NCBI GenBank assembly: GCA_035315965.1
Contig: DATFXJ010000062.1
Coordinates: 5,007-69,006 of the forward strand
Length of the DNA stretch: 64,000 nucleotides
Origin: Pseudolabrys sp.
GTDB taxonomy: Bacteria > Pseudomonadota > Alphaproteobacteria > Rhizobiales > Xanthobacteraceae
Direction of reading: 5' to 3'
Part shown: positions 1-64,000 of the stretch, in pieces
How positions within the stretch are numbered: the first letter of the stretch is position 1
How the letters are laid out: every line of letters begins with the position of its first letter
The notes under the pieces: generated by a model
What the model saw: only the letters and a program-made list of their open reading frames with translations
Told to the model about the DNA's origin: nothing
The model's database searches: none
Translations under genes and position numbers: made by a program

Positions 1-183
1 GGACGACTGCACAAGGAGCGTTGCAACGGCGCCCCAAAAAGCACCGCGCATCGGTGTTGCCGCCGCTTTCGCAAGCACCGTGCGCAGGGCGCAGCCGGCC
101 AGCGCCTTCAAACCGTCGGTCATGACCGTCATGCCAAGCAGAAACAAACCAACGCCGCCGAGGATGGAGATCGTCGTCGACAT
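1..183 (-). CDS. Na/Pi cotransporter family protein, N-terminus (runs off the window)
   Basis: Manual translation from ATG at 183 gives MSTTISILGGVGLFLLGMTVMTDGLKALAG...GAFWGAVATLLVQSS. GGVGLFLLGM and LVQSS are family motifs; AGGAG RBS upstream. Confidence 0.85.
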   Translation of the reverse strand, partial: MSTTISILGGVGLFLLGMTVMTDGLKALAGCALRTVLAKAAATPMRGAFWGAVATLLVQSS

Positions 184-316
184 GCGCGCTCCTAACCTAA
201 AATGAAAATTTCGCCGTCAATTGTAGTGTAGCCTCAACATGAAGGCCGCAACAGTGGCGACAAGCATTGACGATGGCACCAGAACCAACTACCGACAGCA
301 GAACCAGATGATCGCA

Positions 317-1219
317 CTACGATTCGCGGACAAGCGCGGCACGTGCGGCCAACAACTCCTTTTTCTTCTTCGCGTCGACTTGTGGGAATGTGAGGTCGAG
401 TTCCTCCACTGCGGCCACGATAGCTGCGGCAACCAAAAGCCGGGTGAACCATTTGTTGTCGGCCGGTACGACATACCACGGCGCGTGTTTCGATGCGGTA
501 GCGCGGATCGCCTCTTCGAAGGCATGCATGTAGTCGGGCCAAAATTTGCGTTCGTACACGTCGGAGGCGGAGAACTTCCAGTGCTTTTTCGGCTTATCGA
601 GTCGCTCCATAAAGCGATTCTTCTGCTCCTTGCGAGACACGTTTAGAAAGAACTTGAGAATGATGGTACCCTGCCGCGTGAGGTAGTCCTCGAAATGCAC
701 AATATCTGCAAGCCGCTCGTCCCAAATACGTTTGCTAACGAGCGATGGCGGCAACCTCTGGCGCTTGAGAATCTCCTCGTGCACGCGCACGATAAGCACT
801 TCTTCGTAGTAGGACCGGTTGAAGATCCCGATTCGTCCCCGCTCTGGGAGACACTTGGCGTACCGCCACATGAAGTCATGGTCGAGGTCCTCACGCGAGG
901 GCTGCTTGAACGAGAAGACCTGGCAACCCTGTGGATTCACGCCTGACATCACATGTTTGATCGTGCCGTCTTTGCCGGCCGCATCCATCGCTTGGAAAAC
1001 GAGCAATACCGACCAGCGGTCTTGCGCGTAGAGCATTTCTTGCTCTTCTGTGAGCCACGCAGTGCCGCGTTGGAGAAGTTCGGCCGCCTGGCCTTTGTCC
1101 ATCTTCAGGCCGCAAGTATCCCCGGGGTCGAAGTCTTTTAGTCGAAAGTCTTTGCCCTTGGTAATGCAGAACGGGCGGACGTACTTCTCAATCTGGTCCA
1201 GGATCTCTTTTCTGGGCAT
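317..1219 (-). CDS. ppk2: Polyphosphate kinase 2 family protein (probably class III)
   Basis: Walker A-like QAMDAAGKDG, FNRSYYEEVL and KHAPWYVVPADNKW motifs; single domain of 300 aa. Confidence 0.92.
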   Translation of the reverse strand: MPRKEILDQIEKYVRPFCITKGKDFRLKDFDPGDTCGLKMDKGQAAELLQRGTAWLTEEQEMLYAQDRWSVLLVFQAMDAAGKDGTIKHVMSGVNPQGCQVFSFKQPSREDLDHDFMWRYAKCLPERGRIGIFNRSYYEEVLIVRVHEEILKRQRLPPSLVSKRIWDERLADIVHFEDYLTRQGTIILKFFLNVSRKEQKNRFMERLDKPKKHWKFSASDVYERKFWPDYMHAFEEAIRATASKHAPWYVVPADNKWFTRLLVAAAIVAAVEELDLTFPQVDAKKKKELLAARAALVRES

Positions 1220-1295
1220 TAGCGTAACCTCCCTTTTGCGGGGACGCAGTGGAGCGCTAGATACTGAAAGGCACTTTGACCTTGTCGGTCGTGCT

Positions 1296-2177
1296 TTACT
1301 TTATTACGCGATCAAGGCTGCCAAAAGAACGCGATGGGTACACTGAAATAGGTCCCGACAATTTAGGAGGCGACCGGGGTGCTGCGGCAACAGATGTTGT
1401 ACTAATGCCGGGCGGGCAAGGACCGCTTGGATCGAGACTATCGCTAACCACCGGATTGAACACATAGCGCTGATCGCAAACAGCAACCAACGGCGGTCGC
1501 CATGTCGCAAAGAACGCATCGCTCCCCATTTTGAGCAATTCCCAAAACCGCACATTAGGGTCGTCCGCGTGGCGCGCCAAGTTTTGGGTTGTCATTCGGA
1601 AGGGAAAGGCTGCCAACTGAATTTTTTCTTGGCCGCCTTTGAAGGCTTCGTCGACTAGCCCGTAGATCTCTTCCATTTCATAATCTGTCATGGCGTAACA
1701 GCCGACTGACTTGCATCCGCCATGCACCATAAGAAAACTACCGGTTCGCCCAAGAGATTGATCAAAGGCATTGGGAAAACCAATATTAAAGGAGAGATAT
1801 TCACGCGAGTATGGATTCATTTGCTCTGGTGTAATGTCGTAAAAGCCTTCAGGCGCTTGGTGATCACCCTCGAGAATTTTTGGTCCAAGGTTTCCTGAAA
1901 ATTTGCAGATCGGATAGGATTTGAGCAGTGCAAACTCGCCGGTCCGATCCTGCTTCCAGATCTCTAACGTGCTTTCCTCCTTATAGATGTGGATGAGGAT
2001 TGGTGCAGCGCGGTCCATGTTGAGGCTTTCCATGTGACGGAGTGTCGACGTCCGGACTGTGCCCGTTCTCACTATCGGTTCGGTCCTGGAACGTGGGCCC
2101 GAACAACCAACAACATGCGCCGCGGTGACTGCGAGAATCAACGCTCTCACAAAAATGACGATTAATCTCACGCGCAC
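1296..2177 (-). CDS. L,D-transpeptidase family protein (YafK/DpaA-like)
   Basis: N-terminal hydrophobic segment with a Cys (possible lipobox), GDHQAPEGFY and catalytic HGGCKSVGC motifs. Confidence 0.88.
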   Translation of the reverse strand: MRVRLIVIFVRALILAVTAAHVVGCSGPRSRTEPIVRTGTVRTSTLRHMESLNMDRAAPILIHIYKEESTLEIWKQDRTGEFALLKSYPICKFSGNLGPKILEGDHQAPEGFYDITPEQMNPYSREYLSFNIGFPNAFDQSLGRTGSFLMVHGGCKSVGCYAMTDYEMEEIYGLVDEAFKGGQEKIQLAAFPFRMTTQNLARHADDPNVRFWELLKMGSDAFFATWRPPLVAVCDQRYVFNPVVSDSLDPSGPCPPGISTTSVAAAPRSPPKLSGPISVYPSRSFGSLDRVIK

Positions 2178-2342
2178 TCGCTAACCGACCGTTCACTCTG
2201 ACACATCAAGCGGCGACCCGCCCCGCCGCAATTCGATTAGGAAATGTTTATTTAACAATTAATTTTCACGGCGCTCTTTATCTGCTTTGTCTCGCTAGCT
2301 GATCGCGCTAAGCGATCAGCCGTGCTCGTAGCCGACGGACGC

Positions 2343-2785
2343 TCATGGCTTGGACTTCTTTTCCAACGCGGCCAAGCGGGCCTCGATTTCCGTAACCTCG
2401 AGTACGCGGACGTGAGAAGAAATCAAAGCCATGATTTCTGAGGCTTCACTCGGAGAGAGATTCCCCGCGGTCGGTACCAGTGATGAGCACGGGCTGCGTC
2501 TGCAGCAGTTTCGATTTTAATAGGTAACTCAAAACTCATCCCGCGCTCGCGTTTTGGTGCTAAGAGCCGGTCAAAACAAAGCCGCAAGGCAGCCGTATCG
2601 CCTTCCAAGGCTTTGTCGACCAACCTGCGAGTTATCGCCTCAGCTTCACCGTCCAGCAGGGCCTCGGCGATCATGGTGGCTTGGTTGCGCGATCCCTTCG
2701 GCCGTCCTTTTGGATTTCCGCTTTGCCCTGGTTCGAAAGGACGTCCCCGCTGTTTCACCGCTGTATTTTCAGCTTGATGGTCCAT
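2343..2785 (-). pseudogene. DUF5681-like protein (phage/terminase-small-subunit associated), frameshifted
   Basis: RGRPFEPGQSGNPKGRPKGSRN N-terminal motif. The expected C-terminus (NLSPSEASEIMALISSHVRVLEVTEIEARLAALEKKSKP*) is in another frame, ending at 2343. Confidence 0.7.
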
Positions 2786-3033
2786 AAAACCGCTCCTCTT
2801 TTAAACCAAACAGATCAATATTGGATTTGATGTTAAATTAAGTACTAACGTCGCAAGGAAAGTGCTTGGCTTTAACTTCTAGTCTTGCGCTCAACGGCGA
2901 TTATTCAGCCCAACTTTTGGGCTTTCGCGGCACCGTTAGACTGGGAAAGCGCTAGTCTACCTTTAACGACATCATTCCGGGCCAATGTCCGGGATGCGAA
3001 TGGCCGAACGAGGTCAATGAGGCCTAAGGGCGG

Positions 3034-4170
3034 CTATATGCAGATCCGGGCCACAGTATTTCTTGCTTCTACATATACGCGGTGGCGATGGACACGATCT
3101 TCATCGACATCGACACCGAGTCCGAGACGGTCGAGGTTGTCAACGTGGCCTTTGGCGGTCGGAACTGGTGCTGCAGCGACGTCCTCCGCGAGCCCGGTAT
3201 GCGTTAGCGTTAGTCCCCAGGCAATATTCGGGATGACGGCGGCAACGTGAAGCGCGGCCGCGCAGGCGACGCTCGATTCGCCGGTCTTGCAGGAAATATT
3301 CACGCTCATGCCGAGGCGGTCGCACAGACTTCCCGCTTCCGTCAGCGCACGGATGCCGCCCAATTTGATTGCCTTCAGGCTCACGCCGCGCGCAGCCTTG
3401 TGCTCGTAATGGCGTCTGATGTCTTCGAGCGAATGAATGCCTTCATCGGCGCCAATCGCAATGTCGGTTGCTGCAGCTACCGCGGCCATGCCGGCGAGAT
3501 CAGCAGCTGCCACCGGCTGTTCGAAGAAATCGAGCCCCGATCCGTTCACCGCTCGCACATAGGTGAGGGCCTGTTCCGTGGTGTAGCCCTGGTTCGCATC
3601 GGCGGAAATAAGCATGCCGCTGCCCAGCACCTTGCAAATTTCGCGCGTGCGTGCCGCATCGTCTACAGGCCTATCGATGCCGACCTTGATCTTGTAGGCA
3701 GTTACGCCTGCTGCCTTTTTCTCTTCGGCATCGCGCAGGTCGCTCTCGTAATCGCCGCCACCGATGACGCCGAGCAGCGACATGCGGCTGCGCTTTTTTT
3801 TGCCCAGCAGCGCATGCACCGGCTTTCCTGTCGCACGGCCGGTGAGATCATGCAGGGCAATCTCGATTGCAGCCTTGGCGCCGTGATTGCCATACATACG
3901 GGCGTCCATCACTGCCAGTGCGCCGGCAATGTCGCCTACATCGCGGCCTCGCAACGCTGCGGTTAGATAATGTACCGCGGAAACTATGCTCTCCAGCGTA
4001 TCGCCCGTCATTACCGGCGCCGAAGCCGCTTCGCCCCAGCCGATGAGTCCGTTATCCGCCTCGATCCGCACCAGCACGTTGTCCGCGCGGTGGACTTCCT
4101 CGCCCGCCATAATGACGGGCTTGAGCATCGGCAGACTGACTGCGATCGGCTCGATAGTTTTGATATGCAC
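3034..4170 (-). CDS. Enolase superfamily, muconate-lactonizing-enzyme-like protein
   Basis: GWGEA N-domain motif, KIK catalytic motif, metal ligands DAN, EQP and ADE, and second Lys in SLKAIK. Confidence 0.88.
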   Translation of the reverse strand: MHIKTIEPIAVSLPMLKPVIMAGEEVHRADNVLVRIEADNGLIGWGEAASAPVMTGDTLESIVSAVHYLTAALRGRDVGDIAGALAVMDARMYGNHGAKAAIEIALHDLTGRATGKPVHALLGKKKRSRMSLLGVIGGGDYESDLRDAEEKKAAGVTAYKIKVGIDRPVDDAARTREICKVLGSGMLISADANQGYTTEQALTYVRAVNGSGLDFFEQPVAAADLAGMAAVAAATDIAIGADEGIHSLEDIRRHYEHKAARGVSLKAIKLGGIRALTEAGSLCDRLGMSVNISCKTGESSVACAAALHVAAVIPNIAWGLTLTHTGLAEDVAAAPVPTAKGHVDNLDRLGLGVDVDEDRVHRHRVYVEARNTVARICI

Positions 4171-4274
4171 GGCTCACTCCCCGTCCATTCCGAATGCCGC
4201 AAAGCGGCGATCCGGAATGCACACTCTGCCGCAACGGTTATGGATTCCGGACCGCCTCGGAATAACGAATGTTG

Positions 4275-5291
4275 TCACAATTTTTGAATACCGGCCTGGT
4301 CAATAATTTCCTTAAACATGGTGATTTCTTTGGTCACGCGCGCCCACGCCGCGTTAGCGCCCTTCGCCCGCACCTGGAAACCGGACTGGTACAATTTCTC
4401 TTTCATCTCCGGCGTGCCAAGCACCTTGAGCGTTTCTGTTTCCAGCCATTTGATGATTTCCGACGGAGTTTTTGCGGGTGCCAGTAGAGTGGTATCGGTC
4501 GCGAAAACAAAATCCTTGTAGCCGGCTTCCACCATCGTCGGAACGTCGGGCAAGTCCGGCCAGCGGGTTTCGCCGGTTACAACAAGGCATCGCAGCGTCC
4601 CGGCCTTGATGTGCGGTGCGGCCGGCGGCAACGAACCAGAGCTTAATTGCGCTGTCCCGCTCAGCAAAGCTTGGATAGCGTCGCCACCGCCTTTGTAGAC
4701 AACGTTTTCCAGCTTGGGCAGTTTTTCACGGATCTTGAGAACTTCAAGCTGGATCTGTGGGGTGGTGCCAATCGGTGGCGTTGCGCAGTTGAACTTGTCT
4801 GGATTGGCCCGCGCCAGCGCAACAAATTCCTTTATCGTTTTCGCCGGCAGCTCCGATTTGACGACGAAGGTGTTGGGTGAGGTCGCCAATTCACTCACCC
4901 CCACGAAATCCTTGAGCGGATCGTACGGAATCTTGTTGTAAAGGCTGACATTGACAGACCAGGCATTGGTTGCGAGCAGGATTGTGTAGCCATCAGGGGT
5001 GGCATGCGCGGCATTGCCAAAACCGATGTTGCCCCCAGCGCCGCCGATATTTTCGATGATAAAAGTCTTGCCGGTCGATTGCTGAAGCGCGGCGGCTGTA
5101 ATACGGCCGACGATATCAGACGGTCCGCCGGGCGTATTGGCCACGACGATCTTCACTGGCCGGTCAGGGTAGGCGGCATAAACCGAGCGCACGCGCAAGA
5201 ATGTCGGTGCAGCGACGCCGGCAGCGAGGGCACCCGCGCCTTTGATGATAATGCGCCGCGACGGCAGGGAATGTCGGTTGGATTTTGTCAT
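4275..5291 (-). CDS. Bug/TctC tripartite tricarboxylate transporter substrate-binding protein
   Basis: Tat-like SRRIIIKG leader, YPDRPVKIVV, PGGPSD, ENIGGAGG and YKGGG motifs. Start moved to ATG 5291, which has a GAGGGGAGG RBS. Confidence 0.9.
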   Translation of the reverse strand: MTKSNRHSLPSRRIIIKGAGALAAGVAAPTFLRVRSVYAAYPDRPVKIVVANTPGGPSDIVGRITAAALQQSTGKTFIIENIGGAGGNIGFGNAAHATPDGYTILLATNAWSVNVSLYNKIPYDPLKDFVGVSELATSPNTFVVKSELPAKTIKEFVALARANPDKFNCATPPIGTTPQIQLEVLKIREKLPKLENVVYKGGGDAIQALLSGTAQLSSGSLPPAAPHIKAGTLRCLVVTGETRWPDLPDVPTMVEAGYKDFVFATDTTLLAPAKTPSEIIKWLETETLKVLGTPEMKEKLYQSGFQVRAKGANAAWARVTKEITMFKEIIDQAGIQKL

Positions 5292-5459
5292 CGTCCTCCC
5301 CTCAAGTTTTCGCATTATTTTCTGATTAGCGCCGTTATTTATCTTAGGCTAAGCTTTTGCGATTACTGGAGCAATGGTCCCTAAAACGAGCGCCGACAAT
5401 CAGATCAAAAAGATCAAATTTCACGCTATCTAAACGGCAGCGGCCCGGTCCTTCCGGTC

Positions 5460-5996
5460 ATGACAGATACCCAAACGCGAGTAACCACCTGGCATGAGAT
5501 CGTGCTCGCAACCCTGAAAGCGAACGACGTCAAACTCGTCGTTTACGTTCCCGACCGTGTGTTCACGCCGCTGATCAAAGCCATTCACGCCGACACATTT
5601 TTCACCACTTTTGCCGCGACCCGTGAAGAAGAGGCACTCGGCATCATCGCCGGCGCATGGATGGGCGGACTGCGCGGCGCGGCGCTGATGCAAACCAGTG
5701 GCTTCGGTACGATCCCGAATGCGCTCGCTTCTCTGGTCGTGCCCTGCCAGATCCCGGCACTCATCTTCGTATCGGAACGCGGCACACTTGGTGAGTTCAA
5801 TCTCGGCCAGGCACTCGTATGCAAGACCATGCGGCCGGTGCTCAACTCGCTTGCGGTGGAAAACATTACGATAACGCGCCTAGACGAGCTTGCGTTTACC
5901 GTCGACCGGTCGATCAAACAGGCTGTGGCGACGCAGGCGCCGGTGACCTTCATCCTCTCGCCGCTGCTGACCGGCGGCAAAGTATTCGAGGGATGA
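5460..5996 (+). CDS. ThDP-dependent decarboxylase alpha subunit (sulfopyruvate/phosphonopyruvate decarboxylase ComD-like)
   Basis: YVPD, TREEEALGIIAGA (cofactor-activating Glu) and MQTSG motifs of the PYR domain. Confidence 0.8.
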   Translation: MTDTQTRVTTWHEIVLATLKANDVKLVVYVPDRVFTPLIKAIHADTFFTTFAATREEEALGIIAGAWMGGLRGAALMQTSGFGTIPNALASLVVPCQIPALIFVSERGTLGEFNLGQALVCKTMRPVLNSLAVENITITRLDELAFTVDRSIKQAVATQAPVTFILSPLLTGGKVFEG

Positions 5997-6003
5997 GGTC
6001 ATC

Positions 6004-6630
6004 ATGACTGCGAAACCGGCCAGAGCGATAGGCGCACACAATGCCAAGGTGATGAACCGTTTCGAGTTGACCAAGCGGCTGGTTATGCAACTCAAACGCG
6101 ACGAAGCGGTCATCGGTGGTATTGGTAACGCCAATTTCGACCTGTGGGCGAGCGGTCAGCGCCCACAGAATTTTTATATGCTCGGCAGTATGGGCCTTGC
6201 TATTCCAATTGCGCTTGGGGTCGCCATCGCGCAGCCGCGCCGGCACGTGATTGCGCTCGAAGGCGAAGGCTCGCTACTGATGCAGCTCGGCTGTCTCGCC
6301 ACTGTCGCCGAACGCGCCCAGAAAAATCTGACTATCGTTGTGTGGGATAACGGCATCTATCAGATCACGGGCGGACAGCCGACGGCGAGCGCAACGGTCG
6401 CCGACCTTGTCGCCATCGCGCGCGGGGCCGGCATCGCAAACAGCGCCTGGGCTGCCGACGAAGCAAATTTCGATCAACTAACGGCATCCGCGCTCAAGGG
6501 CGAGGGGCCCAGTCTCATCGCCGCGCGCATCGACAACAAGCCGGCGGTGGCAACAACCGATCGCGATCCGGTGCAAATTCGGGAGCGCTTCATGCGCGGA
6601 CTGGGAGTAAAAGCCGGTCCCAACAGCTGA
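6004..6630 (+). CDS. ThDP-dependent decarboxylase beta subunit (ComE-like)
   Basis: FYMLGSMG and GEGSLLM...WDNGIY ThDP/Mg-binding region; 7 nt downstream of the alpha subunit. Confidence 0.8.
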   Translation: MTAKPARAIGAHNAKVMNRFELTKRLVMQLKRDEAVIGGIGNANFDLWASGQRPQNFYMLGSMGLAIPIALGVAIAQPRRHVIALEGEGSLLMQLGCLATVAERAQKNLTIVVWDNGIYQITGGQPTASATVADLVAIARGAGIANSAWAADEANFDQLTASALKGEGPSLIAARIDNKPAVATTDRDPVQIRERFMRGLGVKAGPNS

Positions 6631-6651
6631 AATCTGCAAGACGGGGGCAAT

Positions 6652-6862
6652 ATGGCGGAATTCGATGGCGTCGTGATTGGGGCCGGCCACAATGGCCTGA
6701 CGCTCGCCGCTTATCTTGCACGTGCCGGCTTGCGAGTCGCCGTGCTCGAGCGCAACGGCCGCATCGGAGGCGGCTGGTTACATCGCCGCCAACGCTATTG
6801 CCGACGACTTGCAGCTCAAGCGTGCCTGGAGGCCCATGCCTGCGCCGGAATGGAAGCATTGA
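6652..6862 (+). pseudogene. Phytoene-dehydrogenase-like FAD oxidoreductase with internal deletion
   Basis: N-terminal [33 protein letters not shown] joined out of frame to C-terminal [30 protein letters not shown] (TGA 6860-6862). Confidence 0.75.
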
Positions 6863-6996
6863 CGTAAAAGCTAGTGCCCACCGCCCTACTGCATTGCTGT
6901 TCGATGGTCGTCCCGCGTTGCGGTCGAGCTAGCCCTGTTTGACCCGGCTTTGCGCCCTCCCCGAATGACAATTGGGAGTCTGTGTCCGCGCCCGGC

Positions 6997-7497
6997 CTAC
7001 GCCAACGTCACCGTGTCGAAATTGGCCGGCATGATGATTTCCAGCAATTCGCAATCGTCGGAATAGCCGACCACGGCGTGCTTGATGCGCGGCGGCTGGA
7101 TCCAGCACGAGCCGGCATGGAACGTATGCGTGCCTTCGCCTTCGAACTCGCTCTTGATCCACCCCTTGAGCACATAGACCATCTGGAAATCGACGTCGTG
7201 ATAATGCCGCTTGGAGACTTCTTCCGGGCGGAACGGAGGAATAAAACGGATGACGTGCGCATGCACCATGCCATCGGTTGCCGTCGCGATACCGAGGTCG
7301 CGGTACTTGGCGTAAGAGCGCAGGCCCTGGTCGAAATCTTCCTCGCGATGATGGCTGAAGGTGAAACGCTGCGGCTTTCGCGCCTTCACGTGTGACGCCC
7401 CCGATGCGCGATGTGCACGTTTCGCGGATTTGACGGCGGTCTTTGTCTTCTTTGTTTTCGCCCTGCTTGCCTTTTCCTTGCGTTTTGCTTTCGCCAT
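6997..7497 (-). CDS. Cupin domain protein with Lys/Arg-rich N-terminal tail
   Basis: Cupin motifs HYHDVDFQMVYVLKG and GSCWIQPPRIKH. Confidence 0.85.
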   Translation of the reverse strand: MAKAKRKEKASRAKTKKTKTAVKSAKRAHRASGASHVKARKPQRFTFSHHREEDFDQGLRSYAKYRDLGIATATDGMVHAHVIRFIPPFRPEEVSKRHYHDVDFQMVYVLKGWIKSEFEGEGTHTFHAGSCWIQPPRIKHAVVGYSDDCELLEIIMPANFDTVTLA

Positions 7498-7517
7498 GAC
7501 AGGCCTCCTTGTGAACC

Positions 7518-7609
7518 GTCATGGCCGGGGCTTGTCCCGGCCGTCCCGCTCAAGGTGGCAACGCGGTTGCGCCCCTAAGTGAGATGCCCGCGATAAGCGC
7601 GGGCATGAC
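7518..7609. repeat. REP-like palindromic element, family A (CTTGTCCCGG core)
   Basis: GTCATG...CATGAC termini with internal GCCGGGGCTTGTCCCGGC and GCCCGCGATAAGCGCGGGC hairpins; homologous copies at 27309 and 50845. Confidence 0.8.
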
Positions 7610-7618
7610 AAGTGAAAG

Positions 7619-8314
7619 TCACTCCGCCGCCTCGGCTGCTCCGCCGTGCGCCTTCGACCAGCCCGCCGGATCGGCGATAAATTTCTCCACCTCTGCCAGC
7701 ATCGTCGGCTCGAATTTCCCGCTCGCTTTCGCAACCGCCAAAACGTGTTTCCAGGTGGTGAGCGGATGCAATCTGACGCCAAGGTCATCAAGGATTTTCT
7801 TACCTTGCGGGTAGATGTCGTAAAAGAAAATCACGAAGCAGTCATCGCACTTGCCGCCTGCTTCGCGCAGCGCGTTGATGAAGTTGACCTTGCTCTTGCC
7901 GTCGGTAGCGAGATCCTCGACCAGCAGCACGCGTTGGCCCGGAATTAATTGCCCCTCGATCTGAGCGCCGCGGCCGAAACCTTTCGGCTTTTTACGCACA
8001 TATTGCATCGGTAGGTGCATGCGGTCGGCCACCCAGGCCGCAAATGGGATGCCGGCGGTTTCGCCGCCCGCCACCGCGTCGATCTTATTGCGGCCGATTT
8101 CGCGTTCGATCGTGTGAACCGCAAAATTCATCAACGTCGAGCGGACGTCGGGAAACGACATCAGCCAGCGCGAGTCGTTGTAGACCGGGCTCGCCCAACC
8201 GCTCGTAAAGATGAACGGCTTGTCGCTCATAAAGCGCACAGCGCCGGTGTCGAGGTACATCCGCGCGGTTAACTCGGCGATGGTTTGCTTGTCGAGAAAC
8301 TGGTTTGACACCAT
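7619..8314 (-). CDS. pyrE: Orotate phosphoribosyltransferase
   Basis: FTSGWASPVYND, VRKKPKGFG and PRPP-binding VLLVEDLATDG motifs. Start set at ATG 8314. Confidence 0.88.
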   Translation of the reverse strand: MVSNQFLDKQTIAELTARMYLDTGAVRFMSDKPFIFTSGWASPVYNDSRWLMSFPDVRSTLMNFAVHTIEREIGRNKIDAVAGGETAGIPFAAWVADRMHLPMQYVRKKPKGFGRGAQIEGQLIPGQRVLLVEDLATDGKSKVNFINALREAGGKCDDCFVIFFYDIYPQGKKILDDLGVRLHPLTTWKHVLAVAKASGKFEPTMLAEVEKFIADPAGWSKAHGGAAEAAE

Positions 8315-8366
8315 GTTGTTTTGCGATCCGCAGACGCTACATGGCTCAGTCAAAGCACAAAACGCC

Positions 8367-9563
8367 TCACGCCGCCATGCCGCAGTGACGCGGCAATTCA
8401 CAGGCAAGATCCAGGAGCGCCTCATCTCCGCCCGCCCAGCCAATGAAGGACAGGCCGATTGGGCATCCGTCGATCGTCCCTGCCGGGATGCTCATTTGCG
8501 GCAAGCCGGAGACGCCGGAGGTGCATGTCAATCGCATGACCCGAACGCGGAATTCTTCCAGTTCCGCGCCTGAAATTTCGACCTTGGGTGCAATGCACGG
8601 TGCAGTCGGCAACGCAAGAATCGTTCCGGGAGCCGTGATCTGCCGGATGTGCTCGCGTGCCTTGATCTGTACGCTGCGAGCGGCGTCGGCCTGCGTCCTC
8701 GTGACAGTGGCGGCAAATTCCATGCGCTCCCGCACGCCCGGACCGATGTTCGGCTTGTGCCTGGTGATAAATCCGCCGAATGTCTGCCACGTTTCGTAAG
8801 CCTGGACGATTCTGAACGCCTCGCGCCAGGTATCGAGACTCTCGGGCGCGATCTTGCCATGCACCATCTCCGGCAAGTCATCGCTCATGAATTCGAGGGC
8901 CGTGCGTAGCAGGTCCGCCACTGGTTCCTCCGCCTGCGCAAAAGCGTCTTCCAGCACGACAACGCGCTCGATCTTCACGGTCACACCACGGTCGTCCAGC
9001 AGCACAGCACCGATCTTACGGAATACGCCCGGCGTTGCCGCGAACCAGCCCGGTACGTCGAAGGTTGGGGCCATGTCGACAACGCCGCTGTGCTCGATGC
9101 GGTCATGCGTGGGCCGAAGGCCATAAATGCCGTTAAAGGACGCGGGGACTCGCACCGAGCCGCCGGTATCGCTGCCGAGCGCGAAATCGCACAAACCAGC
9201 GCCGCAGGCAGCAGCTGCGCCCGCGGACGATCCTCCGGGCAAGCGACCTGGTGCGCGTGCATTCACGGGCGTGCCGTAGTGCGCATTGGCGCCGCTCACG
9301 CTGTAGAAGAATTCATCGCACACAGTTTTGCCGGTGATGGTCGCGCCGGCGTTGAGTATTTTCTGCACCGGCGGGCAATGGCGCGTGGCAGGCGCGTGGC
9401 TTGCGAGCCATTCCGGGTTGCCGCAGCCAGTGCGCTCGCCCGCGATGTCGTACATGTCCTTGACCACCGCACTCAAGCCCGCGAGCGGCCCGCTGGCAGC
9501 GCCTTTGATCGGAGCTTTGATGTCATGCGGAACGAAGCAAGTGCGATAGGCATGCGGCAGCAT
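8367..9563 (-). CDS. Amidase signature family amidase
   Basis: VKDMYD (catalytic Lys), PGGSSAG and GSDTGGSVRVPAS (Ser-cisSer-Lys triad). Start set at ATG 9563. Confidence 0.9.
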   Translation of the reverse strand: MLPHAYRTCFVPHDIKAPIKGAASGPLAGLSAVVKDMYDIAGERTGCGNPEWLASHAPATRHCPPVQKILNAGATITGKTVCDEFFYSVSGANAHYGTPVNARAPGRLPGGSSAGAAAACGAGLCDFALGSDTGGSVRVPASFNGIYGLRPTHDRIEHSGVVDMAPTFDVPGWFAATPGVFRKIGAVLLDDRGVTVKIERVVVLEDAFAQAEEPVADLLRTALEFMSDDLPEMVHGKIAPESLDTWREAFRIVQAYETWQTFGGFITRHKPNIGPGVRERMEFAATVTRTQADAARSVQIKAREHIRQITAPGTILALPTAPCIAPKVEISGAELEEFRVRVMRLTCTSGVSGLPQMSIPAGTIDGCPIGLSFIGWAGGDEALLDLACELPRHCGMAA

Positions 9564-9579
9564 TTTGCGGTGTGTCTCT

Positions 9580-10467
9580 TTATTTGTGCGCGTTATTCTG
9601 CGCGGCCAGATACCAGTCGAGGATTTTTGCGCCATCCCAGGTTACGACGCCGTCATGCGAAAGGATCTCCGCAAATGTCCGCTCCACATGGCCGATGCGA
9701 TGAGGCACGCCAGAGAGATAGGGGTGGCAGGCCATCGCCATAATTTTCGGCCGCTCGGCCGATTCCTTATAGAGCGTCATAAAGTGGTCTAGCGCACGGG
9801 CGTGCCATTCGTTTGAGGGAAGGTGTTGCAGCGCCATCATGACGATGTCGTGGATTTCGAAATTGTAAGGCAGCGCCACAACCGGTTTGTGAGCGGTCTC
9901 CAGCGTCACCGGCTCATCGTCGAGCACCCAGTCACCGATATATTCGACACCCGCTTCCGAAAGATAGTCGAGCGTATCGAAGGTCTGGGTCAGCCCCGGA
10001 CCAAACCAGCCGCGCGGACGATTGCCGGAGAATTTCTCGATTACGTCCATGGACTTCATGATGACGGCGCGCTGGTTGTCGAGTTTGTGCATCGGGATTT
10101 GGTCGTAACCGTGCGCGTTGAGCTCCCAGCCGCTGTCGAGACACGCTTGGACGACCAGCGGATATGTTTCGCAGACTTTGGCATTAAGCGTTACCGTCGG
10201 AGTGATCCCGAGCTTGAGCATCATCTTGCGCAGCCGCCAGAATCCGACGCGCATGCCGTATTCATGCCAACTCCAGTTCGGATGGTCCGGTAGCATCGGC
10301 TGCCCTTGCGGCGGCGAAATGACCATGCGCGCCATTGGCCGCGCCATGTCCCACTCCTCAAGCGCCAGCACCGGCCAGATCACCAGCCGCACACCTTTCG
10401 GCAATTTGAGCGGCGGCCGGCCGTCGATCGGCGAATAGGCTAGTCGTTCACGCGGATGCATGGGCAT
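9580..10467 (-). CDS. CE4/polysaccharide deacetylase fold, PuuE-like hydrolase (paralog 1)
   Basis: RLAYSPIDGRPPLKLP, LEEWD, WHEYGMRVGFWR, AHGYDQ, DDEP and HPY motifs. Confidence 0.85.
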   Translation of the reverse strand: MPMHPRERLAYSPIDGRPPLKLPKGVRLVIWPVLALEEWDMARPMARMVISPPQGQPMLPDHPNWSWHEYGMRVGFWRLRKMMLKLGITPTVTLNAKVCETYPLVVQACLDSGWELNAHGYDQIPMHKLDNQRAVIMKSMDVIEKFSGNRPRGWFGPGLTQTFDTLDYLSEAGVEYIGDWVLDDEPVTLETAHKPVVALPYNFEIHDIVMMALQHLPSNEWHARALDHFMTLYKESAERPKIMAMACHPYLSGVPHRIGHVERTFAEILSHDGVVTWDGAKILDWYLAAQNNAHK

Positions 10468-10472
10468 AAGGG

Positions 10473-11378
10473 CTACGCCGATTTCGGCCCGACCTTTGTA
10501 TACCAGTCGGCGATCCGCGATCCGGTCCAGAACAGCACGTCGCGCTTTTTGCGGATCTTCTCGTAGATCTTACGGAAATATTTCGTTCGGTGCGGCGCGC
10601 CCATGATGTAAGGGTGCACTGAAATCGCCATCACCCGCGCCGAGCCCTTAGCATCCTTGTAGATCTGCTCGAACTGGTCCATCGCCCGCTCATAGAACTC
10701 CGACGCCTTGTGATGCTGAATCAGCATCATGGCGACGTCGTTGCATTCTTGCGTATAGGGAATGTTGAGGATCGACTTGGTGCGCGTCTTCATCCATACG
10801 GGCTGGTCGTCGAGCACCCAGTCGGCCACATAGTCGTAGCCTTCTTCCGCCAGGATATCGGGCGTTTCCCAGGTTTCAGTCAGGCCGGGTCCGAGCCAGC
10901 CGCGCGGACGCTTTCCCGTCGCTTTTTCCAGCACCTCAGCGCTCCTGCGGATATCCACACGCTCGTTTTCGACCTTTTGCATGTTTCGCTGGGTGTATCC
11001 ATGGCCGATGAATTCCCAGTTGCGCTCGATGCAAGCCTTCACGATGTCCGGATAGGTCTGCACCGCGACACCGTTGACGTTCATCACGCCAGGAATCTTG
11101 AAGTCGTCGTAAACCTGTAGCAGCCGCCAGAAGCCAACGCGGTTGCCGTATTCGTGCCAGCACCAATTCGGAATGTCAGGCATCGGCGAGCCGCCGGCGG
11201 GCGGGGTGAGCACCGTCCGCGGCATAGTCTGCGTCGGGTCCCATTCCTCGACATTGGTGATGGTCCACACCACCATGCGCGCGCCGTTCGGCAACTTCAG
11301 CGGCTTGCGTGTGGTGATCGCGGAATAATCGAGACGGTCGTTTGGCAGCATGCCGACAGCGGGCTTGGGGAAATTCAT
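10473..11378 (-). CDS. CE4/polysaccharide deacetylase fold, PuuE-like hydrolase (paralog 2)
   Basis: RLDYSAITTRKPLKLP, NVEEWD, WHEYGNRVGFWR, GHGYTQ, DDQP and HPY motifs. Confidence 0.85.
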   Translation of the reverse strand: MNFPKPAVGMLPNDRLDYSAITTRKPLKLPNGARMVVWTITNVEEWDPTQTMPRTVLTPPAGGSPMPDIPNWCWHEYGNRVGFWRLLQVYDDFKIPGVMNVNGVAVQTYPDIVKACIERNWEFIGHGYTQRNMQKVENERVDIRRSAEVLEKATGKRPRGWLGPGLTETWETPDILAEEGYDYVADWVLDDQPVWMKTRTKSILNIPYTQECNDVAMMLIQHHKASEFYERAMDQFEQIYKDAKGSARVMAISVHPYIMGAPHRTKYFRKIYEKIRKKRDVLFWTGSRIADWYTKVGPKSA

Positions 11379-11444
11379 GCGCGGGCGTTCCTCGGGATAT
11401 GATTGGCTGGCAGTTTTACAGTTAGCCCGGGTATTGTACAGGCC

Positions 11445-12287
11445 ATGAAGCTTGTTCGTTATCGCTCTGCGGTTGGTGAAAAGCCCGGTCTGATTCTAGA
11501 TGGCGAAGTGTTCGACCTGTCGGGTAGCTTTGCCGCCCTCAACCCGCGCGCACCGACGTTTGCCGACATCGAGGCGATCGCGGCTGTACCTGCGAAAGCA
11601 CTGTCGAAAGCGGAGAAGGGCGTCGTGCTGGGCCCGCCTTTGCGCGGCATCGGCAAAATCATTGGCGTTGGCCTGAACTATCGCGATCATGCGGAGGAAA
11701 CCGGCCTACCTTTGCCGAAGGAGCCGACGCTATTTCTAAAAGCCACCAGCGCGCTTTGCGGGCCGACCGACGATCTCGTCGTGCCGCACGGGGCAAAGAG
11801 CGTCGACTGGGAGATCGAGCTCGGCGTGGTGATCGGCAAGCCCGGCGTCTATATCGCGGAGCGGGACGCGCTCGACCATGTGCTTGGTTATTGCGTCGGC
11901 ATCGATTTTTCCGAGCGTGACTTCCAATTCAATCGTGGCGGGCAGGGCTTCAAGGGCAAGAGCGCCGATACTTTCGCGCCGCTCGGTCCGTTCCTGGCGA
12001 CACGCGACGAGATCGCGGATCCACAGAAACTGGCACTGCGCCTCGCAGTCAACGGCGTCGGCAAGCAGAACGGCAATACGCGCGAGATGATTTTTTCGGT
12101 TGCCGAGCTTGTTTCCTACATCAGCCGCTTCATGAGTCTTCAGCCGGGCGACGTGATCCTCACCGGCACGCCTGCGGGCGTCGGCCTCGGCCACAAGCCG
12201 CCGGTTTATCTTAAGGCCGGCGATGTGGTGACGGCCTCGATCGAAGGCCTCGGCGAGCAGAGCCATAAAGTGGTGACTGGCGGATAG
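11445..12287 (+). CDS. Fumarylacetoacetate hydrolase family protein
   Basis: GVGLNYRDH, DWEIELG, DFSERD, KSADTF and GDVILTGTPAGVG motifs. Start at ATG 11445. Confidence 0.9.
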   Translation: MKLVRYRSAVGEKPGLILDGEVFDLSGSFAALNPRAPTFADIEAIAAVPAKALSKAEKGVVLGPPLRGIGKIIGVGLNYRDHAEETGLPLPKEPTLFLKATSALCGPTDDLVVPHGAKSVDWEIELGVVIGKPGVYIAERDALDHVLGYCVGIDFSERDFQFNRGGQGFKGKSADTFAPLGPFLATRDEIADPQKLALRLAVNGVGKQNGNTREMIFSVAELVSYISRFMSLQPGDVILTGTPAGVGLGHKPPVYLKAGDVVTASIEGLGEQSHKVVTGG

Positions 12288-12322
12288 GTGACAGCAGCGC
12301 GGCCATACGTTGGATGACGGCC

Positions 12323-13324
12323 TCAGCTCCCCTTCTCGTCGTGGATCTCTGGGAAGAAGTAATCTTTCCACGACGCGGGCTTGGCCTTGAGGGTGCCGAC
12401 CACCGCCATGAAGTCCGCATATTTCATGGTGTTTTCGGGGGTCAGAGTCCAGCGCACCTGCGGGCCGGCGACAATCTTGCCGACCATGTCGATCGACAGT
12501 TTCGATTTCGAATCCTCGATCCACAGAGCAGCCGCGGCCGTCTTGTCCTTATTGACGATATCGGTCGCTTCCTTCAGTGCCGCCACCAGCGCCTTGTAAA
12601 GAACCGGATTGCCGTCGCGGAATTTCGCCGGAGCCCAGACGGCGGTGAATGTATGCGAGCCGCTCATCACGTCGAAGGAATTGAGCACGGTGTGAACGGC
12701 GGGATCCTCGAGCTGCTGATACTGAAACGGCGGCACGCTGAATGCGGCACTGATCTGAGCGCCGCCCTTGAGCAACGCGACTGTGGCATCCGGCGGCGTC
12801 ATCGAAACCGTCAGCGGATCGAATCTCGCAAATTGTTTCGTGCCATACTCCTTCGCCGCCGCCATTTGCAGCGTGATCGCCTGCACCGAGGATCGCACAG
12901 CGGGCACGGCGATGCGGTCGCTTTCCTTGAAGTCCTTGATGGTCTTGATGGCGGGATCGCGACTGTTGAGCAAGAATGGCTGCGAGCTCAGCGCAGAAAT
13001 TCCGCGCACCTCCTGCGGAGTGCCTTTGCTGCGCGCCCAAAGCATGAGCAGTCCAGGCACACCGCCCGAACCGACATCAATATTGCCGGAAATCAGCGCT
13101 TCGTTGACCGCGGTTGGCCCGTTGAAGGTGAACCATGAAACTTTCACATCGTCGAGGCCGAGCGCTTTTGAATGCTTCTCAATGAGCTGTTGGTGCTCCA
13201 TCACGTTGAGCTGCAGGTAGCCCATGGAAAATTGCCGCGCGAGACGGATTTCCTCAGCCGGTGCAGACGCCTCCGCAAACAGCGCGAACGCTCCAATGAG
13301 GCTCGCGAATGCCTTGATACGCAT
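12323..13324 (-). CDS. ABC substrate-binding protein, SsuA/NMT1-like
   Basis: Sec-type signal peptide, FNGPTAVNEALISGNIDV and IAVPAVRSS motifs typical of class II binding proteins. Confidence 0.82.
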   Translation of the reverse strand: MRIKAFASLIGAFALFAEASAPAEEIRLARQFSMGYLQLNVMEHQQLIEKHSKALGLDDVKVSWFTFNGPTAVNEALISGNIDVGSGGVPGLLMLWARSKGTPQEVRGISALSSQPFLLNSRDPAIKTIKDFKESDRIAVPAVRSSVQAITLQMAAAKEYGTKQFARFDPLTVSMTPPDATVALLKGGAQISAAFSVPPFQYQQLEDPAVHTVLNSFDVMSGSHTFTAVWAPAKFRDGNPVLYKALVAALKEATDIVNKDKTAAAALWIEDSKSKLSIDMVGKIVAGPQVRWTLTPENTMKYADFMAVVGTLKAKPASWKDYFFPEIHDEKGS

Positions 13325-13375
13325 TTGAGTCTTCCCAAGACCGCCGATCTTGCTCTTATGGGCGGCGGCGCAACG

Positions 13376-14272
13376 CTATGCGGCAGCTTCGATCTTGGCA
13401 ATGCTGCGGTACCAGTCGAAGATCTGCTCGCCGTTCCAGTGCAGCACGCCTTCATGCTTGTTCACGTGATCGTAGATCTGCTCGAGATATTTGATCCGGT
13501 GCGGCTGCCCGCTAATGTAGGGATGGATCGCCAGCGCGCAGAATTTGGCGCGGGTCGTGCTCTCGCCATAAAGCCGGTCGAACTGGTCGATGGTGCGATT
13601 TAGCAGATAGTCGCTCTCGTGATGTTGGATTAGCATCATCGGAATGTCGTTTAGCTCGATGCTGTAGGGCAGGGTGACGAGCGGCCCCTTAGCGGTGCGG
13701 ATCACCGTCGGCTCATCGTCATAGACCCAGTCACCGATATATTTCACGCCCGCTGCCGCGAGCAATTCCGGCGTGTCCAGCGTTTGTGTCAGGCCCGGCC
13801 CGAGCCAGCCAACCGGCTTCTTGCCGGTGAATTTGGTCAGAATGTCCATGGTCCGCTTGATCATGACGGCCTGGTCGGTTTCCTTGTGAATCGGACCCTG
13901 CTCATAGGCGTGGGCCATAAACTCCCAGCCGGCATCGCGCGCCGCCTTTGCCACGCGCGGATAGTCCCCGCAGATACGCGCATTGGCGGCAAGCGTCGGC
14001 TTGATGCCGAGGCGTTTGAACAAATCGAAGAAACGCCAGCAGCCGACCCGCATGCCGTATTCGTGGAAGGCCCAATGCACGACGTCGGGCATGAGCTGAA
14101 CTCCCGTTGGGGCCGGGAGCAATTGCCGCGCCATCGGCTTGCCGATGTCCCAGACCTCGAAATTGACAGTGGTCCAGAATACAATGCGGGCATTGCCCGG
14201 CAATTTGAGCGGCGGGCGGTCGACGATCGCCGAGTAGTCGGCACGTTCGCGCGGAATCATCGGGCTGGACAT
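13376..14272 (-). CDS. CE4/polysaccharide deacetylase fold, PuuE-like hydrolase (paralog 3)
   Basis: RADYSAIVDRPPLKLP, NFEVWD, FHEYGMRVGCWR, AHAYEQ, DDEP and HPY motifs. Confidence 0.85.
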   Translation of the reverse strand: MSSPMIPRERADYSAIVDRPPLKLPGNARIVFWTTVNFEVWDIGKPMARQLLPAPTGVQLMPDVVHWAFHEYGMRVGCWRFFDLFKRLGIKPTLAANARICGDYPRVAKAARDAGWEFMAHAYEQGPIHKETDQAVMIKRTMDILTKFTGKKPVGWLGPGLTQTLDTPELLAAAGVKYIGDWVYDDEPTVIRTAKGPLVTLPYSIELNDIPMMLIQHHESDYLLNRTIDQFDRLYGESTTRAKFCALAIHPYISGQPHRIKYLEQIYDHVNKHEGVLHWNGEQIFDWYRSIAKIEAAA

Positions 14273-14292
14273 AAGAGACTTTCCTTTTCGAC

Positions 14293-14320
14293 GTCATTCC
14301 GGGGGCGGCGAACCCGTAAT
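14293..14320. repeat. Truncated REP-like element, family B
   Basis: GTCATTCCGGGGGCGGCGAACCCG matches the left arm of the copies at 17736 and 34955. Confidence 0.5.
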
Positions 14321-14330
14321 GTCAAGCATC

Positions 14331-15050
14331 TCACGCCGTCGCGGCCACGCGCAACCCGACCAGCCGTTCGAGCGTGGCGCTATCTCTCAACAACTGCGCA
14401 GAAGTTGCGCGGTGCGCCACAGCGCCACGCTCCAACACGATAGCTTCAGCCGTCAGTTCGAGCGCGAAGTCCGTGTGCTGCTCGACAAGGATAATGGCGA
14501 TGCGGCGGTCGGAGAGCATCGTCTTCATCGCGGCAATGAGCTCGTCGACGATTACAGGCGCGAGACCCTCGAATGGCTCATCGAATAGCATCAGTGTCGG
14601 ATTGGTCATCAGTGCGCGCGCGATTGCGAGCATTTGCTGCTCGCCGCCGGAGAGCTGGTTACCCATGTTGCGGCGGCGCTCGGCGAGGCGCGGAAAAAGT
14701 CTGAAAACCGCGTCAAGATCCCAGGAGCCTGGCTGCGCCGCGACCGTGAGATTCTCCTCGACCGACAGCGAGGGAAAGATTTCCCGCTCCTGGGCGACCC
14801 AGCCGATACCTTTGGTCGCGCGGCGGTTCGGAGGCATGCGCGAAATATCCTGACCGTGCCAAGTCACCTGACCACTGCGCAATTGTGTGTAGCCCATGAT
14901 GGTCATCAGCAATGTCGACTTACCGACGCCATTGCGGCCGAGCACTGCCAGGCTGCTGTTCTCTGGCAAGTCGAGCGAAATACCGTGCAGCACGACGGCG
15001 TCGCCATAACCGGCAGTAACGTTGTTGACCTTGAGCAAGGAGTCAGCCAT
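14331..15050 (-). CDS. Branched-chain-type ABC transporter ATPase (LivF-like)
   Basis: Walker A GRNGVGKS, LSGGEQQ signature and Walker B LMLFDEP. Start at ATG 15050. Confidence 0.9.
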   Translation of the reverse strand: MADSLLKVNNVTAGYGDAVVLHGISLDLPENSSLAVLGRNGVGKSTLLMTIMGYTQLRSGQVTWHGQDISRMPPNRRATKGIGWVAQEREIFPSLSVEENLTVAAQPGSWDLDAVFRLFPRLAERRRNMGNQLSGGEQQMLAIARALMTNPTLMLFDEPFEGLAPVIVDELIAAMKTMLSDRRIAIILVEQHTDFALELTAEAIVLERGAVAHRATSAQLLRDSATLERLVGLRVAATA

Positions 15051-15837
15051 GTTTGCGCTTGCCCAGATAGACTTCCCGCACGCCCGGGTCGGCAGCGATC
15101 TCGGCCGGCGAACCTTCCGTAAAGATCGCACCGCCGACCAGCACGATGATGTGGCTTGCGAAGCGAAACACAACGTGCATGTCGTGCTCAATAAACAATA
15201 AGGTGAGATCGTCCGACAGGCTCGCCACAGCCTCGAAGACTTCGCCGCTTTCTTCCTGCGGGACTCCGGCCGCCGGTTCGTCGAGCAGTAGAACTTTCGG
15301 CCCGGTTGCGAGCGCTAGCGCGATTTCCAGCAACCGTTGACGGCCGTAAGGCAATTCGCGCGTAACCTGGTAGCAGGACTCGCCTAGCCGCAATTTGCGT
15401 AGTATCTCGTAAGCCTCGTCGATGGCTTCGCCATGCGAGCCAAGGCCGCGCCAGAACTGCCCGGCGAGCCCGCGCCGTTCGGCCACTGCCAAGGTCACCG
15501 CCTCCAGCGCGTTGAGACCGGCGAACAGTGTGTTGATCTGGAATGTGCGCGCGAGCCCACGCCGCACCCGCTCCTGCGGACCAAGTTCGGTGATGTCCTT
15601 GCCGCCGAGCATAATTTGTCCGGCGTTGGGCGCCAGCATGCCAGTCATCAGGTTGATGAGCGTCGTCTTGCCCGCGCCGTTCGGCCCGATCAGCGCGTAG
15701 CGCGCGCCGACCGGTAGATTGATCTCGATGTTGCGTGCCACCGGCAGCGAACCGAACGCTTTTGACAGGCCGCGGGTAGCTAAAGCGATTGTGCGACTAG
15801 CGATCGCGTTCTCAGCTGGAGGCGTGGGTGTGCTCAT
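15043..15837 (-). CDS. Branched-chain-type ABC transporter ATPase (LivG-like)
   Basis: GPNGAGKT, LPYGRQR, LLDEPAAG and IEHDM motifs. Start at ATG 15837. Confidence 0.9.
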   Translation of the reverse strand: MSTPTPPAENAIASRTIALATRGLSKAFGSLPVARNIEINLPVGARYALIGPNGAGKTTLINLMTGMLAPNAGQIMLGGKDITELGPQERVRRGLARTFQINTLFAGLNALEAVTLAVAERRGLAGQFWRGLGSHGEAIDEAYEILRKLRLGESCYQVTRELPYGRQRLLEIALALATGPKVLLLDEPAAGVPQEESGEVFEAVASLSDDLTLLFIEHDMHVVFRFASHIIVLVGGAIFTEGSPAEIAADPGVREVYLGKRKHG

Positions 15838-16823
15838 TTGCGTCTCCACCGCGCATAGAATTCCGATAGGCCGCCGAGAATGCCGTTGGGGAGCACCATG
15901 ACAACCGTCACCAGGAGCATGCCCATCCAGAAATACCAATATTGCGGGGCGATGCCGGAGAACTGATCACGCGCGATCATGAAAATCGTCGCGCCGACCA
16001 ATCCACCATAAAGCCGCCCGGCACCACCCAGCACCAGCATCACAAGCACGTCAGCTGATCGCTGGAAACTGATCGATTCAAGCGAGACGTTTTCAGTCGT
16101 CTGCGCCAGCAGCGCTCCGGCAAGTCCCGCAATCGTTGCAGCGATGGTGTAAGCCTTGCGGATATGCGCGCGGCTGTCGGCGCCGATCGCCGGCATTCGT
16201 ATCCAGTTCTCCCGGATGCCACGCAGCGCCAGACCAAACGGGGAGTTGATCAGCCGGCGCACGCCCAGGAAAATGACGAACAATGCAGCCAGCGAATAGA
16301 TGTAGGCGACGTAGCCATAGAGATCGAACTTGAACAAACCGAGCACCGGCCACATCGAAATGCCTTGCAATCCGTCGCTGCCGCCGGTGAGCCAATGTGC
16401 GCGGTTTGCCGCCTCGAACGCGAGCAGACCAAGGCCGAGCGTGATCATGATGAGCGTAAAATGTCGGAAGCGCGAAATGACAAAACTGACAGCAAAACCG
16501 ACAAGTCCGGCCGCAACCGACGCCAGCACGAGACCGGTCAGTGGTTCGCCCCAGCCAAATTTGGAGATCAGTCCAGCGGAGTAAGCGCCGATGCCGAAGA
16601 AGGCCGCGTGGCCGAGCGAAACAATACCGGCATAGCCGAGGATGAGGTCAAGAGAGAGCGCGAACAGCGCGGTGATAGCAATCTGGCTTGTAAGCGACAA
16701 ATAGTTCGGGAACAGGAAGAACGGCAGCAGCGTCGAAAGCCAGAACGCAATCTCGAGCGGATGCCAGCGGCTCTGTGCCTGTAGATAGGCCTGCGGTGCC
16801 AACGCTGCGACTGCGGGCGGCAT
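15834..16823 (-). CDS. Branched-chain-type ABC permease (LivM-like)
   Basis: GYAGIVSLGHAAFFGIGAY, SPFGLALRGIREN and VMLVLGG motifs. Confidence 0.9.
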   Translation of the reverse strand: MPPAVAALAPQAYLQAQSRWHPLEIAFWLSTLLPFFLFPNYLSLTSQIAITALFALSLDLILGYAGIVSLGHAAFFGIGAYSAGLISKFGWGEPLTGLVLASVAAGLVGFAVSFVISRFRHFTLIMITLGLGLLAFEAANRAHWLTGGSDGLQGISMWPVLGLFKFDLYGYVAYIYSLAALFVIFLGVRRLINSPFGLALRGIRENWIRMPAIGADSRAHIRKAYTIAATIAGLAGALLAQTTENVSLESISFQRSADVLVMLVLGGAGRLYGGLVGATIFMIARDQFSGIAPQYWYFWMGMLLVTVVMVLPNGILGGLSEFYARWRRK

Positions 16824-16826
16824 GGT

Positions 16827-17690
16827 CTAGCGCCTCCCGAACAAGCCGGCTGGGCGCCACATGAGCACCACGACCATGACCAGATAAATCAGAAAGGCGC
16901 CAAGCTCAGGCGCGTAATATTTGCCGGCGACGTCGCTGACACCGATCAGAATTGCGGCGGCAAACGAGCCGGCAATGGAGCCGAGGCCGCCGACCGAAAC
17001 GATGATCAGCACATAGACCAAGTACGTGAAGGCGAAATTTGGATCGAGGCCGACGACCTCGATCGCGAGGGCGCCGCCGAGGCCCGCAAGACCGGATCCG
17101 AGAGCGAAGGTCGAGGCGAAGGTGCGATCGACATCGATGCCGAGCCCGCGCGCCATGCGCTGATTGTCAACCGCCGCGCGAACCTGCGCGCCGAAGCGCG
17201 TGTATTCCAGGCCTGCGACCAGCAGCATCGTGACTACCAATGCGATGCCGATCAGGAACAACCGGTACTTTCCAAGCCCGAGGCCGAGGAAATCGACCAC
17301 GCCGCGCAGTCCACTAGGCGTTTCGACCGGCTGCTGGGTCGTGCCGAAGATATAGGCGGCGATGGCGACGGAAATGAATGCAAGCCCGATGGTGAGCAGC
17401 ACCTGATCGAGGTCGCTGGCACGGTAGAGCCGTCTGTAAAGCACGCGTTCAAGAACGACACTCGCGATTGCCGCGGCCGCGAACGCCGGCGGCAGCGTCG
17501 CGAGGAACGGCCAATGAAGTTCGTTCACCAGCGTAATGGTAACGTAGCCGCCGAGCATTGCGAAAGCGCAATGGGCTAGGTTGACGAAGTTCATCAACCC
17601 GAGCGTCACCGACAACCCAACCGACAGCACGAACAGCAACATGCCGTAGGCGATGCCATCAAACAGGACACCAAAGACTGGGGAAAGCAT
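16827..17690 (-). CDS. Branched-chain-type ABC permease (LivH-like)
   Basis: GLSVTLGLMNFVNLAH, TRFGAQVRA and VSVGGLGS motifs. Confidence 0.9.
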   Translation of the reverse strand: MLSPVFGVLFDGIAYGMLLFVLSVGLSVTLGLMNFVNLAHCAFAMLGGYVTITLVNELHWPFLATLPPAFAAAAIASVVLERVLYRRLYRASDLDQVLLTIGLAFISVAIAAYIFGTTQQPVETPSGLRGVVDFLGLGLGKYRLFLIGIALVVTMLLVAGLEYTRFGAQVRAAVDNQRMARGLGIDVDRTFASTFALGSGLAGLGGALAIEVVGLDPNFAFTYLVYVLIIVSVGGLGSIAGSFAAAILIGVSDVAGKYYAPELGAFLIYLVMVVVLMWRPAGLFGRR

Positions 17691-17735
17691 GATGGCGCCG
17701 GTTGCCTTTGCTTAGCCCTTGCGCGGGGTTTGCCT

Positions 17736-17833
17736 CATCATTCCGGGGCGCGAATACCATGAACCCGGAATCCATACGCCCAGTTGGTGATTATGGATTC
17801 CTCGCTCATGGCTGTGCAGCGCCCCGGGATGAC
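17736..17833. repeat. REP-like palindromic element, family B (GAACCCGGAATCC...GGATTCC core)
   Basis: CATCATTCCGGGGCGC...GCGCCCCGGGATGAC terminal inverted repeat between livK and livH; homolog at 34955. Confidence 0.8.
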
Positions 17834-17958
17834 GAATAGATTGGTCAAACGCAACCATCATACGGATTTCTTGTCTATGGCGGCCATCCCGAATGCAGCG
17901 AATGGGACGACCTTGAGATCGCCCCATCCGGAAGTTCGTAAGAGCTCAGGGCGGCAAG

Positions 17959-19128
17959 CTACTTGTGCGTCGGGTCTTTCACATTCGGCACAGTGTCGAA
18001 CTCGACATTGACGATATCGTTGCCAACTTTCTCCACCCTGCGGACATATACGTTCTGCACGATGTCGCGGGTCTCCGGATCGATGGAGATTGGCCCGCGC
18101 GGGCTTTCCCATTTCATGCCTTTGGCCGCGGCGATCAAGGCATCGCCATCGGTCTTGCCGCCGGTCTTCTTGAGCGCCTCGTAGATGAGATGCATGCCGT
18201 CATAGCCGCCGACCGCGAAGAAATCCGGATTGCGCTTAAATTCCGCGTTGAAGGCTTTCACGAAATCGGCATTCATCTTTGACTTGTGATTGTAATCGTA
18301 GTGCCAGGCACTGAGGCGGCCCAAAGCAAGATCGCCCAGACTTTTGATCGCAGTTTCGTCAACCGGCTCGCCGGTGCTCAGGATCTTGATCTTGTTGGGG
18401 TCGACTTGACGCTCGGCAAAGGCCTTGCCAATCGCGGCCGGCTGCGCGCCGCCCGGCACAAATAGGAAAATCGATTCCGGATTGAGATCCTTCGCACGCT
18501 GTACGAAGGCCGAGAAGTCCGGGTTGGCGATCGGCATGCGCACCGAACCCACAATCTCGCCGCCCGCTGCCTTAAATGCTTTCTGGAACGCGGTTTCGGC
18601 ATCGATGCCGGGACCGAAGTCGGTCACCATGGTATAGGCTTTCTTGATCTTGCCCTTGGTGGCCGCCCAGGTACCGAGCGTTTCGCCGATCTGCGGCAGC
18701 GTCAGTGACACGCGCACGATGTAGGGCGACTTCTCGGTAATGACCGACGTCGCGGCGTTCATGTCGACCATGAATTTCTTGGCTTCGGCTGAAATGCCCG
18801 AGGCGCCGAGCGCTTCCGGCGTGAGCGTAAAGCCGGCCAGCATGTCGGCCTTGTCACGCACGATCAATTCCTGCGCCAGGCGCTTGGCGACATCCGGGTT
18901 CGGGCCGCCGCTGTCTTTGCGGATGATCTCGATCTTCTTGCCGGCGACGGTGTCGCCGTGTTGCTTCATATAGAGCTTGATGCCGTTGTCGATCTGCGCG
19001 GTGGTGTCGGCGAACTGTCCGGAATAGGCAGAAATAACGCCGATCTTGATGGTTTCTTGGGCGCTAGCGCCTACCGGCAGCATGGCCGCCGCGAGGATGG
19101 CGGCGCCGGCGAATAACACGCGTTTCAT
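17959..19128 (-). CDS. Branched-chain-type ABC substrate-binding protein (LivK-like, PBP1)
   Basis: Signal peptide, IKIGVISAYSG, GKKIEIIRKDS and WESPRG motifs. Resembles the subfamily that binds aromatic acids (recalled, not tested). Confidence 0.88.
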   Translation of the reverse strand: MKRVLFAGAAILAAAMLPVGASAQETIKIGVISAYSGQFADTTAQIDNGIKLYMKQHGDTVAGKKIEIIRKDSGGPNPDVAKRLAQELIVRDKADMLAGFTLTPEALGASGISAEAKKFMVDMNAATSVITEKSPYIVRVSLTLPQIGETLGTWAATKGKIKKAYTMVTDFGPGIDAETAFQKAFKAAGGEIVGSVRMPIANPDFSAFVQRAKDLNPESIFLFVPGGAQPAAIGKAFAERQVDPNKIKILSTGEPVDETAIKSLGDLALGRLSAWHYDYNHKSKMNADFVKAFNAEFKRNPDFFAVGGYDGMHLIYEALKKTGGKTDGDALIAAAKGMKWESPRGPISIDPETRDIVQNVYVRRVEKVGNDIVNVEFDTVPNVKDPTHK

Positions 19129-19269
19129 GATGGTCCTCCCCTGAAAATCGTTTGCTTCGTATTGTTGTTGTTAGAATGCCTGAGGTTTCATGCAAAGAAA
19201 AGCGCTGCGGCCGGAGGTCGCGGCGTATTGGTTGGAAGCCAGTGCAGGCCAGTATCGCCCATTCTTACT

Positions 19270-19360
19270 GTCGTCCCCGCGAAGCCGAGGACCCAAAGTT
19301 GCAGCCTGACAAAAGATACAGGCTATCGTCCCGGGACTCCGCTCGGTTGCCCGGGACGAC
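19270..19360. repeat. REP-like palindromic element, family C (GTCGTCCCCGCGAA...GGGACGAC)
   Basis: Terminal inverted repeat GTCGTCCC/GGGACGAC in the spacer upstream of livK. Confidence 0.7.
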
Positions 19361-19389
19361 CTTGATTTTCTAGGGCGTCGCGGCTTCGC

Positions 19390-20262
19390 TCACGCCAGCG
19401 ACAGCGTTGCCCGCTCGTATTGGGCGCTGCCCATTTTCCCTTCCGGGAAAATGCGGTGGGCAGCAATCCACTCGAAGGATTCCTCGTAGATTTCCTTGGT
19501 ATAGGGCTCGAACACCAGCCTTTCTCCAGGACCCCAGCGCCGCGTGTCCATTTTGGCGTGGAAGCGGTCGGGGAATTCCTTCTTGTAATAATGAGTATAG
19601 AGTTCGGGCCGCAGGTCGATGTCACGCTGGGCCTTGCGGAGTGCGCGGAAGAACTTGCGCAGGTCTTCAGGATCGGGATCGCCATGGATCATGGTGCCGA
19701 TCATGAAGGTGGCGTCGATCACCTTGCGGAACCCAAGCTGTTCGGCGAAGTAATAGGGCCCCCCAAAGAGGTGCACGGCCGGCGCCTTGCCCTCGAACAG
19801 CCGCTCCATGCGCGCAAACAGCATGCCGTCGGAATAGACGAGGTTCATCTCCTCCGGCTTCAGGTACTGTTCGAGTGCCTGCACCGTCGAATAATGACTA
19901 CCGGATTGATAGCCGACCGAAACCGGCACGCCAGCCAGATCGGTCGGATCTTTTATCTTCGAATCGCCGGCGACAAAGATACCAGCGGGCGCCACCGAAT
20001 AGACGTCGGTGTACATCTTGCCGTGCCCGTTGGACGCAGCGACGTTGACGGTCCAGTGGCAGGCGCAGCTGACGTTCGATTTGCGACCTTCCTCGAATGA
20101 CTGGTAGGCGCCAACTTTGTCGCCTTTGTCGTGAATCTTGCCGCCGGTCGAGCGCATTAGCTCGCGGAATTCGTATTCAAGGCCTTCCTTGCGGAAGTAG
20201 TCCTTCTCCTCGGCCACCCATTCCTGCAGTCGGAAATGCGGTTCGATCAGGAATTTCGCCAT
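19390..20262 (-). CDS. Class II binding-protein-fold protein (NMT1/SsuA-like) lacking a signal peptide
   Basis: WVAEEKDYFRKEGLEYE and DLAGVPVSVGYQSGSH patterns. An in-frame TAA 18 nt upstream of the ATG excludes an N-terminal extension; AAGGGAG RBS. Confidence 0.75.
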   Translation of the reverse strand: MAKFLIEPHFRLQEWVAEEKDYFRKEGLEYEFRELMRSTGGKIHDKGDKVGAYQSFEEGRKSNVSCACHWTVNVAASNGHGKMYTDVYSVAPAGIFVAGDSKIKDPTDLAGVPVSVGYQSGSHYSTVQALEQYLKPEEMNLVYSDGMLFARMERLFEGKAPAVHLFGGPYYFAEQLGFRKVIDATFMIGTMIHGDPDPEDLRKFFRALRKAQRDIDLRPELYTHYYKKEFPDRFHAKMDTRRWGPGERLVFEPYTKEIYEESFEWIAAHRIFPEGKMGSAQYERATLSLA

Positions 20263-20284
20263 GGTTTTGTTCTCCCTTTAGTTT

Positions 20285-21058
20285 CTAGCAGCATGATTGT
20301 CCTTGGTGCCCGCGTTCGGCCACGCGCCGGGCGCGGATCATCTTGACGTGGTCGTCCATCAGCGCGCGCGCAGCGGCTGCATCACGCATCTCAATCAGGT
20401 CGGTAAGCTGGGTGTGAATGTCCAGGATGTGCCGCGCGAGCTTAGGCGTTGCGGTAACGTTGCGGCGGGGCCAGGAGACGTGCTCAAGCGAGATGAGCTG
20501 CACGACCAGCACTCGGTTGTGCGAAGCTTCGGCGACGGCAAGGTGAAAGTCGCGCGATAGGCGCGTGAACAGGTCGAGGTCGCCGATCACGCCTTCAGCG
20601 TCGCGCAACAGTTGGCGCAATCTGGCGATATCGGTGGCGGTCGCATTCTCGGCCGCGAGTTCTGCGCCAAGGGTCTCGATCGCGCGCTGCGCGTCCATGA
20701 TCTCGGCGGTGGACACGCCGGTAAGGTCGAGCTGGACGGCTAGCGCCTCGGCGAAGAGGCGCGGATTGCCCTGCGCGATACGCGCCCCGCCACCCTTGCC
20801 CATGCGGATTTCGACGATGCCAAGTGCTTCCAGTGTGCGCAATGCATCGCGCGCGACGATCCGGCTGGCGCTGAAGCGTGCCGCGAGGTCCTTCTCGGTG
20901 CCGAGAAAATCACCGGGTTTAAGTTTCTTGGCGAAGAGGGCGTCGCGCACCCAGGTGACGATCTGCGCCGACAGCGAGGCGGAACGGCCAGCAAGCATAA
21001 TTCGGGCGGTGAGGTCACCGTTCATCGTCACCGGCTGCCGCAGTGCCATTCGTGACAT
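20285..21058 (-). CDS. GntR/FadR family transcriptional regulator (FCD domain)
   Basis: wHTH LKPGDFLGTEKDLAARFSASRIVARDAL and FCD motifs DFHLAVAEASHN and DIHTQLTDLI. Confidence 0.92.
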   Translation of the reverse strand: MSRMALRQPVTMNGDLTARIMLAGRSASLSAQIVTWVRDALFAKKLKPGDFLGTEKDLAARFSASRIVARDALRTLEALGIVEIRMGKGGGARIAQGNPRLFAEALAVQLDLTGVSTAEIMDAQRAIETLGAELAAENATATDIARLRQLLRDAEGVIGDLDLFTRLSRDFHLAVAEASHNRVLVVQLISLEHVSWPRRNVTATPKLARHILDIHTQLTDLIEMRDAAAARALMDDHVKMIRARRVAERGHQGQSCC

Positions 21059-21107
21059 ATCGACGCCCTTGTTGAGAGAATGAGTATGGAGGGATGGCTT
21101 AAAATAG

Positions 21108-21129
21108 TAAAGATATCATCTTATCTTTA
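21108..21129. promoter_or_regulatory. Palindromic operator candidate TAAAGATA-N6-TATCTTTA
   Basis: Perfect 8-bp inverted repeat 50-71 nt upstream of the GntR start, adjacent to a minus-strand TACTAT -10-like hexamer. Confidence 0.6.
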
Positions 21130-21278
21130 TTTTCATCCAGTTACGGCAGCGTTTTTCGCGGTTACTGTCATGCCGCGAGCCATGCTTCCGAGCCCGCCTG
21201 GCAAGATCTCCGTGAACTAACGAGCGTGCTGCGGGAAAAACCAAACCGAAGCTGCTTCTGATCTGAAGCAGCCGATAT

Positions 21279-21657
21279 TTATTTGATCACTTCGTCTGCA
21301 AAAGAGATCAGCCCTGCCGGAATAGCAAGGCCCAAAGTTTTGGCGGTCTTAAGATTGATCACGAGTTCGAATTTTGTCGGCTGAAGCACTGGCAGATCGG
21401 CCGGCTTCGCGCCTTTCAGAATCTGTCCGACATAATTGCCAGTGTGAGCGCCCATCGATATTCGATCGTAACGTTCTTGCCCTCGACGAAACCGGTCTCG
21501 CTCAGGCCTTGGAGGAACGCGGCAAGCAAATGCTTGGAATCGTCAGGCGAGCGGCCCTCATAAAGCCGATAATCGGGGTCACCTGCTGCTGTGCCCGGAT
21601 CACCGTCGGCCACACAGCTGCTGCGCCCAACAAGATAATGAATTTCCGCCTTCTCAC
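21279..21657 (-). pseudogene. ABC_sub_bind-type substrate-binding protein remnant (frameshift plus internal deletion)
   Basis: GTG start, RRRKFIILLGAAAVWPTVIRAQQ, frameshift, [36 protein letters not shown], then directly the family C-terminus [37 protein letters not shown]...ADEVIK*. Confidence 0.85.
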
Positions 21658-21917
21658 TTTCGGCCCCTTAGGTCCCACAGTAGCATAGTTTTTGCGTTAG
21701 TGGATGTGCCGCTCGTTTCGAAGCCAGTCACCCATAGCTGATTGGCCAACAAAGTCCGCAGAATGCTCGACAACCCTGAAGCGTCAAGGGGGCCATAATC
21801 GGCCGGCCCCGCTTACGAAATAAGCACGCAAAAACCGCTTTGAGTTGGAGCTGCAGACATTTATTGCTCATTCAGCCGCAATCAATCACTTTAATAGTTA
21901 ATAATTGGCCAGCACTC

Positions 21918-23495
21918 ATGCTTTGGAAAAGCCAGCCAATCGCTTCGAAACCGAGACCTGTGAGATCCCGCTCGCTTGATTTTTCCGTTTCGCAGGTTTT
22001 GGTACTATTTGTGGCGTTGATATTGCTGATATCGATTCCGATTTGGACACACCCGCTGCCACCGCTTTCAGATTACGTAAATCACCTCGCGCGTATGCAG
22101 GTGATCGCAGAGTTGTCCCGCGATCATCCGATTGCGAAGTTCTATGAATTGCATTGGCAGGTGATCCCAAATTTGGCGATGGACATTGTCGTGCCGCCGC
22201 TGGCACGGATCATGAATGTTTATCTCGCCGGCCAAGTTTTTCTCGTGTTGATGTTCGTGGTCATTATTTCTGGGATTCTTGTACTGAATCGGGCACTGGT
22301 CGGCCGATTTTCCGTACTGCCTTTATTCGCGATCCCTCTGCTCTACAACTTTGTATTCCTCGTTGGACTAATGAATTACATATTCGGAATCGGCATCGCG
22401 ATATGGGCGTTGGCTGGCTGGTTTGCTGTTCGGGAACGCACATGGCCGATACGGTTTGTACTATCCTCGTTTTTTATTGTGGTCCTCTTTTTTTGCCATC
22501 TCTCAGCACTTGGCATTTACGGGATTGGTTTGCTTTCCGCTGAGCTTTTGCGGCTATGGGAGCGTCGGACGGAGCCTTGGCCTCGCAGGATCGCCGAATT
22601 TTTCCTTAGCGGTATGCCGTTTCTCATCGTCGTGCCACTGCTGTACACCAGTCCGACAATGCAACTTGTCGTCGCCACGTCGTGGGAACAGCGCGGCAAA
22701 CTGGATGGATTGATATATGTAATCGCCAATTACACCGATATTACCGCTTTTGCATTGGTTACAATCTTGGCTGCTTGCGCAGTCTGGGCATTCCGCCACC
22801 GTGTCCTGAAATTTCATCCGCTTGCTTTGGCGCTGCTTATTGTCGGCGGCGTCATTTATTTTGCAATGCCACGCGTCATGTTCGACACCTATATGGCCGA
22901 TCAGCGGGTGCCGCTCGGTATTGCTTTCATTCTTTTCGCATGTGGCGATTTGGACGCGCGGCGCCGCCTTGTAAGACGAGGGTTTTTGATTGTCCTTATC
23001 GTTTTGATCGCTGGTCGGCTCCTAGAGATTGACTACAACTGGTCGCAATTGTCGGATTCAACCAGCGAGTTTCGCTCATCCGTGCGCCGTATTGCGCCGG
23101 GTTCAAAAGTTTTTGTGGCATATGCAAGCGCCGCGTCCGGCGAAGACGTGCGCGACCTTGGCCTTGTCCATGCCGCTTGCATCGCCACAATTGAGCGTTC
23201 CGCGCTGGTTACGACCTTATTCAGCGTGGACGGCAAGCAGGTAATACATGTTCGACCTGAATATCGCGACTACGCCGACATCCACGATGGAACTCCACCT
23301 TCGGCCGCGCAACTCATTCTTGCAGCAGATCGTCCATTGCCGAACATGCCGGCTTTCTGGCTCAATTGGACAAAATTTGACTATATCTACATTCTCTTCA
23401 CGGAAGACGACGCGCCCAATCCGGATCCATCACGTCTGCGCCTCGTAACCGATGGCGATCGTTTTCAACTTTATCGCATAGTGAAGACAGATTAA
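21918..23495 (+). CDS. Polytopic membrane protein, possible GT-C-fold glycosyltransferase
   Basis: Many TM segments, PPLSDYVNHLAR acidic motif after TM1 and a soluble C-terminal domain. Start set at ATG 21918. Confidence 0.65.
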   Translation: MLWKSQPIASKPRPVRSRSLDFSVSQVLVLFVALILLISIPIWTHPLPPLSDYVNHLARMQVIAELSRDHPIAKFYELHWQVIPNLAMDIVVPPLARIMNVYLAGQVFLVLMFVVIISGILVLNRALVGRFSVLPLFAIPLLYNFVFLVGLMNYIFGIGIAIWALAGWFAVRERTWPIRFVLSSFFIVVLFFCHLSALGIYGIGLLSAELLRLWERRTEPWPRRIAEFFLSGMPFLIVVPLLYTSPTMQLVVATSWEQRGKLDGLIYVIANYTDITAFALVTILAACAVWAFRHRVLKFHPLALALLIVGGVIYFAMPRVMFDTYMADQRVPLGIAFILFACGDLDARRRLVRRGFLIVLIVLIAGRLLEIDYNWSQLSDSTSEFRSSVRRIAPGSKVFVAYASAASGEDVRDLGLVHAACIATIERSALVTTLFSVDGKQVIHVRPEYRDYADIHDGTPPSAAQLILAADRPLPNMPAFWLNWTKFDYIYILFTEDDAPNPDPSRLRLVTDGDRFQLYRIVKTD

Positions 23496-23593
23496 GGCCG
23501 GTCTGCCATCGCGCTGCTTAGCGGCCTATCTCGATAGCCGGGCACAGCGCCTAGGTTGATTGAATCGCGCAACTAGCTCGCTCCCCTGCACGC

Positions 23594-24772
23594 TCACGCT
23601 ACTTTCTTGCCCCAAAGTCTTGCCGAGGCAATGTCGGCGCCCTGACGGATCGCGGCAAGCTTCAGCCAGACCACGGGCTCGATCACCCATTCGCGCTTGG
23701 TGAAAGTACCGAAGCCGCAGTCGGTCGAAGCGATCACACGCTCGCGTTCACCGACCGCGCGTACCGCCTCCTCGATACGGCGCGCCACCACCTCCGGATG
23801 CTCGACGAAGTTGCTGGTGGTTTCCACCACGCCCGGGATCAGCAGCATGTCTTTCGGCAGTGGATATTTCTTTAGCGTGTCGTATTCGTGCGCGTGACGC
23901 GGGTTCGAGAACTCAATCGACAGCGCACCGACCTTGGCTTGGTAGAGCGCCGGCAGGATTTTCTCCAGCGCTATGTCGTGAATGTGCGGGCCCTCCCAGT
24001 TGCCGTAACAAATGTGCAGCCGCACGCGATCGCGCGGGATCCCTGCAATGCCATCATTGATCGCCTGTACGTGCCGCTCGACGCGTTTGACGAAGCCGAT
24101 ATCATCGAGGTCGCGATACATCATGGTGCGATCCATGGCGAGATCGGGCGCATCGATTTGCAACAACAGTCCGGCTTTATGGATAATCTGATATTCGTTT
24201 TTCATCTCGCGCGCGATCGCATCGAGATAATCGTCATGTGTCTGGTAGAACGCGTTGAGCATGGTGGTCGAAATGATGCCAGGTGAGGGCGCGGTCATGA
24301 ACCGCTCCGAAAAGGCCCCGAGCTCGTCGGCGATCTTGTTGAAGCCCGTGGTCTCCTCATTAATCGGCTTGAGATCCTTGTATTTGATGTCGGCCTGGGC
24401 CTCCGGCGCGCCTTGCTGGCTCTTAGCCGGGTTCGGGAAGCGCCGCATCAGATAGGCCAGCAGTTCGGGGAATTCCTCGAATTCACGTCCGCGCCGACGC
24501 TTCGACACGCCCCCAAAGCCAGTCATGCGCTGCGGCACATAGGTCTGAAAGCTGATGCGGCGCTGCTCGCCGTCATTGCCGATATCGATGCCGGCTTTCA
24601 ACTGCCTATCGACGACATGGCGCACCGCCTTATCCATTTCCGCAATCAGCACCTTCATGTCATAGGGCTTGCCTTCTTCCTGCGCCATCAATAGGTCCGA
24701 CAGTTTTTCGTTGCGCGGCAAGCTCCCGACATGAGTGGTGAGAATGCGGTCCCGGCTGAAGATCATACGCAT
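23594..24772 (-). CDS. Cobalamin-independent methionine synthase II family (single-barrel MetE-like Zn enzyme)
   Basis: TTHVGSLPR, NDGE, LQIDAPD and Zn ligands HICYGN and STDCGF. Confidence 0.85.
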   Translation of the reverse strand: MRMIFSRDRILTTHVGSLPRNEKLSDLLMAQEEGKPYDMKVLIAEMDKAVRHVVDRQLKAGIDIGNDGEQRRISFQTYVPQRMTGFGGVSKRRRGREFEEFPELLAYLMRRFPNPAKSQQGAPEAQADIKYKDLKPINEETTGFNKIADELGAFSERFMTAPSPGIISTTMLNAFYQTHDDYLDAIAREMKNEYQIIHKAGLLLQIDAPDLAMDRTMMYRDLDDIGFVKRVERHVQAINDGIAGIPRDRVRLHICYGNWEGPHIHDIALEKILPALYQAKVGALSIEFSNPRHAHEYDTLKKYPLPKDMLLIPGVVETTSNFVEHPEVVARRIEEAVRAVGERERVIASTDCGFGTFTKREWVIEPVVWLKLAAIRQGADIASARLWGKKVA

Positions 24773-24844
24773 GGCTCCTGTTCGGCGGACATTGCGGCGT
24801 TTCGTTCGCCCTTGCATAATACGAATGTCTCGGGAGGAACAACA

Positions 24845-26443
24845 ATGACGGTCGTGGAAGCGCGCGCGGCAAAATCGGTCACGCCCGAATCCATGGGCGC
24901 TGTCCCACGCGACTACAATTTTGCCGCCGATGTTCTAGAAAGTAATCTTGCCGCCGGACGTGCCAACAAATCGGCCTATATCGACGCGCGCGGCACACAT
25001 ACCTATGGCGAACTTGCCGACCGCGTGGCGCGTTTTGGTTCCGTGTTACGTGGGCTTGGAATTAAGCGCGAAGAGCGCGTGCTGCTGGCGCTGCTTGATA
25101 CCATCGATTGGCCTACTGCGTTTCTCGGCTGTTTGAAAGCAGGCTTCATCGCGGTGCCTGTAAACACGCTGCTCACAGAGGACGACTATCGCTTCATGTT
25201 GGCCGATAGTCGCGCGAAATGCTTGGTGGTCTCGGAGGCGCTGTTTCCGAAATTCGAGAAGCTCATCAAGCAAAGCCCAGATCTCGAGCACGTCATCGTG
25301 TCGGGCACCAGTCCGCACGGCTATCGTCTGTTCGAGGATGTGATCGGGTCCAACGACCCGGAATCTTATACGGCGCCGACCACCTGTGACGATATCGCAT
25401 TCTGGCTGTACACGTCGGGATCAACCGGAAAGCCGAAAGGCGCGGTACACGTCCATGCAAGTCTCAAGCTCACTGCCGATCTTTATGGCACGCCTGGCGT
25501 GGGCCTGAAGGAAAGCGACATGTGCTATTCGGTCGCGAAATTGTTTTTCGCCTACGGCCTCGGCAATGCCATGACCTTTCCAATGACCGTCGGTGCGACC
25601 ACTATACTTAACGCTGAAAGACCGACACCGGATGGCGTTGCGGCGTTATTGCGGAAACATCCGATCACAGTGTTTTTCGCTGTACCGACTTTTTATGCCG
25701 CGTTCCTAGCTAATCCGAACGCGCCGCAGAAATCGGAAGTGAAAATCCGCCGCTGCATTTCTGCCGGCGAGGCGTTGCCCGAAGAAATCGCGCGCAAGTG
25801 GAAGGATCGTTATGGCGTCGAAATTTCAGACGGGCTAGGCACGACGGAGATGCTTCACATCTATCTCACCAACGCGCCGGGCGCGACCAAATACGGCACG
25901 ACTGGGAAGCCGGTGCCGGGTTATGAGATCAAACTGATCGGTGATGACGGTCAGCCAGTGAGGAAAGGCGAAATGGGCGAACTTTATGTACGCGGGCCGA
26001 CCAGCGCAATCATGTACTGGAACAATCGCGACAAATCGCGCTCCACTTTCCAGGGCGAATGGACGCGCTCAGGCGACAAATATATCGAGGATGTCGAAGG
26101 CTATTACGTATGCTGTGGGCGGCAGGACGACATGCTGAAAGTATCGGGTATGTATGTCTCGCCGTTCGAGGTCGAGGCAGCGCTGTCATCGCATCCCGAC
26201 GTGCTAGAGGCGGCGGTGGTGGGCTGGCACGACGAGCAAAAATTGATCAAGCCGAAGGCCTTTGTGGTGCTCAAATCGCCGGACAGGGCCAGCGATGCCC
26301 TAGTCCAGGCGTTGCAGGAACACGTCAAAGCAAAGCTCGCGCCGTACAAATATCCGCGCTGGATCGAATTCCGCAAAGACTTGCCGAAAACCGCGACGGG
26401 CAAAATTCAGCGGTTCAAATTGAGGGCAGAGGGTAAACAGTAA
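24845..26443 (+). CDS. Benzoate-CoA ligase family aryl-CoA ligase
   Basis: YNFAADVL, YTSGSTGKPKG (A3), FAYGLGN, CISAGEAL, DGLGTTEMLHI and PKTATGKIQR (A10). Start ATG 24845 with GGAGG RBS. Confidence 0.9.
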   Translation: MTVVEARAAKSVTPESMGAVPRDYNFAADVLESNLAAGRANKSAYIDARGTHTYGELADRVARFGSVLRGLGIKREERVLLALLDTIDWPTAFLGCLKAGFIAVPVNTLLTEDDYRFMLADSRAKCLVVSEALFPKFEKLIKQSPDLEHVIVSGTSPHGYRLFEDVIGSNDPESYTAPTTCDDIAFWLYTSGSTGKPKGAVHVHASLKLTADLYGTPGVGLKESDMCYSVAKLFFAYGLGNAMTFPMTVGATTILNAERPTPDGVAALLRKHPITVFFAVPTFYAAFLANPNAPQKSEVKIRRCISAGEALPEEIARKWKDRYGVEISDGLGTTEMLHIYLTNAPGATKYGTTGKPVPGYEIKLIGDDGQPVRKGEMGELYVRGPTSAIMYWNNRDKSRSTFQGEWTRSGDKYIEDVEGYYVCCGRQDDMLKVSGMYVSPFEVEAALSSHPDVLEAAVVGWHDEQKLIKPKAFVVLKSPDRASDALVQALQEHVKAKLAPYKYPRWIEFRKDLPKTATGKIQRFKLRAEGKQ

Positions 26444-26490
26444 CTGTCATCAGCGGGGCCGCCGCGAAGCCGCGTGAAGCTGAAATTCTA

Positions 26491-27300
26491 ATGACAAATC
26501 TTTCCGATTTCGGCTTTCTCATCATTGGCCCGCAACGTCTCGAGTACCGCTTCGTCGGCCCGCAGCCCGACAAAGCGCCGACGCTCGTTTTGCTGCATGA
26601 GGGTCTCGGTTGCGTCGGTTTGTGGGGCGATTTTCCGGACGAGCTTTCGGCTGCCACCGGCGCCGGCGTATTCGTTTATTCGCGCGCCGGTTATGGCCAA
26701 TCCAGCACCGTGACACTGCCGCGGCCGCTCTCATTTATGCACGATGAAGCGCGCGAGACGCTGCCCCGCTTGCTCGACGCCATTGGTTTTCAACGCGGCC
26801 TGCTGGTTGGTCATAGTGACGGCGCTTCGATTGCGGTGATCTATGCCGGCAGTCGTCAGGATCACCGCGTTAGCGGTCTCGTGCTGATCGCGCCGCATTT
26901 CTTTACCGAGGATTCGGGCATAGCCTCGATCGTCGAGGCGCAAAAAAACTACGAGACTAGCGACCTGCGTGCACGTCTTTCGCGTTGGCACGACGACGTC
27001 GACAATGCGTTCAGAGGCTGGAACGGGGCGTGGCTCGATCCAGAATTCCGCAAGTGGGATATCACGGAATTCCTTGCCTATATCCGGGTGCCGGTGTTGA
27101 TCGTGCAGGGCAACGATGACCAGTATGGCACGGTGAAGCAGATCGAGGTCGCACAGGAAGAATGCTACTGCCCGGTCGAGGTCACGCTATTGCCGAGCGC
27201 GCGCCATTCGCCGCAGCGGGAAGCACCTGAGGCGACGCTCAAGGCGATTTCGGAATTTGTAATTCGTGTGCTGCAGGCGAATGAAACGAGTGTGGCGTAA
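26491..27300 (+). CDS. Alpha/beta hydrolase of the type often found beside benzoate-CoA ligases
   Basis: LLHEGLG oxyanion region, GHSDG nucleophile elbow, DQYG acid and HSP His motifs. Confidence 0.88.
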   Translation: MTNLSDFGFLIIGPQRLEYRFVGPQPDKAPTLVLLHEGLGCVGLWGDFPDELSAATGAGVFVYSRAGYGQSSTVTLPRPLSFMHDEARETLPRLLDAIGFQRGLLVGHSDGASIAVIYAGSRQDHRVSGLVLIAPHFFTEDSGIASIVEAQKNYETSDLRARLSRWHDDVDNAFRGWNGAWLDPEFRKWDITEFLAYIRVPVLIVQGNDDQYGTVKQIEVAQEECYCPVEVTLLPSARHSPQREAPEATLKAISEFVIRVLQANETSVA

Positions 27301-27308
27301 TGATAGCT

Positions 27309-27396
27309 TTCATCCCCGTGCTTGTCCCGGCGATCCCGCTAAGTTGTGTGCAGTGCCTCCATAAGCGAATCGGCCGGCACAAGGCCGGCCATGATG
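27309..27396. repeat. REP-like palindromic element, family A
   Basis: CTTGTCCCGG core and GGCCGGCACAAGGCCGGCCATGA arm; lies between convergent genes. Confidence 0.75.
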
Positions 27397-27412
27397 AGCA
27401 CCAGCGAAAAGC

Positions 27413-28621
27413 TCACTCCGCTGCCTGTTTCGCCAAACTGCCGTGCGCGGAGACGAGATAATCCATCGCCGCCTGCACGCCACCTTTCTTGTGTGGCACA
27501 TTAGCGAGAGCCAGCGCTAGTTCGGTCGCTGCCAATCCACCCAGCAACATCGCGTCATTGATGTCACCGAGGTGACCTATGCGGAACATCTTGCCGGCGA
27601 AGCGGCCGAAGCTTGCGCCGTACGAAATATTGAACTGCTCGAGTGCCAGCGCGCGGAACGTATCGGCGTCATGTCCTTCGGGCATCAGGACGCCAGTGAT
27701 TGTCGGCGAATAATATTTCGGGTCGCGGCAGATGATGTCGAGGCCCCATGCCTTGATTGCACGGCGGGTCGCTTCCGCGAGCCGGTCGTGGCGGGCGAAC
27801 ACGTTGCCCAACCCCTCCTCATGCAGCATCTCGATGCCGGCAGCGAGGCCGTGCAGCATTTGAGTCGCCGGCGTGTAGGGGAAGAAACCCTGCTTGTTCA
27901 TCATCAACATTTCGTCCCAGGCCCAGAACGACTTGGTGAGTTTGGACGTCCTGTTTGCCGCCAGTGCCTTGTCGCTGACCGCGTTGAACGACATTCCAGG
28001 CGGCAGCATGAGACCTTTTTGCGCTCCGCCGATGGAAACGTCGACGCCCCATTCGTCATGCCGATAATCCGCTGAAGCCAGCGAGGAGATGGTATCCACC
28101 ATCAGCAGCGCGGGATGGCGAGCCTTGTCGATTGCCTTGCGGATTTCCGCCACCGGTGAAAGACATCCGGTCGACGTTTCATTGTGCAGGAAGCAGACCG
28201 CCTTGACCTCCTTGCGTTTATCCTCGCGCAGGCGCGCTTCGATCACTGCCGGGTCCGCGCCGATGCGCCAGTCAGTTGCAATGAATTCAAGAACGAGACC
28301 GAGATTCTCGGCCATTTTTTTCCAAAGCGTGGCGAATTGGCCCGTTTCCACCATCAGCACCTTGTCGCCGGGCGAGAGCGTATTAACGAGAGCGGCTTCC
28401 CAGGCGCCGGTTCCGGTCGCGGTGTAGATGATGACCGGATTCGTGGTCTTGAAGATGGTCTTGATGCCCTCCAGGCACTTCTTCGCAAGCCGCGCAAATT
28501 CCGGCCCGCGATGATCAATGATGGGCGTGTCCATTGCCCGAAGGATGCGGTCCGGGAGCGGTGTAGGCCCCGGAATGTGCAGAAAATGTCGCCCGACCGG
28601 ACGCGAGGAATTCTTAGCCAT
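27413..28621 (-). CDS. Class V aminotransferase, serine/alanine-glyoxylate aminotransferase-like
   Basis: HIPGPT, TGTGAWEAA, HNETSTG, VDTISS and GAQKGLM (PLP Lys). Confidence 0.9.
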   Translation of the reverse strand: MAKNSSRPVGRHFLHIPGPTPLPDRILRAMDTPIIDHRGPEFARLAKKCLEGIKTIFKTTNPVIIYTATGTGAWEAALVNTLSPGDKVLMVETGQFATLWKKMAENLGLVLEFIATDWRIGADPAVIEARLREDKRKEVKAVCFLHNETSTGCLSPVAEIRKAIDKARHPALLMVDTISSLASADYRHDEWGVDVSIGGAQKGLMLPPGMSFNAVSDKALAANRTSKLTKSFWAWDEMLMMNKQGFFPYTPATQMLHGLAAGIEMLHEEGLGNVFARHDRLAEATRRAIKAWGLDIICRDPKYYSPTITGVLMPEGHDADTFRALALEQFNISYGASFGRFAGKMFRIGHLGDINDAMLLGGLAATELALALANVPHKKGGVQAAMDYLVSAHGSLAKQAAE

Positions 28622-28805
28622 AGGCAGTCTGCTCCTGAACGGCAGCTTTTAAGGAAATTTCGTGGTTTGGCCACGGGCGCGTCCCAACTAGGAAGCGGCG
28701 CTTGTGGCGTTGAACTATGAATGCAACATTGCGGTCAAGCAGTTTTCCGTAGGACAAACTATCCCTGATGCATAGGCCTGGCGTAGCCCAAAAAGGATAA
28801 AAAAC

Positions 28806-31775
28806 GTGGCGGTACTCATGCCCGGTCTGGAACGTCGGCTGAAGGCCGAATTGACTGGCGAGGTTCAATTCGACCGGTTTACTCGCGGCCGCTATGCCAC
28901 CGATGCATCCCATTACCAGATCATGCCAATCGGGGTGGTCGCTCCACGCACCATTGAAGAAGCCGATCGGGCACTAGCCATCGCACGCAACGAAGGTGCA
29001 ACGGTTCTGGCGCGCGGCGGCGGCACGTCGCAGGCCGGGCAGGCCATTGGGAAATCGCTCGTCATCGACTGTTCAAAATATCTGACACGAATTCTCGATC
29101 TTGACGTCAAGCGTGCCCGTTGCACGGTCGAGCCTGGGATCGTGCTCGACGAACTCAACCGTCAACTCAAACCGCATGGATTGTGGTTTCCGGTCGATAT
29201 CTCGACCTCCTCGCGCGCGACGATAGGCGGCATGGCCGGCAACAATTCCTGCGGGGGTCGTTCGATGCGCTACGGGACCATGCGCGACAATGTGATCTCG
29301 ATCGAGGCGCTGCTCGCGGACGGCACGCTTGCGCATTTCGGTCGCATCGGCGGCAGTCTCAAGGATGTACCGGTGCCTTTGCGGCCACTGGCGAAAGATC
29401 TGCTCGCGATTGGTGCGCGAGAGGCTGATGAGATTGCCGAGCGCTTTCCCAAGGTTCAGCGACGTGTCGGCGGCTACAATCTCGACGCGCTCGTGCCAGG
29501 CAAAAACGATATCAACCTCGCGCATGTGCTGGTTGGTGGCGAAGGCACGCTCGCGTTTTCCACGCGCATCGAATTGAAGCTTGCGCCCTTGCTTGGCCGC
29601 CGCGCAGTGGGCGCTTGCCATTTCGGCAGCTTCTACGAGGCGATGAATTCGGCACAACATATTGTTCGCCTCAAGCCGATCGCCGTCGAGCTGATCGACC
29701 GCACGATGATCGAACTCGCACGTCAGATTTCGATTTTCCAGCCGACGCTGGAGAAATTCATCCGGGAGACTCCGGAAGCCATCCTCCTAGTCGAATTCGG
29801 CGAGGAGGACCACGAAATCAACCTGCGCATGTTGAAGCAGCTCAAGGATCTGATGGGCGATCTCGGATTTGGTTGGAACAAAAGCGGCGCCAAATGGGGT
29901 GGCGTTGTCGAAGTGCTCAACCCCGACTTGCAGGCCGCGATTACCGAGATGCGTACATCGGGCCTCAACATCATGATGTCGATGAAAGAGGAGGGGAAGC
30001 CTGTCTCCTTCGTTGAAGACTGCGCGGTTCCGCTCGAACATCTCGCCGATTACACGTCACGTCTCACCGAAATTTTCGAGAAGCACGGCACGCGTGGGAC
30101 CTGGTACGCGCATGCCGGTTCTGGCTGTCTGCATGTGCGCCCAATTCTCAATCTGCGACAGGAAAAAGACGTGTATGCCATGCGAGAGATCGCCGAAGAG
30201 GCGTTCGCGATGGTACGGGAATACAAGGGCTCACACTCCGGCGAGCATGGCGACGGGCTTGTGCGTTCGGAATTCAACGAGCCGATGTTCGGCGCGCGCC
30301 TCGCCCGCGCCTTCGAAGAGGTAAAGGACCGGTTCGACCCCAAGGCATTCTTCAATCCCGGCAAGATCGTACGGGCACCCAAATTCGATGATCGCAGCCT
30401 CTTTCGTTACACTCCCGACTATCACGGCGAGCCGCTCAAGACTCATCTGGATTGGTCTGCATATCCGGGAACTGGCGGCGGTCTTCAGGGCGCAGTCGAG
30501 ATGTGCAACAACAACGGTGCCTGCCGCAAATTGGCGGGCGGCGTAATGTGCCCGAGCTACCGCGTAACCCGGGACGAGCGCGACGTCACGCGCGGGCGCG
30601 CCAACACACTGCGGCTGGCGATTAGTGGGCAACTTGGCGCGGCCGCGCTTATCTCCGATGAAATGGCAGAGACGCTGAAGCTCTGCGTTTCCTGTAAGGC
30701 CTGCCGCCGCGAGTGCCCGACCGGCGTCGACATGGCGCGCATGAAAGTCGAGGTGCTGGCTGCGCGGGCCGCGAAGTTCGAACTTTCACTGCACGACAAA
30801 TTAGTCGGTTTTTTGCCGCACTATGCGCCTTATGCTTCGAAGTGGCATCACTTCTTCAATATGCCGACTCGCAGCGCGCTCTTGCGTAAAGCTTTGCAGG
30901 TCGTTGCTGGTTTTTCCTCCAACCGCACCCTGCCACAGTGGCGCAAGGACATTTATCATGACCGCTCCGATTGGCGTTACACAACACGGGAAGAAAATGC
31001 GCGGGCGCGAGAAGTGGTGCTCTTCGCCGATACATTCAACCGCTATTTTGAGCGAGAAAATCTGGATGATGCATTGAGCGTTCTGGTCGCCGGCGGATAT
31101 CGCGTCTACGCCTCGCTGCCGACCAATCCCAATGATCGGCCATTGTGCTGCGGCCGCACCTTCCTCGCTGTTGGGCTGGTCGATGAAGCGCGGCACGAAA
31201 TGCAGCGCACATTGGATGTGCTTGCACCGTACGTAATGCGCGGATTGCCGGTCATCGGCCTTGAACCGAGCTGCCTCTTCACGTTCCGCGACGAATTGCC
31301 AGCCTTACTCAAAGGCGAGGTGGTGGATGCGCTTGCGGCAAACGCCCTGCTGTTCGAGGAATTTTTAGCCCGAGAGCAGAAGGACGGCCAACTCAAGTTG
31401 TCGCTCGGGCCGTTACCAAAGAAAGCGCTACTTCACGGGCATTGCCATCAGAAGGCATTCGACACCATGGGCGTCGTTGAGAGCGCACTCCGATTGATCC
31501 CGCAGCTTTCGGTCGAAACGGTAGAATCGAGCTGCTGCGGCATGGCGGGTAGCTTCGGCTATCACACCACGACAATCGACGTTTCACGGAAAATGGGCGA
31601 ACTATCATTGCTGCCTGCGGTCCGCAGGGCTGCCGCCGATACATTAATCGTTGCCGACGGCACTTCGTGCCGCCACCAGATTTACGACGGCACAGAACGG
31701 GAAGCTGCCCACGTCGCGCGCGTATTGGCGATGAGTGTGGCGGCTGGCTCAACGAAAGCTGTGCAGCCATACTAG
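28806..31775 (+). CDS. FAD-linked oxidase with 4Fe-4S and CCG domains (GlcD/GlcF fusion, 2-hydroxyacid dehydrogenase-like)
   Basis: RGGGTSQAGQ, GEHGDG, CNNNGAC, CVSCKACRRECP, CCGRT and CCGMAGSFG motifs. Confidence 0.9.
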   Translation: MAVLMPGLERRLKAELTGEVQFDRFTRGRYATDASHYQIMPIGVVAPRTIEEADRALAIARNEGATVLARGGGTSQAGQAIGKSLVIDCSKYLTRILDLDVKRARCTVEPGIVLDELNRQLKPHGLWFPVDISTSSRATIGGMAGNNSCGGRSMRYGTMRDNVISIEALLADGTLAHFGRIGGSLKDVPVPLRPLAKDLLAIGAREADEIAERFPKVQRRVGGYNLDALVPGKNDINLAHVLVGGEGTLAFSTRIELKLAPLLGRRAVGACHFGSFYEAMNSAQHIVRLKPIAVELIDRTMIELARQISIFQPTLEKFIRETPEAILLVEFGEEDHEINLRMLKQLKDLMGDLGFGWNKSGAKWGGVVEVLNPDLQAAITEMRTSGLNIMMSMKEEGKPVSFVEDCAVPLEHLADYTSRLTEIFEKHGTRGTWYAHAGSGCLHVRPILNLRQEKDVYAMREIAEEAFAMVREYKGSHSGEHGDGLVRSEFNEPMFGARLARAFEEVKDRFDPKAFFNPGKIVRAPKFDDRSLFRYTPDYHGEPLKTHLDWSAYPGTGGGLQGAVEMCNNNGACRKLAGGVMCPSYRVTRDERDVTRGRANTLRLAISGQLGAAALISDEMAETLKLCVSCKACRRECPTGVDMARMKVEVLAARAAKFELSLHDKLVGFLPHYAPYASKWHHFFNMPTRSALLRKALQVVAGFSSNRTLPQWRKDIYHDRSDWRYTTREENARAREVVLFADTFNRYFERENLDDALSVLVAGGYRVYASLPTNPNDRPLCCGRTFLAVGLVDEARHEMQRTLDVLAPYVMRGLPVIGLEPSCLFTFRDELPALLKGEVVDALAANALLFEEFLAREQKDGQLKLSLGPLPKKALLHGHCHQKAFDTMGVVESALRLIPQLSVETVESSCCGMAGSFGYHTTTIDVSRKMGELSLLPAVRRAAADTLIVADGTSCRHQIYDGTEREAAHVARVLAMSVAAGSTKAVQPY

Positions 31776-31779
31776 GTTT

Positions 31780-32811
31780 ATGGCCAAACTTTTACCCACC
31801 TCTCTCGTTGGATCCTATGCTCAGCCGGAGTGGCTGATCGATCGCGTGAAGCTTGCAAGCCGCTTTCCGCCGCGCGTGCGCGCCAGGGAGCTTTGGCGTA
31901 TTGCCCCGGATTACCTGAAGCAGGCGCAGGACGACGCGACCTTGCTTGCGATCCGCGATCAGGAGCGGGCTGGACTCGACATCATCACCGACGGCGAGAT
32001 GCGACGCGAAAGCTATTCCAATCGTTTCGCTACGGCGCTCGATGGCGTCGACATCGAAAATCCCGGCAGCGCACTCGACCGCTCAGGCCATCCCAATCCA
32101 GTGCCTCGCGTAGTCGGCAGGGTCAGCCGCCGGCATCCAGTTGAGGTGGATGATGTAAAATTTCTACGCGCCAATACCGATCGTATGATCAAGATGACAG
32201 TACCTGGGCCGTTCACGATGTCGCAGCAGGCGCAGAACGATTTCTACAAAGACGAAGAGGAGATGGCCCTGGACTATGCCAGAGCAGTGAACGCGGAAAT
32301 CAAGGACCTGTTCGTAGCTGGCGCCGATATCGTGCAAATTGATGAGCCCTACATGCAAGCGCGGCCGGAAAAGGCACGCCTATATGGCCTCAAGGCACTT
32401 AATGCCGCGCTTAAAGGAGTTAGCGGGCCAACCGCGGTCCATCTCTGTTTCGGCTATGCTGCTATCATTCATGCGCGCCCAAAAGGATATTCGTTCCTGC
32501 CGGAGTTGGCCGGATCGCCGGTCGAGCAAGTTTCGATCGAAACCGCGCAGTCCAATCTCGACTGCACTGTACTCGAGAAGTTGTCGGGAAAGACTATTAT
32601 TCTTGGTACCCTTGATCTTTCTGATATGACGATCGAGAAGCCCGAGACGGTGGCCGCACGTATCCGCCGCGCCTTGCCTCACGTAGCGGCCGACCGGATT
32701 ATCGTTGCGCCCGATTGTGGTCTAAAATATCTGCCGCGAGAGGTCGCTTACGGAAAGATGTGCGCCATGGTCGAAGGTGCGAAGATAGTGCGCGCCGAAT
32801 TGACCAAATAA
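31780..32811 (+). CDS. Single-barrel MetE-like Zn enzyme (tandem copy A)
   Basis: PTSLVGSY, TDGEMRRES, QIDEP, HLCFGY and APDCG. Start ATG 31780, 4 nt after the oxidase stop. Confidence 0.87.
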   Translation: MAKLLPTSLVGSYAQPEWLIDRVKLASRFPPRVRARELWRIAPDYLKQAQDDATLLAIRDQERAGLDIITDGEMRRESYSNRFATALDGVDIENPGSALDRSGHPNPVPRVVGRVSRRHPVEVDDVKFLRANTDRMIKMTVPGPFTMSQQAQNDFYKDEEEMALDYARAVNAEIKDLFVAGADIVQIDEPYMQARPEKARLYGLKALNAALKGVSGPTAVHLCFGYAAIIHARPKGYSFLPELAGSPVEQVSIETAQSNLDCTVLEKLSGKTIILGTLDLSDMTIEKPETVAARIRRALPHVAADRIIVAPDCGLKYLPREVAYGKMCAMVEGAKIVRAELTK

Positions 32812-32813
32812 CG

Positions 32814-33848
32814 ATGCCGGCCAAGTTGTTTCCTACTTCTCTCGTGGGCTCCTATCCGCAACCGGATTGGCTCATCGACCGCGCACGTTTGTCAAAGATG
32901 GTGCCACGTGTGCGGATGGATGATCTTTGGTTGATCGATCCAAAGGAGCTCGAGGAAAAACAGGACGAGGCAACGCTTCTTGCGATTCGCGAACAGGAAC
33001 GCGCCGGACTCGACATCATCACCGATGGCGAACAGCGACGCGAAAGCTACTCCAATCGTTTTGCCACCGCGCTCGAGGGCATCGACACCGCCAACCCCGG
33101 CTCGACCCTCAATCGTAGCGGCAAGCCGATTCCGGTTCCGCGAGTAACGGGCAAGATTCGCCGCAAGCATCCTGTGGAACTGCGCGACCTGCAATTTCTT
33201 CGCGCCAATACGAAAAGGCCGGTGAAGATCACAGTGCCCGGACCTTTCACGATGTCCAAACAGGCACAGAATGAATTATACAAGTCGGACGAGTCTATGG
33301 CTCTTGATTACGCTGCTGCAGTGAATGACGAGATTAAGGATCTGTTCGTGGCCGGCGCCGATGTTGTACAAATCGACGAGCCGTGGATGCAGCAACATCC
33401 GGAAAAAGCGCGTGAGTATGGACTAAAAGCACTCGATCGCGCGCTTGATGGCGTGACCGGCACCGTCGCGGTGCATCTGTGCTTTGGTTATGCTGCCATT
33501 GTGCATGAAAAGCCAGCCGGTTACTCGTTCCTGGCCGAACTGGAGACTTCGAAGGCCACGCAGATCTCTATCGAGGCCGCGCAGCCGAAGCTCGATCTTG
33601 GCGTTCTGAAAAAGTTGCCGTCAAAAACCATCATTCTCGGCGTCATCGATTTGTTAGACATGAACATAGAAACGCCTGAAACAGTAGCAGCGCGTATCCG
33701 CATGGCATTGCCACATGTGCCCGCCGAACGCATTGTGATTGCGCCCGATTGTGGGATGAAGTATCTGCCCCGCGACGTGGCATTCGGCAAAATGCAAGCT
33801 ATGGTGCGGGGTGCGTCGATCGTGCGTCTCGAGCAATCGGACGATTAG
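32814..33848 (+). CDS. Single-barrel MetE-like Zn enzyme (tandem copy B)
   Basis: PTSLVGSY, TDGEQRRES, QIDEP, HLCFGY and APDCG. Start ATG 32814, 2 nt after copy A. Confidence 0.87.
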   Translation: MPAKLFPTSLVGSYPQPDWLIDRARLSKMVPRVRMDDLWLIDPKELEEKQDEATLLAIREQERAGLDIITDGEQRRESYSNRFATALEGIDTANPGSTLNRSGKPIPVPRVTGKIRRKHPVELRDLQFLRANTKRPVKITVPGPFTMSKQAQNELYKSDESMALDYAAAVNDEIKDLFVAGADVVQIDEPWMQQHPEKAREYGLKALDRALDGVTGTVAVHLCFGYAAIVHEKPAGYSFLAELETSKATQISIEAAQPKLDLGVLKKLPSKTIILGVIDLLDMNIETPETVAARIRMALPHVPAERIVIAPDCGMKYLPRDVAFGKMQAMVRGASIVRLEQSDD

Positions 33849-33955
33849 GCTGCCAGCGGCTTGAACTTGGGCCCAATACCCGCAAAATGGGGCCAATAAC
33901 AACGACAGCACGGGCCATTTCCAGGAACCGTGAAAATCACACTAGGGAGGAAGCA

Positions 33956-34945
33956 ATGAAGAATTTTGTTGTTGGCGGCGCGACCATTGCGGCGATTGCA
34001 TTGGCAAATGCGCCGGCGATGGCGTGGGAGCCGTCCAAGCCGGTTGAAATCGTGGTAGCGGCCGGTGCTGGCGGCGCTTCCGATCAGATGGCACGCATGA
34101 TTCAGGCTGCCATCCAGAAGCACAGCCTGATGAAGCAACCGATGGTGGTGTCGCTCAAGGGAGGTGCCTCCGGCGCTGAAGCGCTGATGTACATGAAGTC
34201 GAGCGACGGTGATCCCAACAAGGTGCTCATTGCCTATTCATTGATCTACATGTTGCCGCTGTCGGCCAAGATTCCATTCAACTGGCGCGAGCTCACGCCA
34301 GTGTCGGTAATCGCGATGGACCAGTTCGTCCTGTGGGATAACACGACGCTGCCCTACAAGAACGTCAAGGAGTTCATCGAAGCGGCGAAGGCCTCGCCGC
34401 AGCCGTTCAAGATGGGCGGCACCGGCTCCAAGCGCGAAGACCACATCCTGACCGTGTTCATGGAGAAAAAGACCGGCGCGAAGTTCGCCTATCTCCCGTA
34501 CAAGTCGGGGGGCGAGGCCGCGACGCAGTTAGTCGGCAATCACACCGCCTCCAACGTCAATAATCCGTCGGAAAATCTTGAAGTGTGGCGTGCTGGTCAG
34601 GTCCGGGCACTGTGCGTCTTCGACAAGGAACGCATTTCGTACAAGACCAAGATCACAGATACGCAATCGTGGAATGACATCCCGACTTGCAAGGAAGAAG
34701 GGCTCGACGTGCAATATTTGATGCTGCGCGCCATGTTCCTCCCGGGGAAAGTTACACCTGAACAGACTGCCTTCTACGTTGACCTGTTCAAGAAACTTTC
34801 GGAGACGCCTGAATACAAGGACTACATGGAAAAGCAGGCGCTCAAGCCGATCTTCCTGGCCGGCAAGGACATGGTCAATTTCCTTGAGGAAGACGACAAG
34901 CTGAACTCGAGCCTGATGCACGAAGCCGGCTTCGTCGCGCAGTAA
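33956..34945 (+). CDS. tctC: TTT substrate-binding protein TctC
   Basis: Signal peptide, KPVEIVVAAGAGGASD and PYKSGGEA motifs. GGGAGG RBS before ATG 33956. Confidence 0.88.
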   Translation: MKNFVVGGATIAAIALANAPAMAWEPSKPVEIVVAAGAGGASDQMARMIQAAIQKHSLMKQPMVVSLKGGASGAEALMYMKSSDGDPNKVLIAYSLIYMLPLSAKIPFNWRELTPVSVIAMDQFVLWDNTTLPYKNVKEFIEAAKASPQPFKMGGTGSKREDHILTVFMEKKTGAKFAYLPYKSGGEAATQLVGNHTASNVNNPSENLEVWRAGQVRALCVFDKERISYKTKITDTQSWNDIPTCKEEGLDVQYLMLRAMFLPGKVTPEQTAFYVDLFKKLSETPEYKDYMEKQALKPIFLAGKDMVNFLEEDDKLNSSLMHEAGFVAQ

Positions 34946-34954
34946 AAAACAACG

Positions 34955-35055
34955 GTCATTCCGGGCCGGCACACCGTGCCGCACCCGGAATCCAGATGCA
35001 GGCACGGCGTGTGGCTCTGGATTCCGGGTTCGTTTCTTGCGCGCCGCGGACCGAC
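34955..35055. repeat. REP-like palindromic element, family B
   Basis: GTCATTCCGGG...CACCCGGAATCCAGA...TCTGGATTCCGGGT...GAC; lies between tctC and tctB. Confidence 0.8.
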
Positions 35056-35068
35056 AGACAGGTAAGCG

Positions 35069-35608
35069 ATGCCCTCCGATACCGAAATCGTCGTTGAAGA
35101 TCCGGACGCACCGGTCGCAGAGTCGCCTGCGGTCACGGGAGTGCGCACGATCGAAACCGTGGTCTATCTGCTGCTTGCAGCCCTGGCGTTGCTGTTGGCT
35201 TTCGACAACTGGCGCACTGGCATGGGATGGGCCGCGGACGGTCCACAGGCCGGATATTTCCCCTTCTACCTGTCTGTCATTTTGGCTGCCGCCAGCATCT
35301 ATGGTCTGGTCTCGATTTTCTTGAGCCGGATGGATGAAGGCAGAATATTCGTCACCCGCGACCAGCTTCGCCGGGTAATGCAGGTATTCGTTCCAACATT
35401 ACTGTTCTGTCTATGCACCCAGTGGCTCGGGCTTTATGTCGCCAGCTTCCTGCTGATTGCCGGTTTTATGTGGATAGTCGGGCGCCTCGCACTATGGAAA
35501 TCGCTGCTGACCAGCTTTTTATTCTCGATGGCCATGTTCATTACGTTCGATATCGCCTTTGACGTGATCATGCCGAAGGGGCCGATCGAAGCGATGTTTG
35601 GATACTAG
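35069..35608 (+). CDS. tctB: TTT small membrane subunit TctB
   Basis: Four TM segments, GPQAGYFPFY motif, position between tctC and tctA. Confidence 0.85.
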   Translation: MPSDTEIVVEDPDAPVAESPAVTGVRTIETVVYLLLAALALLLAFDNWRTGMGWAADGPQAGYFPFYLSVILAAASIYGLVSIFLSRMDEGRIFVTRDQLRRVMQVFVPTLLFCLCTQWLGLYVASFLLIAGFMWIVGRLALWKSLLTSFLFSMAMFITFDIAFDVIMPKGPIEAMFGY

Positions 35609-35612
35609 ACGC

Positions 35613-37130
35613 ATGGAAGCTTTTACTCTGCTTGTTCACGGCTTCGCGGTCCTGCTGACCTGGAAAACGCTTGCCTTGATGATGGTTGGGCTGGTGCTCG
35701 GTATCTTCGTAGGCGTACTGCCGGGCTTGGGTGGGCCGAATGGCGTCGCGATCCTGCTGCCGCTCACGTTCACAATGGACCCGACTTCGGCGATCGTAAT
35801 GCTGTCTTGTATCTATTGGGGCGCACTGTTCGGCGGCGCCATCACTTCTATTTTGTTCAATATTCCCGGCGAGGCCTGGTCCGTGGCGACGACGTTCGAC
35901 GGCTATCCGATGGCCCAGCAGGGACGAGCGGCGGAAGCTCTCACTGCCGCCTTTACGTCTTCATTTATCGGCTCGCTGTTCGCGGTGCTTCTCATTACCT
36001 TTTTGGCGCCCGGCATTGCCTCATTCGCGCTGCGGTTCGGGCCACCTGAATTCTTTGCGGTCTATTTGCTCACCTTCTGCTCGTTCGTAGGCTTGGGCCG
36101 CGAGGCCAAGCACAAAACGATCATTTCGATGGCGCTCGGCCTGCTGCTCGCCGGCGTCGGAATGGATACCGTATCAGGTCAACTGCGCATGACCTTCGGC
36201 TTCAGCGATTTGTTGCGCGGCATCAACTTCCTGGTTGCGGTCATCGGTTTGTTCGGTATCAGCGAAATCCTGCTCACCATGGAGGAGCGGCTGGCGCTTC
36301 GTGGCCATACAGCGCGCATCAGCCTGCGCGTGCTGTGGAATGTGTGGAAGGATCTGCCCCGCTACTGGATAACGCTACTGCGGTCTTCGGCAATCGGCGC
36401 CTGGCTTGGTATCACGCCTGGCGGTGCGATCGCGGCCTCGTTCATGGGCTACAACCTCGCCAAGCGTTTCTCAAGGAACCCGGAAGATTTTGGCTACGGG
36501 CGCATAGAAGGGGTATTCGCGCCGGAAACCGCGGCGCATGCATCGGGCACCGCTGCCCTGCTGCCGATGCTGGCGCTGGGAATTCCCGGTTCGGGTACGG
36601 CCGCCATACTCCTCGGCGGGCTGATGGTCTGGGGTCTCAATCCCGGACCGCTGCTGTTCGTTGAGCACAAGGATTTCGTCTGGGGTCTGATCGCCTCGAT
36701 GTATCTCGGCAATATCGTCGGACTGGTCATGGTACTCACCACCGTGCCGGCATTCGCCGCGGTGCTCCGCGTGCCATTCGCTGCGATCGCGCCGATGATC
36801 GTAGTGTCCTGCGCGATCGGCGCCTACGCCATTCAAAATGCCATGTTCGACATCTGGCTCATGCTGTTATTCGGCGTGGTTGGCTATGTGTTCAAAAAGA
36901 TCGAGATTCCTCTGGCGCCATTCACCCTCGCGCTCGTACTGGGCAGCCGGGCGGAAGACGCTTTTCGCCTGGCGATGATCGGCGCCGGCGGCGATCTGCG
37001 CGTATTCTGGTCGAACGGCCTTGTCGGCTCGATCACTTCGCTGGCGTTTATCCTGCTGTTCTGGCCTCTGATCGGGAAACTCGTTGGGCGCATCGGCGAG
37101 CTTGTGCAGTTGCGCAAGCCGATAACCTGA
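35613..37130 (+). CDS. tctA: TTT large membrane subunit TctA
   Basis: GVLPGLGG, NIPGE, TTFDGYPM and ALGIPGS motifs. Start ATG 35613. Confidence 0.92.
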   Translation: MEAFTLLVHGFAVLLTWKTLALMMVGLVLGIFVGVLPGLGGPNGVAILLPLTFTMDPTSAIVMLSCIYWGALFGGAITSILFNIPGEAWSVATTFDGYPMAQQGRAAEALTAAFTSSFIGSLFAVLLITFLAPGIASFALRFGPPEFFAVYLLTFCSFVGLGREAKHKTIISMALGLLLAGVGMDTVSGQLRMTFGFSDLLRGINFLVAVIGLFGISEILLTMEERLALRGHTARISLRVLWNVWKDLPRYWITLLRSSAIGAWLGITPGGAIAASFMGYNLAKRFSRNPEDFGYGRIEGVFAPETAAHASGTAALLPMLALGIPGSGTAAILLGGLMVWGLNPGPLLFVEHKDFVWGLIASMYLGNIVGLVMVLTTVPAFAAVLRVPFAAIAPMIVVSCAIGAYAIQNAMFDIWLMLLFGVVGYVFKKIEIPLAPFTLALVLGSRAEDAFRLAMIGAGGDLRVFWSNGLVGSITSLAFILLFWPLIGKLVGRIGELVQLRKPIT

Positions 37131-37140
37131 TCTGCCAAAT

Positions 37141-40100
37141 CTATTGCGCCGGTCCGGGTTCGACGGCGCGGCTGCGGCGTGTCGCCGCCGTCTTTTGCAC
37201 GGCTGGTATCGCCAGGCGCGCAAAGGTCGGGATCACAAGCAGGCTGCATATCGGCGACAGCAGCATGCCGCCGACAATGACGCAGGCAAGCGGTTGTTGC
37301 ACCTGCGAACCGATGCCGGTTGATATCGCCGCCGGTACGAGACCGATACATGCGGAAAGACCGGTCATGAAAATCTGTCGCATGCGGGTTTGCGCCGCAT
37401 TAATGATGGCCTCTTCCTTGCCGAGCCCCTCGTCCAGCCGGCGACGTATGTATGAGACCAGCAGGATGCCATCCATAGCCGAAACTCCAAACAGCGAGAT
37501 AAATCCGACAGCGGCCGACACACTGGCGTTCAAGCCGAAAAAGTATAGTCCGAGAATTCCGCCGCACGCCGCGAATGGAATGCCGGCCAGAGCCAATAGG
37601 CTGTCGCGCACCGAATTGAACAGGCTGTAGAGCAGCATCAAGATAAGCAACAGGCTCAACGGGATGATGATTGCGAGGCGTTTCTTGGCTTCAACCAAGG
37701 CGCCGAATTCCCCAGACCATTCCAGCGAATACCCATCCTTGAGATCGACGTTTTTTTTGATGCGCGCCTGCGCTTCGGCTACCGTGGAGCCGAGATCACG
37801 GCCGCGCACACTATATTTGATCGGTACAAAGCGTTGGGTGTTCTGTCGGTAGATATAGGCGGCTCCGGTCTCGAGCCGCACCTTGGCGACGTCGCCGAGC
37901 GCAATATAAACAGTCGGCGATTTCGGATCGGAGTTTGGCAAAGCCACAGGCACCGAACGGATAGCATCGATATTGTCACGGTACTGCGGCGCCAGCCGTA
38001 CCGTGAAGGGGAAGTTCATTTCGCCCTCGAAGACTCGAGTTGCTTCCTGGCCGCCGATCGCTGCGTGCACCACCGTGTTCATGTCGTTAACGGTGATGCC
38101 GTAACGCGCGGCCTTGGCGCGATCCGCTTCGATCACCAGGTTGGGCTGGCCAAGCAGATTGAACGCGCCCGGATCGTTGACACCCGGTACTTTCGCCAGT
38201 TCCGCCTTGACCGCCTTCGACAGTCGCTCGAGCTCGGCCAGGTCGGGGCCGAATATCTTGACGGAGTTTTCACCCTTAACGCCGGAAACCGCTTCCTCGA
38301 TATTATCCTGAATGTATTGCGAAAAATTGAGGTCGAGGCCGATAAACTCGTTCCCGAGTCTCTCGGACAGCTCCTTCACCAGTTTCGGTTTGGTGAGGCC
38401 ATTTGGCCATTCCTCGAAAGGCCTGAGCGGCACAAAGAATTCCGCAACGAAGGAGCCATCAGGGTCAGTTGCATCTTCGCCGCGCCCTTGCTCGGACACT
38501 ACTGTCTTGACCGGGGGATAGCTGGCGATCACCTGACGAATCTTGTCAACGGTCTCGCGTCCGGCATCCAGCGTGATCGTGGGGGGAAGCAGGGCGCGGA
38601 TCCAGAGATTGCCTTCTTCCAGTTTTGGAAGAAATTCGGTGCCGAGCCGCATGCCAAGCGTGCCACAGATCACTAGGAAAGCGACTGCGATCATCGCGGC
38701 CAGCCGCGCGTTGCGCACCGCGAGGACCAGCAAACGCTGATAGACACTGCGGATGCCGCGCACGAGAATCGTCTCTACCTCATTGACCTTATCCGGCAAC
38801 AGTAGCGACGCCATCACTGGCGTCACCGTGAACGTCGCGAACACCGCACCGAGCAGCGCATAGGCATAAGTGCGCGACATTGGACCGAAGATCTGTCCTT
38901 CGACGCCCTGCATCGTGAAAAGTGGAAGGAAGGCGGCGATTGTAATAATCACCGAGAAGAAGATCGCCTTGTCCACTTCGACGGCGGCGGCAAGGATCCG
39001 TTGCAGTTTTTCTGCGAGCCTGCTCTCGCGGTCGGCGAACGCGCGATGCGTATGATGGGCGAGATGGCGGAAAATGTTCTCCACCATGATCACGGTACCG
39101 TCGACGATGATACCAAGGTCGATCGCGCCGACCGACAGTAGATTGGCGGAATCTCCTCGCAGCACCGTGATTATAACGGCCGTAAACAGGGCCACCGGGA
39201 TAGTCGCGGACACGATCAGCGCACAGCGCAAATTGCCAAGAAAAATCCACTGAATAAGAAATATAAGGACGATGCCAAACAGCATATTGTGCAATACCGT
39301 CCGCACCGTGATGCCAACCAGATCTCCGCGATCATAGAATGGTTCGATCCTGACGCCGTGTGGCAGGCTGCCGTCGCTATTAATACGCGCGATCGCTGCT
39401 CGCACGCGCGTGACCACGTCCATCGTGCGCTCGAGCTTTTGCATCAGGACAATGCCGAATATGATGTCGTCCTGATCGTCGCGGCCAGCAATGCCAAGGC
39501 GCGGTGTGAATCCGATCTGATTACGTGACACATCCTTCAATACGACTGGCAATCCGCCCTGTTGGCTCAGGACGATATTGTCGATATCGGTCAGCGAGCC
39601 GAGCGTACCCACACCGCGAATATTCACCGACTGCTCGCCTAACGCGATTGTGCGGCCGCCGACATTGGCGTTGTTCGTTGAGATAGCATTGATGATCTGG
39701 GGCAATGTGAGGCCAAAGGCCCGCATGCGGTCGAGATCAATCTCTGCTTGATATTCCTTGGTTTTACCGCCTAATACCACAACATCGGCCACACCCGGCA
39801 CGATGCGCAATTTTCGCTCGACCACCCAGTCCTGGATGGTCTTGAGCTGGATCAGGTCCATCCCGGATGGACCCTTAAGCTGATAGCGCAGAATCTCACT
39901 GATGCCGCCGGCGGGAGAAATCACCGGAGTTACCGCCGTTGGCAGCGTCGCATCTTTCAGCCGGTTGGTGACCTGCTGACGCACAAAGTTATAGTCGCGG
40001 CCGTACTCAAATTGCAGGCGAATGAACCCAAGGGCGAACACCGTGTTTGAACGGATGTAGGTAAGTCCCGGCGTGCTCGCGACTGCGATCTCAAGCGGGA

Positions 40101-40299
40101 TGGTGACGTAACGTTCAACTTCCTCGGGCGACTGGCCGGGATATTGGGCGATGATCTCAATAATCGGCGGCGCCGGGTCGGGGTAGGCCTCGACATTGAG
40201 CGTCCTAAATGCCGCGTAACCGGCGGCGATAAACATCACAAAGCCGACCAGCGCTAGCGGTCGCCGTGACAGACCGAACGAAATCAGACCACGCAACAT
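37141..40299 (-). CDS. Heavy-metal efflux RND permease, CzcA-type
   Basis: EAYPD N-terminal motif, TM4 DLGIIVDGTVIMVEN (acidic pattern of divalent-cation HME pumps), FLPKLEEG and QQPLA motifs; 1052 aa. Confidence 0.92.
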   Translation of the reverse strand: MLRGLISFGLSRRPLALVGFVMFIAAGYAAFRTLNVEAYPDPAPPIIEIIAQYPGQSPEEVERYVTIPLEIAVASTPGLTYIRSNTVFALGFIRLQFEYGRDYNFVRQQVTNRLKDATLPTAVTPVISPAGGISEILRYQLKGPSGMDLIQLKTIQDWVVERKLRIVPGVADVVVLGGKTKEYQAEIDLDRMRAFGLTLPQIINAISTNNANVGGRTIALGEQSVNIRGVGTLGSLTDIDNIVLSQQGGLPVVLKDVSRNQIGFTPRLGIAGRDDQDDIIFGIVLMQKLERTMDVVTRVRAAIARINSDGSLPHGVRIEPFYDRGDLVGITVRTVLHNMLFGIVLIFLIQWIFLGNLRCALIVSATIPVALFTAVIITVLRGDSANLLSVGAIDLGIIVDGTVIMVENIFRHLAHHTHRAFADRESRLAEKLQRILAAAVEVDKAIFFSVIITIAAFLPLFTMQGVEGQIFGPMSRTYAYALLGAVFATFTVTPVMASLLLPDKVNEVETILVRGIRSVYQRLLVLAVRNARLAAMIAVAFLVICGTLGMRLGTEFLPKLEEGNLWIRALLPPTITLDAGRETVDKIRQVIASYPPVKTVVSEQGRGEDATDPDGSFVAEFFVPLRPFEEWPNGLTKPKLVKELSERLGNEFIGLDLNFSQYIQDNIEEAVSGVKGENSVKIFGPDLAELERLSKAVKAELAKVPGVNDPGAFNLLGQPNLVIEADRAKAARYGITVNDMNTVVHAAIGGQEATRVFEGEMNFPFTVRLAPQYRDNIDAIRSVPVALPNSDPKSPTVYIALGDVAKVRLETGAAYIYRQNTQRFVPIKYSVRGRDLGSTVAEAQARIKKNVDLKDGYSLEWSGEFGALVEAKKRLAIIIPLSLLLILMLLYSLFNSVRDSLLALAGIPFAACGGILGLYFFGLNASVSAAVGFISLFGVSAMDGILLVSYIRRRLDEGLGKEEAIINAAQTRMRQIFMTGLSACIGLVPAAISTGIGSQVQQPLACVIVGGMLLSPICSLLVIPTFARLAIPAVQKTAATRRSRAVEPGPAQ

Positions 40300-40306
40300 G
40301 GATAGA

Positions 40307-41584
40307 TCAGCTTCCGGCGGCGGCGCGATCGACGAACAGGCTACCCTTGCTCACGACGCTTTCACCGCGATGCAAGCCCTCGATGATTTCGATCATCTGT
40401 CCATTGGAAAGTCCGGTCTTGACGTCGCGACGTTCGACCGATTGGTCTTCGCGAGCAAGCCAGACATGAGCAGTCTTGCCGTCGTAGATGATTGCCTCGC
40501 GTGGCACCGCGAGTGAGCTGTCTCCTTCGCCGGTAAGAATGGTAACGTTCGCAAACATTTCAGGCCGCAGGAGCTGCTGCGAATTGTCAATTGTCGCGCG
40601 CACCAGCAGCCGGCGTGTCCCTGTATCGAGCGAAGTCGCGACATACGAGATGTTCGCGGGGAACACCCGATTAGGATAGGCAAGAACGGTGAAGTGCACT
40701 GCTTGCCCGACTTTAACGTTTGGCGCTTCAGATTCGCGGACATAAGCCACGAGCCAAACCGTGGACAGATCGCCGATGATGAAAGACGGATCACTGGCAC
40801 TCGTATTTTGCGAAGACGTGTTGATATATTGACCAGGGCCTACCTTGCGCTGGATCACCGTGCCGGCGATCGGCGCATAAATAGTCATGTGCGAACTTAC
40901 CGCGCCAGTATCGCTGAATTTTGTTATATCATCGTCGGTCATGCCGAGAATGCGCAGGCGGTTCCGCGCCGCTTCGAGTAACGTCTGGGCCGCGCGCACA
41001 TCATTATCAGCTGCGCGGGTGGTCGCCTGCGCCTGCTGCAGGTCACGTAACGATCCGGCGCGAGAGTCAAACAGCGTCTTGTTCTGCTGCTCGACAATCT
41101 TGGCAAGCTCAAGTGCCGATCGAGCTTTGTTCAATGCGGAAATAGCGTTGATGAAATCGTTTTGCGCCTGCACCATATCCGGCGCTTCGACGATGAAAAG
41201 CGGCTGCCCCGCTTTCACAGCGTCGCCGGGCTTGGCGAGCAGCTTGATTACTCGACCGGAGTAGGGCGAGAACACAAGCGTAGAGCGGTCTTCGTCGACC
41301 GCTATCTTGCCTTCGGTCATGTGTTCGGACCGAAACACGACTTCACTGACCGGCGCCATGGTCAGCGCTTCCCATTGTTTCGGTGTGGGATAGTAGAGCG
41401 CGCCAACGCGACGACCTTGAGCCGTGGCTTCTTGCTGGCCGTCTGCGCTGGGAGCGCGTGTATTCGCGGCCACCGCAAGCCAGGTACAAACGATTAATAC
41501 GACCGCAGCGATCACGCCGTTGCGGGCATTGATCACCGGTTGCAACTTGAGCTGCCCTACGATCGACCCGACAATACGATCCAA
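40307..41584 (-). CDS. RND efflux membrane fusion protein (CzcB/CusB-like)
   Basis: SPYSGRV, APIAGTVIQRKV and LRPEMFA motifs. Probable TTG start at 41584 behind an AGGGGA RBS. Confidence 0.88.
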   Translation of the reverse strand: MDRIVGSIVGQLKLQPVINARNGVIAAVVLIVCTWLAVAANTRAPSADGQQEATAQGRRVGALYYPTPKQWEALTMAPVSEVVFRSEHMTEGKIAVDEDRSTLVFSPYSGRVIKLLAKPGDAVKAGQPLFIVEAPDMVQAQNDFINAISALNKARSALELAKIVEQQNKTLFDSRAGSLRDLQQAQATTRAADNDVRAAQTLLEAARNRLRILGMTDDDITKFSDTGAVSSHMTIYAPIAGTVIQRKVGPGQYINTSSQNTSASDPSFIIGDLSTVWLVAYVRESEAPNVKVGQAVHFTVLAYPNRVFPANISYVATSLDTGTRRLLVRATIDNSQQLLRPEMFANVTILTGEGDSSLAVPREAIIYDGKTAHVWLAREDQSVERRDVKTGLSNGQMIEIIEGLHRGESVVSKGSLFVDRAAAGS

Positions 41585-41893
41585 GGCTTCCCCTTTCGAT
41601 AATCCTCCCAAATAATCAGCCTTATACCTCAGGCAACTGACAGCGGTGTTACCGCGGCATAAACATTTCAAGCCGTCGAAAGAACCCGTGGAAAATTGGT
41701 CAACGCCGGTTCGACCCGAAAGCCAGCGCCGTCGCTAGGTATCTGATCCTACAATCCCTTGTTAAGAATCATTTGCAACTGGAATTTTCGTGGATATGGT
41801 TGCTATTGGAATGCCGTCATACAGGCAAACAACTCGCCGGGGCATAAGCTGACCATCGCAGCAAAGAATATCGAGTGTTTGTAGCTTCATCCG

Positions 41894-42375
41894 ATGAAGA
41901 AATATCTCTTCCCGCTCATTGGCATTTTGATTTTTGGGTCCGAGCACTCGATCCAATGCCTACGCAGGCGCAGACGGGCCCTTATGATTGGCGGGGTTTC
42001 TATTGGGGGGTCATGTCGGTTACGGCCATGCAAATGAAGACATTTCTGTTCACGATCCTGGCCCGATAAACGCAAGTCCTACGTTAGGCAGTCTCTTTGG
42101 CGGTCTCCAATTCGGATACAACTACGTATTTCCTTCGCGCATTCTGATTGGGGGTGAAGCCGACATTACGTTCCCCAACGCTTATCCATCGGATGCCGAA
42201 GTATGGCGAGGGACGACACCAAGCATTCTCGCCGAACAGCTCGACTACATCGCTACGCTTCGCGCTCGCTTTGGCTACGCATTCGACAGGACGCTGCTCT
42301 ACGCGACCGGCGGATTCGCCGTATCGAGTGGTCATTTCGTCCGGACCGATCCGGCATCGGGCAGCGATGAGGTCC
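41894..42375 (+). pseudogene. Outer-membrane beta-barrel/porin N-terminal remnant (possibly MnoP-like), two frameshifts, truncated
   Basis: Signal peptide MKKYLFPLIGILIFG, then PYDWRGFY, then LGGHVGYG...FGGLQFGYNY...IGGEAD...LRARFGYAFDRTLLYATGG, each in a different frame. Confidence 0.7.
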
Positions 42376-42474
42376 ACGGCCGCGATTTGGATAGGTCGCG
42401 CCGGTGGCCGAAAAGGGTCAATGCGGTCTGCCGACGGGTTGCTCGGCGGGGCCGGCCAGTGACAAAGTGTCTAA

Positions 42475-43470
42475 ATGACGAGGTTCGTCCCGATTTTATT
42501 GAGTTTTACCGCCGCCCTCGCGGCGGCGCAGGCGCAGGCACTCGATCGGGTCCGCTTCGGCACCAATTGGGTGGCCCAGGCCGAGCAGGGCGGCTTCTAC
42601 CAGGCGCTCGCCGACGGCACCTACAAGAAATATGGACTTGATGTGGTCATCGTGCCGGGTGGGCCGAACACGAACAATCGGATGCTGCTTCCGGTCGGCC
42701 GGCTCGACTTCTACATGAGCGCCAATTCGCTGCAGTCATTTGACGCTGTTGAAAATAACATTCCGACCGTCGTGGTGGCGGCGAGCTTCCAGAAAGATCC
42801 GCAGGTATTCGTCGCGCATCCCGACGTGACGACGCTCGCGGACCTGAAGATGCGCACGTTATTCATCTCCAAGGAAGGCATGGCCACTTATTTCCAGTGG
42901 CTCAAATCCGAACTCGGTTTCAATGAATCAAAGGTGAAGCCCTACACATTCAATGCCCAGCCTTTCCTTGCCGATAGGAACTCTGCGATGCAGGGCTATG
43001 TAACTTCAGAACCCTTCGCGATCGAGCATCAGGGCGGCTTCAAGCCGGTTGTGCTCGTACTCGCCGACTACGGATTTGATGCGTACTCGACTCTGATCGA
43101 GACGCGCCGCGATATGGTCGAGAAGCAGCCCGACATTGTGCAACGCTTCGTCGACGCGTCAGCAATCGGTTGGTACAACTACATTTACGGCGACAGCCGG
43201 CCGGGAAATGATCTGATCAAGACGCTTAATCCGGAAATGACGGACGCGCTGCTGGCATATTCCATCGCTAAGATGAAAGAATATGGCATCGTTGATTCTG
43301 GCGACTCGCTGAAGCTCGGCATTGGAGCCATGACTGACGTCCGCTGGAAGAGCTTCTTCGAAAAAATGATGCGCGCAGGCGTGGTCAAGGCCGGCACCGA
43401 TTACAAGCGGGCTTATACGCTGCAGTTCATCAACAAGAAGGTTGGCTTAGACCTTCGACCGAAAAACTGA
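42475..43470 (+). CDS. ABC substrate-binding protein, NMT1/THI5-like
   Basis: Signal peptide, FGTNWVAQAEQGGFYQA and QGYVTSEP motifs. Confidence 0.9.
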   Translation: MTRFVPILLSFTAALAAAQAQALDRVRFGTNWVAQAEQGGFYQALADGTYKKYGLDVVIVPGGPNTNNRMLLPVGRLDFYMSANSLQSFDAVENNIPTVVVAASFQKDPQVFVAHPDVTTLADLKMRTLFISKEGMATYFQWLKSELGFNESKVKPYTFNAQPFLADRNSAMQGYVTSEPFAIEHQGGFKPVVLVLADYGFDAYSTLIETRRDMVEKQPDIVQRFVDASAIGWYNYIYGDSRPGNDLIKTLNPEMTDALLAYSIAKMKEYGIVDSGDSLKLGIGAMTDVRWKSFFEKMMRAGVVKAGTDYKRAYTLQFINKKVGLDLRPKN

Positions 43471-43851
43471 TGATGTCAGCCATTCAGCCGGGACGCGAAT
43501 GCTGTCCGCTCCCCTTGCACCACCAATCAGCCGAACAACAGCATCGCCGCGAATACAGTGAGCGACCCACGGTGCGCCGGTGTCATGTCCAGTATGGACG
43601 AGGCCGAACCGTGAGGATGATGGTACCGAAGATCCGGTGACCTGGATGAGGGCGGCTCAGTTGCGGTCAATTGCGGGGTACAGGTGCAGCGCTCGGTCTC
43701 GCACTCAGTTTCCATACATGGCGCTCACTAGCCAAGGATGGTGGACTGAGCCTCGAAGCCGCTGTGGAGTTTATGGTGCGTGCGATACGCTGTACCGTCG
43801 AAGAACGAAATTGATACCCGACCATCGACGGGTGTTTGACAAGGCGCACCA

Positions 43852-44631
43852 TTGCCGGCCCCGCCACTGAATAACTCACCGAGCACCTCGCGTATCGTCG
43901 CTTTGCGCGGCGTCGAAAAGAATTTCGCTAAAGGCGTGCGCGCGCTCGATCGTTTCGATCTTGACGTGCGCGCGGGCGAATTCGTTTCGCTTCTTGGGCC
44001 TTCGGGGTGCGGCAAGTCAACTGCGCTACGCATCATTGCAGGCCTCAGCGTGCCATCCGCGGGCGCCGTCGAATGGCCGGACGGAGCGGGCCGGATCGGC
44101 TTCGTCTTTCAGGAGCCGACTCTGATGCCCTGGGCCGACGTCACCACCAATGTACGACTGCCGCTCAAGCTCGCGAACAATGATGATATGGTCGCCGTCG
44201 TGCAGGCGCTTGAAAGCGTCGGCCTTGCGAGCTTTGCGCGCAGCTACCCGCGCGAACTGTCCGGCGGCATGAAGATGCGCGTCTCGATCGCGCGCGCTTT
44301 AGTAACTACGCCGCAGCTGCTACTGATGGACGAGCCCTTCGCCGCCCTCGATGAGATCACACGCTTTAAGCTTAACAACGATCTGCTGGCTATATGGCAC
44401 GCGCTGCGGCGTACGGTAATCTTCGTCACCCACTCGGTGTTCGAGTCGGTGTATCTGTCGCAACGCATCGTAGTCATGACACCGCGTCCGGGCCGGGTCT
44501 TTGCTGAAATATTCGTCGACGCATCGTATCCTCGCGACGAGCGTTTCCGAACCTCATCAGAATACGCGGGGTTCTGCCGACAGGCCGCCGAGGCACTTGC
44601 GCAAGCCATGGCAAGTGGAGCTGCGTCGTGA
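43852..44631 (+). CDS. ABC ATPase, NitT/TauT family
   Basis: GPSGCGKS, FQEPTLMPW, LSGGMKMR and MDEPF motifs. Confidence 0.92.
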   Translation: MPAPPLNNSPSTSRIVALRGVEKNFAKGVRALDRFDLDVRAGEFVSLLGPSGCGKSTALRIIAGLSVPSAGAVEWPDGAGRIGFVFQEPTLMPWADVTTNVRLPLKLANNDDMVAVVQALESVGLASFARSYPRELSGGMKMRVSIARALVTTPQLLLMDEPFAALDEITRFKLNNDLLAIWHALRRTVIFVTHSVFESVYLSQRIVVMTPRPGRVFAEIFVDASYPRDERFRTSSEYAGFCRQAAEALAQAMASGAAS

Positions 44632-45410
44632 GTCAGCGCTCCCTTCGGATCTGTCTTCCGATCTTTGCGCTGGCGCTGGTGATACTTTGCTGGGATTTGG
44701 TCGTTCGTAAGTTCGCTATCCCGCCGTTTGTGTTGCCGAGCCCCGGACTGGTGCTGACGACTTTGATCTCAGATGGAGGTCTACTCTGGCACTCGCTGCT
44801 GGTGACCCTCACCCTCACCTTTGAAGGCTTTCTACTGGCTTCGGTCGGCGGGGTGGTACTGGCAGTCGCGTTCAACCAATGGCGCTTGGTGGAATACTCG
44901 CTGTATCCATACGCCGTCATCCTTCAGGTGACGCCGGTCGTGGCCATCGCGCCGCTATTGCTGATTTATCTTCCGCAGCCCTTGGCAGTGCTAGCCTGCG
45001 CATGGATCGTCGCGTTCTTTCCGGTTTTGGCGAACACAACGCTTGGATTGAATTCGGTCGACCATAACCTGCTCGCTCTTTTCGAGCTTTACAAGGCGTC
45101 ACGCTGGCAGGTGCTGTGGAACCTGAAATTACCGTCAGCCCTGCCTCAAATGCTCGCCGGTCTTCGCATTGCCGGGGGCCTGTCGCTAATTGGCGCGGTA
45201 GTCGCCGAAATTGCCGCCGGCTCCGCAGGCGCGGGTTCGGGGCTGGCATACCGCATTGCGGAGTCCGGCTACCGACTCAATATCCCACGTATGTTCGCTG
45301 CGTTGCTCTTATTGTCCCTCGCGGGTGTAGCGATCTTCTTCGCACTGTCGGCCATCTCGCATTTGGTATTGCGCCGGTGGCACGAGAGTGCGATCGAACG
45401 CGAACGCTAG
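44628..45410 (+). CDS. ABC permease, NitT/TauT family
   Basis: LPSPGLV, QVTPVVAIAP and EAA-like region; GTGA overlap with the ATPase stop. Confidence 0.9.
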   Translation: MSQRSLRICLPIFALALVILCWDLVVRKFAIPPFVLPSPGLVLTTLISDGGLLWHSLLVTLTLTFEGFLLASVGGVVLAVAFNQWRLVEYSLYPYAVILQVTPVVAIAPLLLIYLPQPLAVLACAWIVAFFPVLANTTLGLNSVDHNLLALFELYKASRWQVLWNLKLPSALPQMLAGLRIAGGLSLIGAVVAEIAAGSAGAGSGLAYRIAESGYRLNIPRMFAALLLLSLAGVAIFFALSAISHLVLRRWHESAIERER

Positions 45411-46735
45411 GTTCCAAAAACCAGCCGAACAAAGGCCCCGAGCGCGGCCATTGCTACCACAACTTCGATCAGGCTGCGGTGCAAACCAAATGCTAGCACG
45501 GCTGCAATTGCGGCCAGGGCTGTAGCGCGCAGATCAAGCGCCAACGGATTGAACGCATACCACCGCAAGGGGCCGGCATGAATTTCGGTAACGTTGCCGA
45601 ACAGGACATGGAGCGCGAACCATACTGACAGATTCAAAATTACGCCGACAACGGCGGCCGTAATTGCTGCAAGTGCGCCGGACAATTGGTGATTGGCGCG
45701 GAGCGGCTCGACGAATGGTGCGCCTGCAAAAATCCAGAGCATGGACGGCACGAACGTGACCCATGTGGTCATCGCTGCACCCAAGACACCGGCGGTGATT
45801 GGAGAGAAAGGGGCCGCGTCGCGAAAGGCTGCGAGGAAGCCGACGAATTGAGTGACCAGAATAAGCGGGCCTGGCGTAGTTTCGGCAAGGCCTAGTCCGT
45901 CAACCATCTCAGGTGCTGTCATCCAGCCGTAGGTTTGCACCGCTTCCTGCGCCATGTAGGCAAGCAGCGCATAGGCGCCCCCAAAACTGACGACTGCGAG
46001 CTTCGAGAAAAACATTCCTATGCTCACCAGCACGTGTTCTGGTCCGAAGGTGAGTGCTGCAAGCGCGACCGGCGCCCACCACAAAATCAGACCGATCACC
46101 GACGCTATGGCGAATTGTTGCCAGTGATCCTTTGCGGGCGGTGCGACGCTGTCGACTTTTTCACCGAGGCCAAGCTGGTCTGGCGACCGACGTGCGACAA
46201 CGTAGCCGATGAGCGCCGCTGCCGCGACAATGAGCGGAAAGGGCAGCCCGAGAAAAAAGATGCCGACGAACGCGGCGGCGGCCAGTGAAAGCAGCAGGGA
46301 CGTTTTTAGCGCGCGCTTGCCGATGCGGATCAGCGCCTCGATCACGATCACTAGCACTGCCGCTTTGATGCCATATAGCGCGCCGTCGATGATCGTAATC
46401 CCGCGTCCGAGCGCGTACAGCAGGCTTAGGCCCAGCATCACGAACGCGCCCGGCAGGACGAACAGAATGCCTGCTGTGAGCCCCCCCTGTACGCCGTGCA
46501 GCAGCCAGCCCAGATAAGTCGCAAGCTTTTGTGCCTCTGGGCCGGGTAACAGCATGCAGAAATTCAACGCGTGCAAGAAACGCGCCTCGTCCACCCACTT
46601 CTTTTCGTCGACGACGACGCGATGCATCAAGGCAATCTGCCCGGCCGGCCCACCGAAATTGATGCAGCCGATCTTCAGCCAGGCCATGAAGGCCTCGCCG
46701 AAACTTGACCGGACAGTCGTTTCAATAGTTGCCAT
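45407..46735 (-). CDS. chrA: Chromate efflux transporter
   Basis: FGGPAGQI, LLPGPEAQ, SFGGAYA and AETTPGP motifs of the long-chain CHR family. Confidence 0.92.
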   Translation of the reverse strand: MATIETTVRSSFGEAFMAWLKIGCINFGGPAGQIALMHRVVVDEKKWVDEARFLHALNFCMLLPGPEAQKLATYLGWLLHGVQGGLTAGILFVLPGAFVMLGLSLLYALGRGITIIDGALYGIKAAVLVIVIEALIRIGKRALKTSLLLSLAAAAFVGIFFLGLPFPLIVAAAALIGYVVARRSPDQLGLGEKVDSVAPPAKDHWQQFAIASVIGLILWWAPVALAALTFGPEHVLVSIGMFFSKLAVVSFGGAYALLAYMAQEAVQTYGWMTAPEMVDGLGLAETTPGPLILVTQFVGFLAAFRDAAPFSPITAGVLGAAMTTWVTFVPSMLWIFAGAPFVEPLRANHQLSGALAAITAAVVGVILNLSVWFALHVLFGNVTEIHAGPLRWYAFNPLALDLRATALAAIAAVLAFGLHRSLIEVVVAMAALGAFVRLVFGT

Positions 46736-46740
46736 GCTCG

Positions 46741-46936
46741 TCACGCGGCTTTGGCCGGCCAATTATGTCGTTCTTCCGCAAGTTCTGGCTGCATCCCGCC
46801 AGACTGCACCCGGCAACAAGTGCGGCGACTGTTCATACGCATCGCGTCGCCTGACATCAACGACTTGCGGCGCAACGTACGTCGCAAACGCATTCCATAG
46901 ATCTTTTGGAGAGATCGGAAAGCTCGGAGACAGCAT
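46741..46936 (-). pseudogene. chrB-like (rhodanese plus chromate resistance) gene with internal deletion
   Basis: MLSPSFPISPKDLW...VVDVRRRDAYEQSPHLLPGAVWRD (rhodanese-like start) joined out of frame to LAEERHNWPAKAA*, resembling a ChrB C-terminus; ends 5 nt before chrA. Confidence 0.72.
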
Positions 46937-47017
46937 AGGTCTCCTCCGTAAACGAAGGAGACGGTGCTTGGGCTCGGAGCCTTTTGTGGGCGGGGCGACC
47001 GTCATTGCCCCACATCC
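46937..47017 (-). ncRNA. Structured cis-regulatory leader (chrB RNA motif-like) with pseudoknot and RBS-sequestering hairpin
   Basis: GTGGGGC/GCCCCGC stem; its loop GACGGT is complementary to downstream ACCGTC; GGCT/AGCC hairpin; GTCTCCTTCG/CGGAGGAGAC hairpin containing the SD 2 nt before the ATG. Confidence 0.7.
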
Positions 47018-47129
47018 CTAAACTTACATCACACTGCCTGCCCGTACAAGGGCGTCGCATCGCACCACCGCGTTTTCGTCACTCGCCACCGGGCGCTGCC
47101 TTCGCTAGTTTTTGTGTCGGAGGCCCGTC

Positions 47130-47885
47130 ATGGGTAACAAAATTGATCTTGGTGCACGCAATGCGGTGGTCACCGGCGGTGCGCAAGGCATCGGGCGTGC
47201 GATCGTTGAGCGCTTTCTGGAGTCTGGCGCGGCAGTTGCGATCTGGGATCGCGACAGCGATTTAGCCAAAAAAACGACGATGCAGTTGCAGAACCTTGGC
47301 CGCATTGCATCCTTCGTCGTTGACGTTACCAATTATTCTGACGTGGAACGCGCGCGCGATGACACGATAAAAACGCTCGGCCGCATCGACATTCTGGTCA
47401 ACAATGCAGGTATTGCGGGGCCGAACATTAAGACCTGGGATTATCCGCTCGACGCCTGGCGTAAAGTGCTTGCGATTAATCTTGACGGACCATTCCATTG
47501 CTGCCGCGCCTTGGCACCGGGGATGATCGCGCAGAATTACGGCCGCATCGTCAACATCGCCTCAATCGCAGGCAAAGAGGGCAATCCAAACGCGCCGGCC
47601 TATTCAGCATCGAAGGCGGGCCTCATCGCGCTGACCAAATCACTTGGCAAAGAGCTTGCATCCCATGACATATCGGTGAATTGCATCACACCTGCCGCTG
47701 CGAAAACGGCAATTTTCGATCAGATGACCCAGGAGCATATCGACTTCATGCTCGCTAAGATTCCGCGGGGGCGCTTTGTCACCGTCGAGGAGATCGCGGC
47801 CCTTGCAGCCTTTTGCGCTTCGGCAGACTGTTCGTTCACCACCGGCGCGGTATTCGATATTTCCGGCGGGCGGGCGACCTATTGA
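47130..47885 (+). CDS. SDR oxidoreductase resembling 2-keto-3-deoxy sugar-acid dehydrogenases (LRA5-like)
   Basis: TGGAQGIG, NNAG, YSASK, GKEGNPNA and DCSFTTG...DISGGRATY, recalled as close to Sphingomonas LRA5. Confidence 0.85.
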   Translation: MGNKIDLGARNAVVTGGAQGIGRAIVERFLESGAAVAIWDRDSDLAKKTTMQLQNLGRIASFVVDVTNYSDVERARDDTIKTLGRIDILVNNAGIAGPNIKTWDYPLDAWRKVLAINLDGPFHCCRALAPGMIAQNYGRIVNIASIAGKEGNPNAPAYSASKAGLIALTKSLGKELASHDISVNCITPAAAKTAIFDQMTQEHIDFMLAKIPRGRFVTVEEIAALAAFCASADCSFTTGAVFDISGGRATY

Positions 47886-48793
47886 GCGATCCCGCACAGC
47901 AGCGTCGCCAGCGGTTGACGGGTATCGCCTTGATGTGCGGCGCGGTGGCGGCGTTTTCTTGTCTCGACGCCACTGGAAAATATTTGCTCCGCTACATGGA
48001 CCCATTGCAGGTCGTTTGGGCTCGTTACTTCGGGGCCTTCCTGTTGGCGCTTATTTTTCTCAATCCGATAACCAAACCGAAGATGATGACAACGTCGCGG
48101 CCATTCATGCAAATTGGCCGATCTACGCTATTGCTTGGTTCCACGGCGCTGAGTTTTTTTGCGCTGCGCTATCTTCAGCTTGACGAAGCGCTAGCAATTC
48201 TTTTCTCGACGCCATTCATTGTTGCCTTGCTTTGCGGTCCGTTGCTTGGCGAATGGGTTGGCTGGCGGCGCTGGACCGCAATCGGCGTCGGTTTCTTTGG
48301 CGTGCTGCTAGTGGCGCGCCCGGGATTTGCCGGCCTTCACCCCGCGGCACTCTTAACGCTGGGCAGTGCCATCTGTTACGCGCTTTACGTGATCTCAACG
48401 CGCGTGCTGGCGCGCACCGACTCGAGTGAAACAACACTGTTTTATTCGAACCTGGTCGGCGCGGTCGCTATGCTGCCGGTCATTTCGTTTGTGTGGACTA
48501 CGCCGGAAAACGCTCTTGCGGTGGCGCTGATGGTGCTTATCGGTGCGCTCGGCAGTGGCGGACATTATCTCCTCATCCTCGGCCACCGATTGGCGCCAGC
48601 GTCGACCCTGGCGCCCTTCATCTACACGCAGATGATCTGGACGACCGCGCTCGGCTTCCTGGTGTTCGGCGACGTGCCCCACTACTGGACCATCGTGGGC
48701 GGTTCAATCGTGATCGTCTCGGGCCTTTATCTGCTCCACCGCGAAACAGTGCGGGGGCCGCACCGGTTGCCTAATCATCGTAGGGGGCGCTAA
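47882..48793 (+). CDS. DMT/EamA family transporter
   Basis: About 10 TM segments with two EamA repeats (LGEWVGWRRW, LVFGDVP). Probable TTG start overlapping the SDR stop. Confidence 0.85.
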   Translation: MSDPAQQRRQRLTGIALMCGAVAAFSCLDATGKYLLRYMDPLQVVWARYFGAFLLALIFLNPITKPKMMTTSRPFMQIGRSTLLLGSTALSFFALRYLQLDEALAILFSTPFIVALLCGPLLGEWVGWRRWTAIGVGFFGVLLVARPGFAGLHPAALLTLGSAICYALYVISTRVLARTDSSETTLFYSNLVGAVAMLPVISFVWTTPENALAVALMVLIGALGSGGHYLLILGHRLAPASTLAPFIYTQMIWTTALGFLVFGDVPHYWTIVGGSIVIVSGLYLLHRETVRGPHRLPNHRRGR

Positions 48794-48836
48794 GTTCCGC
48801 CCGCTAAACAAAGCTTTCCATCGTGAAGGATCATTT

Positions 48837-49871
48837 ATGGCCACAGCAAAGGACCGCGCGCAGGTCAAGGCCGGCTCCGGGCTGAACGACGACATCGGCG
48901 AGCAAAAGCGGCTCGAATTGTACCGGACGCAGGTCGTGATTCGCGAGGCGGAGCAGCGGGCCTACGACCTGTTCCTGCAGAATTTGGTCAAAGGAACCAG
49001 CCATCTTTCGCTTGGGCAGGAAGCGGTCGCGGCAGGTTTTGCTGGCGCAATGAAGCCGGGCGACCTTTCATTCTGCACATATCGTGGCCACGCCCATACT
49101 TTGGCGCGTGGTGTGTCGGTCGAGAAGGTGCTGGGCGAGCTGATGCAGCGCGACAACGGTTTGATGCGCGGCAAGGGCGGCTCGATGCATCTTACCTCTG
49201 TCGACCATGGCGTGATGGGTTCGTACGCCATCATTGGTGCACATCTTCCGATCGCATGTGGTGCTGCCTGGCGCGCGCAGTACAAGGGCGCGAAAGATGT
49301 CTCAGTTTGCTTTTTCGGCGACGGCACCACGAATATTGGGGCCTTTCATGAGGCGCTCAATTTTGCCGCGGTCTGGAAGCTGCCGGTCATCTTTGTCTGC
49401 GAAAACAATATGTACATGGAATACACGCCGATCGGCGAGGTGACGGCGGTGCCGCAGCCGGCCGCCGATCGTGCGTCGGCCTACGGACTGGAACGCATCG
49501 TCATCGATGGCAACGACGCTGACGTCGTGTACCGCGCGGCGCAAACCGCATTCGAAAAGGCCCGCGCAGGGGAAGGACCATCACTGATCGAATGCCTCAC
49601 GTATCGTTACAGCGGACACTCGCGCGCGGATCCGGCGAAGTACCGACCGGAAGGCGAACTTGACCGTTGGAAGTTACGCGATCCGATCAAGATCTACCGT
49701 GAGCGGCTGCTCCAGTTCGGTGTGGCGGATAAGGTAGTCTCCGACATCGATGCGCAGGTGCGAAAAATCGTTGATGACGCAACTGAAGCCTGCAAGGCTG
49801 CGCCACCGCCACCGCTCGATATCATCGCCACAGACGTCTATGCCGATGGAGGCTGGGCATGGCGGAACTGA
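48837..49871 (+). CDS. ThDP-dependent dehydrogenase E1 alpha (acetoin dehydrogenase AcoA-like)
   Basis: GTSHLSLGQEA, TYRGH, GKGGSMH, GDG...ENN and YRYSGHSRAD motifs. Confidence 0.92.
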   Translation: MATAKDRAQVKAGSGLNDDIGEQKRLELYRTQVVIREAEQRAYDLFLQNLVKGTSHLSLGQEAVAAGFAGAMKPGDLSFCTYRGHAHTLARGVSVEKVLGELMQRDNGLMRGKGGSMHLTSVDHGVMGSYAIIGAHLPIACGAAWRAQYKGAKDVSVCFFGDGTTNIGAFHEALNFAAVWKLPVIFVCENNMYMEYTPIGEVTAVPQPAADRASAYGLERIVIDGNDADVVYRAAQTAFEKARAGEGPSLIECLTYRYSGHSRADPAKYRPEGELDRWKLRDPIKIYRERLLQFGVADKVVSDIDAQVRKIVDDATEACKAAPPPPLDIIATDVYADGGWAWRN

Positions 49872-50839
49872 CCTATCGCGACGCGGTCATCCGGGGTATT
49901 GCGCAGGAGATGAGCCGCGATCCGGATGTCGTATTCCTTGGCGAAGACGTGGCCAGAGCCGGTGGGGTTTTCAAAGCGACCGTCGGTTTGTACGAGCAGT
50001 TCGGGCCTTTGCGTGTGCGCGACACTCCGATTTCCGAGCAGGCAATTCTCGGTGCTGCCATGGGTGCGGCGATGACCGGCCTTAAGCCGATTGCCGAAAT
50101 CATGTTCTCCGATTTCTTCGCGGTCTGCTTCGATTACATTGCCAATGAATTTCCTAAGAGCCGTTATATGTCGAATGGTCAGGTCAAGTGCCCGCTGGTT
50201 GTGCGTACGGGTAACGGCGCAGGTTCACGATTCGGCGCGCAGCACAGCCAGAGCGTCGAAAATTGGTGTATGATGATCCCGGGACTAAAGGTGGTCGCGC
50301 CGTCGAACCCGCGCGACGTCATCGGGCTGTTGGCGGCATCGGTGCGCGATCCCGATCCGGTGATTTTCCTTGAGCACAAATCGCTGTACCCGACAAAAGG
50401 CGAAGTTCCCGACGGCGAGATCGTCGACACGCTTGGCACGGCAAAAATCCTGCGTTCCGGCAAAGACGCAACTATCTGCGCATTGGCACTGATGGTGCCG
50501 CGCGCGCTTGAAGCCGCTGAGAAGCTTAAGACGGACCACGGCATTGATTGCGAGATTGTCGATGTGCGTTCGCTGGTGCCGCTGGATACGCGAACCATTC
50601 TCGGCTCGGTGGGGAGGACACACCGGCTATTCACGGTCGAGGAAAATCCACGGCTTTGTGGTTGGGGCGCCGAGATCGTGTCAATCGCGGCGGACGAGGC
50701 CTTCTATGATCTTGACGGCCCGCCAGTCCGCATCACAACGCCGCATATTCCGTTGCCGGCTGCCGATATTCTGGAAGACGTTGTGCTGCCGACACCTGAT
50801 CGCATTACCGAAACCATCCGGCGGAGCTTGGGGAGTTAG
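49859..50839 (+). CDS. ThDP-dependent dehydrogenase E1 beta (AcoB-like)
   Basis: LGEDV, DTPISE, AEIMFSDF, AQHSQ and VDVRSLVPLD motifs. Confidence 0.92.
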   Translation: MAELTYRDAVIRGIAQEMSRDPDVVFLGEDVARAGGVFKATVGLYEQFGPLRVRDTPISEQAILGAAMGAAMTGLKPIAEIMFSDFFAVCFDYIANEFPKSRYMSNGQVKCPLVVRTGNGAGSRFGAQHSQSVENWCMMIPGLKVVAPSNPRDVIGLLAASVRDPDPVIFLEHKSLYPTKGEVPDGEIVDTLGTAKILRSGKDATICALALMVPRALEAAEKLKTDHGIDCEIVDVRSLVPLDTRTILGSVGRTHRLFTVEENPRLCGWGAEIVSIAADEAFYDLDGPPVRITTPHIPLPAADILEDVVLPTPDRITETIRRSLGS

Positions 50840-50844
50840 TTTCT

Positions 50845-50930
50845 GTCGTCATCGGGCTTGTCCCGGTGACCCCGCTTGGGAATGCAGTGCGTCCCCTAAG
50901 CGAGATGGCTAGGACAAGCCCGGCCGCGAC
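50845..50930. repeat. REP-like palindromic element, family A
   Basis: GGGCTTGTCCCGG and GGACAAGCCCGG arms with CCCTAAGCGAGATG, shared with the 7518 copy. Confidence 0.78.
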
Positions 50931-50954
50931 AATCGAGAGTGAGGAAACATAGTT

Positions 50955-52406
50955 ATGTACGAAAATCTTCTCGCCAACGTTCCAACCGACCTATGGATTG
51001 GCGGAAAGTGGTGCAAGGCCTCCGATGGTGGCCGCTTTGACGTCATCGATCCTGCGACGGAACGCAAGATCGCATCGGTTGCCAGCGCGACAGTCGACGA
51101 TGCAAAAGCCGCGCTTGATGCCGCCGAAGGTGCTTTTGAGGGTTGGGCGGGGCGCAAACCGCGCGAGCGCGCTGAGATCCTGCGCAAGGCCTATGAACTG
51201 ATTATGCGCGACGCCGAGCGTTTCGCGAAGCTGATTACACTGGAAAATGGCAAGGCTTTGCAGGATTCACGGAGCGAGGTGGCATATGCCGCCGAGTTCT
51301 TCCGTTGGTACGCCGAGGAAGCTGTGCGCAATATCGGTGAGGTGTCGCGCGCCCCGGCCTCGGGTGCCCGCATCTTCGTATATCACAAGCCCGCCGGCAT
51401 CGCCGTTCTGGTAACGCCTTGGAATTTCCCGGCGGCGATGGCGACGCGAAAGATCGGGCCGGCGCTCGCCGCGGGCTGCCCCGTGGTGCTCAAGCCTGCT
51501 TCCGATACACCGCTCACCATGCTGGCGCTGATGCCGGCGCTGGAAGAAGCCGGCGTCCCTGCCGGTGTCGTCAACGTCATTCCGTCGCGTTCGTCGGGCA
51601 AGGTGGTCAGTGCCATGTTGCACGATCCGCGCGTGCGCGTTGTCTCTTTCACCGGCTCAACCGAAGTCGGGCGCAAGTTGCTGCACGAGGCCGCCGATAA
51701 TATCGTCAAGCCGGCAATGGAGCTCGGCGGGAATGCGCCGTTTATCGTCTTTGAAGACGCCGATATCGACGCCGCGATTGATGGGGCCATGATCGCGAAA
51801 ATGCGCAACATGGGCGAGGCCTGCACGGCCGCCAATCGTTTCTATGTGCATGAGAAAGTCCACGAAGAGTTTGCGAAAAAACTCACCGCCAAAATGAGCT
51901 CGCTGAAGATGGGCAACGGCCTTGATGAAGGCATCAATCTTGGGCCGCTGGTTAACAAAGACGGTCGCGACAAGGTGATCGAATTAGTTGACGACGCCGT
52001 AAAAAAGGGCGCCAAAGTGCTGGCTGGCGGGAAATTGCCAGAGGGCCCAGGGTTTTTCTATCCGGCGACTGTGCTGACCAATGTGCCGGACTCAGCCAAG
52101 ATGCTAAACGAAGAAATCTTCGGACCGGTCGCGTCAATCCAGACCTTCAAGACTGAGGATGAGGCGATCAAGCGTGCCAACGACACCGAGTATGGTCTGG
52201 TTGCTTACCTGTACACGAAGGATTTAACCCGCGGCATGCGTGTTTCCGAGAAACTCGATTTCGGCATGGTCGGCCTCAATCGTGGTCTCGTCTCCGATCC
52301 GGCAGCGCCATTCGGCGGCACCAAGCAGTCCGGCCTCGGTCGCGAAGGGGCGCACGAAGGCATGATGGAGTTTCTTGAGACACAATACGTGTCAGTCTCG
52401 TGGTAA
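50955..52406 (+). CDS. NAD(P)-dependent aldehyde dehydrogenase, succinate-semialdehyde dehydrogenase (GabD)-like
   Basis: TPWNFP, FTGSTEVG, MELGGNAP, GEACTAAN and EEIFGP motifs. Confidence 0.9.
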   Translation: MYENLLANVPTDLWIGGKWCKASDGGRFDVIDPATERKIASVASATVDDAKAALDAAEGAFEGWAGRKPRERAEILRKAYELIMRDAERFAKLITLENGKALQDSRSEVAYAAEFFRWYAEEAVRNIGEVSRAPASGARIFVYHKPAGIAVLVTPWNFPAAMATRKIGPALAAGCPVVLKPASDTPLTMLALMPALEEAGVPAGVVNVIPSRSSGKVVSAMLHDPRVRVVSFTGSTEVGRKLLHEAADNIVKPAMELGGNAPFIVFEDADIDAAIDGAMIAKMRNMGEACTAANRFYVHEKVHEEFAKKLTAKMSSLKMGNGLDEGINLGPLVNKDGRDKVIELVDDAVKKGAKVLAGGKLPEGPGFFYPATVLTNVPDSAKMLNEEIFGPVASIQTFKTEDEAIKRANDTEYGLVAYLYTKDLTRGMRVSEKLDFGMVGLNRGLVSDPAAPFGGTKQSGLGREGAHEGMMEFLETQYVSVSW

Positions 52407-52435
52407 GGCCTGCCGAACAAATTTAGGGGACTCGC

Positions 52436-53731
52436 GTGGATGTTCTGATGCCGCAGCTCGGCGAAACCGTTGCCGAGGGCAAGATCACGAAATGGTTCAA
52501 GGCGACCGGCGATGCTGTGAAGCCAGGCGACTACCTCTTTGAGATCGAGACCGACAAGACTTCGATGGAAGTACCATCGACCACCGCCGGCACACTGACC
52601 GAAATTCGCTTCAATGTCGGCGAGGTGGCGAAGGTCGGCGCCGTGGTGGCGGTGATTTCAGGCGCTGGCGCTGTTGCAAGCCCAGCGGCAAATGCCGCGC
52701 CAAACACTCCTTCATCGAGCATGCCTTTTGCCGCGGCTCCGGTCGTCCATCCCATGCCACGTATTACTCCCATGGATCCTTTTCGCGAAGTGCGGACGCC
52801 CGAGCGTAACTACGGCCCGGCCAAGCTTGCCAGCGGCACAACGGTCACTCCGCTTGCGCGAAGGCTGGCGGGCGAGCGTGGCATTGATCTGAGACGGGTG
52901 ACCGGCTCCGGCCCGCATGGCCGCATTGTCGCGCGCGACATCGAGCAGGCCGCGCCCAGTTCGGCCCCTGCAGCAACTGCAAGCGGCGCCAGCGCAGCCC
53001 AGGTGAAGGCTCTGTACGAGGGGGTCGCTTATGACGAAGTCCCCCTCAATTCAATGCGCCGCACCATCGTCACGCGATTGGTTGAGGCCAAACAAACCAT
53101 TCCACACTTCTATCTGACTGCCGATCTCGACGCCGGCCGTCTGATAGCGATGCGTGAGGAAGCGAATGCTGCCGCGCCGAAAAACAAATATGGCCAACCA
53201 GCGTTCAAACTCTCGCTCAACGATTTCATCATCAAAGCCTGGGCTGCAGCGCTGCAGCGCATTCCGGCCGCCAATGCGGTCTGGGCGGGTGACCGCATTC
53301 TGCAGTTCCGGAATTCCGATATTGGCGTGGCCGTTGCCCTCGAGGGCGGACTCATCACACCAGTTGTGCGCAATGCCGAAACAAAATCGCTGACCGCAAT
53401 TTCAACCGAGATGCGTGATCTGGCAGACCGTGCGCGCCACAAGAAACTCAGGCCGAATGAATACCAGGGTGGCTCGAGCGCCATCTCTAATCTCGGCATG
53501 TACGGGGTGCGCGAGTTTTCGGCCATCATCAATCCGCCGCACGCCACAATTCTCGCCGTCGGCGCGACTCGCCGAGCTCCGATCGAAGCCCAAGACGGTG
53601 GCGCAAAATTTGTCAGCCAAATGACCGTCACTCTGTCGTGCGATCACCGGGTCGTCGACGGTGCGCTGGGAGCTGAATTGTTGGCCGCGTTCAAGAAATT
53701 CGTCGAGGCGCCCGTGACGGCGCTGGTCTAG
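52436..53731 (+). CDS. Dihydrolipoamide acyltransferase E2
   Basis: Lipoyl EIETDK, peripheral-subunit-binding TPLARRLA...GSGPHGRI and catalytic DHRVVDG; GTG start. Confidence 0.92.
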   Translation: MDVLMPQLGETVAEGKITKWFKATGDAVKPGDYLFEIETDKTSMEVPSTTAGTLTEIRFNVGEVAKVGAVVAVISGAGAVASPAANAAPNTPSSSMPFAAAPVVHPMPRITPMDPFREVRTPERNYGPAKLASGTTVTPLARRLAGERGIDLRRVTGSGPHGRIVARDIEQAAPSSAPAATASGASAAQVKALYEGVAYDEVPLNSMRRTIVTRLVEAKQTIPHFYLTADLDAGRLIAMREEANAAAPKNKYGQPAFKLSLNDFIIKAWAAALQRIPAANAVWAGDRILQFRNSDIGVAVALEGGLITPVVRNAETKSLTAISTEMRDLADRARHKKLRPNEYQGGSSAISNLGMYGVREFSAIINPPHATILAVGATRRAPIEAQDGGAKFVSQMTVTLSCDHRVVDGALGAELLAAFKKFVEAPVTALV

Positions 53732-53746
53732 TAAGGAGAATAGGAA

Positions 53747-54724
53747 ATGACTGGCGACAAGCCGGATGTGCTGATGATCGGCGCCAAGAAGCCCGTTATG
53801 ATGAAGGGCTTCGAAGGCAAGGTGACGCTTCACCACTGGCTCGACGCCAAGGACAAGGCCGCCTTCGTCAAGGAGGTTGGCAATGAAATCAAAGCAATCG
53901 CGATTGCCTACACTGCCAACAAGGTCGACGGAAATTTTCTCCGGCAGTTCCCGAACGTCGAGCAGGTCTCGAGTTTTGGCGTAGGTTACGACCATATCGA
54001 TACCAAATGGGCGGGTGAGCACGGTATTGTCGTCACCAACACTCCGGAGGTGCTCAATGAGGAGGTGGCAGATACTGCGCTCGGTCTTCTGCTTTGCACC
54101 GTTCGTGAGCTGCCGCAGTCAGAACGCTATTTGCGCGCCGGCAAGTGGAAGGACGCTCACTACCCGCTAACCAAGGCGACGCTGCGCGATCGCACCGTCG
54201 GAATGGTCGGAATGGGCCGCATCGGCAAGGCAATTGCGCGGCGGCTCGAAGCGTTCGGTATCCCGGTTGTCTATCACAGCCGAAACCCGCAAGCGGGCGT
54301 CAAATACAAGTACTATCCAAAGCTGCTCGACATGGCGCGGGACGTCGACACGCTCATGGTGATCGTGCCGGGAGGCACCAGTACCAGGAACATGATCAAT
54401 GCCGAGGTGCTCAACGCTCTTGGTCCACGCGGCGTGCTGATCAACATGGCGCGCGGCTCTGTTGTCGATGAGCCCGCGCTGATTGAGGCGCTGCAAAAAC
54501 GTACGATCTACTCTGCCGGCCTCGACGTGTTCGCCAATGAGCCCGACGTCCCGAAGGAATTGATCGAGATGGACCACATCGTGCTGTTCCCTCATCTCGG
54601 CTCGTCGACCGAAGCAACCCGAGCAGCGATGGACCAGCTCGTGGTCGACAACATTCTGGCTTGGGCCGCGGGCAAGCCGCCGCTGACGCCGGTTCCAGAA
54701 ACGCCGTGGCCTCCGAAACGTTAG
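53747..54724 (+). CDS. D-isomer 2-hydroxyacid dehydrogenase (glyoxylate/hydroxypyruvate reductase-like)
   Basis: GVGYDHID, GMGRIG, NMARG, DVFANEP and PHLGS motifs. Confidence 0.92.
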   Translation: MTGDKPDVLMIGAKKPVMMKGFEGKVTLHHWLDAKDKAAFVKEVGNEIKAIAIAYTANKVDGNFLRQFPNVEQVSSFGVGYDHIDTKWAGEHGIVVTNTPEVLNEEVADTALGLLLCTVRELPQSERYLRAGKWKDAHYPLTKATLRDRTVGMVGMGRIGKAIARRLEAFGIPVVYHSRNPQAGVKYKYYPKLLDMARDVDTLMVIVPGGTSTRNMINAEVLNALGPRGVLINMARGSVVDEPALIEALQKRTIYSAGLDVFANEPDVPKELIEMDHIVLFPHLGSSTEATRAAMDQLVVDNILAWAAGKPPLTPVPETPWPPKR

Positions 54725-54761
54725 GCGCGCGGTGTGCAAACGCTGATGTTATAGTTCGATC

Positions 54762-55445
54762 ATGACACGTCTTGTGATTGGTCTTGGAGCCTTCTGTTTT
54801 GCCGGTATTGCCTTCGCGCAGCCAGCGGGGCTCGGTGAGTCCGCTCGACGGATGATCGGCAGTTGGGAATTTTCCAATGCGGATCGCGACCGGATATGCA
54901 CCGCCACCTTCAAGAGTGATCCAGGTCCGGGCGGTTTCAAGGTCGAGTTTGACGCCAATTGCGTTAATCTTTTTCCGCTTGTCCGCCAGATCGTAGGCTG
55001 GAAATTTCCGGAAAATGATCTGCTTTATCTGGTCGATGCACGTGGCAGAACAGTTGTGGAATTCAGCGAAGTCGAGGATGGAATCTTCGAGGCGCCGACG
55101 CCCGGCGTCGGCGTGCTGTTTCTGCAAAATGCCGAAGCGGCTGGCGCGCCGCCGAGACCGCCCGAACAGGTCGCCGGTGATTGGGCGATCGTGCGGAAGG
55201 CCGGCCCGCCGATTTGCAGTTTGACACTGGCGATGACCAAGGCCAGTGATGGATTTGCCATCACTGTGAAGCCGGGCTGCGATCCGGTCATTGCCCGGCT
55301 GAATTTCACGCAATGGCGAATCGACCGCGACCAGATCATGTTGGTCCCCTCGCGCGGCAATCCATGGCGCTTCGAGGAAGTCGATAACGCGGTGTGGCGA
55401 CGTGTGCCGGAAAGCGCTGATCAGATCACGCTGGTGCGGCAGTAG
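54762..55445 (+). CDS. AprI/Inh family metalloprotease inhibitor-like protein, two domains
   Basis: Signal peptide and two repeats of G-x-W...C...C...W (GSWEFS, GDWAIV). Confidence 0.75.
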   Translation: MTRLVIGLGAFCFAGIAFAQPAGLGESARRMIGSWEFSNADRDRICTATFKSDPGPGGFKVEFDANCVNLFPLVRQIVGWKFPENDLLYLVDARGRTVVEFSEVEDGIFEAPTPGVGVLFLQNAEAAGAPPRPPEQVAGDWAIVRKAGPPICSLTLAMTKASDGFAITVKPGCDPVIARLNFTQWRIDRDQIMLVPSRGNPWRFEEVDNAVWRRVPESADQITLVRQ

Positions 55446-55529
55446 TTCTCAAATCAACCGTAAGCTCTTAAAGCTTGAGTGGCTTTCCTCTTCTTACTAT
55501 TTATCCTTACCGTGCCGACCGTGAGTGAG

Positions 55530-55558
55530 TTGATCTCATTTCACAAGAAATTCATATT
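55530..55558 (+). promoter_or_regulatory. Sigma70-type promoter candidate TTGATC-N17-CATATT
   Basis: Hexamers at 55530-55535 and 55553-55558 with exact 17-nt spacing in an AT-rich spacer. Confidence 0.55.
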
Positions 55559-55564
55559 CACAAA

Positions 55565-55672
55565 TCTGCAAGGGTGATAAAAATGGAGCCGCTCTCGATC
55601 CCCAAGAGAGCGCGGCCCCGATCTCACGTCCCAAGCCCTCGAAAGCCCCCAGAGGTCGGGGCTGTTTTATTT
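55565..55672 (+). ncRNA. Candidate ~105-nt sRNA
   Basis: Lies between the promoter and an intrinsic terminator; GCCGCTCTC/GAGAGCGCGGC hairpin with a C-rich GATCCCCAA loop. Confidence 0.45.
55644..55672 (+). terminator. Intrinsic terminator
   Basis: AGCCCC-N8-GGGGCT followed by GTTTTATTT. Confidence 0.65.
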
Positions 55673-55799
55673 ACAATAATTCGTAGCCGCTTGTGAGCGT
55701 ATTGCCATCACAAATTCTTTGGGATTGTTGCGGTGGGGTCAATCAAGGACTAGTCGGGTCGCTCTAATTTGAACGCCTGGACGCGCCGTAAAAACGCCC

Positions 55800-55900
55800 C
55801 GGCTTTACACCGGGCGCCATCCGCAGAGCCTCGGTGCCCACCTGCCGGAGGCAGCCTCGCAACCGCTCTCTTGAAAGGCCGGTCCGTCCTGCTTTTCTCC
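55800..55900 (-). pseudogene. Possible radC N-terminal remnant
   Basis: GLSRERLRGCLRQVGTEAL resembles the RadC N-terminal GHRERLR...AG.DAL motif, immediately downstream of map. The map-radC adjacency in rhizobia is recalled, not checked. Confidence 0.4.
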
Positions 55901-55935
55901 GACACGCTAAGTTCGTGGAGGGAGGGATGGGCTCG

Positions 55936-56760
55936 CTAGCGCTTATACGGCGGCTTGTGCAGTCCAGCCGGAGAGAAGGTAAACACCTCGACGCCGTCAT
56001 TGGTGACACCAACGGTGTGCTCGAACTGCGCTGATAACGAACGATCGCGTGTAACCGCCGTCCATCCGTCAGACAACACCTTCACGTGCGGGCGGCCCAG
56101 ATTGATCATCGGCTCCACTGTGAAAAACATTCCCGGTTTTAGAACGATTCCTTCTCCGGGCCGTCCGACGTGCACAACATTCGGCTCATCGTGGAACAGC
56201 CGGCCGAGTCCGTGGCCGCAGAAGTCACGGACCACGCTCATATGCTGCGCTTCGACATAAGTCTGGATTGCGTGACCGATGTCGCCGCTTGTTGCTCCTG
56301 GCCGGATCGCGGCAATGCCGCGCATCATCGCCTCATGTGTAACGTCGATCAGACGCTCGGCGCGACGTGGAATTTCGCCGATCGTAAACATGCGGCTGGA
56401 ATCGCCGTGCCAACCGTCGAGGATGAGCGTCACGTCAATATTGACGATATCTCCATCTTTCAATGGTTTGTCGCCGGGAATTCCGTGACACACGACGTGA
56501 TTGAGCGACGTGCAAGTGGATTTCTTGTAGCCGCGGTACATCAGCGTGGCGGGCAGGGCACGGTGATCCATGGCATAGTCGAATACCAGCCGGTCGATCT
56601 TTTCAGTCAGCATTCCCGGACCGACATTCATCGCCAGCATGTCCAGACACCGTGCAACAAGCTGACCGGCCTTGCGCATGGCTTCAAAGGCGGCGGGGCC
56701 ATGAATCTTGATCTGACCGGTTTTTCGCAGTGGAGCGACAGCGGCGTCGACGTAAGTCAT
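55936..56760 (-). CDS. map: Type I methionine aminopeptidase
   Basis: CHGIP, DVT...DSS, GHGLG, EPMIN and QFEHT metal-ligand motifs. Confidence 0.95.
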   Translation of the reverse strand: MTYVDAAVAPLRKTGQIKIHGPAAFEAMRKAGQLVARCLDMLAMNVGPGMLTEKIDRLVFDYAMDHRALPATLMYRGYKKSTCTSLNHVVCHGIPGDKPLKDGDIVNIDVTLILDGWHGDSSRMFTIGEIPRRAERLIDVTHEAMMRGIAAIRPGATSGDIGHAIQTYVEAQHMSVVRDFCGHGLGRLFHDEPNVVHVGRPGEGIVLKPGMFFTVEPMINLGRPHVKVLSDGWTAVTRDRSLSAQFEHTVGVTNDGVEVFTFSPAGLHKPPYKR

Positions 56761-56820
56761 AGAGTCAATGTAAGGTTTGCAGCATTTGATGCAAGCATGC
56801 GTGGCGAGTATCGAACAACG

Positions 56821-57798
56821 TCAATTCGCAATCTTTCCCTCTAATTCATCCTCGATGTGAGCAAGGATAATGTCGTCGAAGCTGGCCTCGGCTTTAAATC
56901 CAAGATTGCGCGCGCGTTTCGCATCGAGCTGCTCGGCCCAGCCGGCAACGATTCGCTGGACAAGCTCGTCCGGTGCCCGACGGATGCGTGCGGCTACCTT
57001 GTTGCCGGCGACACGGCGCAGCGCTTCAATTTGTTCTCCCACCGTGCACGATATGCCGGGCATGGAAAGGTTGATGCGCGTTCCGAGCTGTTGGCGTGTC
57101 AGCCCCGCCGCATGAACAAGAAATCCGACCGCGGCACGCGGGCTTGCATGAGTGTGCCGCACAGTATCGGCGACCGGTAGCAGCGCTTCCTGGCCCGCCA
57201 AAGGTTCTCGAATGATGCTTGAGAAAAAGCCGGAGGCCGCCTTGTTTGGCTTGCCGGGGCGCACGCAAATAGTCGGCAGCCTGATGCCGACGCCGTCGAG
57301 AAATCCACGCCGCGTATAGTCAGCGAGCAATAATTCGCAAATGGCCTTTTGCGTCCCGTACGAAGTAAGGGGCGTGAGATGAAAGTCATCGGGAATGGAA
57401 GGGGGAAACGGCGTGCCGAATACGGCTATTGAAGAAGTAAACACGACCTTCGGTTTGAAGTCCGCAGTGCGGATCGCCTCAAATAGGGTGCGAGTTCCGT
57501 CAAGATTGACGCGGTAGCCCTTCTCGAAATCAGTTTCCGCCTCGCCCGAAACCACACCTGCCAGGTGGAAGATCACCTCCGGCCTGTCTGCGACAGCCTT
57601 AGCTGCGGCGCCTGGGCTGGAAAGATCGCTTGGCGAGAAGTCGACCGTTCCCGCAAAACCGGCCGGCTTTTCCGGAGCGATGACGTCAATCAGTGTCAGT
57701 CGATCAATCTTATGTCCGTTTAAGTGACCATCCTTGACCAGCCTTGCACTAAGCTTGCGGCCGATCATGCCTGCGGCCCCGGTGACAAGAATATGCAT
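56821..57798 (-). CDS. denD: NAD-dependent epimerase/dehydratase family, D-erythronate dehydrogenase-like
   Basis: TGAAGMIG, HLAGVVSGEAETDF, YGTQK and VRPGKPNKAASGF motifs recalled from DenD. Confidence 0.72.
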   Translation of the reverse strand: MHILVTGAAGMIGRKLSARLVKDGHLNGHKIDRLTLIDVIAPEKPAGFAGTVDFSPSDLSSPGAAAKAVADRPEVIFHLAGVVSGEAETDFEKGYRVNLDGTRTLFEAIRTADFKPKVVFTSSIAVFGTPFPPSIPDDFHLTPLTSYGTQKAICELLLADYTRRGFLDGVGIRLPTICVRPGKPNKAASGFFSSIIREPLAGQEALLPVADTVRHTHASPRAAVGFLVHAAGLTRQQLGTRINLSMPGISCTVGEQIEALRRVAGNKVAARIRRAPDELVQRIVAGWAEQLDAKRARNLGFKAEASFDDIILAHIEDELEGKIAN

Positions 57799-58262
57799 CA
57801 CGCCCTCACTTTTTCGCGATTCGCCGGCTCGTAACGATCCATACGGCGCAGATCAGGGAATAGCATCATCTAGACGGCTACCACCAGCAGCCAGCCTAGT
57901 CCGCCAATCACCACGGAAAATATCGCACCAAGCCAGGCGGCGACCAAGCCAGATTCGAATTCGCCCAGCGTGTTCGAAGAGCCCACAAACAGGTAGTTGA
58001 TAGCGCTTACGCGGCCGCGTTTTTCATTCGGTGTTTCGATCTGTATCAGCGAAAAGCAGATGACGATGCTCACAGCGTCAGAAGCGCCAAGTATGGCGAG
58101 CGCCAGTAACGAGAGCGGAAACGATGTCGACAACCCGAACACGATTGTCGTCACGCCAAAGATTCCAACCGCCGCGAGCATTTTGTGACCGATATGCCGT
58201 TCGACCAGCGCAAAGGGCTGCTGTTGCACGAGGCCGGCCGAAGACACAGTGGCAGCATTCAT
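57798..58262 (-). pseudogene. MFS transporter (MFS_3-like) with in-frame internal deletion and nonsense codon
   Basis: MNAATVSSAGLVQQQPFAL fused to late TMs (VERHIGHK...RGRVSAIN...SNTLGEFESG). TAG at 57870-57872 interrupts VAV*MMLFPDLRR...; the following TGA overlaps the denD ATG. Confidence 0.78.
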
Positions 58263-58515
58263 TCTGTTATGTTTTTGGTCGACGTTGGGGAATGACAAAA
58301 TAGCCACCTCTGATGCAGCACACGAAATGTGCTGCGTTTATCAGCGATGCTCATGACTAAGATCCGTCGCGCGGGAGGGTCACAATCCCCCCAACCGAGA
58401 CTCGATTGCAATCTGTGCGGCCTTTGAGCGACAGGTCCCGCCAGGGCGAGCGGGGTGGCGGCGTAACACCCGAGCCGTCCCGATATTCCGACACTGAGAT
58501 GTGATCAACTTGATG

Positions 58516-58531
58516 TGGCATTTCCTTTGCG
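58516..58531 (+). promoter_or_regulatory. Sigma54 -24/-12 promoter candidate
   Basis: TGGCAT-N5-TTGCG with exact GG-N10-GC spacing, about 50 nt upstream of ATG 58582. Confidence 0.4.
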
Positions 58532-58581
58532 CTGCAGTGCCTATTCGTTAAATACCTCGCACGCAGCGTAATTGGATTCCC

Positions 58582-58845
58582 ATGTCATCAATTCCGCTCA
58601 AGCTACTCGGCCTCGTATTGGTTTCAGCTTTCGTGCTGGCGTCGCCAGCCGACGCTGCCAAAGCACACAAGCATAAGAAGGCCATTACAGCCGAGACTGC
58701 TGGCTCCATATATTGGGGTACGAACTTGGTTCGGGCCGGCCCACTATATTTCAGTGGCGTTTATCTCGGCGACGATCCCGATCCGAACATCCGCTTCCAA
58801 ATCATGCGTGATACCAGCGGTCGGTTTGGCGGCGACAGTAATTGA
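58582..58845 (+). CDS. Small secreted hypothetical protein
   Basis: Signal peptide ending ASPADA, basic stretch, and YLGDDPDPNIRFQIMRD C-terminal motif of the kind seen in small rhizobial secreted proteins. Confidence 0.7.
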   Translation: MSSIPLKLLGLVLVSAFVLASPADAAKAHKHKKAITAETAGSIYWGTNLVRAGPLYFSGVYLGDDPDPNIRFQIMRDTSGRFGGDSN

Positions 58846-58983
58846 CCGTCAGCCCTTGTTTCGATCAAGGCTCTGACTCCGTTTGATTTTTGCTGTCTGA
58901 TCGGCTGAAGTGCCGCCTGATTGACGAGACGTTCCCTGCGGTCGTGCCGGAAAGGGGGCGTCCGCGCGGGGAGGATAGGAATT

Positions 58984-60165
58984 ATGCTTCGGACAATCGC
59001 GCCGTTCGACCGCATCGGCGAGGAAAATGCCTTTGCGGTGCTCGCTCGCGCCAATGCGCTGGCCGCCCAGGGTCGTAACATCATCAACCTTGGCATCGGT
59101 CAGCCAGATTTCAGGACACCGGATTTCATCGTAGAGGCGGCGGTCAAGGCGCTCCGCGATGGCCACCATGGCTATACGCCCGCCAACGGTATTCCGCCCC
59201 TGCGAGAGGCAGTTGCGGCGGACCTAGCGAAGCGCTTCAAGGTCGAGGTTTCTCCCGACAGTGTGATGATCATGCCGGGCGGGAAACCAACCATGTTCAT
59301 GTCGATCCTGATGTTCGGCGAGCCGGGCGTGGAGATCATGTACCCCGATCCCGGATTTCCAATCTATCGCTCGATGATCGAATTCACTGGGGCCAGACCG
59401 GTGCCGGTGCCCGTTCGCGAGGAGAATGGCTTCGCATTTTCAGCCGACGAAACACTGAAGCTGATCACACCCCGTACGCGGCTGTTGATTGTTAATTCGC
59501 CGGCTAATCCGACTGGCGGTGTCACACCGAAGACTGAGATCGACAAGCTCGTGACCGGACTGGATATATGGCCGGACGTTGCTATCATGTCCGACGAGAT
59601 CTACGACCACATGGTCTATGACGGTGAGACCCATGTGTGCTTGCTGTCTTATCAATCGATTCGTAACCGACTAATCCTGCTTAATGGCTGGTCAAAAACT
59701 TACGCCATGACAGGTTGGCGGCTCGGCTATGCGGTATGGCCAGGCGAGCTTTATGACTATGCGCGCAAGCTCGCAGTGAATCTGCATTCATGCGTCAACG
59801 CCTCGGCGCAGTATGCCGGCCTCGCTGCTCTTAAAGGCCCACAAGACGAAGTTCACGAGATGGTCGCCGAATTTGACAAGCGACGAAAGGTGGTGGTCAA
59901 GGGGCTCAATAAATTGCCAGGCGTTTCATGTGCCACGCCCAAAGGTGCATTTTATGCATTTCCCAACATCAAGCGCACCGGATGGAAGGCGAAGGCGCTC
60001 GCATCGGCGCTATTGGAGGACGTAGGCGTCGCCATCATCGGGGGACCGGATTTCGGAATTCTCGGGGAAGGCTATGTACGTCTGTCCTATGCCAACTCGA
60101 GCGAAAACATTCTGAAGGCGCTCGACCGCATGGGTGACTTCTTGTCGAACAGGAAGGCAGCGTAG
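58984..60165 (+). CDS. Class I/II PLP aminotransferase (aspartate aminotransferase-like)
   Basis: GIGQPDF, NSPANPTG, SDEIY, SKTYAMTGWRLGY and PKGAFY motifs. Start ATG 58984. Confidence 0.92.
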   Translation: MLRTIAPFDRIGEENAFAVLARANALAAQGRNIINLGIGQPDFRTPDFIVEAAVKALRDGHHGYTPANGIPPLREAVAADLAKRFKVEVSPDSVMIMPGGKPTMFMSILMFGEPGVEIMYPDPGFPIYRSMIEFTGARPVPVPVREENGFAFSADETLKLITPRTRLLIVNSPANPTGGVTPKTEIDKLVTGLDIWPDVAIMSDEIYDHMVYDGETHVCLLSYQSIRNRLILLNGWSKTYAMTGWRLGYAVWPGELYDYARKLAVNLHSCVNASAQYAGLAALKGPQDEVHEMVAEFDKRRKVVVKGLNKLPGVSCATPKGAFYAFPNIKRTGWKAKALASALLEDVGVAIIGGPDFGILGEGYVRLSYANSSENILKALDRMGDFLSNRKAA

Positions 60166-60205
60166 CTTTTTATTTTTGGCGCTAGCGTTAAGGAAGGAAG
60201 TCACA

Positions 60206-61456
60206 ATGCTCGACCGTACGTCCGCAGACCGGGGCCTGTCCGAAGAGCAACGAATGATGCGGCAGAGTTGCCGTGATTTTGTCGACGAAGTTGTGCTTCC
60301 ATTCATCAAGCAGAATTGGCAACGCGAATGGTCGATGGTTCCGGAAGATCGACTACCACTGCGCATTCTGGAAGAAGCCGAGAAGATCGGCATTCGCACG
60401 TTGGGCGTCCCCGAAGAATATGGCGGGGTCGAGATCGAAAAGGGTACTGAGGTCCGTACGTTCGCCATGATTGCGGAGGAAATCGCGCGCGGCGATTCCG
60501 GGCTTGCCGACAAACTGGTGCAGAACTGGAAAGTATCGGTTCTGCTGCGCCAGTTTGCGCCCAAGCATCTGCAGGAAAAATGGTTCAAGCGCCTAGTCGC
60601 CGAACCGCAGTTTTTGATGGCGCATTGTCTCACGGAGCCGCGCGGCGCCTCCGACCGCTGGCTGCCCTACAACGTACCGGAAGCGGCTATGCAAACCAAA
60701 GCAGCCAAGACAAACGGCGGATGGATCATCAACGGCCGCAAACAGTTTATCTCTAACGGCTATGATGCCGGCCTTTTTGTCGTCTACGCCAACACAAATC
60801 AAAAAGTTGGAATGTTGCAGGGCACCTCATCATTTCTGGTGCCGCGCGAAACGAAGGGCTTTTCGGTTGTGCGCTGTAATGAGACTCTCGGCTGCCGCTT
60901 CATGAACAACGGCGAGATGGTGTTCGAGGACCTGTTTGTTCCCGACGATCACCTGCTGGTGGAGAACACCGCCCTGGGTTCAGCCGGCATCTATTTCCGT
61001 CCAGGCAAGATCATCCAGGCTGCGAAGAATCTCGGTGTCGGAGTGCGCGCATTCGAGGCGACCGCCGACTACGTGCAGAACTACGTGCAGGGGGGCCGCA
61101 TCCTGATTAAGCATCAGGCGGTGGCGCTGCGGCTCGCTGATATGGCGACGCGCATTGAAGCTGTTCGAGCGTTGCTCGACCGCGCATCGCAGGCCCTTGA
61201 CGACAATGCGCCGGATGCCGAGGTTCTCGTTAACATGGCCAAAATGTTTGCTTCTGAAGAGGTCATGAAGGTCGCTCAGCATGCGGTCGAATTGCACGGC
61301 GGCAATGGCATCATGCTCGACTTTGGCATCGAAAAAGTGCTGCGCGATGCAGTGATCTTCTTGCACATGGACGCGACGGTCGACATCTCCAAGTTCAAGA
61401 TCATCAAGAACCTGTTTCCAGAGACTGCCGGAAAATACGCGGGTCCGGAAGCGTAG
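60206..61456 (+). CDS. Acyl-CoA dehydrogenase family protein
   Basis: CLTEPRGASD, NGRKQFISNG, QAVALRLADM and VELHGGNG motifs. Start ATG 60206. Confidence 0.88.
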   Translation: MLDRTSADRGLSEEQRMMRQSCRDFVDEVVLPFIKQNWQREWSMVPEDRLPLRILEEAEKIGIRTLGVPEEYGGVEIEKGTEVRTFAMIAEEIARGDSGLADKLVQNWKVSVLLRQFAPKHLQEKWFKRLVAEPQFLMAHCLTEPRGASDRWLPYNVPEAAMQTKAAKTNGGWIINGRKQFISNGYDAGLFVVYANTNQKVGMLQGTSSFLVPRETKGFSVVRCNETLGCRFMNNGEMVFEDLFVPDDHLLVENTALGSAGIYFRPGKIIQAAKNLGVGVRAFEATADYVQNYVQGGRILIKHQAVALRLADMATRIEAVRALLDRASQALDDNAPDAEVLVNMAKMFASEEVMKVAQHAVELHGGNGIMLDFGIEKVLRDAVIFLHMDATVDISKFKIIKNLFPETAGKYAGPEA

Positions 61457-61881
61457 GCAGCCCAATCCTCCTCGGGATCGTAGCAATGGCGTATGCAATT
61501 CAGGACGTGCGAATCAGCACGTCTCTAAATCCTGCCTTTGTGAGCCAGCCGACAACGTTAAGCGGCGCGGTTCGTGAAGATGTCCTCACGCCGCCGAAAC
61601 CGATTTCGAGCACACGATCGGAAGGGTCAAGTTGAAGCTATTGGACAGCAAACACATTGATTCGCGCATTGCGCCGGTTCATCAGATATCTGATGGCGAC
61701 GCCAATAAATCCACTTGGGCGAGAAAGCTGCTTGGCGATGAAACGGCGCACCATTTGTTAAATCCCGATTCCGTATCGCGCGACGTTTCAATTTAGAGTC
61801 GATATCGATCACCGAATTTCCGTTCGAGATATTCTTATTCGCGTCAAAGGTCTTCGCTAAGGCGCGATCCCAGGGGTTCAT

Positions 61882-62778
61882 TCAATGCCGCAAGGTGAAC
61901 TGGAAGCCTACCAGGACAATCAGCATGCCGACGAGTTGCGCGATAGTTGGAACCACGCCGAGCGCGAGGAATCCGATCACCACTCCGAACACCGGCACCA
62001 GAGCTGGGAACGTTGCCGCGCGCCCACCGCCGAGTGCGATGACAGCATGGGCGAACAAGTAGATCGGCAGTGATCCTGCTAAACCACCCTGCACGACAGC
62101 TTGCAGAAGATTTTCGAACGAGCTGTGCCGTCCCAATGCACTTAGACCATAAATAAATAAATAAATCGGCGCGAACACGAAGATCGAAACTGTACCGACC
62201 GCCATTACCGCCCGTGTGCCGGGCACACTCCATAGCCGCAGCAGCGTCCCGAACGACGCCCAGAACACTCCGGCCGCAACGAACAGCAGGTCGCCCGCGA
62301 CCCCGCTACCGCCGATGGTGGCAAGCGATTCCGCGCCGAAGACCAGGAGGCCGATGATGATTGCAGCGCCGCCAAACAACCGCTGCGGCGAGATGTGCTC
62401 CTGCAATATAACCCCGGCAAGGATGAGACCTGAAAGTGCAGCGCAAGCTGGCTGGATAGTAGTGCCATGGCCGAGTGGCACCAGAATGAAGCCGCTATAG
62501 GCGAGCAGTGACTGCGGCGGCCCAGACAGGATGCTCATCACAAATCCGCGCCCCCAGCCGACGCCGCCAAGGTCACTCAAGCCATCACGCACAATCAGCG
62601 GCAACACCAGCAGACCGGACCAGAAGAAGCGATGAAACGCGAGATCGGCTGGAGAAAAGCCGATCTGGATCCCGTGCTTTGCAACGACAAAGCCCGTCGC
62701 CCACGCGAAGGCCGCGAGCGTGCCGCACGTGATCCCGATGATCATTGTGGGTCTATGCACTTTGTCGGGTGCAGCCAT
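61882..62778 (-). CDS. DMT/EamA family transporter
   Basis: About 10 TM segments with two repeats (LQEHIS; LALGVVPT...GMLIVLVG). Confidence 0.82.
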   Translation of the reverse strand: MAAPDKVHRPTMIIGITCGTLAAFAWATGFVVAKHGIQIGFSPADLAFHRFFWSGLLVLPLIVRDGLSDLGGVGWGRGFVMSILSGPPQSLLAYSGFILVPLGHGTTIQPACAALSGLILAGVILQEHISPQRLFGGAAIIIGLLVFGAESLATIGGSGVAGDLLFVAAGVFWASFGTLLRLWSVPGTRAVMAVGTVSIFVFAPIYLFIYGLSALGRHSSFENLLQAVVQGGLAGSLPIYLFAHAVIALGGGRAATFPALVPVFGVVIGFLALGVVPTIAQLVGMLIVLVGFQFTLRH

Positions 62779-62890
62779 GGGCTCTCAATATCAAACCGAG
62801 AAAGGTGACTTCGCTATGGCTGATACTCTAGGATCGATGGCGAAGTCCATTTGCCAATCGACAACCCTCACTTCATCGGATGGAAAGCTC

Positions 62891-63826
62891 ATGGCGAAGT
62901 CGCGCAAAGTCATTATCACGTGCGCTGTTACCGGTTCGATCCACACCCCGTCGATGTCACCACATCTTCCGGTGACTGCGCAGGAAATCGCAGATGCTGC
63001 TATTGGGGCGGCTGAGGCAGGTGCAGCGATCGTGCACCTGCATGCGCGCAATCCGCGTGACGGACGTCCAGACCAGACACCAGAAGCCTTTGCTCCATTC
63101 CTCAAAGTGATTAAACAACGCTCCAACGTGGTGGTGAACATCACCACCGGCGGTGCACCCACGATGACAGCAGAAGAGCGCGTTCGGCCGGCTGCGGCCT
63201 TCAAGCCGGAAGTTGCTTCGCTCAATATGGGAACGATGAACTTCGGGCTGTATCCGATGATCCCGCGCTACAAAGGCAAATTCAAATACGACTGGGAGGA
63301 GCCATATCTCGAAGGTTCCAAGAAGGGTATGTTCAAGAATACCTTCGCTGACATCGAATACATTCTGACTACGTGCGCGGGAAATGGCACCCGCTTCGAG
63401 ATCGAGTGCTACGACATTGGGCACCTCTACACGCTGCGGCACTTTCTCGACCGCGGCCTGGTGAAGCCGCCGCTATTTGTACAATCCGTGTTTGGCATCC
63501 TCGGCGGCATTGGGCCGCACCCCGAAGATGTCATCATGATGAAGCGCACGGCTGATCGTTTGCTCGGAGACAACTATCATTGGTCGGTCCTGGGCGCGGG
63601 TGCCAACCAGATGCGGGTCGCGGCTATCGCTGCCGCCATGGGCGGCAACGTTCGGGTCGGCATGGAGGATTCGCTCTGGATCGGTGCCGGCAAGCTAGCG
63701 GAATCGAACGCCCAGCAGGTCACCAACGTGCGAAAGATCCTCGAAGGGCTCGGCCTTGAGATCGCGACATCCGACGAGGCACGTGAAATCCTCTCGCTCA
63801 AGGGCGGCGATAAAGTGGCGTTTTGA
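62891..63826 (+). CDS. 3-keto-5-aminohexanoate cleavage enzyme (BKACE) family
   Basis: IITCAVTGS, AAIVHLHAR, PEVASLNMG, EIECYD and RVGMED motifs. Start ATG 62891. Confidence 0.92.
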   Translation: MAKSRKVIITCAVTGSIHTPSMSPHLPVTAQEIADAAIGAAEAGAAIVHLHARNPRDGRPDQTPEAFAPFLKVIKQRSNVVVNITTGGAPTMTAEERVRPAAAFKPEVASLNMGTMNFGLYPMIPRYKGKFKYDWEEPYLEGSKKGMFKNTFADIEYILTTCAGNGTRFEIECYDIGHLYTLRHFLDRGLVKPPLFVQSVFGILGGIGPHPEDVIMMKRTADRLLGDNYHWSVLGAGANQMRVAAIAAAMGGNVRVGMEDSLWIGAGKLAESNAQQVTNVRKILEGLGLEIATSDEAREILSLKGGDKVAF

Positions 63827-63905
63827 TCCTCTATTGAGCAGCGGCAACGTTTCCCGTTGCTCTTATGACCGCGAAACCTTCCTATAGCGGAAGGAGATTC
63901 GCGCA

Positions 63906-64000
63906 ATGCGCTCGCTCGACGCCGTCAGTCTTTCCATATTGCTTGGCAGTTTGCTGGTTCTCACCGGCATCCTGTCTAGCCTTATCGCGCTGCGATTCGG
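63906..64000 (+). CDS. Potassium/proton antiporter (CvrA/NhaP2-like), N-terminus, truncated by window end
   Basis: MRSLDAVSLSILLGSLLVLTGILSSLIALRF resembles the CPA1/CvrA start; GGAGA RBS. Confidence 0.7.
   Translation, partial: MRSLDAVSLSILLGSLLVLTGILSSLIALRF

What the first reader, a model, noticed from the sequence alone, without database searches (positions are those of the whole stretch)
46934..47017. Pseudoknot versus anti-Shine-Dalgarno switch upstream of chrB-chrA
Seen, minus strand: GGAU-GUGGGGC-AAUGACGGUC-GCCCCGC-CCACAAAA-GGCU-CCG-AGCC-CAAGC-ACC-GUCUCCUUCG-UUUA-CGGAGGAGAC-CU-AUG. Loop GACGGU pairs perfectly with ACCGUC, whose last three bases also begin the 10-bp hairpin burying the GGAGGAG RBS, so the two structures compete. 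Known: chrB-a/chrB-b RNA motifs were reported bioinformatically upstream of chromate-resistance genes as cis-regulatory candidates, with no ligand that I know of. Inference: an orphan riboswitch-like translational ON switch, possibly sensing an oxyanion or metal.
Basis: partly seen in the sequence, partly recalled or inferred. Interest (0 to 1): 0.72.

Follow-up and report, generated by a model that had tools for sequence, protein, structure and literature searches.

The report
Divergent chrB leader RNA before chrA
The 84-nt structure is a real, intact copy of a sub-threshold variant of the already published "chrB" candidate riboswitch; comparisons across genomes support the proposed pseudoknot-versus-ribosome-site competition, but the chrB gene it once controlled is here a 57-codon stump in front of chrA.

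Summary
The sequence at 46934-47017 (minus strand) reads exactly as described. It is a diverged member of the published chrB-a/chrB-b RNA class. Both Rfam models align to it end to end but below their cut-offs: 29.0 against 43.9 bits, and 25.3 against 36.5 bits.

The loop-to-tail pseudoknot covaries strongly across the three subtypes. This pseudoknot is not new: CaCoFold reported one for chrB RNA in 2020.

The hairpin that sequesters the Shine-Dalgarno (SD) sequence also covaries. Window U46961 belongs to both helices and changes together with both of its partners (A-U-A, G-U-A, G-U-G, G-C-G).

A promoter-like motif ends 6-7 nt before stem P1 in 63 of 78 distinct upstream contexts, so the element is probably the very 5' end of the mRNA.

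The gene context was misread. Relatives (Pseudolabrys, Xanthobacteraceae) carry a 274-aa rhodanese+ChrB_C gene here. The window has lost 639 nt of it, leaving a frameshifted 57-codon ORF 27 nt upstream of an intact chrA.

The ligand is unknown, and the published in vitro tests with chromate were negative. The translational ON-switch model is plausible but inferred.

Verdict: real, a variant of a known kind, moderate interest.

The parts
47044..47049 (-). -35-like hexamer TTGTAC
   Evidence: Read. The arrangement TTGNNN-N16-18-TANNNN ending 6-7 nt before P1 occurs in 63 of 78 distinct upstream contexts of related elements, against 1.5 expected from shuffles. The strict consensus scan found nothing here.
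47021..47026 (-). -10-like hexamer TAAGTT, 17-nt spacer from the -35 and 7 nt before P1. The predicted transcription start is at or just before 47013-47017.
46934..47017 (-). The whole leader RNA element, a window-type chrB variant, from the 5' end to the AUG
   Evidence: Sub-threshold full-length Rfam alignments: chrB-a 29.0 bits (model positions 1-80 of 80) and chrB-b 25.3 bits (1-49 of 49). Homologous copies at 75-87% identity in same-genus genomes. The subtype pattern is present in 57 of 301 genomes of the family, with 0 control hits.
46990..47013 (-). P1 hairpin: GUGGGGC (47013-47007), 10-nt loop (47006-46997), GCCCCGC (46996-46990)
   Evidence: 97.6% of cells paired in 66 distinct sequences. 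Pair types include U-G, C-G and U-A at one position; the G-U pairs point to RNA-level, sense-strand structure.
46998..47003 (-). Pseudoknot 5' strand GACGGU, inside the P1 loop
   Evidence: Core 5-bp pseudoknot: 91.4% paired across 51 distinct haplotypes of three subtypes, with 4 of 5 pairs changed on both sides; covariation score 0.535 against 0.254 shuffled (0 of 500) and at most 0.144 when slid. Within the subtype, 99.2% paired.
46971..46981 (-). P2 mini-hairpin GGCU-CCG-AGCC
   Evidence: 91.3% paired in alignment A2; changes are on one side only, with no compensatory doubles within the subtype. It corresponds to P2 of the chrB-b model.
46966..46970 (-). Conserved single-stranded linker CAAGC (CCCAAGC with the end of P2)
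   Evidence: Invariant in alignment A2. Shared with the chrB-a and chrB-b consensus sequences.
46960..46965 (-). Pseudoknot 3' strand ACCGUC. Its last three bases (46962-46960) are also the first three of the SD hairpin.
   Evidence: Family-wide, loop A/G against tail U/C: A-U 35, G-C 26, G-U 11, A-C 0.
46939..46962 (-). SD-sequestering hairpin GUCUCCUUCG-UUUA-CGGAGGAGAC; SD GGAGGAG at 46947-46941
   Evidence: -15.2 to -16.3 kcal/mol. 97.9% paired, with 4 of 10 pairs changed on both sides. RNAalifold predicts 8 of the 10 pairs independently.
46763..46936 (-). 57-codon remnant ORF: the first ~49 codons of a rhodanese+ChrB_C gene, then out-of-frame codons to TAA
   Evidence: Rhodanese-ChrE model NF033833, positions 5-47 of 108 only. 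77% identical to residues 1-53 of the relatives' 274-aa protein. The relatives' protein carries Rhodanese and ChrB_C domains.
46781..46790 (-). Deletion junction: 639 nt of the rhodanese+ChrB_C gene present in the closest relative are missing, with about 10 unaligned nt in their place
   Evidence: The BLAST alignment to L114 is colinear on both sides: window 47112-46791 matches L114 1308-1646, and window 46780-46600 matches L114 2286-2466. The same break appears against L065, L066 and L069.
45407..46735 (-). chrA (chromate ion transporter), apparently intact; ATG at 46735-46733
   Evidence: PF02417, 4e-70, two domains; TIGR00937, 207.8 bits. Colinear with the relatives' 438-445-aa ChrA.

Best explanation
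The element is an intact 5' leader RNA of the chrB class. This class comprises the candidate, ligand-orphan riboswitch motifs chrB-a and chrB-b of alpha-proteobacteria. The window carries a third sequence subtype that is common in Xanthobacteraceae and scores below both Rfam cut-offs.

Architecture, shown by comparison:
- G-rich hairpin P1
- small hairpin P2
- invariant single-stranded CCAAGC
- a 5-6-bp pseudoknot between the 3' side of the P1 loop and the tail after CAAGC
- immediately after that, a hairpin whose 3' arm contains the Shine-Dalgarno sequence

The pseudoknot 3' strand and the 5' arm of the SD hairpin share 2-3 nucleotides, so the two helices cannot both be complete.

Mechanism, inferred: with no signal, the 10-bp hairpin (about -16 kcal/mol) masks GGAGGAG and translation is low. 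A signal that stabilises the pseudoknot takes the three closing pairs from the hairpin. Candidates for the signal are an unidentified small ligand, which I think most likely, or a protein. Losing those pairs costs about 7 kcal/mol and lowers the unfolding cost for the 30S subunit, so translation rises. This makes it an ON switch that modulates SD masking and does not fully expose the SD.

In this genome the regulated ORF is only a 57-codon remnant of rhodanese+ChrB_C. The element would therefore now act on chrA indirectly. chrA has no good SD of its own, and in relatives its ATG lies 5 nt after the chrB stop. Here the remnant ORF ends 27 nt before the chrA ATG, so control would run through translation of the leader-like remnant ORF.

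The confidence given (0.6) is for the whole statement: about 0.9 for membership of the chrB class and about 0.55-0.6 for the signal-dependent ON switch.
For: Identity:
- Full-length but sub-threshold alignments to RF03078 and RF03086.
- The same element sits upstream of rhodanese+ChrB_C and chrA in 80 related loci, named Pseudolabrys, Undibacter, Pseudorhodoplanes and Rhodoplanes in the record titles.
- Sister elements score 32-35 bits, and a neighbouring genus reaches 37-39 bits against the 36.5-bit cut-off.
- The subtype pattern is in 57 of 301 genomes of the family and 21 of 62 genera, with 0 control hits.

Pseudoknot:
- 91.4% paired; 4 of 5 pairs have double changes; covariation score 0.535 against 0.254 in shuffles (0 of 500 as high) and at most 0.144 when slid.
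- Loop/tail combinations A-U 35, G-C 26, G-U 11, A-C 0.
- Published by CaCoFold.

SD hairpin:
- 97.9% paired, with 4 pairs changed on both sides.
- Predicted independently by RNAalifold.

Competition:
- In 66 natural sequences, alignment column 105 (window U46961) pairs with column 15 as AU 41, GU 18, GC 7. It pairs with column 130 as UA 56, CG 7, UG 3.
- The overlap of 2-3 nt is kept in chrB-a, chrB-b and the window type, although their sequences differ.

Energetics: the full-hairpin state is -33.2 kcal/mol. Removing 3 outer pairs gives -25.9. The pseudoknot duplex is -7.9, so the two states are roughly iso-energetic.

Promoter-like motif ending 6-7 nt before P1.

Context.
Against: - No ligand is known. 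Weinberg et al. 2017 report no in vitro binding of chromate or structurally related chemicals (PMC5737381). No later validation was found in the held library.
- With the pseudoknot formed, a 7-bp hairpin of about -8 kcal/mol still covers GGAGG, so the size of any effect is uncertain.
- The three-way covariation rests on a few lineages and was not corrected for phylogeny.
- The anchored alignment A1 is made of spliced segments that I chose by rule.
- No transcript or transcription-start data could be obtained.
- The regulated gene is decayed here, so this copy may be under relaxed selection. The window copy also scores lowest of those tested (25.3 bits).
Confidence: 0.6

Rival explanations
1. 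It is the same conserved chrB-class RNA, but it is not a metabolite sensor. A protein recognises the P1/pseudoknot/CCAAGC core and shifts the balance with the SD hairpin. Candidates are a ChrB_C-family or other stress-responsive factor, or a trans-acting sRNA.
For: Published in vitro tests found no binding of chromate or its analogues. The RNA almost always travels with ChrB_C-domain genes. Its most conserved parts are single-stranded (CCAAGC and the loop), which would also suit a protein site.
Against: I know of no evidence that ChrB_C binds RNA. The class precedes many different gene types in one genome: SOD, MatE, ABC-2, DUF1127, tauE. It also occurs in tandem before tauE. Both features are typical of riboswitches. 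The compact pseudoknotted fold with an invariant junction resembles known small aptamers.
Confidence: 0.2
2. It is a constitutive structured leader. The hairpin simply damps translation or stabilises the mRNA, and the pseudoknot is a static part of the fold that never exchanges with the hairpin.
For: The hairpin is very stable, at -15 to -16 kcal/mol. Only 2-3 nt overlap, so a 3-bp-shorter pseudoknot and the full hairpin could coexist.
Against: The shared nucleotide keeps pairing potential with both partners through A-U-A, G-U-A, G-U-G and G-C-G states. There is no reason for this if one of the two pairs never forms. The overlap is conserved in three subtypes with different sequences.
Confidence: 0.12
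3. It is not an RNA element. It is either a DNA operator palindrome for a ChrB-like repressor, or coding sequence: the 80-aa ORF that starts at the ATG at 47005 inside the P1 loop.
For: P1 is an inverted repeat next to a promoter-like motif. An in-frame ATG at 47005 extends the ORF.
Against: G-U pairs are frequent and strand-specific: P1 U-G in 37 of 66 sequences and hairpin U-G in 58 of 66. Relatives lack the ATG in the loop (CUGCGACGG and similar) and carry 1-2-nt and larger indels in the linkers and in P2. Substitutions are compensatory and do not follow codon positions.
Confidence: 0.03

Closest known systems
chrB-b RNA motif (Rfam RF03086; Weinberg et al. 2017, PMC5737381)
   Same: G-rich P1 hairpin, small P2 hairpin, and a CCAAGC linker followed by a tail complementary to the 3' side of the P1 loop. 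Found in 5' UTRs of chromate-resistance genes of alpha-proteobacteria. The model aligns to the window over all 49 positions. The same genome holds 7 canonical copies.
   Different: The score is 25.3 bits against a gathering score of 36.5. The pseudoknot reads GACGG(U):(A)CCGUC where the canonical motif has GCAG(N):(N)CUGC, so two pairs are changed on both sides, which a covariance model without pseudoknots penalises. P2 is GGCU/AGCC where the canonical motif has GACGG/CCGUC. The SD hairpin follows directly, as in chrB-a.
chrB-a RNA motif (Rfam RF03078)
   Same: P1, the AAG linker, the tail, and a 3' hairpin that carries the SD just before the AUG. The model aligns over positions 1-80 of 80. 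There is the same 2-3-nt overlap between the pseudoknot 3' strand (AUCGC) and the hairpin 5' arm (GCGUCC).
   Different: The score is 29.0 bits against 43.9. The pseudoknot is GCGAU:AUCGC in chrB-a. The chrB-a hairpin has 6-7 bp and a long loop, against 10 bp and a tetraloop here.
chrB pseudoknot reported by CaCoFold (Rivas 2020, PMC7657543)
   Same: A loop-to-tail pseudoknot supported by covariation. It is cited there as an example of a 'new pseudoknot with covariation support'.
   Different: The text I could read does not discuss an exchange with the SD hairpin or this subtype. I could not see the figure or the table, so I cannot confirm that the pairs are the same.
Translational ON riboswitches with a shared switching strand (e.g. 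the Vibrio vulnificus add adenine riboswitch; the pseudoknot-versus-terminator logic of ZTP). From my own knowledge.
   Same: A few nucleotides can join either the aptamer helix or the helix that hides the expression signal. Stabilising the aptamer helix turns expression on.
   Different: No ligand is known here. Only 3 of the 10 masking pairs are contested. Membership in those classes is not claimed.

Membership tests
chrB-b RNA (RF03086) | Infernal score at or above the curated gathering score (36.5 bits) | tested here: not met
   25.3 bits, E = 0.005, on an 801-nt search. No hit at the gathering threshold in the whole window. Sister elements score 32-35 bits; copies in another genus score 37-39 bits.
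chrB-b RNA (RF03086) | P1 and P2 hairpins plus the conserved CCAAGC linker, in model register | tested here: met
   The alignment covers model positions 1-49 of 49. P1 is 97.6% and P2 91.3% paired in 66 sequences. CAAGC is invariant.
chrB RNA class (a and b) | Pseudoknot between the P1 loop and the tail after the linker | tested here: met
   Perfect 6 bp in the window. At fixed anchored columns across subtypes it is 91.4% paired, with 4 of 5 pairs changed on both sides. A-C combinations are absent in 72 distinct family-wide matches.
chrB-a RNA (RF03078) | Infernal score at or above the gathering score (43.9 bits) | tested here: not met
   29.0 bits, E = 0.007.
chrB-a RNA (RF03078) | 3' hairpin containing the SD immediately before the start codon | tested here: met
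   A 10-bp hairpin with GGAGGAG in its 3' arm, 2 nt before the AUG. 97.9% paired with compensatory changes.
chrB RNA class | Location in the 5' UTR of chromate-resistance genes of alpha-proteobacteria | tested here: met
   Upstream of a rhodanese+ChrB_C remnant and chrA. The genus is Pseudolabrys by the relatives' record titles. A promoter-like motif lies directly upstream. The transcription start was not measured.
Riboswitch (ligand-binding cis-regulatory RNA) | Direct, specific binding of a small molecule that changes the expression platform | not testable with these tools
   Only published negative in vitro results for chromate and its analogues are available.

The most novel reading that the evidence does not exclude
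chrB-class RNAs, including this unannotated third subtype, are true riboswitches whose signal is not chromate itself. The signal would be a metabolite or ion produced under chromate, sulfur or oxidative stress. The pseudoknot/SD-hairpin exchange seen here in three-way covariation would be their switching mechanism. The unusually large chrB regulon of this one genome then offers a route to identifying the ligand. That regulon is 8 elements before chrA, ChrB_C, an Fe/Mn SOD operon, MatE, an ABC-2 exporter, DUF1127 and small leader ORFs, plus tauE and rhodanese in relatives.
Probability: 0.45. Interest if true: 0.7.

Novelty: new variant of a known kind. Interest (0 to 1): 0.4.

Why it matters
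chrB RNA is one of the orphan riboswitch candidates from 2017 whose ligand is still unknown. This work gives three practical leads.

1. A third, widespread subtype is present in about one fifth of the sampled Xanthobacteraceae genomes and falls below the current Rfam cut-offs. Annotation therefore misses it, and the known regulon is incomplete.

2. There is now comparative evidence that one nucleotide is kept able to pair in both the pseudoknot and the SD hairpin. That turns "structured leader" into a concrete switching model that can be tested by mutation.

3. Gene associations (tauE, rhodanese, SOD, MatE, ABC-2, DUF1127, short leader ORFs) widen the set of candidate signals beyond chromate.

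For this particular locus the result is more modest: a known kind of leader in front of a decayed chrB gene and an intact chrA.

Tried and rejected
- The Rfam gathering-threshold scan of the whole window gave 0 hits. Only the E-value mode exposed the sub-threshold chrB-a and chrB-b alignments.
- The genome search with RF03078 on the window's own genome missed the window copy and returned only weak noise.
- The strict sigma-70 and terminator scan found nothing in 46700-47200. There is no intrinsic terminator after the hairpin, so I dropped transcription attenuation. I replaced the strict promoter scan with a looser position-anchored test across relatives.
- My first two automatic parsers for P2 and the linker misplaced the tail in many sequences. 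I replaced them with an anchor on the end of P2 plus CAAG.
- The sixth pseudoknot pair (G47003-C46960) is only 62.7% paired across subtypes. I treat 5 bp as the conserved core.
- I asked whether the single element arose by recombination between the two copies seen in relatives. The element is equidistant from the A and B copies. The closest relative already has the single-element layout. This is therefore unresolved and not specific to the window.
- I rejected the 80-aa ORF starting at 47005, because that ATG is not conserved.
I could not check transcripts, the transcription start, or reads across the deletion junction, so an assembly artefact at 46781-46790 cannot be formally excluded.
- No chrB-like element was visible upstream of the ChrB_C paralogue on contig C74.
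- The supplementary text of Weinberg 2017 is not held.

Full report
**1. Observation**

The layout is:
- P1: GUGGGGC (47013-47007) / GCCCCGC (46996-46990), with the 10-nt loop AAUGACGGUC
- P2: GGCU-CCG-AGCC (46981-46971)
- CAAGC (46970-46966)
- ACC
- the hairpin GUCUCCUUCG-UUUA-CGGAGGAGAC (46962-46939)
- CU
- AUG (46936-46934)

Loop GACGGU (47003-46998) is perfectly complementary to ACCGUC (46965-46960). The last three bases of ACCGUC open the 10-bp hairpin that holds GGAGGAG (46947-46941).

ViennaRNA recovers P1, P2 and the hairpin at -40.7 kcal/mol, z = -3.2.

Taken alone, a 6-nt loop/downstream complement is not rare. It occurs in 5-6% of shuffles. The question had to be settled by comparison with other genomes.

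**2. What it is**

At Rfam's gathering thresholds the window has no hit. In E-value mode both chrB models align to exactly this stretch over their full length:
- chrB-a (RF03078): 29.0 bits against a gathering score of 43.9
- chrB-b (RF03086): 25.3 bits against a gathering score of 36.5

Weinberg et al. 2017 describe chrB-a and chrB-b as related motifs in presumed 5' UTRs of several chromate-resistance gene classes in alpha-proteobacteria. They found no in vitro evidence that the RNAs bind chromate or related chemicals (PMC5737381). No later validation was found in the held library.

The window's own genome is a ~3.0-Mb, 220-contig assembly. It contains seven canonical chrB-b copies above threshold (40-61 bits) on two other contigs.

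Same-genus genomes carry clear homologues of the window element at 75-87% identity. Record titles of 80 loci recovered with the downstream protein name them Pseudolabrys, Undibacter, Pseudorhodoplanes and Rhodoplanes, mostly soil and groundwater MAGs.

Sister elements score 32-35 bits against chrB-b. Similar copies in another genus score 37-39 bits. This is therefore a borderline-to-sub-threshold subtype of the same class.

A subtype-specific pattern, GRCGGUCGCCCY...CCAAGCRCCGYYUC, occurs in 57 of 301 sampled genomes of the family and in 21 of 62 genera. The reversed control pattern gave no hits.

**3. Pseudoknot**

I extracted 85 elements:
- 31 of the window type
- 30 chrB-a
- 17 chrB-b or chrB-b-like from the order
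- 7 from the window's own genome

I anchored the columns by rule. The five loop bases are those that precede the last loop base before the P1 closing pair. The five tail bases follow the end of P2, a 4-nt linker and one spacer.

On the 51 distinct haplotypes (alignment A1, made of spliced equal-length segments), the count of structure pairs gave the following:

| Measure | Result |
|---|---|
| Core 5 bp, cells paired | 91.4% |
| Pairs changed on both sides | 4 of 5 |
| Covariation score | 0.535 |
| Covariation score, shuffled | 0.254 (0 of 500 shuffles as high) |
| Covariation score, slid registers | at most 0.144 |

Examples of covarying pairs:
- GCGAU:AUCGC, GCGAA:UUCGC and GCGGGU:ACCUGC (chrB-a)
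- GCAGA:UCUGC, GCAGU:ACUGC, GCAGC:GCUGC and GCGGC:GCCGC (chrB-b)
- GACGGU:ACCGUC and GGCGGU:ACCGCC (window type)

In 72 distinct family-wide pattern matches, the loop purine and the tail pyrimidine combine as A-U 35, G-C 26, G-U 11 and A-C 0. Fisher's exact test gives 3e-11, not corrected for phylogeny.

The window's two double changes relative to the chrB-b consensus pseudoknot explain part of its low score, because covariance models cannot score pseudoknots.

The pseudoknot is not new. Rivas 2020 names chrB RNA as an example of a 'new pseudoknot with covariation support' (PMC7657543).

**4. SD hairpin and competition**

I aligned 66 distinct contiguous sequences of the window type, from P1 to the start codon (alignment A2).

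- The 6-bp pseudoknot is 99.2% paired.
- The 10-bp hairpin is 97.9% paired, with four pairs changed on both sides.
- RNAalifold predicts P1 and 8 of the hairpin's 10 pairs on its own.

The key column is 105, which is window U46961.
- With its pseudoknot partner (column 15) it forms AU 41, GU 18, GC 7.
- With its hairpin partner (column 130) it forms UA 56, CG 7, UG 3.

Single sequences show four states: A-U-A, G-U-A, G-U-G and G-C-G. One nucleotide that keeps pairing potential with two different partners is what two alternative helices predict.

Across all three subtypes, the hairpin 5' arm starts at the fourth base of the 5-nt pseudoknot strand in almost every sequence. The SD is paired in all of them.

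**5. Energetics (inference from nearest-neighbour values)**

| State | Energy (kcal/mol) |
|---|---|
| P1 + P2 + full hairpin | -33.2 |
| Same, with the three contested pairs removed | -25.9 (cost 7.3) |
| 6-bp pseudoknot duplex | about -7.9 |

The two states are roughly balanced, as a switch needs. In the pseudoknot state, however, a 7-bp hairpin of about -8 kcal/mol still covers GGAGG. The model is therefore "weakened masking", not "SD set free".

**6. Promoter**

In the window, TTGTAC (47049-47044), a 17-nt spacer and TAAGTT (47026-47021) end 7 nt before P1. The same arrangement ends 6-7 nt before P1 in 63 of 78 distinct upstream contexts, where 1.5 would be expected from shuffles. The RNA probably starts at P1.

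No hairpin-plus-U-tract terminator follows, so control is translational.

**7. Gene context**

The ORF at the AUG has 57 codons. It matches only positions 5-47 of a 108-position rhodanese (ChrE-type) model.

In relatives the gene at this position encodes 274-278 aa with Rhodanese and ChrB_C domains, and it is followed by chrA.

The closest relative found is L114, a Pseudolabrys MAG. It has the same layout as the window: SDR gene, divergent; single element; rhodanese+ChrB_C; chrA. The window aligns colinearly to L114 except that L114 1647-2285 (639 nt) is missing, with the junction at window 46790-46781. The frame shifts and the ORF ends at TAA 46765-46763. The old C-terminus (...AEERHNWPAKAA) survives out of frame.

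The window's own genome has no other full-length copy and no tauE. It has only ChrB_C-only paralogues on contigs C74 and C173.

chrA (46735-45407) looks intact. In relatives the chrB stop lies 5 nt before the chrA ATG, with no good SD, which implies translational coupling. Here the remnant ORF ends 27 nt upstream of that ATG. The leader may still gate chrA through the stump, but this is inference.

**8. Other layouts in relatives**

Many Pseudolabrys genomes have two window-type copies about 1 kb apart:
- Copy A is followed by a conserved 5-codon ORF ending in TAG.
- Next comes a canonical chrB-b (42-55 bits; for example L103 567-619).
- Next comes tauE.
- Copy B precedes rhodanese+ChrB_C.

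Whether the single-copy layout is ancestral or arose by recombination between A and B cannot be decided.

**9. Comparison with earlier notes of this scan**

Three notes on other genomes (e1-4034541, e1-4231999, e1-5211277) reached the same "third/divergent chrB subtype" reading, including the 5-codon ORF before tauE. I read them after I had derived the same picture. They are not independent evidence.

**10. Verdict**

- The element is a real, intact leader of a known orphan class, in a subtype that curated models miss.
- The pseudoknot was already published.
- The added value is comparative support for the pseudoknot/SD-hairpin exchange, and the correct reading of the decayed locus.
- My confidence that it belongs to the chrB class is about 0.9. 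My confidence that it works as a signal-dependent translational ON switch is about 0.55-0.6. The nature of the signal is unknown.

Noticed in passing
Own genome contig C173 (locus L101), 7482-9428: Five canonical chrB-b RNAs (40-61 bits) lie within 2 kb. They precede an ABC ATPase plus ABC-2 permease, a ChrB_C-only 153-aa gene, a DUF1127 gene, a 23-codon ORF, and a 35-codon ORF that leads into a 298-aa NHL/propeller-like gene. This is an unusually dense cluster of one leader class, and several copies are followed by short leader ORFs.
   Followed up: partly
Own genome contig C102 (locus L102), 9093-9141 and 11981-12034: Two more canonical chrB-b RNAs. One precedes an unknown 224-aa gene followed by an Fe/Mn superoxide dismutase and a DUF1259 gene. 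The other precedes a MatE transporter. A cation-efflux (CDF) gene and a LysR gene are neighbours.
   Followed up: partly
L103 398-645 (Pseudolabrys relative), and likewise L104, L110, L111, L117, L150, L162, L164, L176, L181: A tandem leader lies before tauE. The order is: window-type element; 5-codon ORF (M-x-x-x-x-TAG, apparently a relic of the rhodanese start ATGCTGTCTCCGAGCTAC); about 70 nt; a canonical chrB-b above the Rfam cut-off; the tauE start.
   Followed up: partly
window 46733-46765: chrA has no convincing SD. In relatives the chrB stop is 5 nt before the chrA ATG, which suggests coupling. In the window the remnant ORF stops 27 nt before that ATG, so chrA expression may be reduced.
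   Followed up: no
window 46741-46893 (minus strand): A 50-aa ORF in another frame ends in ...AEERHNWPAKAA. This is the conserved C-terminus of the relatives' rhodanese+ChrB_C protein, left behind by the 639-nt deletion.
   Followed up: yes
L139 (MAG MFD05512.bin.1.169), upstream of its rhodanese+ChrB_C gene: One relative has loop GACGAG in place of GACGGU, with an unchanged tail. That gives two pseudoknot mismatches, so this may be a broken copy or a sequencing error.
   Followed up: no

Follow-up and report, generated by a model that had tools for sequence, protein, structure and literature searches.

Which reaction is served by a ThDP-dependent E1 and a lipoyl-bearing E2 when an aldehyde dehydrogenase (ALDH) gene sits between their genes and no gene for lipoamide dehydrogenase (E3) lies beside them? 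The question is raised by a window of 64,000 nt (the whole stretch of Pseudolabrys sp. DNA analysed here), in which genes for an SDR oxidoreductase, an EamA/DMT-family membrane transporter, E1alpha, E1beta, the ALDH, E2 and a D-isomer-specific 2-hydroxyacid dehydrogenase run in that order on the plus strand from 47130 to 54724, with a hairpin between E1beta and ALDH. Every gene that an earlier note on this DNA had named was found, in place and on that strand.

Organization of the locus

The run is tightly packed. The SDR gene (47130 to 47885, plus strand; 251 aa), whose ATG is preceded by GGAGG, is overrun at its 3' end by the transporter ORF (about 47813 to 48793, plus strand; start codon uncertain), and the E1alpha and E1beta ORFs overlap by 13 nt. 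The 115 nt separating E1beta from ALDH fold as a long hairpin (50840 to 50940, no strand; −55.2 kcal/mol, z = −5.2) with 14 matches in the genome at 71–100% identity (itself and its own reverse-strand match included), and are thus a REP-like interspersed element. At this site some relatives have an MBL-fold gene, a 307-aa ORF in one of them.

E1 and E2 compared with the housekeeping PDH

E1alpha (48837 to 49871, plus strand; PF00676, 263 bits) is the ThDP-binding subunit of a heterotetrameric E1, and E1beta (49859 to 50839, plus strand) carries PF02779 and PF02780. The best-scoring curated models for the module are those of the alphaproteobacterial/mitochondrial-type PDH (TIGR03182, NF006667 and TIGR01349); there is no curated AcoA model for comparison. 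E1beta exceeds its cut-off (NF006667, 348 bits against 321), whereas E1alpha (TIGR03182, 332 against 394) and E2 (TIGR01349, 436.6 against 445, 8 bits short) both remain below equivalog level. Identity to the housekeeping copies on contig C152 is only 38% for E1alpha and 45% for E1beta, and the latter lacks an N-terminal lipoyl domain. In sequence comparisons and in a tree, the E1alpha orthologues form a tight group, here called type 1 (72–96% identity, the next relatives reaching at most 48%), with E1beta in the orthologous loci at 73–97%; the group is patchily spread, occurring in 21 of 300 sampled Rhizobiales (7%) and in none of 400 sampled Pseudomonadota. The proposal that this E1 is something other than a standard PDH E1 is therefore upheld by the low identity to the genome's own copy, the score below the TIGR03182 cut-off and the separate orthologue group. 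Its label as AcoAB-type, in contrast, is one that sequence cannot establish: some close E1 homologues are publicly annotated as acetoin:DCPIP oxidoreductase alpha subunit, but the source names are mixed, and the AcoC model (NF011457) gives the partner E2 just 91 of the 307 bits required.

The E2 dihydrolipoyl acyltransferase (52436 to 53731, plus strand; PF00364, PF02817 and PF00198) has the domain order of PDH E2, namely lipoyl domain, E3/E1-binding domain and catalytic core; ETDKT, the lipoyl-lysine motif, and DHRVVDG, the catalytic one, are both in place. Its identity is 48% with the housekeeping PDH E2 and only 27–37% with E2s from distant type-1 loci. Ahead of the binding domain lies the extra segment to which the earlier note had drawn attention, PMDPFREVRTPERNYG (residues 112–127), a linker motif that the clade's orthologous E2s share and the housekeeping E2 lacks. 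The lack of an E3, as claimed at the outset, holds for contig C62, on which no lipoamide dehydrogenase was found, but not as a feature of the system: since many relatives carry their own E3, its absence here is a local loss. The genome has three lipoamide dehydrogenase copies, adjoining PDH (C152), OGDH (C107) and an AceE-type PDH (C81), and we propose that E3 would be borrowed from PDH or OGDH, docking on the E3-binding domain, which is intact in this E2.

The embedded aldehyde dehydrogenase

The NAD(P)-dependent ALDH (50955 to 52406, plus strand; PF00171, 550 bits) is closest to the SSADH family, below equivalog level (TIGR01780, 571 bits, cut-off 646; NF008415, 527 bits, cut-off 828), and scores 321 bits with the acetaldehyde dehydrogenase-type ExaC model, whose cut-off is 900. 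Its best solved relative is E. coli GabD (3jz4, 491 bits); against 8c54 it scores 444 bits. With GabD and GabD-like sulfolactaldehyde dehydrogenases it shares the catalytic Cys and Glu as well as the two arginines that hold the carboxylate of succinate semialdehyde; unlike GabD, the module enzyme has GLVSDPAAPFGG where GIISNEVAPFGG stands and never adjoins gabT. Across 26 orthologues there is next to no variation in these catalytic residues, the arginine pair or the signature GLVSDPAAPFGG, and the arginine pair fits an acidic aldehyde as the probable substrate. Orthologues at 68–77% identity adjoin both of the E1 lineages described below; conservation of the ALDH alongside E1 and E2 extends over several orders and two phyla.

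Accessory genes of the clade

The remaining genes of the run are lineage-specific accessories. The SDR (Pfam adh_short/adh_short_C2) matches FabG and glucose 1-dehydrogenase subfamilies best, passes no equivalog and scores weakly with the butanediol dehydrogenase model (182 bits against 270); nothing specific backs its earlier description as LRA5-type, nor is it conserved with E1 and E2, since the synteny table shows it in just about 43 of 80 close relatives. The transporter (PF00892 EamA, two stretches) immediately precedes E1alpha in nearly all close-relative loci that extend far enough and has no paralogue elsewhere in the genome. The 2-hydroxyacid dehydrogenase (53747 to 54724, plus strand; PF02826 and PF00389) is glyoxylate/hydroxypyruvate-reductase-like (glyoxylate reductase as best NCBIfam match, 217 bits, under the cut-off of 455) and is fixed in the clade, following E2 in nearly all sufficiently long loci. 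The denD gene cited as a hint at small sugar acids is genuinely nearby (56821 to 57801, minus strand; NF043036, 378.5 bits, cut-off 325), but shows no link to the module outside the clade; the DUF1537 kinase, its usual downstream partner, was not found in the genome.

The window holds part of a larger module

The earlier reading was made from the window alone, and several conserved partners sit on another contig. In most of 18 distant type-1 loci an M24 enzyme adjoins E1ab/E2, with a beta-hydroxyacid dehydrogenase nearby in many of them and often a GST too. In the Pseudolabrys genome these three lie together on contig C59 (at 73%, 59% and 63% identity, respectively), and the module is split, with E1ab-ALDH-E2 in the window and M24, beta-hydroxyacid dehydrogenase and GST on C59. 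The M24 enzyme is carried by all 21 E1-positive genomes of the sample and by all five Pseudolabrys-clade genomes tested, in three of which it lies 14–21 kb from the E1 cluster; these co-occurrence counts are drawn from related, non-independent genomes. Loci were fetched from 11 further Rhizobiales genomes with M24, and in every one of them M24 adjoins a second E1 lineage (type 2). The gene order is M24-E1a-E1b-lipoyl protein-ALDH-E2 core-(E3), in many cases preceded by an SDR, and the ALDH is 68–70% identical to that of the window. This second-lineage island is plasmid-borne in the roseobacters Phaeobacter, Tritonibacter and Marinovum, and a Streptomyces plasmid has a related set with fused E1ab, in which lipoyl-protein and E3 genes are not annotated. 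In other bacteria the full gene set consists of M24, E1ab, E2 (whole, or as lipoyl carrier plus core), ALDH and beta-hydroxyacid dehydrogenase; GST, one or two SDRs and E3 are frequent extras, and a sugar-type ABC importer and LacI regulator usually accompany them.

The nearest relatives of the M24 partner are the non-peptidase M24 proteins DddP, creatinase and ectoine hydrolase, with which it has the two-domain creatinase/prolidase architecture in common. It aligns over its full length to the DddP structures 4s01 and 4b28 and retains four of five metal ligands, but at only about 70–112 bits (the DddP model cut-off being 600) and with the second Asp ligand replaced by an invariant Cys (GYRTCYYRT, 43 of 43 orthologues). 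In some loci a CobW-type metallochaperone gene stands beside it. The beta-hydroxyacid dehydrogenase is of the gamma-hydroxybutyrate (GHB)-dehydrogenase-like kind and has succinic-semialdehyde and glyoxylate reductases as its closest solved relatives, and the GST, missing from some islands, has a maiA-like N-terminal domain.

Distant loci also contain LacI regulators, CUT2 sugar ABC transporters, an RbsB-like binding protein, GFO/IDH/MocA proteins and ThuA, while SDRs of the module elsewhere resemble acetoin reductase, iditol 2-dehydrogenase and KduD. Some loci have NitT/TauT-type ABC systems, TauE/SafE, or a flavin reductase with an LLM oxidoreductase. Near the module, 2-hydroxyacid dehydrogenases recur in two non-orthologous forms, one in the clade and the other in marine type-1 loci.

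Candidate reactions

The explanation we favor, tentatively and at somewhat less than even chances, is a catabolic module in which a carbonyl compound derived from a sugar or polyol undergoes lipoate-dependent cleavage or oxidation, with the ALDH taking an acidic semialdehyde and E3 being borrowed. In the steps as we infer them, the SDR or the 2-hydroxyacid dehydrogenase would form the carbonyl from a substrate that stems from a sugar, a polyol or a sugar acid; E1 would cleave it as acetoin dehydrogenase does, passing the acyl half via lipoyl-E2 to CoA and releasing the other half as a short aldehyde with an acidic group; and the embedded ALDH would turn that aldehyde into a dicarboxylate, although relatives may have it reduced by the beta-hydroxyacid dehydrogenase. 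Purely as an illustration, conversion of a 5-keto-aldonate to glycolyl-CoA and tartrate semialdehyde would fit all parts. The carbohydrate-like contexts are suggestive of a sugar or polyol substrate, and the LacI, CUT2, GFO/IDH/MocA and ketol-type SDR neighbors suit a route from hydroxyketone through E1 cleavage to the ALDH; the likeness of module SDRs to makers of alpha-hydroxyketones and diketo acids is likewise suggestive. The route from SDR through E1 to ALDH proposed in the earlier note is thus supported in part: the carbohydrate- or polyol-like contexts and the acidic-aldehyde type of ALDH agree with it, but about half of the clade dispenses with the window's own SDR. Also against our preferred explanation, E1 is nearest to PDH E1 by HMM, the M24 enzyme and GST have no role in the scheme, and the NitT/TauT, TauE/SafE and LLM contexts of some loci point elsewhere, for example to organosulfonates.

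At the sequence level, hydroxyketone cleavage and 2-oxoacid decarboxylation are indistinguishable, and the 2-hydroxyacid dehydrogenases near the module fit a 2-oxoacid intermediate at least equally well. A true 2-oxoacid dehydrogenase complex is possible, if on the unlikely side: the 2-hydroxyacid dehydrogenase or DenD would supply a 2-oxoacid that E1/E2 and a borrowed E3 convert to acyl-CoA and CO2, with the ALDH and beta-hydroxyacid dehydrogenase acting before or after to take a terminal CH2OH through semialdehyde to carboxylate. The PDH models, which score best for E1alpha, E1beta and E2, and the likeness of E2 to its housekeeping counterpart argue for such a complex, as do the clade-wide gene after E2 (with a different kind in the marine loci), the succession of a GHB-dehydrogenase-like and an SSADH-like enzyme, a classical alcohol-aldehyde-acid pair, and DenD, a 2-oxo-tetronate maker, 2 kb away in a genome without the usual downstream kinase. 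Plain decarboxylation, however, gives the ALDH no obvious reason to sit between E1 and E2, or between lipoyl carrier and E2 core; the 2-hydroxyacid dehydrogenases are non-orthologous between lineages and missing from most type-2 islands, the SDRs adjoining M24/E1 look like diol and ketol dehydrogenases, and the DenD linkage is confined to the clade. A placement within E1/E2 or even lipoyl carrier/E2 core would suit a two-ended product, as in ring opening, where E1 would act on a cyclic alpha-hydroxyketone or 1,2-dione from a cyclitol or hydroxyquinol-type compound, leaving an open chain that ends in a thioester on one side and, on the other, in an aldehyde for the ALDH, while the maleylacetoacetate-isomerase-like GST and the M24 enzyme would handle the unsaturated product. 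The precedent is BqdLMS, a pathway-specific, multi-subunit and reportedly PDH-like enzyme of the anaerobic resorcinol pathway of Aromatoleum anaerobium, reported to break a C-C bond of a non-2-oxoacid substrate, the hydroxybenzoquinone ring, within a catabolic cluster (PMC10084136). The maiA-like domain of the GST, and the GFO/IDH/MocA (inositol-dehydrogenase-like), cyclase and alpha/beta hydrolase genes of some loci, are consistent with ring opening, which we nevertheless consider improbable: the likeness to Bqd is one of description, the SSADH-type arginine pair suggests a small free acidic aldehyde rather than one tethered to CoA or lipoyl, no resorcinol or hydroxyhydroquinone enzymes are encoded nearby, the GST is missing from some islands, and host and context differ, the carriers here being aerobic alphaproteobacteria of soil and sea that have importers of sugar type.

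Among the known systems closest to the module is that of acetoin dehydrogenase (AcoA/AcoB/AcoC/AcoL), which likewise joins a heterotetrameric ThDP E1alpha/E1beta to a lipoyl E2, sometimes has its E3 encoded apart, releases an aldehyde needing an ALDH (acetaldehyde, in the case of acetoin) and is associated with diol-dehydrogenase-type SDRs. Taken with the acetoin names of some homologues and the faint butanediol dehydrogenase likeness of the SDR, this might suggest nothing more than an acetoin (or second pyruvate) dehydrogenase of the ordinary kind, with its own acetaldehyde dehydrogenase and a butanediol-dehydrogenase-like SDR, but we give that explanation very little credence. The E2 is not of AcoC type, acoR and acoX are lacking, the ALDH is SSADH-like with carboxylate-binding arginines rather than an acetaldehyde dehydrogenase, and the constant M24, beta-hydroxyacid dehydrogenase, GST and sugar-type importer partners are foreign to aco operons. 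About half of the clade lacks the SDR, and the genome already has two PDH systems.

Implications

Whichever substrate it serves, the module extends beyond what the window contains. Our literature search found no paper describing the E1ab-ALDH-E2/M24 module, of which the window represents one half and which is widespread, occurring in several bacterial groups and on plasmids.

Results

A co-oriented gene cluster around an E1/E2 complex

ORF listing and profile searches of the window place eight features in one orientation between 47130 and 54724, in agreement at every point with the arrangement described in the earlier note. On the plus strand, an SDR gene (47130-47885, its ATG preceded by GGAGG) is followed by an EamA/DMT transporter (approximately 47813-48793, start uncertain), by E1alpha (48837-49871), and by E1beta (49859-50839), which shares 13 nt with the end of E1alpha. 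After a gap of 115 nt comes an aldehyde dehydrogenase (ALDH) resembling succinate-semialdehyde dehydrogenase (SSADH; 50955-52406, plus strand), which thus lies between E1beta and E2. The E2 gene (52436-53731, plus strand) encodes lipoyl, E3-binding, and catalytic domains with the motifs ETDKT and DHRVVDG, and a D-2-hydroxyacid dehydrogenase (53747-54724, plus strand) is the last of the cluster. The window lies on contig C62 of an assembly of 3.0 Mb in 220 contigs (90% complete), and its closest public relatives carry the name Pseudolabrys.

The E1beta-ALDH gap holds a REP-like element (50840-50940) whose computed fold is a long hairpin (-55 kcal/mol, z = -5.2); since it has 14 matches in the genome at 71-100% identity (itself and its own reverse-strand match included), "REP" is a fair name for it, and the label given earlier stands. 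Diverged copies, 71-75% identical, also occur at window positions 7528-7619 and 27317-27390. At one close-relative locus, L018, the exact site of the hairpin is occupied by a 307-aa ORF of metallo-beta-lactamase fold with a signal peptide and an HFHPEHD motif (L018:12007-12930, between E1beta and ALDH); similarly wide gaps in L026, L071, L078, L083, L087, and L089 suggest the same ORF, which was read in L018 only. We note in passing that, 37 nt past the 2-hydroxyacid dehydrogenase, the same strand encodes a protein of 227 aa containing two Inh (protease-inhibitor) repeats (54762-55445); its synteny extends to nearly all close relatives, and it has no evident pathway link.

The E1 pair is not a standard pyruvate dehydrogenase

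The window's E1alpha scores 332.3 bits against the pyruvate dehydrogenase (PDH) equivalog TIGR03182, below its cut-off of 393.85, and is 38% identical to the PDH E1alpha encoded on another contig of the same genome (C152), with E1beta 45% identical to its counterpart there. Together with the presence of two other PDH systems in the genome, these identities and HMM cut-offs rule out a housekeeping PDH or a recent duplicate of one. The two systems are an alpha/beta type on C152 (E1, E2, and lipoamide dehydrogenase, Lpd) and an AceE type on C81 (locus L124; 888-aa E1, E2, and Lpd); their coexistence reflects either genuine redundancy or some contamination of the bin (estimated at 1.1%).

Orthologues of this E1 are widespread among close relatives and sharply bounded beyond them. 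A one-genome-per-species scan matched at least 599 stretches, at least 567 of them encoding a relative; the best 80 of these at least 567 loci, which we kept, are 87-96% identical, nearly all of them belonging to MAGs that are of Pseudolabrys type or are unclassified Alphaproteobacteria. Among 300 evenly sampled Rhizobiales genomes, 21 carry an orthologue at 72-85% identity, the next matches reaching at most 48%, and none was found in 400 genomes sampled across the phylum. The 50-61% identity band contains only a handful of full-length proteins, all metagenomic, among 1.8 billion cluster representatives searched. In soil metagenomes the family is highly abundant: of the 8000 candidates scored, every one was significant, and the top 120 have 85-96% identity.

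The window cluster is half of a split module

Comparison with 18 distant loci of the same E1 orthologue group (type 1), which match the window's E1alpha and E1beta at 72-91% identity, separates what travels with E1 from what merely lies beside it. None of these 18 loci has an orthologue of the window's SDR, DMT transporter, or 2-hydroxyacid dehydrogenase. In most of them, a creatinase/DddP-like enzyme of the M24 family, approximately 435 aa long, adjoins E1 or E2; in many, a beta-hydroxyacid dehydrogenase follows E2, often accompanied by a GST with a maleylacetoacetate-isomerase-like N-terminus. Other neighbors vary by lineage (LacI, CUT2 sugar ABC systems, GFO/IDH/MocA proteins, zinc alcohol dehydrogenases, SDRs, and CobW), and the loci of streamlined 1.3-1.4-Mb genomes include an ALS-like ThDP enzyme, a cyclase, an alpha/beta hydrolase, another 2-hydroxyacid dehydrogenase, and an MFS transporter.

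A genome-wide tblastn search located the remaining components on a separate contig, C59. An M24 enzyme 73% identical to the distant copies lies there side by side with the beta-hydroxyacid dehydrogenase (59%) and the GST (63%), adjoining an ABC system of NitT/TauT type and a TctC receptor. Orthologues of all five module components are therefore present in this genome, with E1ab, ALDH, and E2 in the window and the remainder on C59: the window cluster is half of a split module. The M24 enzyme occurs in all five other Pseudolabrys-clade genomes tested, at 79-95% identity, and in three of the five it sits on the same contig as the E1 cluster at a distance of 14-21 kb, a spacing that looks like progressive separation of a formerly contiguous unit. 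The window copy is thus a rearranged, partly dispersed member of the module.

A second E1 lineage carries the same gene set on islands and plasmids

Searching the same 300 Rhizobiales genomes for the M24 enzyme yielded 34 carriers, among them all 21 E1-positive genomes. At each of the 11 loci fetched from other carriers, which lack the type-1 E1, M24 is followed directly by a second E1 pair (type 2; E1alpha 40-44% and E1beta 42-47% identical to the window's, with 75-83% identity from one type-2 locus to another). Beyond this pair come a lipoyl-domain-only protein, an ALDH 68-70% identical to the window's, and a catalytic-domain-only E2; many of these islands also have an E3, a second SDR, and a GST. 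In these islands the E2 is permanently divided into a lipoyl-domain protein and a catalytic-core protein, the ALDH gene lying between them, as at L126 (12485-13555 and 15009-15881) and again at L145 (17328-18623 and 20080-20958). A quick tree joins both E1 lineages in one clade apart from housekeeping PDH, with weak support (SH-aLRT 85), and a common origin is likely.

Of 19 genomes from another alphaproteobacterial family, 4 also have a type-2 island, as does a single genome from a different class, and the island is present on annotated plasmids of Phaeobacter inhibens, P. gallaeciensis, P. piscinae, Tritonibacter mobilis, Marinovum algicola, and Pacificitalea. The copy of P. gallaeciensis DSM 26640, on pGal_E78, is a discrete island between plasmid genes, with two divergent arms: one with ThuA, an oxidoreductase, a sugar ABC system, and an SDR, and the other with a binding protein, SDR, M24, E1a, E1b, lipoyl protein, ALDH (annotated "NAD-dependent succinate-semialdehyde dehydrogenase"), E2, and LpdA. 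A plasmid of Streptomyces encodes, in addition to LacI and a binding protein, an oxidoreductase resembling beta-hydroxyacid dehydrogenases, M24 (63% identical), the ALDH, an E1 with alpha and beta fused, and an E2 core. A Rhodococcus plasmid has an ALDH-E1a-E1b array with an E1alpha 57% identical. As a whole, the gene set retains 65-80% identity between orders, between two phyla, and on conjugative plasmids.

The embedded ALDH and its probable substrate

The ALDH lies between E1beta and E2 in 7 of the 18 distant type-1 loci (69-77% identical). Because it is shared by type-1, type-2, and plasmid loci, it is a fixed feature of a two-phylum module and not a local oddity, and its conservation with E1/E2 upholds the linkage proposed from the window. 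It falls below both SSADH cut-offs (TIGR01780, 570.8 bits against 646.35; NF008415, 526.8 against 828), and over its whole length it aligns with E. coli GabD (3jz4, 491 bits) and human SSADH (2w8n). The catalytic Cys and Glu and the two carboxylate-holding arginines (human R213 and R334) are present and invariant in 26 orthologues; the third carboxylate contact (human S498) is Asp, within the invariant signature GLVSDPAAPFGG. The conserved arginine pair and the Asp at the third contact make it probable that the substrate is a short aldehyde bearing an acidic group, akin to succinate semialdehyde but distinct from it.

The M24 enzyme and the beta-hydroxyacid dehydrogenase

For the M24 enzyme of this genome (C59, L123:8669-9970, minus strand), the only full-length alignments are to DddP-type structures, at approximately 70 bits, and the ESM Atlas returned nothing beyond "M24 family". 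Of the five metal ligands seen in Pyrococcus prolidase it retains four, with Cys in place of the second Asp, and the Cys-bearing motif GYRTCYYRT is invariant in 43 orthologues (the C59 copy and 42 in L094-L152); judged by these residues, the enzyme may have an unusual metal site. At some loci a CobW-type GTPase gene adjoins M24. The closest solved relatives of the beta-hydroxyacid dehydrogenase are Geobacter gamma-hydroxybutyrate dehydrogenases and a plant glyoxylate/succinic-semialdehyde reductase, and by this resemblance it probably handles the same kind of semialdehyde as the ALDH.

E2 and the source of E3

The window's E2 scores 436.6 bits against TIGR01349, just under the cut-off of 445, with all three domains and the catalytic motifs present. 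Its identity is 48% to the housekeeping PDH E2 and 27-37% to the distant type-1 E2s (57% in the nearest locus), a pattern suggesting that it may be a recruited PDH-E2 paralogue. The extra segment reported before its binding domain is real: a lineage-specific linker motif, P(M/L)DPFxEVxTPExN(Y/F)GP, occupies residues 112-127 (window 52769-52816). The motif is kept in the clade and the nearest outgroup and is absent from the housekeeping PDH E2 and every other fetched locus; a docking role is possible.

The absence of an E3 held for the contig, C62, on which TIGR01350 finds no lipoamide dehydrogenase; it is, however, only a local state, since many relatives encode their own. The genome has three good Lpd genes, located with the alpha/beta-type PDH (C152), with OGDH (C107), and with the AceE-type PDH (C81). 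The third follows the 888-aa AceE-type E1 and E2 of C81, which rules out an orphan E3 dedicated to the cluster.

The SDR, denD, and other local neighbors

Two parts of the earlier note were not supported by comparison. The SDR is not conserved with E1, being present in approximately 43 of 80 close-relative loci and without an orthologue at the 18 distant ones, and its "LRA5-type" assignment found no specific support, the nearest analogue being a KduD-like second SDR at 321 bits (cut-off 339) in a single type-2 island. In these islands the SDRs that adjoin M24/E1 are similar to acetoin reductase and L-iditol 2-dehydrogenase; SDRs of these types and of the KduD type convert vicinal diols to alpha-hydroxyketones or diketo acids. 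The array from DMT through E1a, E1b, ALDH, and E2 to the 2-hydroxyacid dehydrogenase is seen in nearly all close-relative loci that extend far enough. The entire region is syntenic within the Pseudolabrys clade, and because unrelated flanks (chrA, an ABC system, the Inh-family gene, map, and denD) are equally so, we set aside intra-clade synteny as linkage evidence: it says nothing on function.

The neighboring denD, taken as a hint of small sugar acids, is a genuine DenD by its score against NF043036 (378.5 bits, cut-off 325), but its linkage does not reach beyond the clade, and a search of the 90%-complete genome found no DUF1537 kinase (PF07005). We therefore reject denD as a pathway partner and keep it only as a hint; given that no DUF1537 four-carbon acid-sugar kinase was found, DenD may feed a different route here. 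On the minus strand at 55936-57801, denD is followed after 60 nt by a 274-aa methionine-aminopeptidase-like M24 gene on the same strand.

Discussion

We favor, tentatively and at a little under an even chance, the reading of the module as an acetoin-dehydrogenase-like system of oxidative cleavage, its gene identities, conservation, and active-site residues being observed and its reaction inferred. A dehydrogenase would convert a substrate of sugar, polyol, or sugar-acid type to a hydroxyketone, which E1 would cleave; the acyl half would pass to CoA via E2, with E3 borrowed through the intact E2 binding domain, and the embedded ALDH would oxidize the acidic semialdehyde set free by the cleavage. 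The main rival, a true 2-oxoacid dehydrogenase supplied by the 2-hydroxyacid dehydrogenase, would fit the gene that closes the window cluster and the kinship of E2 with PDH E2; that dehydrogenase gene has no orthologue at the 18 distant loci, seven of which carry the ALDH, and we regard this rival as rather unlikely, though deserving serious weight.

Ring opening by analogy with BqdLMS, the hydroxybenzoquinone dehydrogenase of Aromatoleum anaerobium, could accommodate the GST with its maleylacetoacetate-isomerase-like N-terminus; we consider it improbable. A plain acetoin or pyruvate dehydrogenase system is in our judgment very improbable. The public names of close E1 homologues mix pyruvate dehydrogenase with acetoin:DCPIP oxidoreductase alpha subunit, and no curated AcoA/AcoB model is among the NCBIfam matches, so that the acetoin-type assignment of E1 is not settled by sequence. 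The AcoC model NF011457 reaches 91.3 bits on E2 (cut-off 307), covering the lipoyl and binding region only, and the window's SDR scores 182 bits against the BudC model (cut-off 270). Acetoin operons usually include acoR, acoX, and butanediol dehydrogenase; the cluster has neither a regulator nor acoX. An organosulfonate pathway was also considered from GabD-like sulfolactaldehyde dehydrogenases, YihU-like reductases, NitT/TauT ABC systems, TauE/SafE, and an LLM oxidoreductase with flavin reductase; these hints are scattered over single loci and too thin, no equivalog of Xsc, SuyAB, or CuyA was found, and the idea is speculation.

Lipoate-dependent E1/E2 complexes are by default usually annotated as pyruvate or acetoin dehydrogenases; contrary to that default, we read the window's E1/E2 as neither. 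The module would belong within the known lipoate-dependent complexes, with a gene set for which we found no description: full-text literature searches returned no account of the module or its function, no curated family was found that assigns one, and no curated model is passed by E1alpha, E2, the ALDH, the M24 enzyme, or the beta-hydroxyacid dehydrogenase. A bolder proposal, which we think possible but doubtful, is that M24, E1ab, lipoyl-E2, the embedded ALDH, and beta-hydroxyacid dehydrogenase form a complete, mobile, undescribed pathway of soil Rhizobiales, marine roseobacter plasmids, and Streptomyces, in which a PDH-like complex would oxidatively split a sugar- or cyclitol-derived hydroxyketone, or open a ring, in either case without O2, one half passing directly to acyl-CoA and the other becoming an acidic semialdehyde, with the Cys-substituted M24 enzyme catalyzing a new non-peptidase reaction.

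Because the E1 family is so abundant in soil metagenomes, with near-identical matches in the thousands, its substrate is probably a common carbon compound derived from plants, algae, or microbes. The cultured carriers Phaeobacter, Tritonibacter, and Marinovum make the module directly testable, and its solution would provide a new carbon-cycle pathway, a new type of PDH-like reaction in which an ALDH is fixed inside the complex, and a new activity of the M24 fold.
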